In this document: one piece after another, positions 1 through 55,202 of the stretch
Numbering within the stretch: position 1 is the first letter of the stretch
Layout: every line of letters begins with the position of its first letter
Source of the DNA: a bacterium
GTDB taxonomy: Bacteria; Patescibacteriota; Minisyncoccia; Minisyncoccales; GCA-002788555
Direction: 5' to 3'
NCBI GenBank assembly: GCA_021158595.1
Contig: JAGGUF010000072.1
Span: 1-55,202, forward strand
DNA length: 55,202 bases
The notes under the pieces: model-generated
What the model saw: the letters and a program-made list of their open reading frames with translations, nothing else
What the model was told of the DNA's origin: nothing
The model's database searches: none
Translations under genes and position numbers: made by a program

Positions 1-20
1 TCATTTTTCCTATATTTTTT

Positions 21-200
21 CCTTTCCCCACCTTAATCCTCCCCCTCCCAGAGGGAGGAGGAGGATTTGAAGAAATCCCTAATTTCCTTTTCTTTCCAAA
101 GGAAGGGAAAATTTGGGGAGATCCCTAATTTCCCTTTTTGGGAGGAATACCCCACCCTAATTTCCTCTCCCTTCTTAATAGGAAGGAAAACCCTCTTTCA
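21..200. repeat. Cluster of polypyrimidine/polypurine hairpin repeats (family core copy at 31-75); may be truncated by the window edge
   Basis: CCTTAATCCTCCCCCTCCC-AGAG-GGAGGAGGAGGATT, followed by two weaker Y/R hairpins (TTTCCTTTTCTTTCC-AAA-GGAAGGGAAAA; CCTCTCCCTTC-TTAATA-GGAAGGAAAA). Same core as at 4360, 41738 and 49242. Confidence 0.8.
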
Positions 201-251
201 TTGCTAAAATGTCAAAATGTTAGAATGTTAGAATGTTAGAATGCTTATATG

Positions 252-1379
252 CTAACTGCTAATGTGACTCTTGATACTCTCTATTATACCAATTCCAATA
301 AATAATGAAAGGAGACTTGAACCTCCATAACTTAAGAATGGCAAAGGAAGTCCAGTAATAGGAAGAATTCCAATATTCATTGCAATATTAATAAAGACCT
401 CTGCTCCCACCAATATCATAAATCCTGAGATCAATAGACGAGAGAAGTTATTTTTGCAATTTTTTGCTATTGTCAAAAGACGGAAGAAAAATAAGACAAA
501 CAAGAGAAATAAAACAAAGATTCCAAAAATGCCAAACATTTCTGCAAAGGTAGCGAATATAAAATCAGTATGGGCTTCAGGCAGAAATCCTAATTTGGCT
601 TGGGTCAACGGTTGGAAAGGTCCCTTTCCAAAAATCCCTCCCGAGCCTACGGCAATAATGGACTGTCTAATATGATAACCCGTTCCCTGGGGATCAAGAT
701 ATTCTCCTTCCGGATTAATATAGGGCTCAAGAAAGGTGGAAAATCGAGTCTTCTGCTCTTCTGTTAAGAATAGGTTCCAAATTAAAAACAGAGAAAACAG
801 ACCAATTACCATAATCATTAAGATATGCTTTTGCTTAATTCCAGAGGTAAGAAGAATTCCAAACCACAAAATTACAAGAATCATTGCTGAGCCAAAATCT
901 GGCTGAAAAAAGACCAAAAGAGAGGGAATAAAGGCATAAATAGCACTAAGAAAAATATGCCTTGCCTGATACATCTCTACATAACGCTGGGAGAAATATT
1001 TTGCAAAAAATAAAATAAAAATTATCTTGGTAATTTCTACCGGTTCGAACCTAAAACTGCCAAAAGAATACCAGGATCTTGTTCCTCTAATTTCCGAGGC
1101 AAAGAAAAAAAGCCCTGCTAAAAGCAAAACACAAAAAGAATATAAAACAAAGACAAAGGCTGAACTTTCCTTTAGGGCTTCTATATCTAAAAAGGAAAGA
1201 CAAAGGACAATAACAATTCCTATTAAGAGAAAAATTGTCTGATTACGAAAATAGACCCAATTCTCCCATGATAAAGAAAGACTATAGAGAACAACAAGTC
1301 CTAAAACAGTAATAAGAGTTGCTAAAACCAAAAGGATCCAATCTAACCTTTTTAGGTGAGAAGTAATTGACTTTCTCAT
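252..1379 (-). CDS. SEDS-family peptidoglycan polymerase (FtsW/RodA)
   Basis: 375-aa polytopic membrane ORF with the C-terminal SEDS signature LPITGLPLPFLSYGGSSLL. Its start overlaps (ATGA) the TGA stop of the upstream ORF. Confidence 0.85.
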   Translation of the reverse strand: MRKSITSHLKRLDWILLVLATLITVLGLVVLYSLSLSWENWVYFRNQTIFLLIGIVIVLCLSFLDIEALKESSAFVFVLYSFCVLLLAGLFFFASEIRGTRSWYSFGSFRFEPVEITKIIFILFFAKYFSQRYVEMYQARHIFLSAIYAFIPSLLVFFQPDFGSAMILVILWFGILLTSGIKQKHILMIMVIGLFSLFLIWNLFLTEEQKTRFSTFLEPYINPEGEYLDPQGTGYHIRQSIIAVGSGGIFGKGPFQPLTQAKLGFLPEAHTDFIFATFAEMFGIFGIFVLFLLFVLFFFRLLTIAKNCKNNFSRLLISGFMILVGAEVFINIAMNIGILPITGLPLPFLSYGGSSLLSLFIGIGIIESIKSHISS

Positions 1380-1807
1380 TGTCTTTCTTCGGCCCTTTGC
1401 CAGTTGATATTTGTAATTCTAAAATGAAAGGTTTTGCCAGGTTTTTCAATACTCAACTCCTCTTGGATTTTTTTCTCTTTATTTCCCTCCAGTTCACATT
1501 TTCCTTTCTTTTGGGTTAAGACCTCTCCCTTTTCATTTTTTATCTCTAAGATATAATCAACATTTTTGGCAATAAACCTTAAATTGGGATTTTTTATTTG
1601 AACAGAAACCTCATAGACAAAGGGAGGCTTTGAGTTTTTTGATTTCATTTGAATCTGAGGATCTGTAATCTGTAAACCTTCAATTTCTTCTAGTGGCTCT
1701 GGCTTTTTATAAAAAAACCAAAAAATGGCTGCAATGAGTAAAAGAAAAACCAAAAAAGAAAGGACAATATTTGTTTGTTTTATTTTTCTGCCAAAGGGAG
1801 TAAGCAT
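1376..1807 (-). CDS. Hypothetical membrane-anchored protein
   Basis: 143-aa ORF with a single N-terminal TM helix (IVLSFLVFLLLIAAIFWFFY). Translationally coupled to the SEDS gene. No recognisable domain. Confidence 0.5.
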   Translation of the reverse strand: MLTPFGRKIKQTNIVLSFLVFLLLIAAIFWFFYKKPEPLEEIEGLQITDPQIQMKSKNSKPPFVYEVSVQIKNPNLRFIAKNVDYILEIKNEKGEVLTQKKGKCELEGNKEKKIQEELSIEKPGKTFHFRITNINWQRAEERQ

Positions 1808-1809
1808 AT

Positions 1810-3474
1810 TTACTGAAGGGAATAGGTATCCTTAAGAGATCTTTCAATCTCAAAGGTTTTTTCTGTCCAGTTATCTGTTGCTGTTAGTTTCACCTTTTTA
1901 ATAATCTCTTGAGGAAGTTCTGTTGGGATAATTTTCAATTGGATAAGATACTCTTTAGAAAAATTAGAGGAGATGGTTCCAATATCTAAAACCAAGGTTT
2001 TTTTCTCTTGGTCAAAATTATATTTTACGCTTTGGGGAAAGAGTTTTTCTTCAAAAGAGACGCCTTCTGGAAGAGAGGTTTCTATCTTTACATTCTTTAA
2101 CTTATTTCCCTTATTTTCTATCTTAAAACCAACCACAAAAAGCCTTTCTCTTCCTACTTCCAAAACAGAATCAGAATTTCCAAAATCAAAGACATCTTTT
2201 GCCTGGTCTGGCAATGATTCTAAATCTGAATAAATCTTTTCATCAAAAGAAACCTTAGAAGATATCTTGGTCTGGAATTGCTTCTCAATGGTTCCAAAGG
2301 TAATTTTTTCTTTAATTACTGCATTTTCCTTTGAAAAGTCAGATTTTACTTTTACCTCAAACCCTACCATATCCTTTTCATAGGGACCAAGAGACAAAAG
2401 TTTAGGAAAGTTTTTATAAGAAAAGGTAACTGTTTTGCCCTCAACCATCCCTCCGGGGATTGCCTTAAGGGTGGAAAAGTCTAAAACATTACTTTCCAGT
2501 TCCACTTTTAAATTTAAATTTTTATAATAATTATCTCCCGTGTTTACAAATTCAATTATGTAATTTAACTTCTCTCCTGGAGAAGCAGCATAGTTGTATT
2601 CTCCATTTACCTTTCGAAAAACATCTAAGGTCGAAGTGGTAATTTTTAGTATCTTCTGAACAGAAGAAAGAGGAATAAATTCGTATAATCTCTCATCAAA
2701 TATACCAAACTCTGCCCTAAACAATTTTTCCTCCCCTACCTCTCCCTTAACCTTTCCTTTTATTTCTCTTTTTCCTGCCTCGTTTTCATTTAAACTTCCT
2801 AAATCAAAAACAAGTGAATTTTCTGTTCTCTTCTCATTCTCGGTTTCTTCTGAAACCTTTTCAAATCCCTCTGGTAAAAAAAGTCGCACCTGAACATTTT
2901 GTAAGGGAAAGGGAAAGCCAGATTGCCAGGTGAAAGAGATGGGAAACTCTTCTTCGGGATTTATTTCAGTAGGACAGTTCATAGAGAATAAAACAGAGGT
3001 TTCAGAAATCCGGGTAGAAAAAGAGGTTTGATTTTTAAACTGGGTAGAGAGTCCTTTGGGATTATAAATTAAGAATGCCTTGGCTTCTTTTACTTCCTCT
3101 TTTGTTCCAAAAATTATTCCTGAAAAACTCTCGCTCTTTTCTTTTCCTTTAGGAAGAATTTTAATTATTCTTTCTTCTCTTTTTTTAATCTTGCCATCCT
3201 TTGTAAAAACACCTGAAGGATACTCAAAGGTTAGATTGAGATTTTCAATGGAAACATTGCTTTGATTTTTTATATTTACAATCCAAGATATCTCCTTTCC
3301 AGAGGTTATCTCTTGGGGTCCTGAAATTTTAAGAATAATATCCTCCTTGGAGAAGGCATTTTGAAAAAAGAAAAAATAAAGGATAGCCCCTATCCCTACA
3401 ATTAGCAAAAATACAAAAAGGCCCAATGTCTCTTTTTTTGTCCAATGGATCTCTTGATGAAGATTCATATTCAA
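1810..3474 (-). CDS. Hypothetical large N-terminally anchored extracytoplasmic protein
   Basis: 554-aa ORF with an N-terminal TM helix followed by a long beta-rich sequence. Tightly packed with its neighbours. No motif recognised. Confidence 0.5.
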   Translation of the reverse strand: MNMNLHQEIHWTKKETLGLFVFLLIVGIGAILYFFFFQNAFSKEDIILKISGPQEITSGKEISWIVNIKNQSNVSIENLNLTFEYPSGVFTKDGKIKKREERIIKILPKGKEKSESFSGIIFGTKEEVKEAKAFLIYNPKGLSTQFKNQTSFSTRISETSVLFSMNCPTEINPEEEFPISFTWQSGFPFPLQNVQVRLFLPEGFEKVSEETENEKRTENSLVFDLGSLNENEAGKREIKGKVKGEVGEEKLFRAEFGIFDERLYEFIPLSSVQKILKITTSTLDVFRKVNGEYNYAASPGEKLNYIIEFVNTGDNYYKNLNLKVELESNVLDFSTLKAIPGGMVEGKTVTFSYKNFPKLLSLGPYEKDMVGFEVKVKSDFSKENAVIKEKITFGTIEKQFQTKISSKVSFDEKIYSDLESLPDQAKDVFDFGNSDSVLEVGRERLFVVGFKIENKGNKLKNVKIETSLPEGVSFEEKLFPQSVKYNFDQEKKTLVLDIGTISSNFSKEYLIQLKIIPTELPQEIIKKVKLTATDNWTEKTFEIERSLKDTYSLQ

Positions 3475-3482
3475 TTGTAAGA

Positions 3483-4247
3483 TTATACCACAAAAACTTC
3501 CTCTCCCAAAATCCAGGAAAGGAAAAATCTTGAAATTTCTTTTAACTCTCTTTCCTGAATAGGATTTATTCTTAGCCTTTTTAAAATCTCTTCTTTTTGA
3601 GAAATTATCAGTCTTAATACCTTAATACTGTCTCGAGAGATTTCTATGGCTTTTTTGTCTTTGTCTTTACACCTCTGGTCCAAAATCCCTCCTTCCCTGG
3701 CTGAGAAGAAGAATTTACCTGTTTTAATTTTACTCTCGCAGCCAAGACAATAATACAGTTCTGGCTTTAGGCCTAATAAAGAAACAAGGTTCCATTCAAA
3801 ATACCGTAAGATAAGAGAATAAATAGGAAAATTAAAAGAGTCAGAATCTGAAGGGTAACAGGGATAAAAAGAGAGGGTATTAAGGGTTTTTAAAAATAGA
3901 TTCCAGATTTTATTGTCTTTCTCCTGCCCTTTGAGTAATTTATCCATAAGGACAGCGATATAAAGCCCGGAGCGAAACTTCTTTATATTAGATTTAACAA
4001 CTGAAAAACTATTTTTTAAAATGGCATCGGTAGCGATATAAAAATTTTTGCCTTCAACAAACTCTACAGAGATGTAATTTAGAATCTGGAGACCACCTTT
4101 AAGTTTTGCCTTTATCTTCCTTATCCCTTTACCCAAAACCTCAATCTTCCCAAGGTCCTTGGTATAAAGAGTAAAAAGTTTATCTGCCTCACCAAGTTCT
4201 CTTTCTCTTATTACTATTGCCTCTGTTTTAGAAATTTGATGTTCCAT
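3483..4247 (-). CDS. recO: DNA repair protein RecO
   Basis: N-terminal OB-fold-like KTEAIVIRERELGEADKLFTLYTKDLGKIEVLGKGIRK; CxxC pair (YYCLGCESK); length 254 aa. Confidence 0.75.
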   Translation of the reverse strand: MEHQISKTEAIVIRERELGEADKLFTLYTKDLGKIEVLGKGIRKIKAKLKGGLQILNYISVEFVEGKNFYIATDAILKNSFSVVKSNIKKFRSGLYIAVLMDKLLKGQEKDNKIWNLFLKTLNTLSFYPCYPSDSDSFNFPIYSLILRYFEWNLVSLLGLKPELYYCLGCESKIKTGKFFFSAREGGILDQRCKDKDKKAIEISRDSIKVLRLIISQKEEILKRLRINPIQERELKEISRFFLSWILGEEVFVV

Positions 4248-4359
4248 ATTTTTAATAATATCACTCCACCCTCAATAAGAAAAGAGACTTATTTTGAATT
4301 TCTATAATTAAAAATTCTGGAATTGACTAAGGAGAATAAATAATGTTTAATAATAGAAT

Positions 4360-4488
4360 CCCCTCCCCCCTCCTTAATCCTCCCCCTCCCTGTGGGAGGG
4401 GGAGGATATAGGTGGGGGAGGGATTTCCCGCTCCACGCTCCACGCTTCAGGTAATTCTCAAACCCCTACCAAGTGGTTGGCAATTACA
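4360..4488. repeat. Hairpin-core repeat with extended flank (CACGCTTCAGG ... GGCAATTACA)
   Basis: Core 4360-4422: CCCCTCCCCCCTCCTTAATCCTCCCCCTCCC-TGTG-GGAGGGGGAGGATATAGGTGGGGGAGGG. The flank matches the reverse complement of 38248-38326. Confidence 0.85.
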
Positions 4489-4502
4489 GTATAGATTAAA
4501 AA

Positions 4503-5474
4503 ATGAAATCTAAAAAGAAAGAGAATCAATATGTAATTGGAGTTGATGCCGGAGCCACAAAAACTCTCAGTGGTTTGGCTAATTTAAATGGAAAAATTCT
4601 TGATCTTAAAGAAACCTCTTCTTCCAATCCGAGAAATGTAGGAATTAAAAAGGCTGCTGAAAATATCTCTTGTGGAATTAACAAATTATTAAGATTTAAT
4701 GCTGATAGGAAGGTAAAAAAGAAAATTGTCTCCATTTTTATTGGTCTTCCTGGTATAGCCGAAGAGTATAAAGATAGAAAGGATAAAATAACAAAAGAGA
4801 TATCCAAAAGATTACCGAAGGTTTTGAAGAATAAAATTATAGTAGAAAGTGACCAATTGGTGGCTTTCAGAGCAGCAACAGATGAAAAAAGAGGAATAGT
4901 GTTAATATCTGGTACAGGTTGCGTGGCTCATGGATGGGATGAGAAAAAGGAAGCGAAGTCAAGTGGATGGGGATACCTGGCTGATGAAGGCTCGGCTTTT
5001 TGGACAGGACAAAGGGTGCTTCAAGCAGTTCTAAAAGATCTTGATGGTCGAGGAGAAAAAACAAAACTAACCAAAGGTCTCTGCCAAAAACTCAAGGTAA
5101 AAACTCCTGAAGGATTGGTTAAAAGGGTTTATGAGAAAAATACAGTGGAAACAATCGCTTTGTTTTCTCTTATCTGCAACAAACTTTCTGCTCAGGATAA
5201 GGTAGCAAAAAACATTTTAAAAAAGGCTGGGTATGAAGCCAGTTTAGCGGCAAAAGTTGTCATCAAAAAATTAAATTTTCAAAGAAAAAAATTTCCTCTG
5301 GTATTAGCAGGAGGAATGTTTAACTCAGACATCTTTCTAAAGGCAGTTAAATTACATATAAGAAAAACTGCTCCCTTAGCAGACCTTATTGTTCTTAAGA
5401 AAAAGCCAATAATAGGTGCAATAAAATTAGCAATAGAATGTTTTACAAAGAGAAGAAGTAAGAATAAGTTGTAG
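4503..5474 (+). CDS. BadF/BadG/BcrA/BcrD-type ATPase (N-acetylglucosamine kinase-like)
   Basis: ASKHA-fold phosphate-1 motif VIGVDAGATKT and GTG motif LISGTGCVAHG; 323 aa. Confidence 0.55.
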   Translation: MKSKKKENQYVIGVDAGATKTLSGLANLNGKILDLKETSSSNPRNVGIKKAAENISCGINKLLRFNADRKVKKKIVSIFIGLPGIAEEYKDRKDKITKEISKRLPKVLKNKIIVESDQLVAFRAATDEKRGIVLISGTGCVAHGWDEKKEAKSSGWGYLADEGSAFWTGQRVLQAVLKDLDGRGEKTKLTKGLCQKLKVKTPEGLVKRVYEKNTVETIALFSLICNKLSAQDKVAKNILKKAGYEASLAAKVVIKKLNFQRKKFPLVLAGGMFNSDIFLKAVKLHIRKTAPLADLIVLKKKPIIGAIKLAIECFTKRRSKNKL

Positions 5475-5519
5475 TTGCCAACAAATCACTATCAACGAAA
5501 AGATAAGTTGAAGGATAAA

Positions 5520-5592
5520 GCCCTTGTAGTTCAATTGGATAGAACCTCTCCCTCCGGAGGAGAAAATGCAGGTTCAAGTCCTGCCAAGGGCA
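5520..5592 (+). tRNA. tRNA-Arg (anticodon CCG)
   Basis: Cloverleaf read by hand: acceptor GCCCTTG/CAAGGGC, D arm GTTC/GAAC, anticodon arm TCTCC-CTCCGGA-GGAGA, T arm GCAGG-TTCAAGT-CCTGC, discriminator A. Confidence 0.9.
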
Positions 5593-5620
5593 TATCTGGT
5601 TGACATCTATAGGTTCGGAC

Positions 5621-5648
5621 TTGACAAAATTTCTTAGAACATTAAAAT
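5621..5648 (+). promoter_or_regulatory. Putative sigma70-type promoter for secG
   Basis: TTGACA (5621-5626), 16-nt spacer, TAAAAT (5643-5648). Lies 60 nt upstream of the secG start. Confidence 0.4.
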
Positions 5649-5708
5649 ATTATCTTCTTATCCTCTGATCAAAAATTCCTTTTAGACCTTCGCCTACTGT
5701 TTTCATTT

Positions 5709-5924
5709 ATGGAGATTCTTTCCATTTTTCAGATAATTGTCTCTTTTTTGCTTATTGCCTCAATTCTCCTTCAGCAAAGAGGATCGGGTCTTTCTTCAGT
5801 ATTTGGAGGTAGCGGCGAAGGTGGGTATTTTCAGAAAAGAGGAATGGAAAAAATTCTTTTTAGAAGCACAATTTTTCTTTCAATTATTTTTTTCGCCTTG
5901 GCTATAGCAAACTTTGTTCTCTAA
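5709..5924 (+). CDS. secG: Preprotein translocase subunit SecG
   Basis: 71 aa with two TM helices and the typical LLQQRGSGLSSVFGGSG loop. Confidence 0.8.
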   Translation: MEILSIFQIIVSFLLIASILLQQRGSGLSSVFGGSGEGGYFQKRGMEKILFRSTIFLSIIFFALAIANFVL

Positions 5925-6020
5925 AAGAGAGGTTTTTAGAAGGAGAAAAATAATTTACTGTTAAGAAATATTAGAAGCCCAACTCAAAAACTAATTAAGA
6001 TAAGAGATTTCTTTGAGAGA

Positions 6021-7754
6021 TTGTTTTACCTTGAGAAATGGAAGAAAAACAAGAATAAGTGGCCGTCAAAAAGACAGTGGTTTTCTTTTTTCACTGTTAT
6101 TTCAAAAAGAGAAAAAACCCTCTTTTTTCTCTTTTTATTTTCAGGTATCCTCTCTTTAATTTTTTGGCATCATTTCTCTTATTTAGAGAATACTGAACTT
6201 CAACCAGCCGAGGGAGGAATTCTAAAAGAAGCAATAGTAGGACAACCTCAGTCTTTAAATCCTATTCTCTCCTTGCTAAATGATGCTGATAGAGACATTT
6301 CTGAACTTACCTTTGCCGGCCTTTTAAACTATGACAAAAATGGAAATTTGGTTTGCGATCTCTGTGAGAAATATGAAATAACTGATAAGGGAAAGGGTTT
6401 CGAATTTACCCTAAAGAAGAATCTTCTTTGGTCAGATAACAAAAAAATTACTGCTAACGATGTAGTCTTTACTATAGAAACTATTCAAAATCCAGAAATC
6501 CAGAGTCCTCTAAAACTCGTATGGAAAGATGTAAAGGTAGAAGCCATAAATGAAAGAAAGGTAAAATTTACCTTAGAAAATCCTTATCCTCTTTTTCTTA
6601 AAAATTTTACCTTAAAAATTATACCATCTCATATCTTCAAAGAAACCACACCCCAAGAATTTCCTACCATCTTAACAGAAAGGTTTGTTGCTTCAGGTCC
6701 ATTTAAAATAAAAAATATTGAGAAGGATAAAGAAAATAAAATTAAAAAAATCATCCTTGAAAGAAATCCAAACTATTATGGAAACTCACCATTCCTGGAA
6801 GGAATAGAAATAAGTTTTGTAAAGAACAAGAAAGAACTTTTGGGTATTAGAGAAGAGGAAACAAGTTTGTCTGGAATTTCAGCCGCAGAAAAAGAAGAAC
6901 TAAAAGAAGAGGATTTTAATTTTTATTCCTTTGCCCTTCCCCGGTCTTTTGCGCTATTTCTAAACCAACAAAATGAACTTCTTTCCAAAAAAGAGATAAG
7001 AGAAGCCCTGGCTTCAGCCACTAATAAAAAGGAAATTGTTGAGAAGGTTCTTTTAGGAGAAGGAAGAATAGTAGATGGTCCCTTTCTTAAAGAAAACAAA
7101 ATTGGAGGAGAAATAAAAAAATATGAGTTTAACTTAGAAAAAGCCAAAAAGATATTGGAAAATGCCGGCTGGAAGGATACTGACAATGATAACATTCGAG
7201 ACAAAACAATTAACGAAAAGAAGTTTTCTCTAAAATTCAACTTATTTTTGGTAAAACAACCAGAACTTGAAAAAACAGCAGAGATTATAGAAAAAGATTG
7301 GGAAAAAATAGGAGTTAAGATAAATATAAATCCTATGGAACCCCAAGAACTTCTCCAGGAACATATTGAAAAAAGAAACTATGATATCTTGCTTTTTGGT
7401 CAAGACATCTCAATCATTCCTGACCCCTATCCCTTTTGGGCTTCTTCCCAAAAGGAATATCCAGGTTTAAATCTGTCTTTATATCAAAACCCGGAGGTAG
7501 ATAAAATTTTAAAAAATGCTCGGACAGAAAACGATGAAAACAAAAGAAAAAAACTTCTTCAAGACTTCCAATTAAAACTTACCGAAGATATCCCCGCAAT
7601 TTTCCTTTATAGTCCAAATTATATTTATGCTGTAAGAAAAGAAATCAAAGGAATTGAAGGAAAATATATAAATGATATTTCAAAAAGATTTATAGGAATT
7701 GAAAATTGGTATATCAATGAAAAAAGGGTACCGAAGAAGAGTAACCAAAAATAA
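6021..7754 (+). CDS. ABC transporter substrate-binding protein, family 5 (peptide/nickel type)
   Basis: 577 aa with an N-terminal TM/signal anchor; family-5 SBP-like blocks (LNPILS..., NPNYYG, AGWKDTDNDNIRDK). The ORF opens with TTG, so the exact start is uncertain. Confidence 0.65.
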   Translation: MFYLEKWKKNKNKWPSKRQWFSFFTVISKREKTLFFLFLFSGILSLIFWHHFSYLENTELQPAEGGILKEAIVGQPQSLNPILSLLNDADRDISELTFAGLLNYDKNGNLVCDLCEKYEITDKGKGFEFTLKKNLLWSDNKKITANDVVFTIETIQNPEIQSPLKLVWKDVKVEAINERKVKFTLENPYPLFLKNFTLKIIPSHIFKETTPQEFPTILTERFVASGPFKIKNIEKDKENKIKKIILERNPNYYGNSPFLEGIEISFVKNKKELLGIREEETSLSGISAAEKEELKEEDFNFYSFALPRSFALFLNQQNELLSKKEIREALASATNKKEIVEKVLLGEGRIVDGPFLKENKIGGEIKKYEFNLEKAKKILENAGWKDTDNDNIRDKTINEKKFSLKFNLFLVKQPELEKTAEIIEKDWEKIGVKININPMEPQELLQEHIEKRNYDILLFGQDISIIPDPYPFWASSQKEYPGLNLSLYQNPEVDKILKNARTENDENKRKKLLQDFQLKLTEDIPAIFLYSPNYIYAVRKEIKGIEGKYINDISKRFIGIENWYINEKRVPKKSNQK

Positions 7755-7759
7755 CTCTT

Positions 7760-7843
7760 GCCGAAGTGGCGGAACTGGAAGACGCGACGGCTTCAGGAGC
7801 CGTTGGACGTAAGTCCTTAAGGGTTCGAATCCCTTCTTCGGCA
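7760..7843 (+). tRNA. tRNA-Leu (anticodon CAG), type II with long variable arm
   Basis: Acceptor GCCGAAG/CTTCGGC, anticodon arm ACGGC-TTCAGGA-GCCGT, long variable arm, T loop GGTTCGAATCC. Confidence 0.9.
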
Positions 7844-7914
7844 CATTCAAGAGTTCAGTAATATCAGCACAACAAATAATAAAACTTAGGATCTCTAAAA
7901 ATCTTTCTTGAAAT

Positions 7915-9615
7915 ATGAAGGGAGGTTTCAATTTTTCAGCAATACCAAGTCCCTCTACTCTTAAAATCATTCCCCTTGGAGGTCTGGATGAAATAGGGAA
8001 AAACATGACCCTCTTTGAATATGGAGGAAAGATTTTAATTGTTGATATGGGTTTGCAATTCCCTGATACGAAAATGCCTGGCATTGACTACATTATTCCT
8101 AATGTCTCTTATCTTCAAGGGAAAGAGGAAAACATTTTAGGGGTTATTTTTACTCATGGTCACTATGACCATATCGGCGCTATTCCTTATCTTATCCAAA
8201 AGATAGGAAATCCTCCTCTATTTGCCACTCCCCTAACCAAAGGAATCATTTTAAAACGTCAGGAAGATTTCCCTTCAGCGCTAAAACTCAATCTACATCA
8301 GATAAAAAGGGAAGATGAAATTTCTCTTCCTCCTTTTATTATCAAAACCTTTCCCCAAAATCATAACATTCCTGACAATATTGGGCTTTTAATCAAAACT
8401 CCTGTAGGAAATATTCTGCATACTGGTGATTTTAAATTTGACCTTACTCCTATTGCTGACAATCCTACCAATATTTCAAAGATAGCGAACCTCTGTCAGG
8501 AAGGAATTTTACTTTTGATGTCTGATTCTACCAATGCCGAGGTGCCGGGATTTAGTCTTTCTGAAAAAAATATCCAAGAAAATCTTGAAAAAATCTTTGA
8601 GAAAGCAAAAGGAAGAATCATTGCTGCTACATTTGCCTCTCTACTCTCTCGAATTCAAGAATTGATTAACCTGGCGGAGAAATTTAGAAGAAAGGTTATT
8701 ATCGAAGGCTATTCTATGAAATCTGATGTAGAAATTGGGGTTAAACTGGGATATATTAAGATAAAAAAAGACACATTAATTACCCCAAGAGAACTTCGCC
8801 ATCTTCCCGACAGAAAGATTTTAATCATCTGCACAGGCTCTCAGGGTGAGGGAGATGCAGTTTTAATGAAACTTTCACATAAGGAACATCCATTTATTTC
8901 TATTAAAAAGGGAGACTCTGTCATTCTCTCTTCTTCTGTAGTTCCTGGAAATGAGAGATCAGTTCAGGAGTTAAAAGATCTTTTGTCTTATCAGGGAGCA
9001 AGAATCTTTCACTCTCAAATGATGGACATTCATGCTACCGGTCATGCTCAAAGAGAGGAACTAAAAATGATGATAAACATTGCCAAGCCTAAATTTTTTA
9101 TGCCTATCCATGGCAGTCGTTATATGCGAGAAATTCATAAAGAGATTGCCTTAGATCTAAAAATTCCGGAAAAAAATATTATCATCGCCCAAAATGGGAG
9201 TATAATTGAATTGAGGAAAGACAGCATAAAGATTAGAAAAGAAAGAGTGCCAGCAGGTTATGTAATGGTTGATGGTCTCGGTGTAGGAGATGTGGGAGAG
9301 GTGGTGCTTCGCGACAGACAAATGATGGCTCAGGACGGAATGTTTGTAATCGTGGTAATAGTTGATGCCTCAACTGGCAAGGTGGCTCAGAGTCCTGATA
9401 TTATCTCTCGAGGATTTGTTTATCTTCGAGAATCAAAACAACTCCTGCGAGAGGTAAGAAAGAGGGTAATAAGACTGGTAGAAAAAATAACCGTCTCAAA
9501 ATATCCTGCAAACTTTACCTTTGTGAAAAATAAAATTAGAGAAGACTTAGGAGAGTTTCTCTTTAAAAAAACCTCAAGAAGACCAATGATATTACCTGTA
9601 GTGATAGAAGTCTAA
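7915..9615 (+). CDS. rnj: Ribonuclease J (MBL/beta-CASP)
   Basis: 566 aa; LKIIPLGGLDEIGKNMT start, HxHxDH motif (FTHGHYDHIG), beta-CASP and C-terminal domain length typical of RNase J. Confidence 0.85.
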   Translation: MKGGFNFSAIPSPSTLKIIPLGGLDEIGKNMTLFEYGGKILIVDMGLQFPDTKMPGIDYIIPNVSYLQGKEENILGVIFTHGHYDHIGAIPYLIQKIGNPPLFATPLTKGIILKRQEDFPSALKLNLHQIKREDEISLPPFIIKTFPQNHNIPDNIGLLIKTPVGNILHTGDFKFDLTPIADNPTNISKIANLCQEGILLLMSDSTNAEVPGFSLSEKNIQENLEKIFEKAKGRIIAATFASLLSRIQELINLAEKFRRKVIIEGYSMKSDVEIGVKLGYIKIKKDTLITPRELRHLPDRKILIICTGSQGEGDAVLMKLSHKEHPFISIKKGDSVILSSSVVPGNERSVQELKDLLSYQGARIFHSQMMDIHATGHAQREELKMMINIAKPKFFMPIHGSRYMREIHKEIALDLKIPEKNIIIAQNGSIIELRKDSIKIRKERVPAGYVMVDGLGVGDVGEVVLRDRQMMAQDGMFVIVVIVDASTGKVAQSPDIISRGFVYLRESKQLLREVRKRVIRLVEKITVSKYPANFTFVKNKIREDLGEFLFKKTSRRPMILPVVIEV

Positions 9616-9628
9616 ATTTCTAAAATCA

Positions 9629-9657
9629 TTGACTACTTAATCTCAGGTTGCTATAAT
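9629..9657 (+). promoter_or_regulatory. Near-consensus sigma70 promoter with extended -10, upstream of the rpsF operon
   Basis: TTGACT (9629-9634), 17-nt spacer, TGcTATAAT (-10 at 9652-9657). Transcription would run through the whole repeat element at 9676-9983. Confidence 0.55.
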
Positions 9658-9675
9658 GCTTTTTAATCAAATATG

Positions 9676-9983
9676 TGTACAGTTTCACCACATTGTTTAC
9701 AATACTTTTTACAATAATAAGGAATTTCCTCCCCTTCCTTAATCCTCCCCCTCCCTCTGGGAGGAGGAAGAAATTGAGGAGATCCTCCTTAATCCTCCCC
9801 CTCCCTTTGGGAGCGGCGAGGATATAGATGGGTTTCCTTTCAAATCCTCCCCCTCCCTTTGGGAGGGGGAGGAGATAGGTGGGGGAGGGAAAAATAAAAA
9901 TAAATATAGGAAAAGGCAAAAGTCAAATACAAAGATTAAAGAGAAATTTGTCCTAATTGTGAACAACGTGGTGAAACTTTACA
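9676..9983. mobile_element. MITE-like non-coding element: 28-bp terminal inverted repeats enclosing three tandem hairpin cores
   Basis: Left end TGTACAGTTTCACCACATTGTTTACAAT (9676-9703). Reverse complement of the right end is TGTAAAGTTTCACCACGTTGTTCACAAT (9956-9983); 25/28 identical. The interior holds three core units (9738-9898). No ORF with coding character. Confidence 0.7.
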
Positions 9984-9986
9984 AAT

Positions 9987-10385
9987 ATGGTTCAATACGA
10001 ATTATCTTTTCTCATTCCCAATTTACAGGAAAAAGAAAGAGAGAAGATCTTAAAAGAAATAGAAGAGAAGATTAAAAGTCTCCAAGGAAAACTTGAAGAA
10101 AGTTTTATTGAAAAGAAAATCTTTGCTTATCCAGTAAAAAAGTACCAAGAAGGATTCTTAGGAGTTTTTGCCTTCTCGCTTGAAAGCGATAGAATAAAAG
10201 AATTTCAGAATTTTTTAAGATCAAACCAAAAGATCTTAAGAGAAATCATAGAAAGAAAGAAGCCCTCACCCTTGCTGAAACGAGTCGCTAAAGAAAAAAA
10301 GGTGGTTCTTGCCAAAAAACCTGTTAAAAAACAGAAGGTGAAAATAGAAAAATTGGATGAAAAATTAAAAGAAATTTTAAGGTAA
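9987..10385 (+). CDS. rpsF: 30S ribosomal protein S6
   Basis: YELSFLIPN start; rpsF-ssb-rpsR gene order. Confidence 0.85.
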   Translation: MVQYELSFLIPNLQEKEREKILKEIEEKIKSLQGKLEESFIEKKIFAYPVKKYQEGFLGVFAFSLESDRIKEFQNFLRSNQKILREIIERKKPSPLLKRVAKEKKVVLAKKPVKKQKVKIEKLDEKLKEILR

Positions 10386-10390
10386 AAAAT

Positions 10391-10855
10391 ATGTATCTAA
10401 ATAAGATATTCATTTTAGGACATCTTACTCAGGATCCCCAAATAAGAAACCTACCATCCGGACAACTGGTAGCCAGTTTTGGGGTGGCTACTAATCGATT
10501 CTTTTATGATAAAAACAGACAGAAACAAAAACAGACCGAATTCCATAATATTGTTGCCTTCAACAGATGGGCTGAAATTGCTCAGCAATATTTAAGACAG
10601 GGTTCGATGGTTTTAATCGAAGGAAGGCTGCAAACCAGAAACTGGGAAGATAAAAATGGGGTCAAAAGATTTCGAACAGAAATTATTGTAGAAAACCTTC
10701 AACTTGGACCCAAGGCTCCGGTCTCTGTTCAAGAAGAAAAAGAAAACAAAGAAAAGACCAGTTTTCCTTCTTCAGAAAAAGAAAAAAAAGATGAGAAAGA
10801 AGAAATTCCTACTATTGAAGAAGAAGAAATAAATGTAAAAGATCTACCATTGTAG
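10391..10855 (+). CDS. ssb: Single-stranded DNA-binding protein
   Basis: OB-fold block LNKIFILGHLTQDPQIRNLPSG...FHNIVAF...LIEGRLQTRNWEDKNG and an acidic C-terminal tail. Confidence 0.9.
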   Translation: MYLNKIFILGHLTQDPQIRNLPSGQLVASFGVATNRFFYDKNRQKQKQTEFHNIVAFNRWAEIAQQYLRQGSMVLIEGRLQTRNWEDKNGVKRFRTEIIVENLQLGPKAPVSVQEEKENKEKTSFPSSEKEKKDEKEEIPTIEEEEINVKDLPL

Positions 10856-10864
10856 AAGAAGATT

Positions 10865-11056
10865 ATGTGTTATTTTTGCCAGCGGAACATCAAACAGATT
10901 GATTGGAGAAATGCAAAACTTCTCTCACGCTATCTTTCAGCCTCTGGGAAGATTAAACCCAGAAAAAAAACTGGGGTTTGTGCTAAACATCAACGGCAAT
11001 TAAAAAAAGCCATCAAAAAAGCACGAGAGATGGCTCTTTTACCTTATACAATGTAA
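10865..11056 (+). CDS. rpsR: 30S ribosomal protein S18
   Basis: CYFC...IDWRNAKLLSRYLSASGKIKPRKKTGVCAKHQRQLKKAIKKAREMALLPY. Confidence 0.9.
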   Translation: MCYFCQRNIKQIDWRNAKLLSRYLSASGKIKPRKKTGVCAKHQRQLKKAIKKAREMALLPYTM

Positions 11057-11067
11057 ATTAAAATAAA

Positions 11068-11979
11068 CTAATACTTATTAAGATACCTTTGGGTAGCGAA
11101 AAAACTGGAGATTAAACCGAGTAAAATTCCACCTCCCAACTGAATCAAAAGGAGCATTAGAACATTCTCCTCAAAGAAATTTCCTAATCCCAACTCTCCA
11201 AAAATCCCTAAATTGCCAGGAGAAAGGGCATTATCAATACCATAAAATAATAGAAAAGAAAGGATCCCAGCAAAAAGTCCAACCAAAATCCCTTGAATTA
11301 GAAAAGGACCTCGGACAAACCAGTTAGTGGCTCCAATCAACTTCATAATTGCAATCTCCTTTCTTCTAGAATAAATTGCCAATCTTATTGTATTAAAAGT
11401 AACTACAAAAGCAATAAAAATAAGAATGGAACTTATAATCAATCCGCCTGTCTTTATATTATCTGAGATTGAGAAAAGACGGTTAATAATTAACTGGTTT
11501 TGTCTATAATTTACCTTCTCAATGAAGTCCTTGTACTCTCCCTTTTCTAAGAAATTGGCTAATTTCTCATAAGCAGAGGAACTATCTGCTCTAATATTTA
11601 AAGAGGCTGGCAATGGATTTTTCCCTATCAGTTGTAGACTCTCAATTATTGAAGGATTATCTTTATGGGCCTTTTTAAAATTCTCAAGTGCCTCTTCTTT
11701 TGAGATGTACTCTACCTCTTTCACTTCTGGAAAATTTTCTATCTTCTTTTTAATCTTGGATATATCTTCTTCCTCTACATTCTCTTTAAAATATACACTT
11801 ATATCAGCCTTTTCTTGAAGGGTAGCCACTAAATTCTCACTCAATTTTTGTAAAACCAAGGTTCCCCCCACTAAGGTGAGAGCGATAAACATAATAAAAA
11901 TAGTGCCCAGGGAAACACCAATATTCCTTGATATCTCCTGCCATCCAAATTTAAAAACTCGAAAAAAATTAACAAACAT
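11068..11979 (-). CDS. ftsX: Cell division permease FtsX
   Basis: 303 aa with the topology TM - large periplasmic loop - 3 TM. Lies immediately downstream of ftsE. Confidence 0.8.
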   Translation of the reverse strand: MFVNFFRVFKFGWQEISRNIGVSLGTIFIMFIALTLVGGTLVLQKLSENLVATLQEKADISVYFKENVEEEDISKIKKKIENFPEVKEVEYISKEEALENFKKAHKDNPSIIESLQLIGKNPLPASLNIRADSSSAYEKLANFLEKGEYKDFIEKVNYRQNQLIINRLFSISDNIKTGGLIISSILIFIAFVVTFNTIRLAIYSRRKEIAIMKLIGATNWFVRGPFLIQGILVGLFAGILSFLLFYGIDNALSPGNLGIFGELGLGNFFEENVLMLLLIQLGGGILLGLISSFFATQRYLNKY

Positions 11980-11984
11980 AGATT

Positions 11985-12665
11985 TTATAAATAGTATCTC
12001 CCTTCCTTATCATCTCTTATTATCCTCCCCCTTTCTAAAACTACTACCCTCTTTCTAATTGTATTTACTATATCTCGATTATGGGTGGCTAAAACCACTG
12101 CTGTTCCTAACTGATTGATTTTTAAAAACAATTTTACTATCTCTTTTGTAGTAAAGATATCAAGATTTCCTGTAGGCTCATCAGCAAGTAGAACCTTTGG
12201 CTGACCCACAATTGCTCTTGCCAAAGCCACCCTTTGCTGTTCTCCTCCTGAGAGTTGATCAGGAAAGTTATTTGCCTTATCTGAAATTCCTACCAACTCC
12301 AAAGCCTGAGCCACAATTCTTCTGATTTCATTATCACTCTTTCCCAAAACCTCAAGGGCAAAGGCTACATTCTCATAAACTGTTTTTTGATCAAGAAGTT
12401 TATAATCCTGATAAACCATTCCAATCTTTCTCCGATGATATGGAAGGTAACTGGGACTCATTTTGCCCACATTAAGATTTTCAAAAAAAATATTTCCCTT
12501 GGTAGGTTTTTCATATCCCAAAATGAGACGGAGAAGGGTTGATTTTCCTGCTCCGGACCTTCCCAGAATAGATACAAACTCTCCTGAAGAGATTCCTAAA
12601 CTTATATCTGATAAGGCGATACAGTTTTTCGGATAAACCTTTGTCACATTATCGAAATAAATCAT
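11985..12665 (-). CDS. ftsE: Cell division ATP-binding protein FtsE
   Basis: Walker A GRSGAGKST, ABC signature LSGGEQQR, Walker B LLADEPT. Start moved to MIYFDNVTKVY (12665), which aligns with the usual FtsE N-terminus; the track ORF extends to 12689. Confidence 0.85.
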   Translation of the reverse strand: MIYFDNVTKVYPKNCIALSDISLGISSGEFVSILGRSGAGKSTLLRLILGYEKPTKGNIFFENLNVGKMSPSYLPYHRRKIGMVYQDYKLLDQKTVYENVAFALEVLGKSDNEIRRIVAQALELVGISDKANNFPDQLSGGEQQRVALARAIVGQPKVLLADEPTGNLDIFTTKEIVKLFLKINQLGTAVVLATHNRDIVNTIRKRVVVLERGRIIRDDKEGRYYL

Positions 12666-12696
12666 ATTGAGTTTTAATAAGAAATGCACTAATTCC

Positions 12697-13416
12697 CTAT
12701 TTTACAAATCTGTCCAGATCGCCCTCCAAAACCTTTTCCAAATTGGAGGTTTTAATATTTCTTCTATGATCTCTTACCATTTGATAGGGATGAAAAATAT
12801 AGGATCTGATCTGATTACCCCATTCAGCAATAGGAATAGTTCCCAGTTGGCTTTTAATCTTTTTTTCCTTCTCTTGCTGTTGTCTCTGAAGAAGTTTTGC
12901 CTGAAGAATTCTAAGAGCCTTTTTCTTATTCTCACCCTGAAGTCTTTCTGATTGACAAGAAACAGTAATACCCGTAGGAAGATGGGTAAGGCGAACCTTA
13001 CTCTCTCGACGATTAACATACTGACCTCCGGGACCTGAGGCTCTTAGGGTTTCAATTTTTAAATCTTCTTCTTTTATTTTCACCTTATCCTCTTTTATAT
13101 CTGGCAAAACCTCTACCAAGGCAAAACTGGTATGTCTCAGTCTTTTGGCTGAAAATGGTGAAATTCGAACCAATCTATGAACTCCATTCTCTCCTTTTAA
13201 AAGGCCGAATGCTCCCTTTCCCTTCACCTCCATTGTTATTGACTTTATTCCTCCCTCGCCATTGACCCTTGAAATCTCTTTTACCTTAAAATTCTTCTTT
13301 TGAAAGTATCTTTTATACATCCGCAGAAGGATTGACACCCAGTCCTCAGCATCCTTTCCTCCAGTACCAGCATAAATTGAGAAAATGGCATTTCCTTCAT
13401 CGTACTCACTTTTCAT
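12697..13416 (-). CDS. prfB: Peptide chain release factor 2 lacking the N-terminal domain 1
   Basis: SPF tripeptide (RISPFSAKRLRHTSF) and GGQ (RASGPGGQYVNRRES). MKSEYDEGNAIFSIYAGTGGKDAEDW aligns with E. coli RF2 from about residue 117. The ORF residues upstream of this Met overlap the tRNA-Thr gene. Confidence 0.8.
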   Translation of the reverse strand: MKSEYDEGNAIFSIYAGTGGKDAEDWVSILLRMYKRYFQKKNFKVKEISRVNGEGGIKSITMEVKGKGAFGLLKGENGVHRLVRISPFSAKRLRHTSFALVEVLPDIKEDKVKIKEEDLKIETLRASGPGGQYVNRRESKVRLTHLPTGITVSCQSERLQGENKKKALRILQAKLLQRQQQEKEKKIKSQLGTIPIAEWGNQIRSYIFHPYQMVRDHRRNIKTSNLEKVLEGDLDRFVK

Positions 13417-13458
13417 ACTTCTTCTTTTTATCAAAAAAAATAAGGTTTTGCAACCAGA

Positions 13459-13530
13459 AGCCGAGGAGAGGACTCGAACCTCCAACCTACGGTTTACGAT
13501 ACCGCTGCTCTACCATTGAGCTACCTCGGC
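13459..13530 (-). tRNA. tRNA-Thr (anticodon CGU)
   Basis: Minus-strand cloverleaf: acceptor GCCGAGG/CCTCGGC, D arm GCTC/GAGC, anticodon arm GCGGT-ATCGTAA-ACCGT, T arm GGAGG-TTCGAGT-CCTCT. Confidence 0.9.
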
Positions 13531-13538
13531 CTGAAACT

Positions 13539-14903
13539 CTATAATTGCACTTTCTGGCCATATTCTGGCACTTCTGCCTCTAATCCCAAATGATCTTTTA
13601 TCAATTGGGATAAACTTTCAGATGCCTTTTCTTCTCCCTGAACCACAAAAACTCTTTTCACCGTATGCTCATTTTTAATCAGGGCACTACTTTTTATATG
13701 ATAAAGCCAGCGGAAGAGAGCATTTCTGTCAGCATGAGCGGAATAACCCTCAATTGATTTTATCTGGGCTCGGACCGGTATCTTTTCTCCAAAGATTTCA
13801 ATTTCTTTTGCTCCATCCTGAATTTTTCTACCTCTTGTTCCTTCGGCTTGATAGGACACAAAAAGCAGACAATTTTTAGGATCAGGAAGATATCTCCTTT
13901 CATGATAAAGAATCCTTCCACTCGTAGACATTCCTGAGCCTGCAATAATAATTTTGGCTCCAGAAATAGCCTCTATTCTTTTTGACTGCTCAATTGTCTT
14001 TGTAAATACAAGTCGAGGAAACTCAAAAATTTCATCTCCAGATCTTAAGATATAAGAAGCCTCTTTGTTATAATACCTTTTATACTTCTTATAAATAGGA
14101 ATGGAGTCAATTGCCAAGGGACTATCAAGAAAAATGGAAACCTTAGGAATACGATGATTTTCTACTAACTCATTAAACTCATATAAAAGTTCCTGAGTTC
14201 TTTCTAAAGCAAAAGAAGGAATCATTAAAACCCCTCCTCTTCCTATTACCTCTTCTATTGTATCCTCAAGTAAATCTTTTCTTTTAAGAAGATCAGGATG
14301 GTTTCTATCACCATATGTAGACTCTATCAAGACATAATCCCCTGAAGAAGGAAATTCAGTCTGACGAAGTAAGGGAGTAGGCGAATTTCCAAGATCTCCA
14401 GAAAAAATAATTTTCTTTCCTTCAACAAAGACCTCTACAATGGCTGAGCCCAAAATATGCCCAGCATCAAGGAGTTTAAAAGATAAATCAGAGAAAACCA
14501 AGCGGTTAGGAATTTTTGTTCTCTTATGATACTCTACGGGTCTGAAAAGTCTAAAGGTTCTTTTCAGGTCTTTCCTTGAAAAAAGGGTTTCTTTTTGAAT
14601 GTTTAGTTCATCCTCAAGCATCAGTTTTGCTAAATCAAGGGTAGCCGGAGTAGCAAAAATGGGACCGGAAAATCCTTCTTTGACCAACCGGGGCAAACGA
14701 CCAATATGATCAATATGACTATGGGTGATTATTACAGCATCAATCTCCTTCGGATCATAAGGGAAAGGTTGAAAATTCTTCTTCACAATCTCTTCTTTTC
14801 CCTGAAAAAGACCACAATCAATTAAAATTTTATTGTTTGAGGTCTCTAAAAGATAGTTTGCCCCGGTAACAAATTTTGTTCCTCCAAAGAAAGATAAAAA
14901 CAT
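13539..14903 (-). CDS. MBL-fold beta-CASP nuclease (CPSF/Ysh1-like RNA-metabolising hydrolase)
   Basis: 454 aa; HxHxDH (ITHSHIDHIG), beta-CASP-length insert, C-terminal GYSAHAD motif. Confidence 0.75.
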   Translation of the reverse strand: MFLSFFGGTKFVTGANYLLETSNNKILIDCGLFQGKEEIVKKNFQPFPYDPKEIDAVIITHSHIDHIGRLPRLVKEGFSGPIFATPATLDLAKLMLEDELNIQKETLFSRKDLKRTFRLFRPVEYHKRTKIPNRLVFSDLSFKLLDAGHILGSAIVEVFVEGKKIIFSGDLGNSPTPLLRQTEFPSSGDYVLIESTYGDRNHPDLLKRKDLLEDTIEEVIGRGGVLMIPSFALERTQELLYEFNELVENHRIPKVSIFLDSPLAIDSIPIYKKYKRYYNKEASYILRSGDEIFEFPRLVFTKTIEQSKRIEAISGAKIIIAGSGMSTSGRILYHERRYLPDPKNCLLFVSYQAEGTRGRKIQDGAKEIEIFGEKIPVRAQIKSIEGYSAHADRNALFRWLYHIKSSALIKNEHTVKRVFVVQGEEKASESLSQLIKDHLGLEAEVPEYGQKVQL

Positions 14904-14910
14904 ATATTAA

Positions 14911-14938
14911 ATTTTACAAAACCCGCCCTGGGCGGGTT
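14911..14938 (-). terminator. Intrinsic terminator after rnpB
   Basis: Minus strand reads AACCCGCC-CAG-GGCGGGTT followed by TTTTGTAAAATTT. Starts 3 nt after the P1 3' strand of RNase P RNA. Confidence 0.6.
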
Positions 14939-14940
14939 AT

Positions 14941-15290
14941 GAGGGTAATTGTAAGCCGAATTCTGTCCCTCTTTGATAAAAGAGGTGGTAGTCATTTCTC
15001 TTGACCTGAAATTACTTTCAGGTTCAAGCCCTTGGATACCAGTTCCAAGGTTGCACCAAGCAGGGTTTACCACGAACTCTGATCTCTCAGAGCCGAGAGA
15101 GGTTTCACCTCTCACTTTTCACCTTTCTCTCGCTCCCATAGGAACGAGATAGTATAGTCTCTGTGGCACTTTCCCTACCCTCTCGGGTGGTGGGTGTTAC
15201 CCACTGCTTACTTCCGGGCTTATAGTCAGCCCGGGGTGTTCGGACTTTCCTCCCCCACCAATTAGGTGGAGGCGACTACCCATTACCCTC
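14941..15290 (-). ncRNA. rnpB: RNase P RNA, bacterial type A
   Basis: Minus strand starts GAGGGTAATGGGTAGTCGCC and contains GGAGGAAAGTCCGAAC (CR-I). It ends GACAGAATTCGGCTTACAATTACCCTC (CR-V, with the P1 3' strand pairing to the 5' end). Confidence 0.9.
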
Positions 15291-15298
15291 TTTCTATC

Positions 15299-16234
15299 TT
15301 ATTCATTTTTTAAATAAAAATCAAGTGTTTTTTGATACCTTTCTATAATCTTTTTTTCTGGAGAATCTGGATGAAGTTCAATCAATCTATCCTCTAAAAT
15401 CACTCTTCCATTTTTTACTCCATAAGGATAATTCTTCTCCTTTCTTCTTATTTGAATCTCCTTTAGTTTTTTCTCTACCCAGTCTCCAAACCTTCCAGAT
15501 AAAATTTTCTCTAAAAACTCTGCCAATCCTGACTTCTTTTCTATTCTAAATGGAGCCCTAAAACTCTTTCTCCAAAATAAAAGATACTTTCTCATCCAAT
15601 CCTGTTGTTCTCTAAATCTCTCAAAAACCCTTGATCGGTTAATTACTGGACGAAGATTTAGATAGGTATAAGCATTATAAATACTCGGAAAACGAATCTT
15701 TAAAGAATTCTCTGAAATATAATGATTCAAACATATCTTACCGGCTATTTTTTCAACTGTTCGTTTCTCCCCTATTATCTCAAGCAAAAAGGTTAAAAAA
15801 AATCTTACAGTAAAAATCCTGTAATCTCTGGTAACAATTAAAAGATCAATATCAGAGTTTTCATTTGAATTTGAAATAGCAAGAGAACCGGAAACAAAAA
15901 CTCCCTTTAAAAAAGGAGTGAGGTTTATAATCTTTAAGATCTTCTTTAACTTTTGCCAATTCTTTTTGGAAATCCTTTTCCTTCTTTCTCTTTCTCTGAC
16001 CAAGTCTTCTTTTCCTTTAAGAAAGTAAAATCCTCTCTTATTTTCGATAATTTTTTTAAAAAGAAGGTCTCTTAGACTCTTCTTAACCTCTCTTTCAAGA
16101 AACCTTATATCACCAGTATTTTCTAAACCTGTGATCTTCGGAAGATGATATAAAATTTCTTTTTCTTTTAATGGATAAGAAAAGAGATCAAAATAGACAA
16201 TTGTCTTTAAAATACCTTTTTCTATCTCATTCAT
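15299..16234 (-). CDS. Nucleotidyltransferase-domain protein (Pol-beta superfamily)
   Basis: GSLAISNSNENSDIDLLIV minimal NTase motif; 311 aa. ATGA overlap with the upstream ORF. Confidence 0.6.
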   Translation of the reverse strand: MNEIEKGILKTIVYFDLFSYPLKEKEILYHLPKITGLENTGDIRFLEREVKKSLRDLLFKKIIENKRGFYFLKGKEDLVRERERRKRISKKNWQKLKKILKIINLTPFLKGVFVSGSLAISNSNENSDIDLLIVTRDYRIFTVRFFLTFLLEIIGEKRTVEKIAGKICLNHYISENSLKIRFPSIYNAYTYLNLRPVINRSRVFERFREQQDWMRKYLLFWRKSFRAPFRIEKKSGLAEFLEKILSGRFGDWVEKKLKEIQIRRKEKNYPYGVKNGRVILEDRLIELHPDSPEKKIIERYQKTLDFYLKNE

Positions 16235-17802
16235 TGATAGATAATCTTGACAAAAATCCTGTCTTCCCTCTCTGGAATCTTACTTACCCAAAATGGCCAG
16301 AGTTTTAGGGTAGCATTCTCTATTTTCTCTTTCATATTTTCATCAACATATTTTTGAAAATCTTCACCCCTCATTCCTTTTATTGCCTTCTTGATCTGTT
16401 CACTTGTTATCTTCCAAGCCACCTTCTCCTTTCCTTCAAACTCAATTTCCATTATTCCGCTTTCAATATCATTTTTTAAAATTTTGTATTTAACCTGCTG
16501 AGTAGAAACCACCTCCTCAACCTCTATATTCTTTTTTATCTTACTTAAGAGAACATCGGCAATAATTTTCTGAAAGTCTTCCTCACTAAAACCTAAAAAT
16601 TTTGCAATGATTCTTTCTCTTCCCTTAAAAACCTGAGCGATATCTCCTGGATTTTTATCAAAGGTAATTTCCTCGTCAATTGAAATTCCATCCGCTAAGG
16701 ATTGAAAATTAGGAGAGACCTCTTTTAAGATCTCTTGCTTTGCCTGAGAAATCAGATCTTGTTTTAACTTCAGCAATTCTTCCTTTGCTCTATTGATATC
16801 TGCCTGAGTGACTACAGTGGCTGTGCCAATAAATCCACCTTTCATCTTTTCAGTGGATTTGGCATATATCTTATCGTAAAGACCAGTTCCCTTAAGCCCT
16901 GGAAGAGTAAAGCGACTAGGTCCAATATTATATTCCTCGCCAGCCTCAGTTGCCTCTACCTCAATTTCTACTGTGCCTGGATTTTCTTTACTACCTGCAG
17001 GAATGGATATCCAATCAGAACCTGCCGGTTGGCGAAAGACCTTTCCATCCTCGGTTTCAAAACGGGTATGAGGAAGAAATCTGTAGGGGCTTGATGTTTC
17101 GTTATAGATTGTAATCTTTCCCCTGGCTTTATCTACCCTCTTCTCCTTTCCTGTAGCCTTAAAGGTTCTCTCAATCTGTTTTGTTTTTTCTAACACTGTT
17201 CCTGGAAGAACCCTTCCCTTAACATCAAGATTAGCATCCTTTTCTACCTTAAATCTTCCAGAGAATTCTATCTCTTGACCTGCAGGAATAATAGTAACCT
17301 CTGCCTTCGGAAGCCAGAGCAGAGAAAATGCCACCCCTCCTGCTATACCTATAAAAACCAAACTGTAAATTACCAAAGAAAGGATTCTTTTTTTCTTAAC
17401 AGAGGTTTCTTGTTTGATGGCCTTTTCTTTTCCCTCTTGTTTTTTATTAACAGATAGAGTCAATGGACTCTCTTCTGTTTTTGGTAAGACATCTCTTATC
17501 CGGGGACGAAAACTTAACTCTCCTTTGGTAGAAAAAGTGCCTCCAATCAAAGAATCTTCTACCTCAATTCCGCAGTCTTCAGCCAATCTTCTATAATAGG
17601 AATCTGTTGAAAATATACTTAACTTCTTTCCTAAATCCTGAGCCTGCTTTTTTAAAATAGTAAGAGCCTTAATATTCCTAAGGTTCTTGTTTTCTTCAGG
17701 CAAAACCAAAATTACCTTTTCTCTTTTGGTCTTCTTTATCTTCTCTCTTACCTTTTCCAAGTCATCTGGGGGATCAATGTAGAAAATTTGAGGGTAGTCC
17801 AT
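16231..17802 (-). CDS. Hypothetical protein, single mid-protein TM helix
   Basis: 523 aa with coding-like composition and operon packing. No motif identified with confidence. Confidence 0.5.
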   Translation of the reverse strand: MDYPQIFYIDPPDDLEKVREKIKKTKREKVILVLPEENKNLRNIKALTILKKQAQDLGKKLSIFSTDSYYRRLAEDCGIEVEDSLIGGTFSTKGELSFRPRIRDVLPKTEESPLTLSVNKKQEGKEKAIKQETSVKKKRILSLVIYSLVFIGIAGGVAFSLLWLPKAEVTIIPAGQEIEFSGRFKVEKDANLDVKGRVLPGTVLEKTKQIERTFKATGKEKRVDKARGKITIYNETSSPYRFLPHTRFETEDGKVFRQPAGSDWISIPAGSKENPGTVEIEVEATEAGEEYNIGPSRFTLPGLKGTGLYDKIYAKSTEKMKGGFIGTATVVTQADINRAKEELLKLKQDLISQAKQEILKEVSPNFQSLADGISIDEEITFDKNPGDIAQVFKGRERIIAKFLGFSEEDFQKIIADVLLSKIKKNIEVEEVVSTQQVKYKILKNDIESGIMEIEFEGKEKVAWKITSEQIKKAIKGMRGEDFQKYVDENMKEKIENATLKLWPFWVSKIPEREDRIFVKIIYQ

Positions 17803-17834
17803 AACTTACTATTTTAACAAATTTTTTATTACTT

Positions 17835-18392
17835 TCAAAGAAGAAAAGAAATTTTTATATTAAGTTCTGAAAAGGTTCTCTTAATAATCTTATAAAATTT
17901 TTGAGGAAGATAAAGATTAACGATCTTGAGAAAAATCATTCTTCCTGGAACTCCAATTGGATTTTCAATTAATTGATGATCAACAATTATTTTTTTAATC
18001 TCAGCCTTTGCTAATATAAACTTCTCTTTATGAAATATGTTTTTTGCTTCTAAAAATGACTCCCGCTGGCAAGTCTCTATCATTTTTCCAAACTCAGAAG
18101 CAGTAATAGGTTTTTTAAAAAACCTTCGCAAAAAGTTCATTTCTTTCACTTTTCTTAGTCCAATCTCATTTCCTGTCTTTATAAAGGCGGAATAAAAGAT
18201 TGTCTTCTCTTTTTTCTCTAAAGATAAAATTAAGTCTTGAACTCTATTTTGAATGTCAACCTCCGAATGAGGATCATAGGGAACCTTAAAAAAATCCAGA
18301 AATTTTATGCTCTTATCTGAAGAGATAAAAGAACTCCCCTTTAAAAAAGAATTACCGAAATTAATTACCAAAAAAGGGTCTGGGTTTTCCAT
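17835..18392 (-). CDS. Hypothetical protein
   Basis: 185-aa ORF, first gene of the 18392->15299 run. The N-terminus FLVINFGNSFLKG faintly resembles an actin-like ATPase phosphate-1 loop, but this is not supportable. Confidence 0.4.
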   Translation of the reverse strand: MENPDPFLVINFGNSFLKGSSFISSDKSIKFLDFFKVPYDPHSEVDIQNRVQDLILSLEKKEKTIFYSAFIKTGNEIGLRKVKEMNFLRRFFKKPITASEFGKMIETCQRESFLEAKNIFHKEKFILAKAEIKKIIVDHQLIENPIGVPGRMIFLKIVNLYLPQKFYKIIKRTFSELNIKISFLL

Positions 18393-18413
18393 AATACTTT
18401 TGGAATTTTGAAT

Positions 18414-19511
18414 TTATTTTAGAATAGTATACTTCAACCTTCCCGAAGTCAAATCTTGCCATAAAATATGAATATTTCCTTTTTTGTCTATCAAAAGAGA
18501 GTGATCGCCAATCTTTCCCGAGGCAATGGTTCTGGTCTGCCAGGAATAACCGCTTTTCTTTGCTAGGTTAAGATTTTTACCCTGGATATAAAGAATAATT
18601 GGATTATCGCTTTTGTCTAAAGCAATTTCTGCTCTCTCGCTTCCCTTTTTGTCTATGATCTCTATCTCCCATCCTCCCTTAACCCTTTTGGCATATTTCA
18701 AACCATTTGATTGATCAAAATAACTAATATAAGGGATATCCTTTTTATCAAGAGAAATTGAATTCCAGCGTCCAATATCGGGACCAAAATCAACCACTTC
18801 TTTTTTCCATTTTTCTCCATTAAAGAAAATAAAAAGCAGGTTTTTATTTCCAAAATCAAAATAAGAAATGTAAGGATGTTGGTCCTTATCAAGAGCCAAA
18901 CTGTTCCACCAACCCACCCTTCCTCCATCTATTGTCTCTATATTCCATTTCTCGTTTATTTTCTTAGCATACATCAATCCCTTCAAAGGAGACCAAAAAC
19001 TGATATGGCAGATATTATTTCTATCAAATAGTAAATTGGAGGATAAAGCAGCGCTATTAAAAACTTTCTTTATCTCCCAACCTTTGTTAACCTTGGTGGC
19101 TAATTTTAAACAAAAACTGTTTCCTGTCTCAGATGGCTTAACAGGTTTTTGAAGATTACTGGGACTAATATAGAGAATATTGGGATTTCCTTTCTTATCA
19201 AAAGCAACAGAGGTTGCATTTCCGGGCAAAATATGAGAATCAACCACCTCTCTTTCCCAGTGATTTTTAATCTTGTGAGCAAAAATTAACTCTCCCCTTT
19301 CATTAATAAAACTTATTCCTAAGGCTCCTGAGGGAGAAATTGTCAGGGAATTTCCAAATCCTCCATCACCAACAATCTCTTCATTAGAAGAAATTGTAGA
19401 AGAGGCTAAAAGATAATTAAAGATAAATCCAAACCTTTCTCTAAAGACAAAGATAGCACCAATAAGAACAATAAGTAAGGTCAGAGTTATTATTTTTGAA
19501 TTATTTCTCAT
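18414..19511 (-). CDS. Hypothetical secreted/anchored repeat protein (beta-propeller-like)
   Basis: N-terminal TM helix, then about six repeats of ~45-50 aa sharing the pattern (N/H/I)P(x)I(L/S)Y...L.YAKK..G.W..E.ID. Confidence 0.5.
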   Translation of the reverse strand: MRNNSKIITLTLLIVLIGAIFVFRERFGFIFNYLLASSTISSNEEIVGDGGFGNSLTISPSGALGISFINERGELIFAHKIKNHWEREVVDSHILPGNATSVAFDKKGNPNILYISPSNLQKPVKPSETGNSFCLKLATKVNKGWEIKKVFNSAALSSNLLFDRNNICHISFWSPLKGLMYAKKINEKWNIETIDGGRVGWWNSLALDKDQHPYISYFDFGNKNLLFIFFNGEKWKKEVVDFGPDIGRWNSISLDKKDIPYISYFDQSNGLKYAKRVKGGWEIEIIDKKGSERAEIALDKSDNPIILYIQGKNLNLAKKSGYSWQTRTIASGKIGDHSLLIDKKGNIHILWQDLTSGRLKYTILK

Positions 19512-19523
19512 ATCTTTATGTAG

Positions 19524-20762
19524 TTATTTATGAATTATCACTGGGGTTCCAATATCAGCGAAATTATAAACATTTTGGGCCGCCCCCATTCCTACCCTTA
19601 CACAGCCATGGGAAACAGGAATTCCCAAATGCTCCTCTCCTTCCCTGTAGCCACCCGGCCAATAGGGAAGTTCATGAATATAATACCCATTGTAAAATCT
19701 TAAAGAATAGGGCATATAAAGTCCATATTGCACTGACCAATGATTTTTTTCTTTAGATAAAACTTGAAATCTTCCTGTTGGGGTCCGCATTCCTGGCTTA
19801 CCACTTGAGATAAGGTATTCAGCAGTTACTCTTCCCTTTTGATATAATCTCAGTCTTTGCTCTGATAAGTCAATATCAATAAATTTCTCTTTAGAAACTA
19901 ATTTAGGTTTAGACTTAGACCTTGGTCTGGGAGGAGATTGGGGTTCAAGTTTAAATTCTAATTCTCTCCCCAAAATCTCTATTTTATAATTCTTTCCTTC
20001 TTCAATTTTATTTGGCTTAAAAACAACCTGGGTTTGGGAGTTATCGAAGATAAACCTTCCTTCTAAATAAGGACTGATCCTAAGGTTTTCAGACAATCGC
20101 TTTTGACTAATGGGTTTGGTAAAAATCATTTTTATTTCCTTTTTGTCTTTATCAAAATACATCCTTTCTATTTTTGGTGATTCTATTCTAAAAGTAAGTT
20201 CTTTGTCCAAAATTTTAACATTATAATCCTTATCTTCTTCAATTAGGTATGGTTTAAAAATAATTTTTGTATTTGAGTCTAAAAATATATATTCTCCCTC
20301 CAGTTTTGGTTCTGTCTTAAATTTCTTGAAAAAATAATCTTGCTCGATTGGATCGAAAAATGTAATTTCAATCTTCCTTTTCTCTTCACTAAAGGTAATC
20401 TCTTTTGGCTTCGGGGAAGGAAGGAAAAAACTAAATTCTTTTTCAAAACATCTTATCTTATAGATTTTATCTCTTTCAATATTCTCTGGTAGAAACCGAA
20501 CCTTCTTATACCCTAAGATATGAAAGGGAGGATCTGGATTGTTTTCAAAAATAAATTTCCCCTCCAGTTTTGGAATAGTCTTTATATTCTTTAAAAAATA
20601 CCCTTTTGGGACAGGATATCTAAAAGAAAATGTCAGTTGTTTGGTTTGCTTGTCAAAACCTATTTCCACCCTTGTCTTTAGGGGTTCTAAATAAAAATGT
20701 TGAAAGGAAATGCCAGAGATTAAGATAATTATTATTCCCCAAAAGAGAATCCTTTGGGACAT
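19524..20762 (-). CDS. L,D-transpeptidase (YkuD domain) with three tandem ~85-aa N-terminal domains
   Basis: C-terminal catalytic motif IPVSHGCVRV. Three repeats are marked by P(K/Y)LEG.(F/Y)IF. Confidence 0.8.
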   Translation of the reverse strand: MSQRILFWGIIIILISGISFQHFYLEPLKTRVEIGFDKQTKQLTFSFRYPVPKGYFLKNIKTIPKLEGKFIFENNPDPPFHILGYKKVRFLPENIERDKIYKIRCFEKEFSFFLPSPKPKEITFSEEKRKIEITFFDPIEQDYFFKKFKTEPKLEGEYIFLDSNTKIIFKPYLIEEDKDYNVKILDKELTFRIESPKIERMYFDKDKKEIKMIFTKPISQKRLSENLRISPYLEGRFIFDNSQTQVVFKPNKIEEGKNYKIEILGRELEFKLEPQSPPRPRSKSKPKLVSKEKFIDIDLSEQRLRLYQKGRVTAEYLISSGKPGMRTPTGRFQVLSKEKNHWSVQYGLYMPYSLRFYNGYYIHELPYWPGGYREGEEHLGIPVSHGCVRVGMGAAQNVYNFADIGTPVIIHK

Positions 20763-20782
20763 AGATTAAAAGACAAATTGGC

Positions 20783-21361
20783 CTATCTTGTCAGGTTTAT
20801 TATGTAGGAAGTAATAAAAACCTCAATCACTGCTGCCAAAAACAAAAGTGGTAATAAGACCCTAAGAAAAAAAGTAAAGGACAAAAGGAACTCTTCTTTA
20901 ATCTTTCCTCTCTTAGTAAAAAGTCTGGTTCCAACCTCCTTTCCTATCTTCATTCCACTACTACAACATACAACCAAAACCGGAATCTCAATTATACCAT
21001 GAGGTAAAATTCCCATTAAGAAAACAGAAAGGGATAGACTCTGACAAGAAAGAAAAGTAAGAGCCCCTAAAATTCCACCATTAACAAGAAGGCAAAGAAA
21101 AGGGAAAATTCCCAAAATAGTTCCAAATAATAAAGCAGAAAATGTTGTAAGAGCATTATTTAAAAACACAATCAATAATTGTTTGAAAGGATTCATTTCA
21201 GTTATCGGTTCTAAAAATTCTTTAAAGGTTTCTAAAATCTCCTTTGTGTGGACAGGAAGGTTTCTGGCTATAAAATAGCCATTTAAAATAGCAAAAATAA
21301 AAACAAGAGAAGAAAACAAAATATAATGACGGAGGGAGAAAAGATAGGCCTTAAGATTCAT
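20783..21361 (-). CDS. SpoIIM-like integral membrane protein
   Basis: 192 aa with multiple TM helices; GILPHGIIEIPVLVV block typical of the SpoIIM/DUF95 family. Confidence 0.5.
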   Translation of the reverse strand: MNLKAYLFSLRHYILFSSLVFIFAILNGYFIARNLPVHTKEILETFKEFLEPITEMNPFKQLLIVFLNNALTTFSALLFGTILGIFPFLCLLVNGGILGALTFLSCQSLSLSVFLMGILPHGIIEIPVLVVCCSSGMKIGKEVGTRLFTKRGKIKEEFLLSFTFFLRVLLPLLFLAAVIEVFITSYIINLTR

Positions 21362-21906
21362 ATAAGTTTTCTTTTCTCCAAAATGGGTAAGATGGTTAAA
21401 ATTTTAAGATCTACCTTCATCTTTTTTGATTCTCTCTCAATAAAATCAACCAACTTTTTAATTGGCACCTTTATCACCTCTATTTCTTCTGAATCTTCCA
21501 AGACAGGTTTTTTTACAAACGTAACATCTTTGGCAAAGTAATAAACTACCTCCTGAGCAAAACCTCCAGGACTTATTGGACCTTTGATAATAGGAATTAT
21601 TCTTTCTGCCTTATATCCGGTCTCTTCTAAAAGTTCTCTTCTGGCTACCTCTTCTTCTCTTTCTCCTTTTTTATCTTGAAGTCCCGCTGGTAACTCTATT
21701 ACCCAGTCCTTAAATGGTACCCGATAAATCTTCTCAAGTAGGACCTCCTTATTTTTGGTTAAGGCAAAAATCACTACTGGAGGGCCAAAGTCTTTTCTCT
21801 CTACAAACTCCCAAAACTCCTTCTTTCCATTTTTGTTTATAAAATGGGTTATTTTGAGCATTAGATATTTCCCCTTAAATATTGTTTCTGTCTTTATGAT
21901 TTTCAT
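21358..21906 (-). CDS. NUDIX hydrolase (ADP-ribose pyrophosphatase-like)
   Basis: Nudix box GLQDKKGEREEEVARRELLEETGY. Confidence 0.8.
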   Translation of the reverse strand: MKIIKTETIFKGKYLMLKITHFINKNGKKEFWEFVERKDFGPPVVIFALTKNKEVLLEKIYRVPFKDWVIELPAGLQDKKGEREEEVARRELLEETGYKAERIIPIIKGPISPGGFAQEVVYYFAKDVTFVKKPVLEDSEEIEVIKVPIKKLVDFIERESKKMKVDLKILTILPILEKRKLI

Positions 21907-21927
21907 AGATTCTTATATGTGAGGTTT

Positions 21928-21996
21928 CCCTCCCCCACCTATATCCTCCCTCTCCCAGAGGGAGGGGGAGGATTAAGGAGGGGGTGAAACTGTACA
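21928..21996. repeat. Hairpin-core repeat (opposite orientation) plus partial terminal repeat
   Basis: CCCTCCCCCACCTATATCCTCCCTCTCCC-AGAG-GGAGGGGGAGGATTAAGGAGGGG, then GGTGAAACTGTACA (reverse complement of the 9676 terminal repeat start). Ends 1 nt before the stop codon of the 21998 gene. Confidence 0.8.
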
Positions 21997-21997
21997 G

Positions 21998-22747
21998 TTA
22001 TTCACTTACAACTTTTATTAAAGATACATCTGGCTTTTCATCAATCTTTATTAAAACCAGTGTATCACTTGAGGGAACTACTCTGCTTATCCAACATCCT
22101 GAATTAACTATGTGTTGTTTTTGATCAATCTTTGAGATATGAGAATGAGCCAGAACCATCCAACTTCCCTGGTCAGCCCTAATTGCCCTTCGGGCTATTT
22201 TTTCAAATGAACCAGGAACCAAAATACTTATCATTGTTGCTAAAAATCCATGCCTTAAAATATAATCCCCATGGAGTATATAAAAAGAGGCCTCTGGAGT
22301 TACCAACCTTAACATTCCCTTTACCACCAAAAATTCTACTCCATTGATCTCATATTCCAAGGTTTTTTCTAAATATGGATCATGATCATACAGGGCTGGA
22401 ATATATATTATCTTCTTAATTGAATCTTGGCTATTAATATTTAGTCTCTGCATTGCCTCTTGTAAAAAAACAGGCTCCATTTTTTCATTATGTTTTTTCT
22501 CAAAAAGGTCTCCATTGATGACTAAATAGTCAATTTTTTTCTCGTTTAAATAATTACCGATAAAGGTCAAGTCTCTTGAATTGCTATCTAAGTGGAGATC
22601 GGATATTACTCCAATATTACCAGAATTAACATATACACTATATTGAGAAATTCTCTCTTTATAAAGAAAGGGCAGTTCAAACCTCACAAATCCACCAATA
22701 AGCAAAAGAATAAAAACAGTGATGAAGAAATTCTTTCCAATAATCAT
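21998..22747 (-). CDS. Membrane-anchored metallophosphoesterase
   Basis: ISDLHLD and INGDLF motifs, later GD/H blocks (HGDYILRHG, AHSH); N-terminal TM helix. Confidence 0.65.
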   Translation of the reverse strand: MIIGKNFFITVFILLLIGGFVRFELPFLYKERISQYSVYVNSGNIGVISDLHLDSNSRDLTFIGNYLNEKKIDYLVINGDLFEKKHNEKMEPVFLQEAMQRLNINSQDSIKKIIYIPALYDHDPYLEKTLEYEINGVEFLVVKGMLRLVTPEASFYILHGDYILRHGFLATMISILVPGSFEKIARRAIRADQGSWMVLAHSHISKIDQKQHIVNSGCWISRVVPSSDTLVLIKIDEKPDVSLIKVVSE

Positions 22748-22842
22748 ATTTTAAAAATAAAAATACCTTCTCGAGCAACTTTGCTCGCTTAAAAAGAAAG
22801 GAACAGAATCCCAGTAATACACCTAAACAAGAAAGAATAAAA

Positions 22843-23877
22843 TCACTCTCCCATTCTCTTTTCTAATCTCTCTCCTGATTCCATTTTTTCAGGCTTTGCT
22901 ATAGGCAAGGGGGTCTGTTGCTTTTTCAATCCTTCTTTTGCTTCCTTGTTCGTCTCTTTTTGAATTTTTTTCTTCACCTCTTGAGGAACCTCTTCAGGTA
23001 TAACTACCTCTTGAAGACTCTTATCTGATGCTTCCTTTTCTTTAAAAGTCTCTACATTGTTTTCATAACTTTTTACTGAAGCCTCCATTGCCTTCTCAAT
23101 AGCAGGCTTTGCCTCAGGCGAAATCTTCTTATAAACCTCAGATAGAGTCTTTAAATGAGAGGTAGTGGCTTCTTTAGAAAGTTGCAATAAACTACTGACA
23201 TCCTTTCCTGAATTTTGAGCGATTTTGAGAATTTCCTTCTCAAATTCCTCTTGATCTTTAAACTCTTCTATGACTTTCTTTACCTCTTCTGTCTCTTTTT
23301 TCTCCGCTTTTTTCTTTGCCTTCTCTAGTCTATTCTCTGCCATTTTTAAATTGATTTTAGTCGCCTTTTCTGGATCTTGTTTGGCAAGTGCCTTTAATGC
23401 ACTTCTTTGACCCTTCATTGATGCCTCCTTTGCCTTAAGAACTGCCTGTTTTGCCTTATCTGGACACCTTTCTAATACCTGATCCAAAACAATAAAATGT
23501 CGGCCTGTACCTTCTGAGACAATCTCAGCCACCTTTGAAACATCCTTACCTTCTTCCTCAGCTTTATTTATTCTAGTCAAAGAGTTTTCTAATTGCTTCT
23601 GGTATCTCACCAAGGCCTTTTCTGCTGCCTCTGATTTCCCCTTCTCTACCATTGCCTTTAATTCAGCAATTCTTTCTGTGGCCAAGGTAGCGTATCTTTC
23701 CGCTTTTTTAATATCACCAAATGTAAAAAATGTTCCAATCTCCTCTGCAACTTCTTCCAACAAATAAAAAGGGCTATCCGGAGTTAATCCTGGATTTGGA
23801 AGTTCTGTCTGTTGAGCCCATCCATTTGTAAAGAATCCAAATAGGATAAAAATAGAGATAAGCAATGCCTTTCTCAT
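22843..23877 (-). CDS. Secreted coiled-coil protein (DUF5667-like N-terminus)
   Basis: Signal peptide MRKALLISIFILFGFFTNGWA, PDSPFYLLEE motif, long E/K/A-rich helical remainder. Confidence 0.5.
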   Translation of the reverse strand: MRKALLISIFILFGFFTNGWAQQTELPNPGLTPDSPFYLLEEVAEEIGTFFTFGDIKKAERYATLATERIAELKAMVEKGKSEAAEKALVRYQKQLENSLTRINKAEEEGKDVSKVAEIVSEGTGRHFIVLDQVLERCPDKAKQAVLKAKEASMKGQRSALKALAKQDPEKATKINLKMAENRLEKAKKKAEKKETEEVKKVIEEFKDQEEFEKEILKIAQNSGKDVSSLLQLSKEATTSHLKTLSEVYKKISPEAKPAIEKAMEASVKSYENNVETFKEKEASDKSLQEVVIPEEVPQEVKKKIQKETNKEAKEGLKKQQTPLPIAKPEKMESGERLEKRMGE

Positions 23878-23887
23878 AAAATATCTT

Positions 23888-24649
23888 CTATATTAATTGC
23901 CGACCTTTAAGCATTTCAGACAATGTTTTAGCATTTTTGGGAGCATAGCCATGGGCATCGTTATTAAAATAGCAGTAAACATCCAATTTTTGCTTTAGGT
24001 ATCTTCTAATCTTTCTGCTCAGATTTTTAAGTTCTTCTTCGGTATAATCTGAACTGAACAGAACCCTTGAGCCATGCATTCTTATATAGACAAAATTGCT
24101 GGTTATTACTTCTGCTTTAGGATAAGAAGGAGAATCAGCAATAACCCAGGTTATCTTATATTTTCTTAGGATATCATAGATTTTATTTTGACACCAATCG
24201 GGATGGCGAAACTCAAAAGCATATCGAAAAGACAAATCACTTTGAGCAGAAATGATTTTCAAAAAGTTTTTAAGGTTTTTTACATTTTTCTCAGTAGGAG
24301 AAAAACTGGGAGGGAGTTGAAATAAAAATGGTCCTAACTTCTCTTTTAATTGAACTGCTCTCTCTAAAAAAGTCCTCCAGGCACTCTTGCATTGAGAGAG
24401 TTTTTTAATGTGGGTAATAAACCTAGAGACCTTCACCGCAAAAATAAATCCCTCTGGTACTTTCTTTCTCCAATTGGAAAAGGTCTTTGCCGTAGGCAGG
24501 TGATAAAAGGGACTATTCAACTCTACCGTATTAAAACAAGAGGCGTAATATTGAAGTTGCTTTGCTTTTGGAAGATCCTTAGGATAAAATACTCCCTTTT
24601 CCCAATGGACATAAGAGTATCCACTGGTACCAATATATAGTTTGCTCAT
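23888..24649 (-). CDS. DUF72 family protein
   Basis: YIGTSGYSYVHWEKGVFYP N-terminal signature; 253 aa. Confidence 0.75.
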   Translation of the reverse strand: MSKLYIGTSGYSYVHWEKGVFYPKDLPKAKQLQYYASCFNTVELNSPFYHLPTAKTFSNWRKKVPEGFIFAVKVSRFITHIKKLSQCKSAWRTFLERAVQLKEKLGPFLFQLPPSFSPTEKNVKNLKNFLKIISAQSDLSFRYAFEFRHPDWCQNKIYDILRKYKITWVIADSPSYPKAEVITSNFVYIRMHGSRVLFSSDYTEEELKNLSRKIRRYLKQKLDVYCYFNNDAHGYAPKNAKTLSEMLKGRQLI

Positions 24650-24680
24650 AATTAGTATTTATTGGCAAAAGCCTTTTATT

Positions 24681-25532
24681 TTATTGTTCCTTCTTGCGAA
24701 AGACCACCTCTGTGTGAGGATAGGCCAACTCTACCTCTTTTTGAGAATTAATTTTTTCAAAAATTCTATAGGTAATCTCACTTGAAACCTCTTCTCTTCG
24801 AGAAGCAGGAACATAGTATCTGACAGTGACATCAATTCCATAAGAAGTGAACCAGGTGCGAACATATGGCTGAAAACCAATTCTATAACCCTTAAGCACT
24901 TCCTCTGCTGCTTCTTTGCCAATTTTCTTGGCTTTTTTAATATTGCTTTCAAAGGTAACAATAAATTTTACCTGATCCAAAATAAGTTCATTTTGCTTTG
25001 TGTAATTGATTATGTCTTGTTCAAACAACTTTGCATTGGGAATTAAAATCACTCTCCCAGAAGACTCTTCTGAAGCGATTGTTCCTCCAATTTCTCCAAT
25101 ATGAATATGGGTTAAGGTAATATCAACTACATCTCCTTTAACATTGCCAATTATTACCCTATCTCCAATCTCAAAAGGTCTTTTAATTACTACCATCAGC
25201 CAGGCAGCCACTCCTGTAATTGGTCTCTGAAGCGCCCAACCCAAAGCAGCAGAAAGAAGACCAGCGGTAATGCCAATTCCTGTTAAAGAACCAGTATAGG
25301 ATAAAATGGCAAAGATTATTAAAAGAGAAACCAAGGTATATTGAGCAACCCGGAAAAAAATCTTGACATTAGACTTCTCCTTCTTGCCCTTGGCTTTCTG
25401 AAGTAATCTTGTTTTGGTAAGGTTCAAAAACCAACTTAAAAGATAATACAAAACAAAAACACCAACAATTGTTCCTAAAATCTTGAAAAATAAACCTAAA
25501 TCAATAGTGTTTAAAAAATCAGAAATGCTCAT
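24681..25532 (-). CDS. Small-conductance mechanosensitive channel (MscS family)
   Basis: Three TM helices followed by the beta-domain block PFEIGDRVIIGNVKGDVVDITLTHIHI. Confidence 0.75.
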   Translation of the reverse strand: MSISDFLNTIDLGLFFKILGTIVGVFVLYYLLSWFLNLTKTRLLQKAKGKKEKSNVKIFFRVAQYTLVSLLIIFAILSYTGSLTGIGITAGLLSAALGWALQRPITGVAAWLMVVIKRPFEIGDRVIIGNVKGDVVDITLTHIHIGEIGGTIASEESSGRVILIPNAKLFEQDIINYTKQNELILDQVKFIVTFESNIKKAKKIGKEAAEEVLKGYRIGFQPYVRTWFTSYGIDVTVRYYVPASRREEVSSEITYRIFEKINSQKEVELAYPHTEVVFRKKEQ

Positions 25533-26697
25533 ATAATCTCCTTTGGGCTTCTTGTTTCTCTCGAATTGAAATTTTACTTTTTTTAATCCCTTTTTCCATA
25601 ATATCTAACAAATTATCGTAGATATCTTTTCTTACAAAAAATGGAGTTCCATCCTTTCCACCTACACAAAAGGAATACCTTGCTGGATCCTCATAAGAAG
25701 GTTTGGCTCCATAAATGACCTCAGAAACCAAACTTAAGGCTCTTATTGTCTTTGGACCTACTCCCTTTAAAGAAAGAAGTTGTTCGTAATTCCTTGGCTT
25801 TTGTTCACAGACCCGATATAAAATCTTCTTTAGGTATCTACTCTCTAAGAAATTTTCTAATACCACAGGATGCCAATAAAATTCTCTATTTTCTAAACGA
25901 AGAAGGGTAATTTTATTTTGTTTAAATCTCAAAGAAATCATTTTAGACAATTGAGAACTATGTCTTCTTAAAATCTGAATATCTTTTATCAGGCTTTGAT
26001 AGTTACCCTGAACCAATTCTGTTGTAACCTCTCGGTTTTTTTCACTTTGTTTTGCTACTAAATTTAAGGCAGGATTTTTTAATTGGGTGATAATACCACT
26101 ATGAGGTTCACAAACTAAATCAGTTATTTTTTCAGAATACCAATGATAACGTCGGGCTGTCTGATTGTAGACATTCATTCCCTGTTGAATTACTGCCCAG
26201 GAACCAATCTTCTTTTTAAAACCTTTTTGTGTTAAAGAAAAGAAAAAACTATGGTGATAAATCTGATAATTATCTTGCAAACAACAGGAGTCTATCTTGG
26301 CTGCCATTTTTGAATTGTAAATTAAGTTATTAACCTGTCCAGCAGGCAAACCCAAAACCCCACCCCAATTTTCAATCTCCTCTGGGGTCTGTCGAGAGGT
26401 CTTTCCTTTGCCTCCACAAATAAAAACTCCTAAATCTTTTTCTAATCCTTTCAGACCCTTCTTAAGGGCTCCGGTAGTAATGGTAGTAGTGCCACTACTA
26501 TTCCAATCCATTCCAATCACACAACTTAAGGCTTGAAACCATACGGGATCAGAAATCCTTTTCACAAACTCTTCTGGTCCATATTCTTCCACTATCACCT
26601 CTGTGATTTTACCTGCCAACCTTGCCATCCTCTCAAAAAGCCATTTGGGGCACCTTCCATAATCTAAACCAAAACTAACAATTCCTCTTTGGATCAT
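25519..26697 (-). CDS. DUF763-like protein with C-terminal helix-hairpin-helix
   Basis: 392 aa; N-terminal GLDYGRCPKWLFERM block recalled from DUF763 proteins; HhH-like LLSLKGVGPKTIRAL. Confidence 0.45.
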   Translation of the reverse strand: MIQRGIVSFGLDYGRCPKWLFERMARLAGKITEVIVEEYGPEEFVKRISDPVWFQALSCVIGMDWNSSGTTTITTGALKKGLKGLEKDLGVFICGGKGKTSRQTPEEIENWGGVLGLPAGQVNNLIYNSKMAAKIDSCCLQDNYQIYHHSFFFSLTQKGFKKKIGSWAVIQQGMNVYNQTARRYHWYSEKITDLVCEPHSGIITQLKNPALNLVAKQSEKNREVTTELVQGNYQSLIKDIQILRRHSSQLSKMISLRFKQNKITLLRLENREFYWHPVVLENFLESRYLKKILYRVCEQKPRNYEQLLSLKGVGPKTIRALSLVSEVIYGAKPSYEDPARYSFCVGGKDGTPFFVRKDIYDNLLDIMEKGIKKSKISIREKQEAQRRLYEHF

Positions 26698-26698
26698 A

Positions 26699-27610
26699 TT
26701 AAATAATCCTTTTTCTTCTTAAAAGAATAACAAAACCCAGCCAAATTACACCTATTATTCCCATCAGATAATAAAAGACCCAAGGATTTTTTTGAAATGG
26801 TAATAATACATTCATTCCATAAATTCCTGAAATGACTGTTGGAAGTTCAATAAAAATAGTAAATACAGTAAGAATAGTAATAGTCCGGTTTAATCTATGG
26901 CTTAATAAGATCACATAATACTCTCTCATATTAGAGATAAGTTTCAAAAATGATTTACATAGATTTAATCCCTGAGTACTTTCTTCAATAAGATTTTCTA
27001 TAATTTCTCTATCTTCTTCAAAAAATTCTATCTTTCGGATGATTCGTTCATACAACAAATTTATATGATGATAAGAAGAAACCAAGGTATTAAGAAAGTT
27101 CTCCTTCTCAAGTAAGGAATAAAGCATTTTTTCATCCATCTGGGGAGTTAACTGGTTCTGTTTATGGATATCTCTTACAATATCCGTAGTGACCTCCTGA
27201 AAATCTTTATCAATTAAAGAAAGTAGGTTTATGAGACATTTCAGTTTCTGAGTAGTAATAAATGCAACCTTTCCATCTAAAATTTTTCTTATGAAACCGG
27301 GTTCACTTCGTGAGAGAGTAAGAATAAAATCTTCCGCTATTACTATTAAATATGTTTCTATCTCTTTTCTTTCTTTTCCAGAAAAGATTTTGGTAAAAAC
27401 ATATATTTTATCCCTTACAAAATCCAAGCGAGGAACCTCATTTACATCTAAACCTGATTCTAAATTCCTTTTGTCTAATCTCATTTCCTTCACTAAATAT
27501 TTCAGTTCTTGAGAAGAGGGATTAACAACATTAATCCAGACCCCTACCTGAGGCTTGAGAACTCTTTTAATAAATTTATCTTGAATTGTTCGTTTAAAAA
27601 AGGAGATCAT
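26699..27610 (-). CDS. corA: Magnesium/cobalt transporter CorA
   Basis: GMN motif (YGMN) between two C-terminal TM helices; 303 aa. Confidence 0.8.
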   Translation of the reverse strand: MISFFKRTIQDKFIKRVLKPQVGVWINVVNPSSQELKYLVKEMRLDKRNLESGLDVNEVPRLDFVRDKIYVFTKIFSGKERKEIETYLIVIAEDFILTLSRSEPGFIRKILDGKVAFITTQKLKCLINLLSLIDKDFQEVTTDIVRDIHKQNQLTPQMDEKMLYSLLEKENFLNTLVSSYHHINLLYERIIRKIEFFEEDREIIENLIEESTQGLNLCKSFLKLISNMREYYVILLSHRLNRTITILTVFTIFIELPTVISGIYGMNVLLPFQKNPWVFYYLMGIIGVIWLGFVILLRRKRII

Positions 27611-27623
27611 ATTGTCAAAATAC

Positions 27624-29540
27624 CTAATCCCAAGATTCTTTCTCTATATCCCAAAAATCATCTTTTTCTTCCCTTATCTCATATAGATCCTGAGGGATCT
27701 CTCTTACAAATCTTGAGAGCATCACCCTTCTCTTTCCTCCTCCAAATCCTTTTTTATTTATGGGCGAAAACAGATAAAGACGATTTTTGGCTCGGGTTAG
27801 GGCTACATAAAAAAGTCTTCTTTCTTCCTCTATTGCTCCTTCCTCTAATGCTCTTCTATTAGGCAAATAATTTTCTAAAACATCCAGAATAATTACTGTA
27901 TCCCATTCTAAGCCCTTTGCCTGATGAATGGTAGACAAAATAACAAAATCATTGGTTTCTTTCATCTCTCCTCGAAAACTCTCATCTGAATGCACCTCAT
28001 CTAAAAAATGATTCAGACTTTTCTGACCAACGGCGAAGGATATTAAGGCTAAAACATCATCTACTCTTTCCCGACCATCTTTAAAATTCTCCAAAAGATA
28101 ATCTCTATAAAAGACATCTAAAATAATTTTAATCTTTTTATCAATTTCACTTTCTCTTCTAATTTTTAAAAGAAGATTTTTTAGACTTTTAAACTCTTTG
28201 TCTATAGAAGGAGGAAGAGAAATATTTGGAATTGTCTTTTCCTCTTTTATCTTAGAAATAATTTTATCTGCTGTCTTTACCCCAATACCTTGTTTTAAAA
28301 CCAAAATTCGTCTCCAGGATGATTCGTCAAGAATATTATTTTCAACTTTTAAAAAGGCTAATATATCTTTTATATGAGCCGTCTCAAAAAAGCGCAACCC
28401 TCCTCTTTTAATATAGGGAATATTTAAAGATGATAACTCCAATTCCAATTCTAATGACTCAAATCCCGCTCGGAATAAAACAGAGATTTGATTCAGAGGA
28501 ATACCTTCTTTGGTTAATCTCAAAATCTCATAGGCTATTCTTCGGGCTTGAACTCTTTCATCCGATACCATAAAAAGAATTGGTTTATTCCCTTTCTTTC
28601 CCGTTTTTAAATATTTTTCAAATTGATTGGAATTTCTTAAGATAACCTCAGTAGCAAAAGATAAAATCTCCTTGGTGGAACGATAATTTCTTTCTAATTT
28701 AAAAATCTTGCAATTAGGATATTCTTTAGGAAAATTCAAGATGTTGTTAATCTCTGCTCCCCGAAAAGAATAAATACTCTGAGCATCATCTCCTACCACC
28801 ATCAAATTTGGATTTCTTTTTTGAGTAATCTCTTTCAGAATTAAATACTGTAACCTATTAGTATCCTGAAATTCATCTACTAAAATAAATCTAAAGAGAT
28901 TCTGAAGTTCCCCTTTGATCTCTGGAAAATTTCTGACCAGATAGAGCCATTTCAAAAGTAGATCATCAAAACTTAAGGCATTGATCTCTCTTTTTCTTTC
29001 CTCAAGGTCTTTAATAATCTCCTTAATCTCTCCTATAGCATCTAAAAATTGGGGCCACTTTTCCGAGATAATTTCTTCTACTGATCTCTGAGTACTTGCA
29101 CTCAAACTTAGAATACTACTTAACAAATCTGGATTAGGGAAAATAGAATCTCTTAAGATTTGTTTTTCTTTTAATATCTGACGCAATAAGATCTTTTCGT
29201 CTTCTCTATCCAAAATAGTAAAATTTGACTTTCTTCCAATTTTTAAAGCATATCTACGCAAAATAAGATTTCCCACATGGTGAAAGGTGCCACCAGTTAA
29301 AGAAAAACTTCGGCCCAAGATCTGTTGGGTGCGCAGAATCATCTCTCTTGCTGCTTTGTTAGAAAATGTCAAAAGCAAAATGTTTTTAGGAGAAACACCC
29401 TGTTCGATCAGATAATTTACTCGATAGGTTAGGGTGCGAGTCTTACCCGAGCCAGCCCCTGCTAAAACCAGAATCGGCCCTTTAATGGTTCGAACTACCC
29501 TATATTGCTGTTCATTTAACTCTTTTCTATAATCAACCAT
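27624..29540 (-). CDS. UvrD/PcrA/Rep-family ATP-dependent DNA helicase
   Basis: LNEQQ, Walker A AGAGSGKT, DEFQDT, and motifs VGDDAQSIYSFRGA, TIHQAKGLEWD, YVALTRAK. Confidence 0.9.
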   Translation of the reverse strand: MVDYRKELNEQQYRVVRTIKGPILVLAGAGSGKTRTLTYRVNYLIEQGVSPKNILLLTFSNKAAREMILRTQQILGRSFSLTGGTFHHVGNLILRRYALKIGRKSNFTILDREDEKILLRQILKEKQILRDSIFPNPDLLSSILSLSASTQRSVEEIISEKWPQFLDAIGEIKEIIKDLEERKREINALSFDDLLLKWLYLVRNFPEIKGELQNLFRFILVDEFQDTNRLQYLILKEITQKRNPNLMVVGDDAQSIYSFRGAEINNILNFPKEYPNCKIFKLERNYRSTKEILSFATEVILRNSNQFEKYLKTGKKGNKPILFMVSDERVQARRIAYEILRLTKEGIPLNQISVLFRAGFESLELELELSSLNIPYIKRGGLRFFETAHIKDILAFLKVENNILDESSWRRILVLKQGIGVKTADKIISKIKEEKTIPNISLPPSIDKEFKSLKNLLLKIRRESEIDKKIKIILDVFYRDYLLENFKDGRERVDDVLALISFAVGQKSLNHFLDEVHSDESFRGEMKETNDFVILSTIHQAKGLEWDTVIILDVLENYLPNRRALEEGAIEEERRLFYVALTRAKNRLYLFSPINKKGFGGGKRRVMLSRFVREIPQDLYEIREEKDDFWDIEKESWD

Positions 29541-29555
29541 AATACACTTATCCTT

Positions 29556-31001
29556 CTAAAGTTTAGGGAACAATGGCTTCTCTCTCTTTCTTCCTTTTAT
29601 TTGATCTAATATCCTTTCAGAACTTTCAGGCAAAAAGACTTGAAGCATTTCAGCGATGTTTTTTAGGACTCTTAACAAATCACAAATTATTGATTGGTGC
29701 TTATTCAATTCTTCCCAGGGACGTTCCTTCTGAATTAATCTGTCACAAAAACTAATCAGGTTCCAGATCCAAACTAAACTCTCATTCAGTTTTAACTTTT
29801 GGAAGGACCTTTTGTAGTTCTGCCAGGTATTTTCTACCTCTTTTCTTAGGTTAACATTTTGAATTTGCTGAAGGGAAAGATTCTTTTCCCTAAGATATGA
29901 ATTGGTATTGATCTTCTCTGCCAAAGCAAGAATTCGAGAAACCAGGTTTCCTAAACCCTTGGGAAGATCAGCATTATATTTTTTAATCAGTTTCTGCCAA
30001 GAGATATCTCCATCCTGACCAAAAGGACAGGAAGAAAGCAATAGATAACGGGTTCCATCAACTCCAAATTTACCTATCATCTCTTCGGGCCAAATCACAT
30101 TTCCTAAAGACTTACTCATCTTTTGTCCTTCTATGGTAAAATAACCATGAACAAAAAGTCTTTTGGGAAGTGGAATCTCTAAAGCAAGAAGGAGACCTGG
30201 CCAAATAGTAGCATGAACCCTTATAATATCTTTTGACATTAACTGAACATCAGGAGGCCAAAACTCAGGAATATTCTTCGGATCTCCCTCCCAGCCAATA
30301 CCAGTAAGATAATTTAAAAAGGCATCTACCCAGACATAGGCAGTAAGCCTTTGGTCAAATGGTAATCTAATCCCCCATCTTACCCTTTGCCGTGAGATAG
30401 AAATATCTTTTAATCCTTGGCTTAAAAATTTTAAAACCTCATTTTTCCTTTGTTCTGGTTCTATCTTAAGTTCATCAGTTCTTATCTTCTCCTTTAAGAT
30501 ATTTTCAAATCGAGAAAGTCTAAAAAGATAACTTTCTTCCTCTATCAATTCCGGCTTAATTTGATGATCTGGACACTTACCATCCTTTAGATCACTTTCT
30601 GTTTTATATTGTTCACAACCTGGACAATAAAGGCCTTTGTAGATTCCTTTATAGATGAAATTTCTTTTATATAAGATCTCTAATGCCTTTTTCACTGCTT
30701 TTATGTGAGAAGGGTCAGTGGTTCTTATAAAATTATCATAAGAAATATTTAACTCTTCCCAAACCTTCTTAAACCTCTCTGAGTTTTCATCACAGAACTG
30801 TTGAGGACTTTTACCCACCTTCTGGGCTGCCTTCTCAATTTTCCCTCCATGCTCATCAGTACCAGTTAAGAAAAACACTTTCCAGCCTTGAACTCGATAA
30901 TAACGAGCCAACACGTCAGCAGCAATAGTAGTATAAGCATGGCCCAAATGAGGTCGGGCATTTACATAGTAAATTGGAGTAGTTATGTAAAATTTTTTCA
31001 T
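29556..31001 (-). CDS. metG: Methionyl-tRNA synthetase (short form, no C-terminal tRNA-binding domain)
   Basis: HLGH (PHLGHAYT), KMSKS, and one CxxC...C..H knuckle. Confidence 0.9.
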   Translation of the reverse strand: MKKFYITTPIYYVNARPHLGHAYTTIAADVLARYYRVQGWKVFFLTGTDEHGGKIEKAAQKVGKSPQQFCDENSERFKKVWEELNISYDNFIRTTDPSHIKAVKKALEILYKRNFIYKGIYKGLYCPGCEQYKTESDLKDGKCPDHQIKPELIEEESYLFRLSRFENILKEKIRTDELKIEPEQRKNEVLKFLSQGLKDISISRQRVRWGIRLPFDQRLTAYVWVDAFLNYLTGIGWEGDPKNIPEFWPPDVQLMSKDIIRVHATIWPGLLLALEIPLPKRLFVHGYFTIEGQKMSKSLGNVIWPEEMIGKFGVDGTRYLLLSSCPFGQDGDISWQKLIKKYNADLPKGLGNLVSRILALAEKINTNSYLREKNLSLQQIQNVNLRKEVENTWQNYKRSFQKLKLNESLVWIWNLISFCDRLIQKERPWEELNKHQSIICDLLRVLKNIAEMLQVFLPESSERILDQIKGRKREKPLFPKL

Positions 31002-31011
31002 ACTCTCATTA

Positions 31012-32256
31012 TTAGAAAAGGGTTTTCTGTTTTGGAAAAGAATCTTCTGCTTTTGAAAAAATCCTTATTTTTCCATAAACCCCATCATATCCAGGTTCTT
31101 TTATTACCTTGCCCTCTCTTACTCTAATTATTCCTTCCGCAATTTCCGGCAAGGTAGCAGTTTCTAAATCTTCTCTTTTTACATTTAATAAAATATTAAA
31201 CTCCGAATCAAATTTTTCAATGAGGTTTTGATATTCTTTTTTTACCTGATTGGCCGCTCTTCCCCTTCCTAAAACCTCAGCAATTATTTCTTCTAAGGGA
31301 ACCAGACTTTTAAAGGGAATAACTTCTTCTGGTTTAAAACCTTCTGGTCTATCGGCTAACTGCTCTACTCTGTTTAAAACTCCAATAGTTAAGGGCCTTC
31401 CGCAATTGGGGCAAATTCCATTATATTTTTTTGTTTCTTTGGGCGATAAACGAATATTGCATTCTCGATGACCATCATAATGATATTTGCCTTCTTCTGG
31501 ATAAAATTCAATGGTATATAAAAATTTCTGGGGGTCTTTTGTTTTTATCGCTTCAATAATTGCTGGATAACTCAATTCCGTATCAAAAACATTTGCTTCT
31601 CGACCTATATGAGATGGAGAATGGGCATCACTATTTGAGATTAAACTTAATCTCCGACCATCGGGAATCCGCCAAAGCATCTTAGGATCGGCGGAGAGCC
31701 CACTTTCCAAAGCATAAATATATTTTGAATAATCTTCAAAACATTCCTCAATTGAATCAAAACCTGACTTTGAACCAAAAATTCCGAACCAGGGAGTCAT
31801 CACGTGGGCTCCGACTACTAAACAATTCTCAGAAATATTTAAAATAATTTTTAACAATTCTTTAGCGTCTAAGCCTAAAATAGGTCTTCCATCTGCTTTT
31901 AAATTTCCAATCCAACCCAAGTGAGTATTAATCTTCTCCACTATCTCAAAAGAGGGAGCAAAAATTATAATGTGAATTTTTCGAATCTTGCCTTTTTTCG
32001 AATAAACACAACTAACTTCAGTAGTTAAAATAAAACGAGTTCCAGAATCTGATTTTTTCAACTTGAAAAGCCCAATTTCAGCCGGTTCCAATTTTTCTTT
32101 TAGGTTTTTAAACCATTCAGGATGAGTAAAATCGCCAGTGCTCAAAACTTTTATTCCTTTTATCTTTGCCCATTTATCCAAATTTTCCAAATCCATATTC
32201 TTACTAGTCGCCCGGGAATATTTTGAATGTAAATGAAAATCAGCAATAAATTTCAT
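31012..32256 (-). CDS. PHP-domain protein, endonuclease Q-like (TIGR00375-type)
   Basis: N-terminal ADFHLHSKYSRATS PHP motif, later HV/SD.H metal ligands, Zn-finger-like CPNCGRPLTIGVLNRV; 414 aa. Confidence 0.55.
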   Translation of the reverse strand: MKFIADFHLHSKYSRATSKNMDLENLDKWAKIKGIKVLSTGDFTHPEWFKNLKEKLEPAEIGLFKLKKSDSGTRFILTTEVSCVYSKKGKIRKIHIIIFAPSFEIVEKINTHLGWIGNLKADGRPILGLDAKELLKIILNISENCLVVGAHVMTPWFGIFGSKSGFDSIEECFEDYSKYIYALESGLSADPKMLWRIPDGRRLSLISNSDAHSPSHIGREANVFDTELSYPAIIEAIKTKDPQKFLYTIEFYPEEGKYHYDGHRECNIRLSPKETKKYNGICPNCGRPLTIGVLNRVEQLADRPEGFKPEEVIPFKSLVPLEEIIAEVLGRGRAANQVKKEYQNLIEKFDSEFNILLNVKREDLETATLPEIAEGIIRVREGKVIKEPGYDGVYGKIRIFSKAEDSFPKQKTLF

Positions 32257-32393
32257 ATTTAAAGTTCTAATTGATCAGCAATTTCTTGCAATGTTTAGTT
32301 TGTACTAATTTTCTTCAATTAAAAAACATAAAGTTGCCTTCTTCATAGAGTTTATCTTATCAAGAATTTTCTATTTTAGCAAACGAAAAAATT

Positions 32394-32427
32394 TAAAAAA
32401 ACCTCAAGACAATTAATTCCTCGAGGT
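32394..32427 (-). terminator. Weak intrinsic terminator after the MNT gene
   Basis: Minus strand: ACCTC...GAGGT stem followed by TTTTTTT. Confidence 0.35.
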
Positions 32428-32473
32428 CCTAAAAAGTTCAAGATGTGAAAAATTAATTTCTTTATAAATCTTT

Positions 32474-32818
32474 TTATATTTCAATAAATTCTTTTTTTAT
32501 AAATTTTTGATACCAATTTTGATATTCTTCTGGAGTGGTTAAATGGATTTCAAAGGGAGAAAAAATCCCTATTTTTTGCCAAATTTTAGCCTTAATGACT
32601 GATTTCTCTTTGGTGGTTAACTTTGGTGAAATAATAAGAATGTCAATATCTCTGGGAACCTCTTTTTTTCTTAAAATAGAACCAAAGATTAATACTCGGG
32701 TCTTGCCCAAAAGGTTCTCAACTTCTTTTTTAATAATCCTTGCCCAATGCAAATAATTTTGGAAATACTTTTTTTGAAACCTTTTTCTTTCTAATACAAT
32801 TTCTGTTAGTTGGCTCAT
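32474..32818 (-). CDS. MNT-type nucleotidyltransferase (antitoxin of a HEPN/MNT pair)
   Basis: GSILRKKEVPRDIDILII minimal NTase motif; 114 aa. ATGA overlap with the HEPN reading frame. Confidence 0.75.
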   Translation of the reverse strand: MSQLTEIVLERKRFQKKYFQNYLHWARIIKKEVENLLGKTRVLIFGSILRKKEVPRDIDILIISPKLTTKEKSVIKAKIWQKIGIFSPFEIHLTTPEEYQNWYQKFIKKEFIEI

Positions 32819-33194
32819 AAATTTTTCAGGAATTTTTTTAAATCTTTTGTAAATTTTTCCATTAATTTAACCTGAGATTCATTAAATTCAACTGGTAGAT
32901 AACGGGAGGTAATATAAGCCTCTTCTAAATCAGCTATTACTTGAATATTTTCCTTGCTAATTTTTTCTATTTCTTTTTCTTTATTGTAAGCCTTGCCTAA
33001 ATCAAATAAAAGTTCACGGAGACTGTAAGTTTTTGGAAAATCGGCAATTTTTAAAAAAGATAATATTTCAAATAAAGTTGACAGGCCTGCTCTAAATGAA
33101 AAGCAGCCAAAAACCATTGCTTTTTGGAAATATTGTATCTCGCATTTTCTAAAAATGCTCCGGCTTTTTCTTTGAGAAAATCAGCTTTAGCCAT
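32815..33194 (-). pseudogene. HEPN-domain toxin gene interrupted by a 1-nt frameshift in a T6/A5 run
   Basis: N-terminal 47 codons (33194->33054, MAKADFLKEKAGAFLENARYNISKKQWFLAAFHLEQACQLYLKYYLF) stop at TAA 33053-33051. The C-terminal part (KIADFPKTYSLRELL...EEAYITSRY) continues in the -1 frame to 32815. Restoring one T gives a continuous HEPN-like protein. Confidence 0.65.
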
Positions 33195-33253
33195 AGTTTA
33201 GTTTCTCCCTCACTTTAATCATACCAAAAATGATCCTTTTTGTTTAATAAATT

Positions 33254-34099
33254 TCATAGATAGCCAATACTTTTAAGATATTTCTTACTTTTTTTAAGAT
33301 CTCTTTTGGAATTCACTTCCAAAATAACTGGTCCCTGATAATTTATTTTTTCTAGTTCATTAAGAATGGAAATCAAATTTACCTCTCCTAATCCAAGTGG
33401 ATAATGAACAATAGGATCGCTGTAAACACCATCTGTTAAATGGATTTCTTTAATTTTCTTCCTAAATTTCCTTATAAAATCAAGAGGATCAACATCTGAT
33501 TCGAAAGCATGGACAGTATCAAGACACACCCCCACTCCCTCATTCACAAAAACCTCAAATTCTTCTGGCTTTTGAAAAAGAGGTTCATTACGAGGTAGGT
33601 TTTCAATAGATAATTCTATATTTTTTGTTTTACAATAATCAAAGATCTCAAGGATACTTCTTTTTGCGATCTCTCTTGTTTGCTTTTCCATTAATGAATA
33701 TATTTTGGGCATTGCCAAAAAACAACCGGGATGCATTACTAAACCATCTATCCCTATCTTCTGAGCCAGATCAATATGTTTTTTTGTCTCCTTAATAGCC
33801 TCTCTTCTTATTCCCTGATGAAAGGCAGAGATATTAATCTCTCCTATAGGAAGATGATAGGTAACCCTCTTAAAAGAAGAGATCTCTTTTTTTATCTTAT
33901 CACTAATTGGAAGGAGCAAATCAGCCGGAAAAACAGAGGTAGAGGTTAACTCTATTATTTCAAAACCACTTTTCCTAACAAAATTAACGAAATCTTTAAG
34001 CATATATAAATATGCTCTCTCTGAACTCTTCATCTCTGGATATTTATTACTCTCCTCTGAACACAAACGCATTGAAACCCCAAACCCTTTTATTTTCAT
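33254..34099 (-). CDS. Sugar phosphate isomerase/epimerase (xylose isomerase-like TIM barrel)
   Basis: 281 aa; HLP...MHPG...ENL...LDTVHA metal-ligand spacing typical of the AP-endonuclease-2/xylose-isomerase-like fold. Confidence 0.55.
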   Translation of the reverse strand: MKIKGFGVSMRLCSEESNKYPEMKSSERAYLYMLKDFVNFVRKSGFEIIELTSTSVFPADLLLPISDKIKKEISSFKRVTYHLPIGEINISAFHQGIRREAIKETKKHIDLAQKIGIDGLVMHPGCFLAMPKIYSLMEKQTREIAKRSILEIFDYCKTKNIELSIENLPRNEPLFQKPEEFEVFVNEGVGVCLDTVHAFESDVDPLDFIRKFRKKIKEIHLTDGVYSDPIVHYPLGLGEVNLISILNELEKINYQGPVILEVNSKRDLKKSKKYLKSIGYL

Positions 34100-34203
34100 T
34101 AAATAACTATACCACCTTAAAATAATATCTTCAATTTTTACTCTTTAACTTCAAGACAGATAGTTTTATAAAACTAAAGAAAACCTCTTTAGAATCTTTT
34201 TGT

Positions 34204-35331
34204 TTAAGAACAAACAAATGAGATTATTTCGTAAATCAATGCTCCAGTAAACATCAAACAAAGTAAATATAAAATTGGATCAGGAAGAGAAATTTTATAT
34301 TCTGGATTTCTATCTCCTCTTATCTTAGATTTCTTATATATCAAAGCCAAAATTACATCCTCAAATGCTCCAAAAACTATTCCAATAAAAGCCATTAAGG
34401 GCACAAAGGCCTTTACTCCTAAAACCAATGCCAAAAGAGGAACCACTATTACAAAAACAGTGGCAAGAAATCTTTTAATACCAAGATCATAAATCAAGCA
34501 GTCTCTTAAATAAATTCCCAACACCAAAAATGAGGTAGAGATGGTCATTACTCCAAAAATGGCCCCCACCAGAACAAAATCATCTCCTATCTCTTCTACC
34601 AGTCCCTTAATGGCTTCAGGTGAGGTAGAGGAACCACAGACCCCAACCACAGAAAAGGTAAAAATGATATAAAAGATTAAGGGAATAAGAGTGCCAATTA
34701 TAATTGCTTTTTTCAACTCATTTTCTCTATTTCTTAAAATTCTTCGTAAGGAAGGAATAGCAGTTGTTCCGCTCATAGCAAAAAGAATCACTCCATAAGG
34801 AAGAAAAGCCTTTTCTGGATGAAATCCTGAAAAGTTTTCCACTCTTATATAATCAAGAGAAACAAAAAAAATAGTTCCCAATGTTAAAATAAATAGAAAA
34901 AACATCAAGAGTTCAAATTGAGAGATACTCTTTAAACCAAGAATTATTCCTACAGAAAGAAAAAACCAAAAAAGGATGGCAAAAATTAGAAACTCTCCTT
35001 TAAAAATACTAGATAGAAATTCGCCTCCAGCAATAATATAGCAAATTAAAGAAGAGGAAATGCCAACGATTGTAGAAAAAAGAACAATATATTTTGCCCA
35101 ATTCCCTAAATAAAAACTAGCATACCCTGGTAAACGATAATCCTTTTCTGTTCGTAAAATAACCTCTGAAAACAAAAGATGTAAAAGCAAAGAAACACTT
35201 CCCAATAAAAAAAGATAAAAAATGCCAGGTAAAAATCCAACCTGGGAAATAACATAAGGAATACCAAAGATTCCTACTCCTACTATGCTTCCAACCAGAG
35301 TGGCTACAGCCAGAAACAATCGAATGTCCAT
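34204..35331 (-). CDS. Amino acid permease (Trp/Tyr-permease-like)
   Basis: 375 aa, about 11 TM helices; N-terminal GSIVGVGIFGIPY motif. Confidence 0.5.
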   Translation of the reverse strand: MDIRLFLAVATLVGSIVGVGIFGIPYVISQVGFLPGIFYLFLLGSVSLLLHLLFSEVILRTEKDYRLPGYASFYLGNWAKYIVLFSTIVGISSSLICYIIAGGEFLSSIFKGEFLIFAILFWFFLSVGIILGLKSISQFELLMFFLFILTLGTIFFVSLDYIRVENFSGFHPEKAFLPYGVILFAMSGTTAIPSLRRILRNRENELKKAIIIGTLIPLIFYIIFTFSVVGVCGSSTSPEAIKGLVEEIGDDFVLVGAIFGVMTISTSFLVLGIYLRDCLIYDLGIKRFLATVFVIVVPLLALVLGVKAFVPLMAFIGIVFGAFEDVILALIYKKSKIRGDRNPEYKISLPDPILYLLCLMFTGALIYEIISFVCS

Positions 35332-35334
35332 ATC

Positions 35335-35793
35335 TCATTTCTCATCTTCTTTATTTCCTATCTTTACTTCTCTCATGCCTGCTAAAATTATAATCATTAA
35401 TAAAGTCGTAATCAGGGCTAAATAATAATACCCACATCCTACTGCCATTCCTAAGGCTCCTGTTGACCAAATAGCAGAAGCAGTAGTTAAACCCTCAAGG
35501 TGAGAGTGACGAAGAACAATTACCCCGGCCCCTAAGAATCCAATTCCCACTACAATTCCCGCTGCTATTCTGGAAGGATCAACGCTTCCACCAATTTCCA
35601 AAAATCCATGCCTTGAGAGGATGGTAAAAACGCAGGCTCCTATGGAGGTAAGGGCAAAGGTTCTCATTCCTGCTTCTTTTCCAATATATTCTCTCTCTAT
35701 CCCCACCAAGGCACCTAAAAAACCTGCTAGAAGAATCTGAAGAAATAAACGAATTTCAGGAATAAATAATAAATCCATATCTTCAACAAACAA
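35335..35793 (-). CDS. MgtC/SapB family membrane protein
   Basis: LLAGFLGALVGIEREYIGKEAGMRTFALTSIG signature. Confidence 0.75.
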   Translation of the reverse strand: MFVEDMDLLFIPEIRLFLQILLAGFLGALVGIEREYIGKEAGMRTFALTSIGACVFTILSRHGFLEIGGSVDPSRIAAGIVVGIGFLGAGVIVLRHSHLEGLTTASAIWSTGALGMAVGCGYYYLALITTLLMIIILAGMREVKIGNKEDEK

Positions 35794-35815
35794 CCTCCAA
35801 CTTAATCCTCAGTTG

Positions 35816-36076
35816 TTAGTTGTTGGTTAGTTTATATATCTCCCATCCTTGTTTAACCTTTTGATCCACCTTTAGTCCTATCTCTTCTCCTTTCTTTGCT
35901 TCTTTTATATTTTTATGCTCTACCTGCATTGATTCGACCGTTTGTTCAAATTCTCTCTCCCCCTTTTTAAGTCTAATCCTATCACCAACCTTCAGGGTAT
36001 CTTCTAATTTCACTACTGCCACCCCTACCTTTGGAAAATAATGGGTAATTTTGCCCACTAATTTTTCCTCCTCCAT
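35816..36076 (-). CDS. Small EF-Tu-domain-2-like beta-barrel protein
   Basis: 86 aa; GKITHYFPKVGVAVVKLEDTLKVGDRIRL...GEEIGLKV pattern. Confidence 0.45.
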   Translation of the reverse strand: MEEEKLVGKITHYFPKVGVAVVKLEDTLKVGDRIRLKKGEREFEQTVESMQVEHKNIKEAKKGEEIGLKVDQKVKQGWEIYKLTNN

Positions 36077-36089
36077 AACATACGATTTC

Positions 36090-36647
36090 TTAAAAAGGAC
36101 TAATGACCTTTTTTTCTTTTTTGACCAAAATTAGAAGTTTCTCTACTAATTCTTTAGGATCTTTACTATAGACCACTCTTCCTGGACCCCTATGACCTCT
36201 TTTAATTATTTCTCTTATCAGATCCGCTGTGCCTCCGGTTCCTATTAATACCCCAATTGGTTTATTATCTTCAAAGGCAATGGTAAATTCATTCAATGTG
36301 CCTATCCTTCCACAAATGACAATAACTGCATCAGAGGACCTGGTCATTAAGAGATTTCTCCCTGCATAATTAAAACCAGTATAGACAATTACATCAAAAT
36401 AATCAGTAGGAAGTTTGTAGGTTTTAATATGAGATTTTTCTGAGGCAGCAGGAGAAAAACCTATAGAGACTCCTCCTTCTTCTTTCGCTCCAATGGCTGC
36501 CCAATAGGGAATACCAGTAGTGGCTCCTGTAATTAAAACCCCATTATGCCGAACAATTTCTCTCCCAACCTCTTTGGACAATTCTAAGGCTTTCTTTGCA
36601 CAATGATTGGTCTCGGCTGCTCCAGAAACACAAATTTTGTATTTCAT
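36090..36647 (-). CDS. LOG/TIGR00725-like Rossmann protein
   Basis: ICVSGAA..., GATTGIPYWA, and CGRIGTLNEF (PGGxGTxxE-like) motifs. Confidence 0.55.
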   Translation of the reverse strand: MKYKICVSGAAETNHCAKKALELSKEVGREIVRHNGVLITGATTGIPYWAAIGAKEEGGVSIGFSPAASEKSHIKTYKLPTDYFDVIVYTGFNYAGRNLLMTRSSDAVIVICGRIGTLNEFTIAFEDNKPIGVLIGTGGTADLIREIIKRGHRGPGRVVYSKDPKELVEKLLILVKKEKKVISPF

Positions 36648-36755
36648 AATAAACTTGATTTAATCCTGATAATTTCCTGCTTTTTCTAATTGGAAATTAT
36701 ATAACAAAACGAACTTGTATTGCAAGAAAAAAATAAATATGATAAGATAACCTAA

Positions 36756-36910
36756 TAAAGTTTCAGCACATTTAACCCCTCTTTGTATTCCTCCCCTTAA
36801 AAAGGGGGAGGAAATTGAGGTGTGGTATTCTCCTAAAAGAGAAAATAAGGACCCTCTCCAAATCCTCCCCCTCTCTCTGGGAGAGGAGGATTAAGGTGGG
36901 GGAGGAAAAG
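36756..36910. repeat. Repeat cluster: partial terminal repeat plus two Y/R hairpins
   Basis: TAAAGTTTCAGCACATTT (36756-36773) resembles the 9676 terminal repeat. Hairpins: CCTCCCC-TTAAAAA-GGGGAGG (36790-36811) and AATCCTCCCCCTCTC-TCT-GGGAGAGGAGGATT (36861-36892). Lies upstream of rpsT. Confidence 0.7.
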
Positions 36911-36950
36911 GTCAAATACACACCAAAGATACTGTAAATAAATCTTATTT

Positions 36951-37256
36951 ATGCCAATTACCAAATCTGCAAAAAAGGCTTTAAGGAAAGATATTAAAAG
37001 ACATAAGAGAAATCTTGCCTGGAAAAAGAAGATAAAAAGTCTCCAAAAGGAGATTAAAAAATTGCTTGAAAAGAAAGAAATTGAAAAGGCAAAAAAACTA
37101 CTACCGCAATTTTATAAAATTGTTGATAAGGCAGCAAAGAACAATGTGATAAAGAAAAATACTGCCGCCCGAAAGAAGTCTCGACTATCAAGATTAATTA
37201 CCCAATATACCAGAGAAAACAAAGTCTCAAAGTCAAACAAGACTACTCCTAAGTAG
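36951..37256 (+). CDS. rpsT: 30S ribosomal protein S20
   Basis: MPITKSAKKALRKDIKRHKRNL start; basic 101-aa helical protein. Confidence 0.85.
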   Translation: MPITKSAKKALRKDIKRHKRNLAWKKKIKSLQKEIKKLLEKKEIEKAKKLLPQFYKIVDKAAKNNVIKKNTAARKKSRLSRLITQYTRENKVSKSNKTTPK

Positions 37257-37272
37257 TTAATAGATTTTCTTT

Positions 37273-38235
37273 TTGCTCTCTTTTCTTCTCTTTATGGTTC
37301 TCTTCCTTTACGGCTCTGATACCTTCCGCTCCAAGAAAAAACTTCAAGAGATAATTAACAGATATCACTCAAAGTATAAGAGTGGCCTCAATTTTTGCAA
37401 AATTGAAGGTACCCCAGAAGGATTTGAAAAACTTAAGGAAAGAATTGAGACCATCTCAATGTTTAAAGAAAAAAAACTAATTATTTTCAAAAATGTATTC
37501 TCAACTCCAACCTATTTGCAAGAAAAAATTGAAAAATATCTTATTGAAAAAAACATTTTCAAAGACGAAAATCTAATACTGATCTTCTTTGAGGAAAGAG
37601 GGGTTCAAAAACCAAATAGACTTTTTAAATTGCTTATTAAAAAATCTTTTAAAAAACAAGAGTTTAAAGAACTACCTATATGGAAATTAAAGATTTTCAT
37701 CAGAAAATATTGGAATTGTAAAATTGATGATAGGGCAATTGAAAAATTGATATTCTTTTGTAACAGTAATCTTTGGGAGATAGACAAGGAACTCCAAAAA
37801 ATAATTGCTTTTAAAAAAGGGGAAAGAATTGAGGAGAAAGATGTAGAAAACCTATCTCAAGGAAAAATTGATACAAATATCTTTGAAACCACAGAAGCCA
37901 TTTCTCGAAAGAATAAGAAAAAGGCTTTGGCTCTGATTGCAAACCATCTTGAAAAAGGAGAAAATGAAATAAGAATCTTATCGATGATGGTTTTTCAATT
38001 CCGAAATATATTGAAAATAAAAAGTTTAATGGAACAAAAAAAGAATTTAACTCAAATCCAAAAACTTTCCGGACTTCATCCCTTTATAGTGAAAAAAACA
38101 TTTCCACTCGTCCAAAACTTTTCTATTGAGGAATTAAAAAAAATTTATAAAAAACTTTTAGAACTTGATTTTAAAATAAAAACTGGAAGAATTGAACCTA
38201 AAACAGGAATTGAAATGTTTATCGCAGAACTCTAA
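37273..38235 (+). CDS. holA: DNA polymerase III subunit delta
   Basis: 320 aa. Position after rpsT and a clamp-loader delta-like layout (YGSDTF..., C-terminal helical domain). Weak motif evidence. Confidence 0.55.
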   Translation: MLSFLLFMVLFLYGSDTFRSKKKLQEIINRYHSKYKSGLNFCKIEGTPEGFEKLKERIETISMFKEKKLIIFKNVFSTPTYLQEKIEKYLIEKNIFKDENLILIFFEERGVQKPNRLFKLLIKKSFKKQEFKELPIWKLKIFIRKYWNCKIDDRAIEKLIFFCNSNLWEIDKELQKIIAFKKGERIEEKDVENLSQGKIDTNIFETTEAISRKNKKKALALIANHLEKGENEIRILSMMVFQFRNILKIKSLMEQKKNLTQIQKLSGLHPFIVKKTFPLVQNFSIEELKKIYKKLLELDFKIKTGRIEPKTGIEMFIAEL

Positions 38236-38247
38236 ATCCAAATTGTT

Positions 38248-38470
38248 TGTAATTGCCCACATCTTGATAAGGATCTGGGATTGCCTGAAGCGTGAAACGC
38301 AAATTTCCAAAATTAAATCTCAAATTCCCCCACCTATATCCTCCCCCTTCCAGAGGGAGGGGGAGGATTAAGGAGGGGATCCTAAATCCCAAACGTTTGG
38401 AATTTGGAATTTCGTTCGCCCAGCCCTACTTTTGGAACAAAAGTGGGGCTGGGTTTCGGATTTCTCCCCC
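38248..38470. repeat. Composite repeat: GGCAATTACA/CACGCTTCAGG flank (inverted), hairpin core, AT-rich units, GGGGCTGGG hairpin
   Basis: Core 38327-38378: CCCCCACCTATATCCTCCCCCTTCC-AGAG-GGAGGGGGAGGATTAAGGAGGGG. Hairpin 38419-38453: CCCAGCCCTACTTTTG-GAAC-AAAAGTGGGGCTGGG. Fills the holA/acyP convergent spacer. Confidence 0.85.
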
Positions 38471-38472
38471 TA

Positions 38473-38745
38473 TTAATATCTTATCTGAAAACCATCAAAT
38501 TCACCTGTAGGCTTTTCCCATTTGATATCAATCTCTTCCACCTCGGCAATAGGAGGTCCTTCTTTTGCCCATTGGATTATTTTGTTAACCTTCTCCTCTT
38601 CTCCCTCAAAAACTGCCTCTACTCTTCCATCAGGAAGATTTCTTACCCAGCCAGAAATTCCCAGTTCCATTGCCTTCTCATAAGTGCCTTGGCGAAAAAA
38701 TACTCCCTGAACTCTACCTTTAATAAAAACATGGGCCCTTCTCAT
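38473..38745 (-). CDS. acyP: Acylphosphatase
   Basis: VKGRVQGVFFRQGTYEKAMELGISGWVRNLPDGRVE signature; 90 aa. Confidence 0.9.
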   Translation of the reverse strand: MRRAHVFIKGRVQGVFFRQGTYEKAMELGISGWVRNLPDGRVEAVFEGEEEKVNKIIQWAKEGPPIAEVEEIDIKWEKPTGEFDGFQIRY

Positions 38746-38775
38746 AGATCAACTTAAAATAAAAATCTTCTTCTT

Positions 38776-41250
38776 TTAGTATCCATACTTAGGCCAGCAA
38801 CATTTTTTATACTTCTTACCGGAACCACAAGGACAGGGATCATTCCGACCTACCTTCTTTTTAGGTAGGGTATGGGTTTTATAGATGAGACTTTCATCTT
38901 TTGTTGTATCTTTAGGTACAAACTGAATTTTAAGAATAGTATCTACAACCCGCCTCTCAAAGTCTCTCATTAATCTCTGAAACATCTTATGACCCTGAAT
39001 TCTATAGGCAACCAAGGGATCAATTTGACCATAGGCTTTGAGTTGGACACTCTCTCGTAAAAATTCCATATCTTCCAAGTGTTCCATCCATAAAAGATCT
39101 AATGTTCGAAGCAAAATAATTTTCTCTAATTTTCTCAAATTCTGTTTTCCTATCTTCTTCTCTTTTTCTTCATAGTCTTTTCTTGAATAACCCTGTCTTT
39201 CTATCATTTCTAACACCAAAGATTTTTTCTCTGGAAATTCATATCTTTCAAGTATCTCCCTTCTCTTTTTATAAATCTTCTCTCTCTGTTTATTTAAAAC
39301 ATCATCAAAATCCAATAAATGCTTTCTCATATCAAAGTTATATCCTTCCACTTTTGCCTGAGCGGATTCAATTGCCTGAGAGACTATTTTATTTTCAATA
39401 GGAACATTCTCGGGAAAATTAAATCTTTCAAGAATTGCCTTTATTCTTTCTCCTCCAAAGATCCGTACTATATCATCCTCTAAAGAGACAAAAAATTGAG
39501 AAACTCCAGGATCACCCTGTCTTCCTGCTCTTCCCCGAAGTTGATTATCAATTCTTCGCGATTCGTGTCTTTCGGTGCCAATAACACAGAGCCCCCCTAA
39601 TCTTTTTACCTCCTCTGCCTCTTTTTTATCAGGAGGATTTCCTCCTAATATTATATCCACCCCTCGGCCAGCCATATTGGTAGCAATAGTAACTGCTTTT
39701 AATCTTCCAGCCTGAGCAATAATTGCTCCTTCCTTTTCATGATGTTTGGCATTCAAAATCTGATGAGGAATTCCCTCTCTCTCAAGTAATTTTCCTAAAT
39801 ATTCATTTTTCTCAATACTTGTGGTTCCTACCAAAACTGGCTGAGATCTCCGATATCTCTTTTTCACTTCCTCCACTACTGCCCTAAACTTTGCCTTTTC
39901 CGTAGTATAAACCTTATCCGGTAAATCCTTTCTTATCATTGGAAGATTAGTAGGAACAATAACTACCTCTAAGTTGTATACCTTTAAAAACTCCTCTGCG
40001 GAAGTGGCCGCTGTTCCTGTCATCCCTGCTAATTTTTTATACATCCTAAAATAATTTTGAAAGGTTATGGTAGCCAAGGTTCTTGATTCTGGCTGAATCT
40101 CCACCCCTTCCTTTGCTTCAATTGCCTGATGAAGTCCTCCAGACCATCTTCTTCCTGGCATCAATCTTCCGGTAAATTCGTCTACTATAATGACCCTTCC
40201 ATCTTTTACTACATAGTCTCTGTCTTTTTTGAAAAGAGTTTGAGCCCTTAGAGATTGTTCTAAATAATGTAGATATTTCATTCCTCGGTCTGTGTAAATA
40301 TTGTCCACTCCTAAAATTTTTTCCACATTATTAATTCCCTTCTCTGTAAGGGTAACTACTCTTCTTTTCTCATCGATTTGATAATCCCTGTTAGGATCTA
40401 ATCTGGGAATAATTTTAGCAAATTCAATGTACCATCTTGAGGACTCTGTATCAGGGACAGAAATAATTAAAGGAGTTCGTGCCTCGTCAATTAAAATTGA
40501 ATCAACCTCATCTACAATGGCATAATAAAATCCTCTCTGGACCTGATCCTTTAGATCATAAACCATATTATCTCGCAGATAATCAAAACCAAACTCGTTA
40601 TTGGTTCCATAGGTAATGTCTGCCAAATAAGCCTCTTTTCGGGAACAGGGTCTTAAGAAATCTTCTACTACCTTAAAGGAACCCAACTCATCTCTTATTC
40701 TATCTTTTTCTTCAGGTGGTTTTTTGTAATTAGGATCGTATAAAAATGCTTGCTCATGATTTAGACATCCTATGGTAAGCCCTAACAGATGATAGATCTG
40801 ACCCATCCAGACCGTATCTCTTCGGGCTAAATAGTCATTGACAGTAACCAGATGGCAACCCTTTCCGGCTAAAGCATTAAGATAAAGAGGAAGGGTAGCG
40901 GCTAATGTTTTTCCTTCCCCTGTTTTCATTTCAGCAATCTTCCCTTGATGCAACACAATCCCACCCATTAACTGAACATCAAAATGACGTTGATGCAGAG
41001 TCCTCTTTGCTGCTTCTCGAACTAAGGCAAAAGCCTCTGGGAGAACATCATTAAGACATTTTTTTAAGTCAGCCTCAGAATTTGAAACCTCCCTTAATCT
41101 CTTTTTAAATATCTCGGTCTTTTCTCTAAGTTTCTCATTAGAAAAAGACTCGAAGGTAACTTCGAGGCTATTTATTTTATCCACAATTGGCTGAATACTT
41201 TTTAGGTATCTTTTATTTGAATCACCAAAAATCTTATCAAGGAAGGACAT
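38776..41250 (-). CDS. secA: Preprotein translocase ATPase SecA
   Basis: MKTGEGKTL Walker [29 protein letters not shown]; C-terminal zinc finger [13 protein letters not shown]. Confidence 0.95.
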
Positions 41251-41268
41251 AATATCTCAAAGAAGAAA

Positions 41269-41571
41269 TTAATACTTGCTTTTGTATTGTTTTAATTCTC
41301 TTTGAAGTAGATCCTTTGCCTCATTAATAGCCAAATAAATATCATCTCTTTTTGCCTCCACTCTTATAAGTTTTTTAGGTAAAACCATATTCACTTCTGC
41401 CCGGAAGATTTTTCCTTTTCTGTGATGTCGAGTTGTTTTTTCTATTTCCACATAAACCTCCGGAGGAAATTTGGTATTAATAAACTTCTGACAACTGCCA
41501 ATCTTGTCTCTGATATAATCTTTGAGGTTTCTGGTTAAAGTGATATTAGTACCTTTAATATTTATTGTCAT
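41269..41571 (-). CDS. hpf: Ribosome hibernation factor (short HPF/RaiA)
   Basis: 100 aa; IKGTNITLTRNLKDYIRDKI...AEVNM...IYLAINEAKDLLQRELKQYK pattern. Confidence 0.8.
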   Translation of the reverse strand: MTINIKGTNITLTRNLKDYIRDKIGSCQKFINTKFPPEVYVEIEKTTRHHRKGKIFRAEVNMVLPKKLIRVEAKRDDIYLAINEAKDLLQRELKQYKSKY

Positions 41572-41614
41572 ATAAATCTCAAAATTACAATCTAAAATGC
41601 AAAATAAAACAAAT

Positions 41615-41863
41615 CTTAAATGTTAGATGTCAAATCTCAAATCCATATGTCAAATCTCAAATCTAAATACAGTAAAGAAAAATCCGAAATTCTAAATCCT
41701 AATGTTTCAAATTTTAAACGTTTGGGATTTCGGATTTCCCTTCCCCTCCTTAATCCTCCCCCTCCCTCTGGGAGGGGGAGGATATAGGTGGGGGAGGGAA
41801 AATCCCAAATCCTAAATTCTAAACGTTTGAGATTTGGAACAAAAGTGGGGCTGGGTTTCGGAT
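41615..41863. repeat. Composite repeat: tandem ATGTCAAATCTCAAATC units, hairpin core, AT-rich units, half GGGGCTGGG module
   Basis: 17-nt direct repeat at 41627-41643 and 41647-41663. Core 41738-41798: CCCTTCCCCTCCTTAATCCTCCCCCTCCC-TCTG-GGAGGGGGAGGATATAGGTGGGGGAGGG. GGAACAAAAGTGGGGCTGGGTTTCGGAT at 41836-41863. Confidence 0.85.
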
Positions 41864-41944
41864 GGGCAGGTTGATTATCAAAGTGGTTAGATACTACATT
41901 TTAGCAAACAATAAGCCTTTAGTAAACTCAAGGATCCTTCTGAT

Positions 41945-41980
41945 AAAAAACCAGCACCAATATATTGGTGCTGGTTTTTT
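41945..41980. terminator. Bidirectional intrinsic terminator
   Basis: AAAAAACCAGCACCAATATATTGGTGCTGGTTTTTT: perfect stem CCAGCACCAATA/TATTGGTGCTGG (12 bp; 14 bp counting the flanking A-T pairs) flanked by an A-run and a T-run. Confidence 0.75.
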
Positions 41981-41994
41981 AAGACAAAGAATCC

Positions 41995-42075
41995 TTATCT
42001 TTTCTTTCTTTTTCTTGAACTCTTTTTCTTTGTGCTCTTACTTTTCTTTGTCTTTCTTGTTTTCTTTTTAGCCAT
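41995..42075 (-). CDS. Candidate 26-aa highly basic micro-protein
   Basis: ATG GCT AAA AAG ... AGA TAA gives MAKKKTRKTKKSKSTKKKSSRKRKKR. The strong terminator begins ~15 nt after the stop. Below the ORF-track length cut-off. Confidence 0.3.
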   Translation of the reverse strand: MAKKKTRKTKKSKSTKKKSSRKRKKR

Positions 42076-42185
42076 TTTTCTGCCTGCCCTAATCAGCAGG
42101 TTTTTTTAGAAGCAGTAAATAGTCGGCCTCCACTATTTACTTTTATAGATTATAAACTTTTAAAGAACCAAATGCAATATTTATT

Positions 42186-43145
42186 TTAAAAAATTATTAT
42201 CTCTTCTTCAAGTTGAATACCAAACTTATCTCTTACTTTCTGTTTTATTAAACTTATCAGAATCATTACATCCTCTGCTGTCGCTTTTCCCGTATTTATA
42301 ATAAAGTTTGAATGCTTTTTAGAAATTTGGGCTCCTCCAATTTTTTTTTCTTTTAGACCACAACTATCTATAAGATAAGCAGCAGGTATTTCTTTTCGGT
42401 TCTGAAACTGTTTCAAATCAGGAAATTTCTCTAATAAGGAAGGACGGCAACGGGAAAATGGGATGTTTTTAAATATGCTTCCTATGGAAGGATATTCCAG
42501 AGGCTGATGAACTTTTCGATAAAGAAGATTTTCTTTTATTTTGCTCTCTATTCTACTTTTTTTCTCCTTTTTAAGTTCCAACTCTACTTCAACAATTATA
42601 TAACTTTTATTATTCTTAAACAAGGAACTTCGATAAGAAAATTGACAATCTTCATTACTAAAGGTTTTAGTTTCTAATCCATTTTTTGAAACCTTCAGAA
42701 TCTTTACCTTCTTCACTATATCTTTGACCTCTTTTCCAAAAGCACCAGCATTATTACATACCGCTCCTCCAATAGTTCCTGGAATTCCAACCATCCACTC
42801 AAGACCAGTTAACGATTCTTTCAAAGAAAACTGAACCAGCCGCTCTAATCGCGTTCCCGCACCAGCATAAAGAGTTTCAAATTTTAAGTTGTTATTTGTG
42901 TGTCTAATATAGGATATTGCACACCTTATTACCAATTCCTTACACTCTTTGGCTAAAAATAAAATGTTACTTCCTCCTCCTAAAACAAAAAATGGAATAT
43001 CTTTTTTATAGGACCAATTTATTGCCTCAATCAATTGAGAAATATTTCTCACTTCTACAAAATACCTTGCCTTGCCTCCTATCCGGAAAGTAGAGTAATC
43101 TTTTAAAAGAACATTTTTTTTAATTTCTATTTTTCCATTTTTCAT
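42186..43145 (-). CDS. murB: UDP-N-acetylenolpyruvoylglucosamine reductase
   Basis: FAD-binding TFRIGGKARYF, GGGSNIL, and C-terminal GGAQISKKHSNFIIN block. Confidence 0.9.
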   Translation of the reverse strand: MKNGKIEIKKNVLLKDYSTFRIGGKARYFVEVRNISQLIEAINWSYKKDIPFFVLGGGSNILFLAKECKELVIRCAISYIRHTNNNLKFETLYAGAGTRLERLVQFSLKESLTGLEWMVGIPGTIGGAVCNNAGAFGKEVKDIVKKVKILKVSKNGLETKTFSNEDCQFSYRSSLFKNNKSYIIVEVELELKKEKKSRIESKIKENLLYRKVHQPLEYPSIGSIFKNIPFSRCRPSLLEKFPDLKQFQNRKEIPAAYLIDSCGLKEKKIGGAQISKKHSNFIINTGKATAEDVMILISLIKQKVRDKFGIQLEEEIIIF

Positions 43146-43249
43146 TCTAATAATGGACTTGGCGAGTTACTCCAATGCTAAAGTGTTTTGTGAGTGCTAA
43201 CCGCCAAGTCCAATTCTATTTTATAATTTATAAAAAGAAAATTCAAGCC

Positions 43250-43330
43250 AAAAAGCAAAAAGCCTTGGAAAATTCCAAGACTCTTTGCCCACTTTAGCGG
43301 AGTCCTTCGATTTCTCTCCGGAGCACTCAC
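43250..43330 (-). ncRNA. Candidate short leader transcript / attenuator upstream of murB
   Basis: Begins ~7 nt after the promoter -10. Ends at hairpin CTTGGA-ATTT-TCCAAG followed by GCTTTTTGCTTTTT. Carries two segments complementary to the loop of the 43155-43211 hairpin. Confidence 0.3.
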
Positions 43331-43336
43331 ACCTTT

Positions 43337-43365
43337 ATATTAGCAAAACAAATTATAAATGTCAA
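43337..43365 (-). promoter_or_regulatory. Sigma70-type promoter (minus strand) upstream of murB
   Basis: Minus strand: TTGACA (43365-43360), 17-nt spacer, TAATAT (43342-43337). Confidence 0.5.
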
Positions 43366-43489
43366 TAGTTTCAGGTAATAAGTATAGGTCCAAGCAATTC
43401 GCTAATAAACCCCTTCATTTCTTTCCAAGGAAAGAGATAAGATAGAAGGAATTTACTTTCACACCTCACTCCTTTTTAGAAGCACAGAT

Positions 43490-43837
43490 CTAATTATTTT
43501 TTACAATTTTATACCAGTCTCGAAAGCAATAGATACCCTGAAAGGTTAATCCTCCTAAAAAACCAAGAAAAAAATGAGGCAAAGAAGAATAAATACCAGA
43601 AACAAAAATAAAAATAACAGAAAGATAAGACAGAAACCAATGATGTAAGTGTAATCTCCATCTACCTAAAGAAATAATAAGCGATTTTATCCTTCCCCTC
43701 ACACCTGTTCTTTTTCCTGAACAATATTTAGCACTAAGATAACCTGCTAATATCCCTAAACAAAACAAAAAAGAAACAAAATAGCCAGAAAGTGTTAAAG
43801 ATATTGGAAAAATAGCCTTTTTTAGAAACCTCCACAT
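43490..43837 (-). CDS. Hypothetical small membrane protein
   Basis: 115 aa with three to four hydrophobic helices. No recognisable motif. Confidence 0.45.
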   Translation of the reverse strand: MWRFLKKAIFPISLTLSGYFVSFLFCLGILAGYLSAKYCSGKRTGVRGRIKSLIISLGRWRLHLHHWFLSYLSVIFIFVSGIYSSLPHFFLGFLGGLTFQGIYCFRDWYKIVKNN

Positions 43838-43885
43838 ATGTCCAATAAATCATCTTCTCTTTCTAAGAAGTCTCATTTCCCAAGG

Positions 43886-45148
43886 TTATTTATGGACTAT
43901 AGCAATTGGAGGCAAGGATAACTTATGAATATTATTTTCCTTTCTTTGAATAATTGCCTCAATTTTCCTCAGAGGAATATTTGCCAAACGTGAAATTTCT
44001 TCCTTTTTAAAACCTTGGCTTAAAAGTTTAAGCACTGTATCTAAATTCTGATAATCAAGCCCTAATTCTTTTTGGTCTGTCTGATCCGACCAAAGAGCAG
44101 CAGTAGGAGGAATCTCTATTATTTCTTTCGGTACCTTTAGTCTCTTTGCCATTTCTATTATTTCTGTCTTATACAGATCTCCGATAGGTTCAATATCCAC
44201 TCCTCCATCTCCAAATTTGGTAAAATATCCAATTTCCCTCTCTGTTCTATTGGTGGTGCCAATAACAAGAAGATTATATAAATTGGCAAAATAATATAAA
44301 ACTGTCATTCTTAACCTTGGTTTTAGATTTCCCTTAGAGATCTTTCCTTTTAAAGATCCATTAGCCTTGGGAAGGATTTTTAAAAGTTTTTTATAAATAT
44401 CTCCGAGATAAATTTTTTTGATTTTATGTTTTAGTTTTTTCTCTAAAAGAGAAAGGTTCTTTTCAAAAACACAATCTTTCACAAATGGCAACCATAGAAA
44501 AAATACTTTTTTGCCCAAGGCCCTTTTAGTTAAAATTGCTACTACTGAAGAATCAACTCCTCCTGAAACTCCCATTATGCCTCCCTTTGCCTTGGCCTCT
44601 TTTACCCTTTTTTTAATAAAATCAACAATTCTTTTCTCTGGTAAAACTTTTAAAAATCTTATTCTCTTTTCACCCTCCACCTCCTTTAAAAAAGAGAAAA
44701 CTGGCTTAGGAACTAAATTCTTCCATTCCTTCCTTTTATTTATTTTCTCTCTTATTTGGGTAGCAGATAATCTATTAAAAAAGAGAGGATGAGGTCTCAC
44801 CTGAACCCCAAATTTTTCAAAACATCTCTTTGTCCAGGGATTTTGAGTAAAAACTATTACTTTGTTTTGATTTAATCTTGTTATCTCCAAAATCTTTCTT
44901 GCCCATAAGAAATCATCAAAAAAATCTGGGATTCCATAAATCTTGTAATTTCTAATTCCTGCAGTTAAAAGGGAGTCTTCTATCATTTTCTTTCTTTCTT
45001 TAAAAGAAAATGGATTATCCTTTGTGGAAAACTCTTGAATACTTCCTATGACAAGTGATATCTTTTTCTGTTTATTAAGAATCCACCTTATAGCCTCAAG
45101 GTGCCCCTTATGAAAAGGCTGGAATCTTCCGATAAATATGGCAGACAT
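43886..45148 (-). CDS. Fusion protein: NadM-type nicotinamide-nucleotide adenylyltransferase + NH3-dependent NAD+ synthetase (NadE)
   Basis: N-terminal GRFQPFHKGH and SATQIR motifs (archaeal-type NMNAT, ~165 aa). C-terminal PP-loop GVSGGVDSSV and NadE blocks (GTTNRTEREIGYFTKFGDGG, DLYKTEI). Confidence 0.75.
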   Translation of the reverse strand: MSAIFIGRFQPFHKGHLEAIRWILNKQKKISLVIGSIQEFSTKDNPFSFKERKKMIEDSLLTAGIRNYKIYGIPDFFDDFLWARKILEITRLNQNKVIVFTQNPWTKRCFEKFGVQVRPHPLFFNRLSATQIREKINKRKEWKNLVPKPVFSFLKEVEGEKRIRFLKVLPEKRIVDFIKKRVKEAKAKGGIMGVSGGVDSSVVAILTKRALGKKVFFLWLPFVKDCVFEKNLSLLEKKLKHKIKKIYLGDIYKKLLKILPKANGSLKGKISKGNLKPRLRMTVLYYFANLYNLLVIGTTNRTEREIGYFTKFGDGGVDIEPIGDLYKTEIIEMAKRLKVPKEIIEIPPTAALWSDQTDQKELGLDYQNLDTVLKLLSQGFKKEEISRLANIPLRKIEAIIQRKENNIHKLSLPPIAIVHK

Positions 45149-45172
45149 ATTAAAAAATCTTCCTTTCCTTCT

Positions 45173-46129
45173 TTAACCTGGATTTAAACTCGACCATTTG
45201 CCACAACGGTCCCCCCAACGGGCTACTACCTTTCCGTCAATTCTTGCTTCAATAACCTCGCAGCGATTAGGGCACCCGTTACACTGAAAAGAGGTGCATT
45301 TTATATCCTTATCAGCCACATCAAAACCCAAAAATTTGGTCTTTTTAGGAGAATTTTCTTTAACCAATAAAGCCACTCCAAAGGCTCCCATTACCTTGTT
45401 GTATTTCGGAACAATAATTTTCTCTCCCAATTCTTCCTCAAAGGCTTTCCTCATTCCTACATTTTCTGAAACTCCTCCTTGAAAGACAATAGGAGGTTTT
45501 ATATTTTTCCCTCTTGCCACATTGCTTAAAAAATTCCTGGCTAATCCTTGGCAGAGTCCAGCCACAATATCTTCAATTTTGTGACCAATTTGCTGTTTGT
45601 GAATCATATCAGACTCTGCAAAGACGGTGCATCTACTTGAAATGGTAGTCGGATTTTTAGATTTTAATGCCAACTCTCCAAATTTTTCTATAGGGATTTT
45701 CAATCTTTGGGCTTGATTATCGAGAAAAGAACCAGTACCGGCGGCACAGATTAAATTCATAGCAAAATCAACGACTACTCCGTTTTCCAAAATAATAACC
45801 TTTGAATCCTGGCCCCCAATCTCAATCACTGTTCTCACATCAGGTACAAAAAAAGAAGCCCCTTTAGCGTGAGCCGTAATTTCATTTTTTACCAAATCTG
45901 CTCCGGTAATCACTCCTACCAATTGTCTGGCAGATCCGGTTGCGCCTACTCCTTTTATCTCTGCTCCCTTAGGCATTTTCTCCCTTAGAAGTTTTAGTCC
46001 TTTTTTGACTGCCTTTATAGGATCTCCTTCAGTACGGATATAAAGAGAAAACAAAACATTTGCCTTCTCGTCAATTAAGACAAAGTTAGTAGAGATAGAG
46101 CCAACATCAATACCCAAATAGGTTTTCAT
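45173..46129 (-). CDS. BcrA/BadF/HgdC-type ATPase (activase-like) with C-terminal Cys-rich extension
   Basis: LGIDVGSISTNFVLID and AAGTGSFLD ASKHA motifs; C-terminal CTSFQCNGCPNRCEV...CGKW. Confidence 0.55.
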   Translation of the reverse strand: MKTYLGIDVGSISTNFVLIDEKANVLFSLYIRTEGDPIKAVKKGLKLLREKMPKGAEIKGVGATGSARQLVGVITGADLVKNEITAHAKGASFFVPDVRTVIEIGGQDSKVIILENGVVVDFAMNLICAAGTGSFLDNQAQRLKIPIEKFGELALKSKNPTTISSRCTVFAESDMIHKQQIGHKIEDIVAGLCQGLARNFLSNVARGKNIKPPIVFQGGVSENVGMRKAFEEELGEKIIVPKYNKVMGAFGVALLVKENSPKKTKFLGFDVADKDIKCTSFQCNGCPNRCEVIEARIDGKVVARWGDRCGKWSSLNPG

Positions 46130-46135
46130 AAAAAA

Positions 46136-46384
46136 CTAAAATGATTTTAGAGTAACTAAAACGTTTACCTCTTTGGGATTAACCTCTAAAATTCCTCTTT
46201 CAATCTCAAAAGAAACTTCCTTTTGTTTTTCAGTTTTAACTCTTATCTTTCCTTGCCTTAAAGGAGTAATCAAGGGAGCATGATTTTGTAAAACAGAAAT
46301 CTCTCCTGTAGTTGAAGGAAAGATCACAGATGAAAATCCATTCTGATACAAAACCCTATCTGAAGAAAAAATATTTAACCTCAT
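46136..46384 (-). CDS. atpC: ATP synthase epsilon subunit, beta-sandwich domain only
   Basis: 82 aa; ISVLQNHAPLITPL..G.IRV...GILEV pattern. The protein ends where the C-terminal helical hairpin would start. Confidence 0.75.
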   Translation of the reverse strand: MRLNIFSSDRVLYQNGFSSVIFPSTTGEISVLQNHAPLITPLRQGKIRVKTEKQKEVSFEIERGILEVNPKEVNVLVTLKSF

Positions 46385-46397
46385 ATTCGTCCAGATT

Positions 46398-46496
46398 CCC
46401 CACCTATATCCTCAAGGGAGGATTAAAGAGGAAAAGAGATTCCTTTTATTGTAATTATTGTAAAAAGTATTGTAAACAATAGGGTGAAAGTTTACA
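46398..46496. repeat. Degenerate repeat copy with one intact terminal repeat (atpD/atpC spacer)
   Basis: Core remnant CCCCACCTATATCCTC-AAG-GGAGGATTAAAGAGG. The reverse complement of 46469-46496 is TGTAAACTTTCACCCTATTGTTTACAAT, about 24/28 identical to 9676-9703. Ends 1 nt before the atpD stop codon. Confidence 0.75.
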
Positions 46497-46497
46497 A

Positions 46498-48149
<1,652 letters not shown>

Positions 48150-48201
48150 GATTTAATCTAGTATGGTTTGAGGATTTTCCTCCTCTTCTCCTTTTGATTT
48201 A

Positions 48202-49116
48202 TCATTGCAGTGCTTCTTTCGCAGTAGTAATTTCTGTTACCTCAGAAGTAATTTGAGCCTGCCGGGCCTTGTTCTCTTCTAATTTCAAATTTTCCATAAT
48301 CCTTTCAATATTCTCTGAGGCTGATTTCATTGCCATCATTCGGGCGGAATGCTCAGAAGCATTTGCTTCTAAAATCAAATGATAAATAAGAAATTCAACT
48401 AGTTGAGGAACCAAACTTTCAAAAATCAGTTCAAAAGAGGGTTCAAGAATATAATCAATGGTTCTTTCTTTCTTCTCTTCAGTCTCTGAATCAGATCTTC
48501 TCTTTTGTCTTAACTGATAATTTCTCAACATCTCTTCAATCTCTCTCAATTTTAAAGGAAGAATTTGTATTTTTGTAGGTTTTTGATAAAAAGTGGAAAT
48601 AAAATCTGGATAAAAAAACAAAATCTTTCTAAATCTTCCTTGCTTGAAATATCTGATTAAAAGATCAGCAATAGGCTTTATCTCCTCAAGTTCTCCATAA
48701 TCGCCAATTCCTGAAAACTCTATCAAAACCTTGTAATCTTTTTTTCTAAAATACTTAATGGCCTTTTTGCCTATTGCCATAATCTCAATTTCCCTTTCTT
48801 CCTTTATCTCTCTCTCAAAAAAACCTAAGATGTTTCGATTATAAGCACCGCAGAAGCCTTTATCTGAAGTAACCACCACTGCCAAGATAACATTGCCCTT
48901 GCCCTCCTTAAAAAAGATAGACCTTTTCTGAATTTCTTCTTCATACCGAGAAAGATTTTTTAGAATTTTTAGAGCGGTTTGGGTAAAGGGTCGGGAATTC
49001 AAGGCTAACTCTTGGGCTTTCTTCATTTTTATCGCTGAAATCACCTCAATGGCTTTGGTAATCTCAAAGATATTCCCAATAGAAGATATTTTTCTTTTAA
49101 TCTCTTTCTGCTTCAT
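48202..49116 (-). CDS. atpG: ATP synthase F1 gamma subunit
   Basis: MKQKEIKRKISSIGNIFEITKAIEVISAIKMKKAQ start, C-terminal ITSEVTEITTAKEAL; operon position. Confidence 0.9.
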   Translation of the reverse strand: MKQKEIKRKISSIGNIFEITKAIEVISAIKMKKAQELALNSRPFTQTALKILKNLSRYEEEIQKRSIFFKEGKGNVILAVVVTSDKGFCGAYNRNILGFFEREIKEEREIEIMAIGKKAIKYFRKKDYKVLIEFSGIGDYGELEEIKPIADLLIRYFKQGRFRKILFFYPDFISTFYQKPTKIQILPLKLREIEEMLRNYQLRQKRRSDSETEEKKERTIDYILEPSFELIFESLVPQLVEFLIYHLILEANASEHSARMMAMKSASENIERIMENLKLEENKARQAQITSEVTEITTAKEALQ

Positions 49117-49145
49117 ATCAAAATTTTATTTGATATGGAATTGCT

Positions 49146-49353
49146 AACCAATAAGGTTATATCCAAGATGAAAGTTGACACCTTTTTACCATCTTACATA
49201 TTATGGACAAAACTGGAAATATTTCCAATGTTTTTAATAATCCCTCCCCCTCCTTAATCCTCCCCCTCCCTTTGGGAGGGGGAGGATATAGGTGGGAGAG
49301 GGAAATCTTCCTCTATTAACTGTTAACTTTTATTTTGCATTCAACCAATAAGG
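49146..49353. repeat. Repeat copy flanked by 11-bp direct repeats (atpA/atpG spacer)
   Basis: AACCAATAAGG at 49146-49156 and 49343-49353. Core 49242-49302: CCCTCCCCCTCCTTAATCCTCCCCCTCCC-TTTG-GGAGGGGGAGGATATAGGTGGGAGAGGG. Confidence 0.75.
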
Positions 49354-49367
49354 ATTAAGAGATAGCC

Positions 49368-50891
49368 TTATCCCGTAGGTGATGAATTGGTTAGATTGAT
49401 ATATCTCCTTCTTACCTCTTCTATTGCTTTTCTTAAATCTTCCTCTGTTTCTTTATCCAAATCTTTTGTCTCTCTTATTTTTCTCAAAATATCAGGCTTC
49501 TGATTCTCTAAATAAAGAAATAGATCTCTCTCAAATCTTTTCACCTGGTCTAATTTTATCTTGTCCAAAAAGCCCCTTGTGCCAGCAAAAATAATAGCGA
49601 CCTGCTTTTCAAAAGGTAAGGGAGTACCTCTTTCTTGTTTTAAAATCTCTCTTAATCGTTTTCCTCTTTCTAATCTCTTCCTTGTTTCTTCATCCACCTC
49701 CTCCGCAAATCCCAAAAACCGCTCTAATTCCTGAAATTGAGCAATCTCCAGTTTTAGTTTTCCTGCCACCTTCTTCATTGCTTTGGTTTGAGCATTGGAA
49801 CCTACTCTGGAAACAGAAAGACCAATATTCACTTCTGGTCTTTGGCCGGATAAACGCAATTCTGTGTCCATTATAATCTGCCCATCACAAATAGAAATTA
49901 AATTGGTAGGAATATAAGCAGTAACATCCCCTGCCTGGGTTTGAAGAATAGGAAAAGCAGTCATAGAACCCCCTCCCTTCTCTTTGCTTAATTTTCCTGC
50001 TCTTTCTAAAAGTCTTGAATGTAAATAAAAAATATCTCCAGGATAAGCCTCTCTTCCGGGAGGTCTTCTTAAGATTAAAGATATCTCTCTCCAGGCATAG
50101 GCGTGTCTTCCTAACTCATCATAGACAATTAATACATCCTTGCCTTTATCCATAAAATACTCACCCATAGCACATCCAGCATAAGGAGCAAGATACCAAA
50201 GTGAGGATGGATCTGAAGCAGAGGCACAAACCACAATAGTGTAATCGGTCGCTTTGTGCTTTTTCAAGGTCTTAATAATTCTTGCCACTTCCATCCTTTT
50301 ATACCCTATTGCCACATAAATACATACAGGTCTTTTGGGTTCATTTTTTTGATTTATAATAGCATCAATGGCTAAACCTGTCCTGTCTGTGATATTGTCT
50401 CCCAAAATTAGTTCCCTTTGACCTCTACCAATAGGAATTAAGGCATCCAATACCTTTATCCCGGTATGCAAAGGAAAATTTACCGGTTCCCTCTCAATCA
50501 CTGAAGGTGCTATTCTCTCTATAGGATAAAACTCTTTGTAAGAAACATCTCCTTTGCCATCTATCGGCTTTCCCAAAGGATTAACTACTCTTCCTATAAG
50601 GACTTCTCCCACAGGCACAGAGAGGATCTTATTTGTTCTCTTTACAATATCCCCTTCTTTCAGTTTTGAGTAGTCACCAAAAACTATTGCTCCTACCTCA
50701 TCTCTTTCTAAATTAACAGCCAAACCCAAAATCTTCTCTTTAAACTCCAAGACCTCCATTGATTTTACATTTTTCAAACCAGAGATCTTTACTATCCCAT
50801 CCTTTACCTCCAAAACCTCCCCTATCTCTTCTACCTTGACCTCTGTAGCCAGTCTATCAATTTCTTTTTTTAAATACTCTGCAATTTCCAT
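49368..50891 (-). CDS. atpA: ATP synthase F1 alpha subunit
   Basis: Degenerate alpha-subunit P-loop region RGQRELILGDNITDRTGLAIDAI, SRLLERAGKL, GGGSMTAFPILQTQAGDVTAYIPTN; 507 aa. Confidence 0.9.
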   Translation of the reverse strand: MEIAEYLKKEIDRLATEVKVEEIGEVLEVKDGIVKISGLKNVKSMEVLEFKEKILGLAVNLERDEVGAIVFGDYSKLKEGDIVKRTNKILSVPVGEVLIGRVVNPLGKPIDGKGDVSYKEFYPIERIAPSVIEREPVNFPLHTGIKVLDALIPIGRGQRELILGDNITDRTGLAIDAIINQKNEPKRPVCIYVAIGYKRMEVARIIKTLKKHKATDYTIVVCASASDPSSLWYLAPYAGCAMGEYFMDKGKDVLIVYDELGRHAYAWREISLILRRPPGREAYPGDIFYLHSRLLERAGKLSKEKGGGSMTAFPILQTQAGDVTAYIPTNLISICDGQIIMDTELRLSGQRPEVNIGLSVSRVGSNAQTKAMKKVAGKLKLEIAQFQELERFLGFAEEVDEETRKRLERGKRLREILKQERGTPLPFEKQVAIIFAGTRGFLDKIKLDQVKRFERDLFLYLENQKPDILRKIRETKDLDKETEEDLRKAIEEVRRRYINLTNSSPTG

Positions 50892-50915
50892 AGTGGATTG
50901 TAGATTGTTGGTTGT

Positions 50916-51314
50916 TTAGTTGTAGGTTGTAAGTTCTTCTTCTACCTTTTGAAGCAAACCTCTAATTGAGGCATCTATTAAAAAATTTTCTGTCTTTATA
51001 ATAAATCCCCCAAGAATATCTTTGTTTATTTTCATCTCTGTCATTTGAGATTCTTGAAAAACATCCCTGAAGGTTGTTTTTATTTTTTCTAAAACTTCTC
51101 TATCAGGCTCTCTGGCAAAAACCAAGATTCCCTTTTTTCTTTTTAAATACCTTTGATAGGCCTTCAAAATCCGAGGCAAAAGATAAAGTTTCCTTTTTCT
51201 TCTTAAAACCTCTATCATATCTTTTATCATCCTTTCCTTTCTCCACTCTTCTTTCTCTTTTGCTGCCTTATCTAAAATTTTTATGCATTTTTCAACTTGA
51301 TCTTCCATACTCAT
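50916..51314 (-). CDS. atpH: ATP synthase delta (OSCP) subunit, shortened
   Basis: 132 aa. C-terminal block DILGGFIIKTENFLIDASIRGLLQKV matches the delta C-terminus. Overlaps atpF by 23 nt. Confidence 0.7.
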   Translation of the reverse strand: MSMEDQVEKCIKILDKAAKEKEEWRKERMIKDMIEVLRRKRKLYLLPRILKAYQRYLKRKKGILVFAREPDREVLEKIKTTFRDVFQESQMTEMKINKDILGGFIIKTENFLIDASIRGLLQKVEEELTTYN

Positions 51315-51828
51315 TTTGAAATTTCATTAATATCTGTTCAATTAAGTTTTTATCTTTTTTCTTATCAAGTTTCTTCTTTAAAATTTCCTCTGTCAATATG
51401 ATACTTGTTTTTATTGCCTCTTTTTCTATTCTCTTCCTTATCTCTTCCTTTTTTCTCGCAGCCTCCTCCATAGCCTCTTTAATTATTCTCTCTCTCTCTT
51501 TCTCTCCTTCAGAAATAATCTTCTCTGAAAGCCCCTTCCCCTTCTCCTCTGCCGCTTTGGCTATCTGAATGGCTTTCTCTCTAGCATTGTCCAAAATTCT
51601 TTTTTCTTTCTCTCTTATCTTCTTAATTTTTTTCTCTATCTCCTCTGAATTTCTAATTCCCTGTTCAATTTTACTTCTTCTCTTCTCCAAAAGAGACAAA
51701 AATGGAGTATAAACAAATCTCTTTAAAAGATATAAAAGAATAGCAAAGTTAATAATCTGCCCTAATAAAATTTTCCAATCAATTCCAATTTTACCCATAT
51801 CTAATAAACTCCTTTTAATATCTAACAA
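51292..51828 (-). CDS. atpF: ATP synthase Fo b subunit
   Basis: Single N-terminal TM helix followed by a long E/K/R-rich helix; operon position. Confidence 0.8.
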   Translation of the reverse strand: MLDIKRSLLDMGKIGIDWKILLGQIINFAILLYLLKRFVYTPFLSLLEKRRSKIEQGIRNSEEIEKKIKKIREKEKRILDNAREKAIQIAKAAEEKGKGLSEKIISEGEKERERIIKEAMEEAARKKEEIRKRIEKEAIKTSIILTEEILKKKLDKKKDKNLIEQILMKFQNEYGRSS

Positions 51829-51848
51829 ACTAAAAATTTATAAATCCA

Positions 51849-52076
51849 CTAAACAAATTTAATAACAAGAGCCACTACCAAGGCATAGATTGCCACAGCC
51901 TCAGCAAAGGCAATTGCCAATATCATTCCCGTCTGAATCTTGCTTGAGGCTTCAGGGTTTCTACCCATTGCCTTTAGTCCCTCTTTTCCAATAAGACCAA
52001 TAGCAAGAGCCGGTATCATTGTGCCTATGGCAATGGTTAAAGCAGTAGCTATGTTTTTGACAACTTCAGCATCCAT
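51849..52076 (-). CDS. atpE: ATP synthase Fo c subunit
   Basis: 75-aa hairpin; GRNPE loop and carboxylate helix AFAEAVAIYALVVAL. Confidence 0.9.
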   Translation of the reverse strand: MDAEVVKNIATALTIAIGTMIPALAIGLIGKEGLKAMGRNPEASSKIQTGMILAIAFAEAVAIYALVVALVIKFV

Positions 52077-52079
52077 ATT

Positions 52080-52832
52080 TTATTTTTCACCCAAATCTTG
52101 AGACCTTGAATTTGCGACCTTTTGTTGTTGAGAATGCTCTGTGGCGCTAGTATAAAAAATGACTACCAGAGAAGAAAAGATAAGAGCCTGTATAAACCCC
52201 ACAATAATTTCTAATGCCAAAAATGGTAGAGGAACAAAATAGGCAATCAAAAAGGAACTAATTATCAAAAGCACCTCTCCGGCAAATATATTCCCAAACA
52301 ACCGAAAGGCAAGAGAAAAACACTTGGTAATCTCACTTATCCCTTCTAAAATGCCTACAAAAAAGAGAATAGGATTCTTGAAATTTAAAAATCTTTTAGA
52401 ATAGGTAAAAAAGCCTAATCGTTTAAGAGAAAGGATATTTATAAAAATAATAGAGAAAAGAGCCAAGCCAAGAGTAAGATTTAAATCAGAGGTTGGAGCC
52501 CGCAAAAAATGAAAAACTCCCAATCCTGGAAGCAATTCTACATAGTTACAAAAAAGAATAAGAATAAAAAGAGTAGCGGCTATAGGAAAAATCTCTTTGG
52601 TCTTTTTTCTATCACGGGTAATAGAATCAATGAAATTAAAAATAGACTCCAAAATCCATTCAGCAAAATTTTGGAGTCTGGAAGGAATAAACTTCCTATT
52701 TTTAAAAACAAAATAGAAAACAGCAAAAATAAGAATCTCAATAATGAGACTCAAAAGAAAGGTGTTTGTTATATCAAAACCAAAGAGCCCAAATAGTTTC
52801 TCTCCAGAAATAGTAATATCAGGCATCCCCAT
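52080..52832 (-). CDS. atpB: ATP synthase Fo a subunit
   Basis: Polytopic; conserved Arg helix SLAFRLFGNIFAGE. Confidence 0.9.
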   Translation of the reverse strand: MGMPDITISGEKLFGLFGFDITNTFLLSLIIEILIFAVFYFVFKNRKFIPSRLQNFAEWILESIFNFIDSITRDRKKTKEIFPIAATLFILILFCNYVELLPGLGVFHFLRAPTSDLNLTLGLALFSIIFINILSLKRLGFFTYSKRFLNFKNPILFFVGILEGISEITKCFSLAFRLFGNIFAGEVLLIISSFLIAYFVPLPFLALEIIVGFIQALIFSSLVVIFYTSATEHSQQQKVANSRSQDLGEK

Positions 52833-52944
52833 ATAATAGATATAAAGAAGTTTTTGTTCTTATTTTAGAGATTAAAAATCTCAATACCTTGTATTATTCT
52901 TTCTGCTAAAAATTATATACCTTTTTACCTATCTCTGTCAAGAT

Positions 52945-53053
52945 CCCTCCCTCACCTCTCTCCTCCCCCTTCCCAGAGGGAGGAGGATTGGGGAGGATCT
53001 CCTCAGTTATCCTCCCCCTCCCTTTGGGAGGGGGAGGACTAAGGAGGGGTGGG
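52945..53053. repeat. Two adjacent hairpin-core repeats upstream of the atp operon
   Basis: 52945-52996: CCCTCCCTCACCTCTCTCCTCCCCCTTCCC-AGAG-GGAGGAGGATTGGGGAGG. 53009-53053: ATCCTCCCCCTCCC-TTTG-GGAGGGGGAGGACTAAGGAGGGGTGGG. Confidence 0.85.
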
Positions 53054-53137
53054 AGAATATCAGATCTTACCAAACTCTTTATTTAGCCAATGGATGATCT
53101 TTAACTGTACCCTATGTACCCGACGAGTTCTACCCCC

Positions 53138-53166
53138 TTGACAAGATTTTGGTGATATGCTATAAT
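53138..53166 (+). promoter_or_regulatory. Perfect consensus sigma70 promoter with extended -10
   Basis: TTGACA (53138-53143), 17-nt spacer, TGcTATAAT (-10 at 53161-53166). Confidence 0.7.
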
Positions 53167-53170
53167 GTAG

Positions 53171-53534
53171 ACGGAAAAATAAAGGAGGCTTTGAAAATTA
53201 AAGCGTATGGGCCAGATTGACCTCGCTCCTTAAGATTTAAGAGCAGGGTCGGTCAGCCCTCGCTATTATTAGTAATGAGTGCCTCCCAGCCCCACCTTTT
53301 GGCTGAAGATTTTAGCCAAAAGTGGGGCTGGGTGCACTCCTTACTAAAGGAGTAATAGCACTTTTACAAAGGCACTCAAAGGGGAAGGAGAGAATAATTC
53401 TCTGTGGCCAAGGATTGCTTATCAATATACAAAATGGTAAGTAATCCTCGGCCACAGAGATTTGCAATTTCAGTGATTCAATGACGAAAAAAAATGGGCC
53501 AATAAAAATAAAAGTTAGGAGGTGAAAAGAAAAA
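53171..53534 (+). ncRNA. Candidate structured RNA / long 5' leader
   Basis: No credible ORF. Three long hairpins: H1 53209-53259 (with G-U pairs that only work on the + strand), H2 53271-53345 (contains the GGGGCTGGG repeat hairpin 53285-53332), H3 53399-53460. Confidence 0.4.
53399..53460 (+). promoter_or_regulatory. Long hairpin following a conserved AGCAC box (unit 1)
   Basis: TCTCTGTGGCC/GGCCACAGAGA plus AGGATT/AATCCT. The loop contains TTATCAAT...TGGTA. Box AGCACTTTTACAAAGGCACTCAAAGGGGAAGGAGA at 53357-53391. Confidence 0.55.
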
Positions 53535-53894
53535 ATGGAGGAAGAAATGAAAGAGGAAAAAAAGGAAAGGCCATCGCATCCTCCAAGGGAAGAATTCCTT
53601 GCTGTGAAGACAGCGAGGGAACTGATAAAGAAGAGAAGTGAAGAGATACAGAAAATACGAGAGAGACAATCGAAAGCAACCAAGTTTTTGGTCGCCCTCG
53701 ATGATATTCGTCAAGAACTACAAGTAAACTTCATTAAATTTACGTTCCAAGACGGAACAATGATTATCAGGGATGTAGACGAAAAGCGGTTCTACATACA
53801 AAAGGGGAACGAAAGAAAAGAGATTGACGTTCAGAAGGACTATGACCTCGTGCTCCATCTAGCGAAGCAGAAAGTATTACAGGTTGAAGGATAG
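53535..53894 (+). CDS. Hypothetical protein (orphan, E/K/R-rich)
   Basis: 119 aa. A strong Shine-Dalgarno AGGAGGTGA sits 9 nt upstream, unlike most genes in the window. Composition is visibly GC-richer than the neighbouring genes. Confidence 0.6.
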   Translation: MEEEMKEEKKERPSHPPREEFLAVKTARELIKKRSEEIQKIRERQSKATKFLVALDDIRQELQVNFIKFTFQDGTMIIRDVDEKRFYIQKGNERKEIDVQKDYDLVLHLAKQKVLQVEG

Positions 53895-54037
53895 AAATAA
53901 AACACCTTTTATTTTTTCTCCTTCCTTCCTTTTTTCAGTCCATAAATTGAGTTTGTGGATTGAAAAAAGCCCTCAACCTTAAGGGTTGAGGGGAAAAGCA
54001 CCTTAAAAAGGCACTCAAAGAGGAAGGAGAAGGAGAA

Positions 54038-54092
54038 TTCACATCACCCGAATTGTTTATCAATTTTTGGTAGATAGTTCGGGTGATGTGAA
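54038..54092 (+). promoter_or_regulatory. Perfect 15-bp hairpin occluding the ribosome-binding site of the next ORF (unit 2)
   Basis: TTCACATCACCCGAA / TTCGGGTGATGTGAA. The 3' arm contains GGTGAT (SD-like) and ends 2 nt before the ATG at 54095. The loop contains TTATCAAT...TGGTA. Box AGCACCTTAAAAAGGCACTCAAAGAGGAAGGAGA at 53997-54030. Confidence 0.6.
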
Positions 54093-54094
54093 AA

Positions 54095-54970
54095 ATGAAT
54101 ATAATAAAGAAAAAAAAGGTGGTGAAGGTACAGCTGAAGGGACAGGGCACGGGCTATAGTGCCCTGGACAAGGAATTCATAAGGTTCATAGAGGAAAGAG
54201 GCATCACTCCGCTCCGCAGAGAATCAGGCCTCATTCGCCATACCTCCTGGCAGTACGAGACATACGTGTTCGGAAAAAGGTACTTCCAGAAATTCGAGGA
54301 AGACCTCAGGAAGGTGCTGGATGAGCGAGAAAAAGAGCTGAATATTAGAAGAGAAGTAGATTTTTATATAGAACAACTTTTCAGTTATGTAATCAGGTAT
54401 GCAAGAAGAGAAGGGATAGGCAATGAAGAAGAAATTGAGAAAGAAATCAAGGAATGGGGACTTAGTCCCCTTACGATAAAAATCATCAAATTACTCAGTG
54501 AATATCCAGAGGAAGCGGCGGATGATATAGTGGCAAAGATAGTGAAGCGAGCGATAGCAGAGGGAAAATACAAAAAAAATGAGGACTGGGAGGTCGCCCT
54601 ATGCGGGCGACGATGGAGTTTCGTAGAAGATGAACATTGGATTTACAAGGTAATTAAAGAGGATTGCCGGAAGGAAATTCTTCCAAAGTACCAAGAATTC
54701 AGAAGGTATCTTGGAGATTTCTATTTTGGCAGCGAACTTTCCTCCGCCTCCATCGATGAGCAGAAAGAAGCGTTGAAAAGATGGGGAGAAGCAGCCAAAA
54801 AGCTTAGAGAAGTGCTCGGAAAGTCCGTGGGCATTTACCCAGATTGCATTTATCTGGGTAAATGTAGTGAGGAAAATCTAAAAAAAGCCAGAGAGGCGGT
54901 GAAAGTCTTTGGGATGTCAGTAATACCAATGCCCCAGTACAAAGACCAGTTTATCGTAGTAATCCAGTAA
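54095..54970 (+). CDS. Hypothetical protein (orphan)
   Basis: 291-aa ORF with C/G-ending codons (CTG, GGC, CGC, GCC, TAC) that are rare elsewhere in the window. No motif recognised. Confidence 0.6.
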   Translation: MNIIKKKKVVKVQLKGQGTGYSALDKEFIRFIEERGITPLRRESGLIRHTSWQYETYVFGKRYFQKFEEDLRKVLDEREKELNIRREVDFYIEQLFSYVIRYARREGIGNEEEIEKEIKEWGLSPLTIKIIKLLSEYPEEAADDIVAKIVKRAIAEGKYKKNEDWEVALCGRRWSFVEDEHWIYKVIKEDCRKEILPKYQEFRRYLGDFYFGSELSSASIDEQKEALKRWGEAAKKLREVLGKSVGIYPDCIYLGKCSEENLKKAREAVKVFGMSVIPMPQYKDQFIVVIQ

Positions 54971-55060
54971 TCCCTTCTCCTTCCCTTTTTTCCCTTTTTC
55001 TAGCGGACAAAAATTTGTCAATTAGAAAAAGGAAAATAGCACTTTAAAAAATTCAAAATT

Positions 55061-55150
55061 CCTCCTGCTGATTAAGATTCTAAGAATCGCGAATTTACAC
55101 AAATATAAACACGAATTTTCGCGAATTTTAGAGTTTTAATCAGCAGGAGG
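55061..55150 (+). promoter_or_regulatory. Perfect 15-bp outer hairpin ending at an ATG (unit 3)
   Basis: CCTCCTGCTGATTAA / TTAATCAGCAGGAGG enclose an inner TCGCGA-containing repeat pair. The 5' arm carries anti-SD-like CCTCC and the 3' arm AGGAGG. AGCACTTTAAAAAA box at 55038. Confidence 0.55.
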
Positions 55151-55202
55151 ATGAAACTTCTGCTGAGGAGGAGAAAGATGAGAGAAGGAGAAGGAAGAAA
55201 AA
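55151..55202 (+). CDS. Partial ORF running off the window end
   Basis: ATG at 55151 and an in-frame ATG at 55178. The latter is preceded by GAGGAGGA at 5-nt spacing and is the more likely start. Only 17 codons are visible. Confidence 0.25.
   Translation, partial: MKLLLRRRKMREGEGRK

Follow-up and report, generated by a model that had tools for sequence, protein, structure and literature searches.

Near the end of the 55,202-nucleotide stretch of DNA analysed here (the window), three genes are each preceded by a short conserved box and a long inverted repeat, which raises the question of what this repeated arrangement does. The sequence-only reading had proposed dedicated control repeated gene by gene, and had also mentioned silenced toxin or phage cargo and cassette or recombination boundaries. 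The first of these proposals, a dedicated cis-regulatory RNA repeated cistron by cistron, is supported by the analysis. In the explanation we prefer, and hold with moderate confidence, the units are cis-regulatory modules in one polycistronic mRNA: an anti-SD hairpin or a pyrimidine tract would shut the ribosome-binding site, a boxA-like element would recruit NusB/S10, and RNase III or upstream translation would reopen the site. The boxA-like element, which is the 5' half of the box, and the location of all units within one polycistronic transcript had both been overlooked.

The units lie inside a single four-gene operon with one consensus promoter (53138-53166, plus strand, as are all features below unless stated). 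This is a perfect TTGACA-17-TATAAT with TG extension (12/12 match) and the sole strong plus-strand promoter in 52800-55202; a near-identical, conserved promoter is carried by the related locus L008. No plus-strand terminator is present within the region, the terminator being found after gene 4. The structured 5' leader (53170-53352) contains several hairpins, the last a small one (53337-53352) just before box 1, and the region 53170-53540 folds with a minimum free energy (MFE) of -145.6 kcal/mol (z = -9.3). Gene 1 (53535-53894, alternative start 53547) encodes 119 aa without known family, and gene 2 (54095-54970) encodes an orphan protein of 291 aa, for which the sole relative found is 98% identical. 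Gene 3 (called start 55178) encodes a Cys-rich protein of 90 aa and is truncated by the window end at 55202. Gene 4, located at 7421-8356 in locus L001, overlaps the gene 3 stop and is followed by the terminator; its product is an NrnA/PggH-like DHH/DHHA1 phosphoesterase. There is no evidence for toxin or phage cargo, with genes 1-3 giving zero matches in PADLOC, PHROG and Pfam and the conserved DHH gene having no relatives in the viral collections searched. The window contains no nusB gene, and neither the window nor the retrieved related loci contain an rRNA gene; nusB and rnc genes are present in the relative L033. Scanning 52800-55202 with Rfam 15 gave nothing at the gathering threshold, the sub-threshold matches being to generic hairpins, mostly microRNA models; the structured RNA motif of these units is absent from Rfam.

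Box 1 (53357-53391) consists of a boxA-like 11-mer, GCACTTTTACA (53358-53368), predicted to be mostly single-stranded, followed by GGCACTCAAAG and the purine tract GGGGAAGGAGA. Box 2 (53997-54037, with the box proper at 53997-54030) is built in the same order from the 11-mer GCACCTTAAAA (53998-54008), GGCACTCAAAG and the purine tract GAGGAAGGAGAAGGAGAA. Box 3 (55038-55050) retains the 5' half alone, AGCACTTTAAAAA at 55038, with the 11-mer GCACTTTAAAA (55039-55049) and without a purine tract. With up to three mismatches allowed, the 24-nt core AAAGGCACTCAAAGRGGAAGGAGA is found in the 55 kb at boxes 1 and 2 only, and not once in 100 shuffles. The near-identity of the first two boxes and the partial third copy, both described earlier, were recovered at the same positions and are far beyond chance.

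The three long hairpins reported after the boxes are real, and their arms are longer than first given (29, 26 and 34 nt). Hairpin 1 (53396-53463, arms 53396-53424 and 53435-53463) bears no SD and has a predicted energy of -41.4 kcal/mol, compared to -36.9 for its reverse complement. Its basal stem is fully covaried and its apical part is homologous to that of hairpin 2, the shared apical sequence, already noticed in the sequence, being ATTGYTTATCAAT at 53414 and 54052. Hairpin 2 (54038-54092, arms 54038-54063 and 54067-54092; -37.7 versus -24.6 kcal/mol) is fully paired once G.U pairs are included, with 26 pairs of which four are G.U. In hairpin 3 (55060-55151, arms 55060-55093 and 55118-55151; -50.5 versus -41.4 kcal/mol), CCTCC pairs with AGGAGG, and homologous hairpins occur in L008 (7148-7205) and L031. 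Among the smaller elements, hairpin A (53929-53969; -21.3 versus -12.7 kcal/mol) has a stem that includes a U-run and an A-run, and belongs to a module conserved in L008, L031 and L033; hairpin A2 (54989-55036), TTTTTCTAGCGGAC...GTCAATTAGAAAAAGG, is conserved in L008 and L031. The sequence of the GC-rich hairpin B (53970-53993) is variable from unit to unit; the hairpin stops 4-7 nt short of the box, where an rrn leader has its boxB, and its minus strand scores terminator-like. The whole intergenic regions have folding z-scores of -9.3, -12.4 and -11.0 relative to dinucleotide shuffles, and long hairpins are confined to the last 2 kb of the window, a GC-rich genome-wide repeat excepted.

Anti-SD pairing is present in unit 2 (GGUGAU/AUCACC) and unit 3 (AGGAGG/CCUCCU), and not in unit 1. 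The SD GGTGAT is in the 3' arm of hairpin 2, where it pairs with ATCACC, and the arm stops 2 nt short of ATG 54095; the stretch from SD to AUG of gene 2 has a predicted unpaired probability of 0.31. GGTGAT had been called the only SD-like sequence of this unit, which is wrong, as GGAAGGAGAAGGAGAA lies directly 5' of the hairpin. The further statement that two hairpins abut start codons holds for unit 2, where the SD is sequestered and the arrangement recurs in relatives; for unit 3 it holds in that ATG 55151 is at the hairpin foot, but not for the called start at 55178, which is in frame, 27 nt further on and has its own SD. No SD is sequestered by unit 1, which is 71 nt away from the start of gene 1; the ribosome-binding site of gene 1 is predicted to be open (0.89), with hairpin 1 closing nothing, and direct closure by a hairpin in the window is limited to gene 2. 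Comparable sequestration of the SD or start is seen in L008, L031, L033, L009, L040 and L034, while in L017 the purine tract itself serves as SD. RNA structure between -110 and +25 is far stronger at island gene starts than at the starts of 44 control genes from the window (Mann-Whitney U test, p = 3e-7). The SD-to-AUG unpaired probability of 32 island genes does not differ from that of controls (p = 0.41), and SD sequestration is not universal.

Pyrimidine tract 1 (TTTTTTCTCCTTCCTTCCTTTTTT, 53906-53931) starts 12 nt after the gene 1 stop and pairs with the purine tract of box 2 in the MFE fold; pyrimidine tract 2 (54971-54999) directly follows the gene 2 stop and, likewise in the MFE fold, pairs with the purine-rich start region of gene 3. 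The complementarity of both post-stop tracts to purine tracts, proposed from the letters alone, is confirmed, and the MFE folds predict the long-range pairing. This pairing potential is generic: any purine tract can pair with any pyrimidine tract, at -9 to -33 kcal/mol and mostly below -15, and for this reason covariation is uninformative on the long-range helix.

Recurrence in homologous loci, on which the sequence-only reading had staked its interpretation, is evident. The units recur at least 26 times across nine related loci, with copies in L008, L031, L033, L009, L040, L034 and L017. In the 26 copies from nine loci, the distance from box to start is typically 55-90 nt and is occupied by a hairpin of 22-34 bp; in about 20 copies this hairpin ends, on its 3' side, no more than about 5 nt from the start codon. 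Nearly all island hairpins (17 of 18) are more stable as the sense strand than as the reverse complement; together the hairpins contain 52 G.U pairs. The stems also covary: the alignment of class-I hairpins has 95.9% of its cells paired, with changes on both sides in 11 of the 25 pairs. None of 500 shuffles reaches the observed values, and slid controls are just 35-49% paired. Conservation of hairpin structure rather than of sequence is supported. Accessory genes are entirely different from one island to the next; what the islands share is the conserved non-coding modules and, among the genes, the DHH enzyme alone.

The boxA consensus used for comparison, GYTCTTTAANA (PMC5725501), comes from other bacteria and may not be the rrn boxA form of these lineages; relative to it, GCACTTTTACA and GCACCTTAAAA have two mismatches each and GCACTTTAAAA has one. 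In all three window 11-mers, position 3 is A where the consensus has T; in addition, position 5 is C in unit 2 and position 8 is T in unit 1. Copies in L033 have one mismatch, and the L008 variant GCACATTGAAA departs from the consensus at positions 3, 5 and 8. Perfect matches number six in 4.5 kb in L040 and one in L009, all sense and intergenic, against a background of two per 106 kb. In position these perfect copies are homologous to the window boxes: they immediately precede the SD-sequestering hairpin that leads into the DHH gene or its partner. Over the 26 copies, G1, Y2, C4, T6 and T7 are invariant (26/26 each), A9 is kept in 24 and A11 in 25, and 13 copies have A or C at position 5. In suhB, mutating C4 and T6 abolishes the function of boxA (PMC5725501); T5 corresponds to E. 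coli U-141, mutation of which blocks formation of the antitermination complex on the rrn transcript (PMC10250234). The sequence GTTCTTTAAAA is an experimentally active boxA in the CRISPR leader of L. pneumophila Lens (PMC7862264). All box copies are intergenic and in sense orientation, those of the window lying downstream of the 53138 promoter. They are predicted to be single-stranded between structured flanks (0.60 versus 0.38 unpaired, p = 2.7e-5), and in most copies an upstream hairpin ends 4-7 nt before the box, in the boxB position. Together, sequence and position suggest that Nus factors may bind the island box.

Each module thus comprises, in order, a variable small hairpin, an A-rich spacer, the single-stranded boxA-like element, sometimes GGCACTCAAAG with an SD-like purine tract, and a long near-perfect hairpin with a 3' arm that contains the SD or reaches the start codon; each stop is followed by a C/U-rich tract. 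In the proposed mechanism, the hairpin would close the ribosome-binding site as the RNA emerges, the pyrimidine tract doing so for gene 3, and transcription would therefore be uncoupled from translation. The structures themselves are those described above; from the fold models, they would be expected to repress translation. The long untranslated C/U-rich spacers would then expose RNA polymerase to premature Rho-type termination, and the boxA-like element, judging from its sequence and placement, may recruit NusB/S10 and other Nus factors in the manner of boxA in rrn operons, CRISPR-array leaders and lambda nut sites, reloading a termination-resistant complex before each cistron. It may add translational repression, as at suhB and lambda N. 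Translation would be licensed later, through possible cleavage of the 25-34-bp duplexes by RNase III or, alternatively, through possible opening of the pyrimidine tract by ribosomes as they complete the upstream gene. This is the weakest step, and its RNase III branch is conjecture: stems of 25-34 pairs fall within the range of RNase III substrates (about 20 bp or more of near-perfect dsRNA), and cleavage itself is putative. A more speculative extension, which we consider improbable, is that cistrons are packaged like rRNA genes. A boxB-boxA-type site and a leader strand (GGCACTCAAAG plus purine tract) would be held by the Nus-modified polymerase until the pyrimidine 'trailer' emerges; the resulting helix would bookend the open reading frame, and RNase III cuts would leave circularised, stable monocistronic mRNAs, translated only after processing. 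The non-coding parts would then form a portable scaffold for swapped, unrelated small genes.

The boxA likeness could be coincidental, or reflect mere A/U-rich single-strandedness, if the box were bound by a lineage- or island-specific non-Nus factor (protein or small RNA) and the units were purely translational operators like the SAS of Cluster K phages. We consider this rather unlikely. The window-type box (GCACWTTRAAA plus GGCACTCAAAG plus purine tract) is off the boxA consensus at positions 3, 5 and 8 and carries additional conserved sequence absent from boxA; its purine tract is the SD itself in L017, SAS/ESAS are a precedent for unexplained gene-by-gene boxes with an SD core, and the apical conservation in hairpins 1 and 2 would be expected of a protein-binding loop. 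However, seven copies at homologous positions in L040 and L009 match the boxA consensus perfectly, the invariant positions are exactly those in common with boxA, and the islands, sharing the DHH enzyme alone, encode no conserved candidate regulator. That the hairpins are mainly processing or stability punctuation is a less probable alternative: RNase III would divide the transcript into stable monocistronic mRNAs, as in the early region of phage T7, and the box would be a translation-initiation leader without a role in transcription. The near-perfect, sense-specific duplexes of 25-34 bp, longer than hiding an SD requires, are consistent with this, as are their presence in every intergenic region, their absence from the rest of the window and the rnc gene in L033. 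It leaves unexplained the invariant single-stranded 11-mer with its boxA match and the regular placement of SD and start in the 3' arm, and it is compatible with Nus recruitment at the box rather than exclusive of it.

The cassette or recombination boundaries suggested earlier would make the units DNA-level elements, be they recombination sites, integron attC-like boundaries or miniature mobile palindromes, and it would be for that reason that the same non-coding sequences surround unrelated genes. The wholly different accessory genes framed by conserved modules would fit, and so would the variety of island contexts (beside the ATP synthase operon, after tRNA genes, and between rpsP and khpA with an rve integrase) and the homology of L006 to the window, which begins exactly at the foot of hairpin 1. 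The hairpins are strand-asymmetric, however: their many G.U pairs leave the complementary strand markedly weaker, with C.A mismatches, whereas attC folds from the bottom strand. GTTRRRY/RYYYAAC cores are not visible at the hairpin feet in the sequence as read by eye; none of the loci has an integron integrase within 10 kb, and the neighbourhoods contain no tyrosine recombinase, the sole candidate being an rve_3 transposase-type gene in L032. Moreover, hairpin placement is tied to start codons and SDs, and a DNA-level role appears very improbable. Scarcely credible, in our estimate, is a small antisense RNA from the minus strand, consisting of a CU-rich anti-SD motif and then a terminator (53992-53970) and targeting the gene 2 leader. 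It draws on the terminator-like minus-strand hairpin with its T-run and on weak, sub-threshold minus-strand Rfam matches to anti-hemB and Betaproteobacteria toxic sRNA, the scores of which are far under the gathering thresholds. The minus-strand hairpins are less stable, the best candidate minus-strand promoter matches at only 9/12 and is not a good one, and the terminator-like feature is missing at units 1 and 3.

BoxA and Nus factors tend to be regarded as features of rRNA operons, of lambdoid phages and of a few single-copy mRNA or CRISPR leaders. If the preferred explanation, boxA-dependent control of each cistron, is correct, this would be a protein-coding operon in which every cistron follows its own boxA-type element and a linked hairpin that shuts the ribosome-binding site; the mRNA would therefore be kept from translation and protected in the manner of a non-coding RNA. 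In addition, this would represent the first candidate boxA regulon in Patescibacteria-type genomes, with the lineage-specific boxA variant GCACWTTRAAA. The non-coding scaffold would have been conserved better than the genes within it, a point relevant to the exchange and silencing of small accessory genes in reduced genomes.

Several known systems resemble parts of the unit. The phage T7 early region has long RNase III-site hairpins between the cistrons of a polycistronic RNA; in the islands, such sites are putative. T4 genes 38 and 25 have split ribosome-binding sites, in which a hairpin between SD and AUG joins both. Window unit 2 is similar, with 2 nt separating its hairpin from GGAG upstream and from ATG downstream, but this bridging geometry occurs in some copies only (L008 at 876, 3933 and 6604, and window unit 2), the others being without an adjacent purine tract. 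The SAS/ESAS of Cluster K mycobacteriophages are likewise asymmetric SD-core boxes found in one orientation before many unrelated genes, often with inverted repeats. SAS is GGGATAGGAGCCC, 13 bp long and 3-7 bp from the start, with a suspected role in translation initiation, and the inverted repeats of ESAS are located upstream and give no support for pairing in RNA (PMC3203893). In the islands, in contrast, the hairpins lie between box and start, and compensatory changes and G.U pairs are evidence of RNA pairing; membership of this class was rejected, with sequence and spacing different and no phage context, and the likeness is conceptual only. Membership of the integron attC/gene cassette class was rejected too, on the lack of cores seen at the hairpin feet, the destabilised bottom strand and the lack of an integron integrase nearby.

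Further parallels are found among boxA leaders. The rrn leader has boxB-boxA-boxC and a leader-trailer helix cut by RNase III (PMC10250234), and the island unit has the same order, with a small hairpin, a boxA-like element and then downstream sequence able to form a helix with a distant 'trailer'. Compared with the E. coli rrn leader, verified as TGCTCTTTAACAA-N18-TGTGTGGGCACTCGAAG, window box 1 (GCACTTTTACAA-AGGCACTCAAAG) matches at 10/12 positions in the boxA part and 10/11 in the second segment. The gap between boxA and the second segment is 1-2 nt in the islands versus 18-19 nt in rrn, the island units flank protein-coding genes, and cognate leader-trailer pairing is not demonstrable because the complement of the purine tract is a low-complexity pyrimidine tract. 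At suhB, boxA lies 6 nt from the SD and Nus factors repress translation, and a ParE-like toxin of C. koseri is regulated likewise; boxA in mRNA leaders brings Nus-dependent translational repression and Rho polarity (PMC5725501), while boxA in CRISPR leaders permits readthrough of long untranslated RNA (PMC7862264). In these cases, as for the boxA-like element of the islands, the site lies outside rRNA and, in mRNA leaders, near the SD. The suhB, ParE-like toxin and CRISPR leaders have one boxA per transcript, whereas the islands have three boxA-like copies in 2 kb (window) or six in 4.5 kb (L040), each with a long hairpin. The lambda N leader has nutL, made up of boxA and boxB, followed by a large structured region up to the ribosome-binding site of the downstream gene; in the island units a boxA-like element is followed in a similar way. 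RNase III cleavage relieves the Nus-dependent repression of lambda N. Nus factors bound at the lambda nut site repress N translation at a distance, via the structured leader (PMC5725501). The island differs in that the unit is repeated before each cistron, with no evident N-like protein or 15-nt boxB hairpin; the window-lineage box is off consensus, the locus is not phage, and the host is uncultivated and probably Patescibacteria-type. In the preferred explanation, the repeated unit of boxA-like element and anti-SD hairpin thus resembles the lambda N and rrn leaders.

The last 2.1 kb of the window form a transcription unit of their own on the + strand, divergent from the ATP synthase operon. 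The unit starts at a perfect sigma-70 promoter (TTGACA-17-TATAAT with a TG extension, + strand, 53138–53166), the only one found in the scan, and a terminator scan gave no + strand terminator from there to the end of the window. A metagenome contig, L001, is 99.8% identical and extends the operon to four genes, encoding proteins of 119, 291, 90 and 311 amino acids, with a canonical terminator downstream of gene 4. With a single promoter, no internal terminator and a terminator after gene 4, the boxes and hairpins described here lie inside one polycistronic mRNA. Genes 1–3 have no match in Pfam, PHROGs, PADLOC or NCBIfam; gene 2 is an orphan, and the Cys-rich gene 3 (start at window position 55178) has a stop codon that overlaps the start of gene 4, a DHH/DHHA1 gene (TGAAATG; L001 7147–8356). 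The same overlap with the DHH gene is seen for a small C-x2-C protein in the related locus L031. This suggests that each island of small genes ends in a conserved two-gene core, a zinc-ribbon-like protein plus the DHH enzyme. Gene 4 has 57 homologues in which the DHH-family motifs (H14-G-D-x-D-G, D63 and D90-H-H) are invariant, and its high-confidence structural model (pLDDT 95) matches the folds of pAp phosphatase, PggH, GdpP, NrnA and RecJ; the product is a nanoRNase- or dinucleotide-phosphodiesterase-like enzyme. A sequence-only reading had thought of phage cargo, but the DHH protein is without relatives in IMG/VR or among GenBank phages and genes 1–3 are without PHROG match; a phage origin of the island was rejected on the first of these grounds.

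That reading had also described boxes 1 and 2 (53357–53391 and 53997–54030) as near-identical, and their 24-nt core indeed has just two sites in 55 kb, at 53368 and 54007, and none in shuffles. Box 3 (55038–55050) is partial, keeping AGCACTTTAAAAA. The long hairpins that follow the boxes, at 53396–53463, 54038–54092 and 55060–55151, are real, with arms of 29, 26 and 34 nt and folding energies of −41, −38 and −50 kcal/mol, respectively, and the three untranslated regions fold 9–12 standard deviations better than dinucleotide shuffles. Rfam searches at gathering and permissive thresholds returned generic hairpin matches only, placing the region outside any Rfam family. On the minus strand, a smaller hairpin upstream of box 2 (hairpin B, 53992–53970) plus a T-run scores as an intrinsic terminator, and two CU-rich small RNAs of Rfam, anti-hemB and a Betaproteobacteria toxic sRNA, match at the same place below threshold; no promoter supports a minus-strand RNA there.

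Selection maintains the hairpins as RNA structures of the sense strand. Seventeen of 18 hairpins from six loci are more stable as + strand RNA than as the reverse complement (−37.7 versus −24.6 and −31.7 versus −16.0 kcal/mol in two examples), because 52 G·U pairs become C·A mismatches on the opposite strand. When window units 1 and 2 are aligned with two units from the related locus L008 and one strain variant, a 25-bp helix has 95.9% of its cells paired, with compensatory changes on both sides in 11 of the 25 pairs; none of 500 shuffles reached this, and sliding the partner by 1–3 columns lowers pairing to 35–49%. The proposal that structure rather than sequence is conserved is supported. 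Hairpins 1 and 2 have their apical half in common, and their basal stems have been rewritten throughout (6/11 pairs changed, all compensated, as read directly from the sequence). In the unit-3 hairpin family, the AGGAGG-bearing 3′ arm is invariant and the 5′ arm varies by transitions that preserve wobble pairing. The sense-strand bias and the compensatory changes argue against a cruciform or other DNA-level role, against attC-type sites and against an antisense RNA. The idea that the units mark recombination or cassette boundaries is not supported, the hairpins being strand-asymmetric and G·U-rich.

Neighbourhoods of relatives were fetched with the DHH protein as an anchor (36%–100% identity). 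Strings of small unknown ORFs with spacers of 90–870 nt were found in L008 (67% DHH identity), L031 (64%), L009 (52%), L040 and L034 (both 48%) and L033 (45%), and the same spacer modules recur in all six. After the stop codon comes a pyrimidine tract, or a terminator having that tract as its 3′ arm; then a hairpin with the U-run within its stem, a GC-rich hairpin whose sequence varies, an A-rich spacer and the box, and a long hairpin ending at the next start codon. L017, from a Ca. Azambacteria genome, has one further copy, in which the purine tract of the box is itself the Shine-Dalgarno (SD) sequence, placed 8 nt ahead of the ATG. L037, the furthest relative (36%), lacks the box and has ordinary promoters and SDs. 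The relatives that share the elements belong to two lineages of the Patescibacteria group, Ca. Azambacteria and Minisyncoccia. Scanning viral, genome and metagenome collections for the long-box pattern AGCACNTTN{4,9}CACTCAAAN{0,6}GGAAGG gave chance or coding matches only, except for L017. Across the islands, the DHH gene is the sole homologous gene and the remaining ORFs are unrelated; the non-coding scaffold is therefore better conserved than the cargo.

The islands occupy differing chromosomal sites, which suggests that the island is, or formerly was, mobile. In the window the site is beside the atp genes. In L033 (2266–8440) and L032, the island sits between rpsP and khpA-trmD, inside what is usually a single operon, and an rve_3 transposase/integrase-type gene lies at its far end; in L008 (641–800), it directly follows a pair of tRNA genes. 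In L006, a population variant with 98% identity, a methyltransferase gene that lies downstream of ribosomal protein genes (L23...S8; flank L006 1–6253) is fused at its 3′ end to the operon, which there lacks promoter, leader and box 1. The junction, L006 6254, corresponds to window position 53394, exactly at the foot of hairpin 1; only about 12 nt of sequence are shared at that point, so the join is a genuine rearrangement or a chimeric assembly. Within L008, two spacers are duplicates (3093–3219 and 5409–5535; 127 nt, 91% identical), as are the 5′ ends of three ORFs (3297–3372, 4401–4476 and 5618–5693), indicating tandem duplication of gene-plus-spacer units.

The only other long hairpins in the window belong to a GC-rich palindromic repeat (CCCCTCC..TCCTCCCCCTCCC / GGGAGGGGGAGGA..GGTGGGGG) scattered in intergenic regions of this AT-rich genome, which looks like a REP- or MITE-type element. 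At least ten copies are present in 55 kb (26–68, 4361–4423, 9730–9890, 21925–21985, 36860–36927, 38326–38383, 41713–41823, 47980–48096, 49241–49320 and 52945–53057); with a further one at L001 8562–8679, copies lie on both sides of the operon. Beside one of these elements, an inverted repeat AAATCCGAAAT / ATTTCGGATTT (window 41675–41742) is similar to short repeats of the AAATCCGAAA type, about 200 nt of which enlarge the loop of a unit-3-type hairpin in L031 (about 1800–2030).

The geometry between box and start codon was compared for 26 box copies. The distance is typically 55–90 nt and is filled by a hairpin of 22–34 bp, which begins 0–5 nt past the box, or about 25 nt past it where the GGCACTCAAAG/purine extension is present, and in about 20 of the 26 copies ends at most about 5 nt from the start codon. 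The 3′ arms hold GGUGAU, GGAGGU or AGGAGG, paired to AUCACC, ACCUCC and CCUCCU, and include SDs or start codons in about half of the cistrons. Between −110 and +25, the minimum free energy per nt is −0.255 for island genes versus −0.172 for 44 other window genes (p = 3e-7). The unpaired probability from SD to AUG is bimodal and does not differ between the island and the 44 control genes, whose start codons are estimated only (p = 0.41). Sequestration of the SD by a local hairpin, as proposed for this region, applies in the window to gene 2 only; for gene 3 (start at 55178), the minimum free energy fold has the start region shut by the pyrimidine tract that follows gene 2, and gene 1 is predicted to have an open ribosome-binding site. 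The C/U-rich tracts after each stop codon can indeed pair with purine tracts, with no sign of cognate specificity: all tract combinations pair equally well, so upstream and downstream pyrimidine partners are not distinguishable. A split ribosome-binding site of the T4 gene 38 type, bridged by the hairpin, was rejected, its geometry suiting only copies with a purine tract beside the stem.

The box resembles boxA, the NusB/S10-recruiting RNA element. Every spacer of L040 contains GCTCTTTAAAA or GTTCTTTAAAA, with six copies in 4.5 kb, all sense, and in L009 GCTCTTTAAAA lies directly 5′ of the anti-SD hairpin of the DHH gene. These copies fit the boxA consensus GYTCTTTAANA, which was drawn from rRNA and suhB sequences, without a mismatch (PMC5725501). 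The background is two perfect matches in 106 kb of window sequence, counting both strands, so about 0.1 would be expected in L040. GTTCTTTAAAA is also the boxA of the Legionella pneumophila Lens CRISPR leader and increased transcription of a synthetic CRISPR array about ten-fold when inserted into its leader (PMC7862264). The L033 box is GTTCTTTGAGA, those of L008, L031, L017 and L034 are GCACATT(G/A)AAA, and the window boxes, GCACTTTTACA, GCACCTTAAAA and GCACTTTAAAA, are imperfect matches. Across the 26 copies, G1, Y2, C4, T6 and T7 never change, A9 and A11 hardly do, and variation is otherwise confined to positions 3, 5 and 8; in suhB, mutation of C4 and T6 abolishes Nus recruitment (PMC5725501). 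The box is predicted to be single-stranded between structured flanks, with a hairpin of variable sequence 4–7 nt upstream. A conserved boxA-like 11-mer, predicted to be single-stranded, lies ahead of each unit.

Other readings of the box fare less well. It has no −10 or −35 match that would make it a sigma-70 promoter. It resembles the T3 promoter, but a T3/T7-type phage polymerase promoter was dropped because the relatives converge on boxA and no phage-type polymerase is in sight. Nor is the box a mini-ORF, the start codon being absent from 23 copies; in three promoter-proximal L040 copies (880–900, 1577–1597 and 2432–2452), boxA is read by a four-codon mini-ORF, ATG AAA GCT CTT TAA, with the SD GGAGGTGAGAAAA. 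Against the boxA reading, the window's own copies are imperfect matches, and T5, which is critical in E. coli boxA (PMC10250234), differs in about half of all copies. A serious rival is recognition of the box by a lineage-specific factor, comparable to what is suspected for SAS elements in Cluster K phages (PMC3203893).

The leader (53170–53352, roughly 190 nt), transcribed from the perfect consensus promoter, is highly structured and has no Rfam family match. It holds a second boxA-like 11-mer, GCTCCTTAAGA, at 53225, with one mismatch and buried in a hairpin. GAGTGCC at 53248 can pair with GCACTC at 53335 or with GGCACTC of box 1, making an alternative pairing in the leader possible. In L008, L033 and L017, the same type of promoter is followed by long structured leaders.

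The units would most likely work as follows. Closed ribosome-binding sites and untranslated spacers of 150–700 nt would uncouple translation from transcription. Rho prefers C/U-rich, G-poor RNA. A boxA before each cistron would recruit NusB/S10 and restore a complex that resists termination, in the manner of rrn operons and CRISPR arrays; it could in addition keep the RNA tethered to the polymerase and aid translational repression, as for suhB, a ParE-like toxin gene and lambda N. The perfect duplexes of 25–34 bp would be substrates of the RNase III type, and their cleavage would detach the anti-SD arm and split the mRNA into its cistrons; alternatively, ribosomes terminating 1–40 nt upstream of a pyrimidine tract could unzip that tract. 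We infer both Nus binding and RNase III cleavage at the units. Neither nusB nor rnc was found in the window, and Rho was likewise not seen there.

In the literature, we found no report of boxA-type elements with hairpins hiding the ribosome-binding site before every cistron of a protein-coding operon, nor of the GCACWTTRAAA variant or of boxA or a boxA regulon in Patescibacteria. The ingredients, boxA, anti-SD hairpins and RNase III hairpins, are each already known. The order of hairpin and box is that of boxB and boxA in rrn leaders. The E. coli rrn leader, verified against 5,426 genomes, reads TGCTCTTTAACAA-N18-TGTGTGGGCACTCGAAG at a point about 85 nt ahead of the 16S gene. Box 1 matches it at 10/12 positions in the boxA part and, unexpectedly, at 10/11 in GGCACTC(G/A)AAG. 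This second match, of GGCACTCAAAG to GGCACTCGAAG, is present in boxes 1 and 2 (53370–53380 and 54009–54019); in E. coli, GGCACTCGAAG comes directly after boxC, on the rrn leader strand that takes part in the 16S leader-trailer helix (L041 401–462), and the match may be due to chance. For the cutting of hairpins, RNase III cleavage of the lambda N leader and of the rrn leader-trailer helix provides the precedent.
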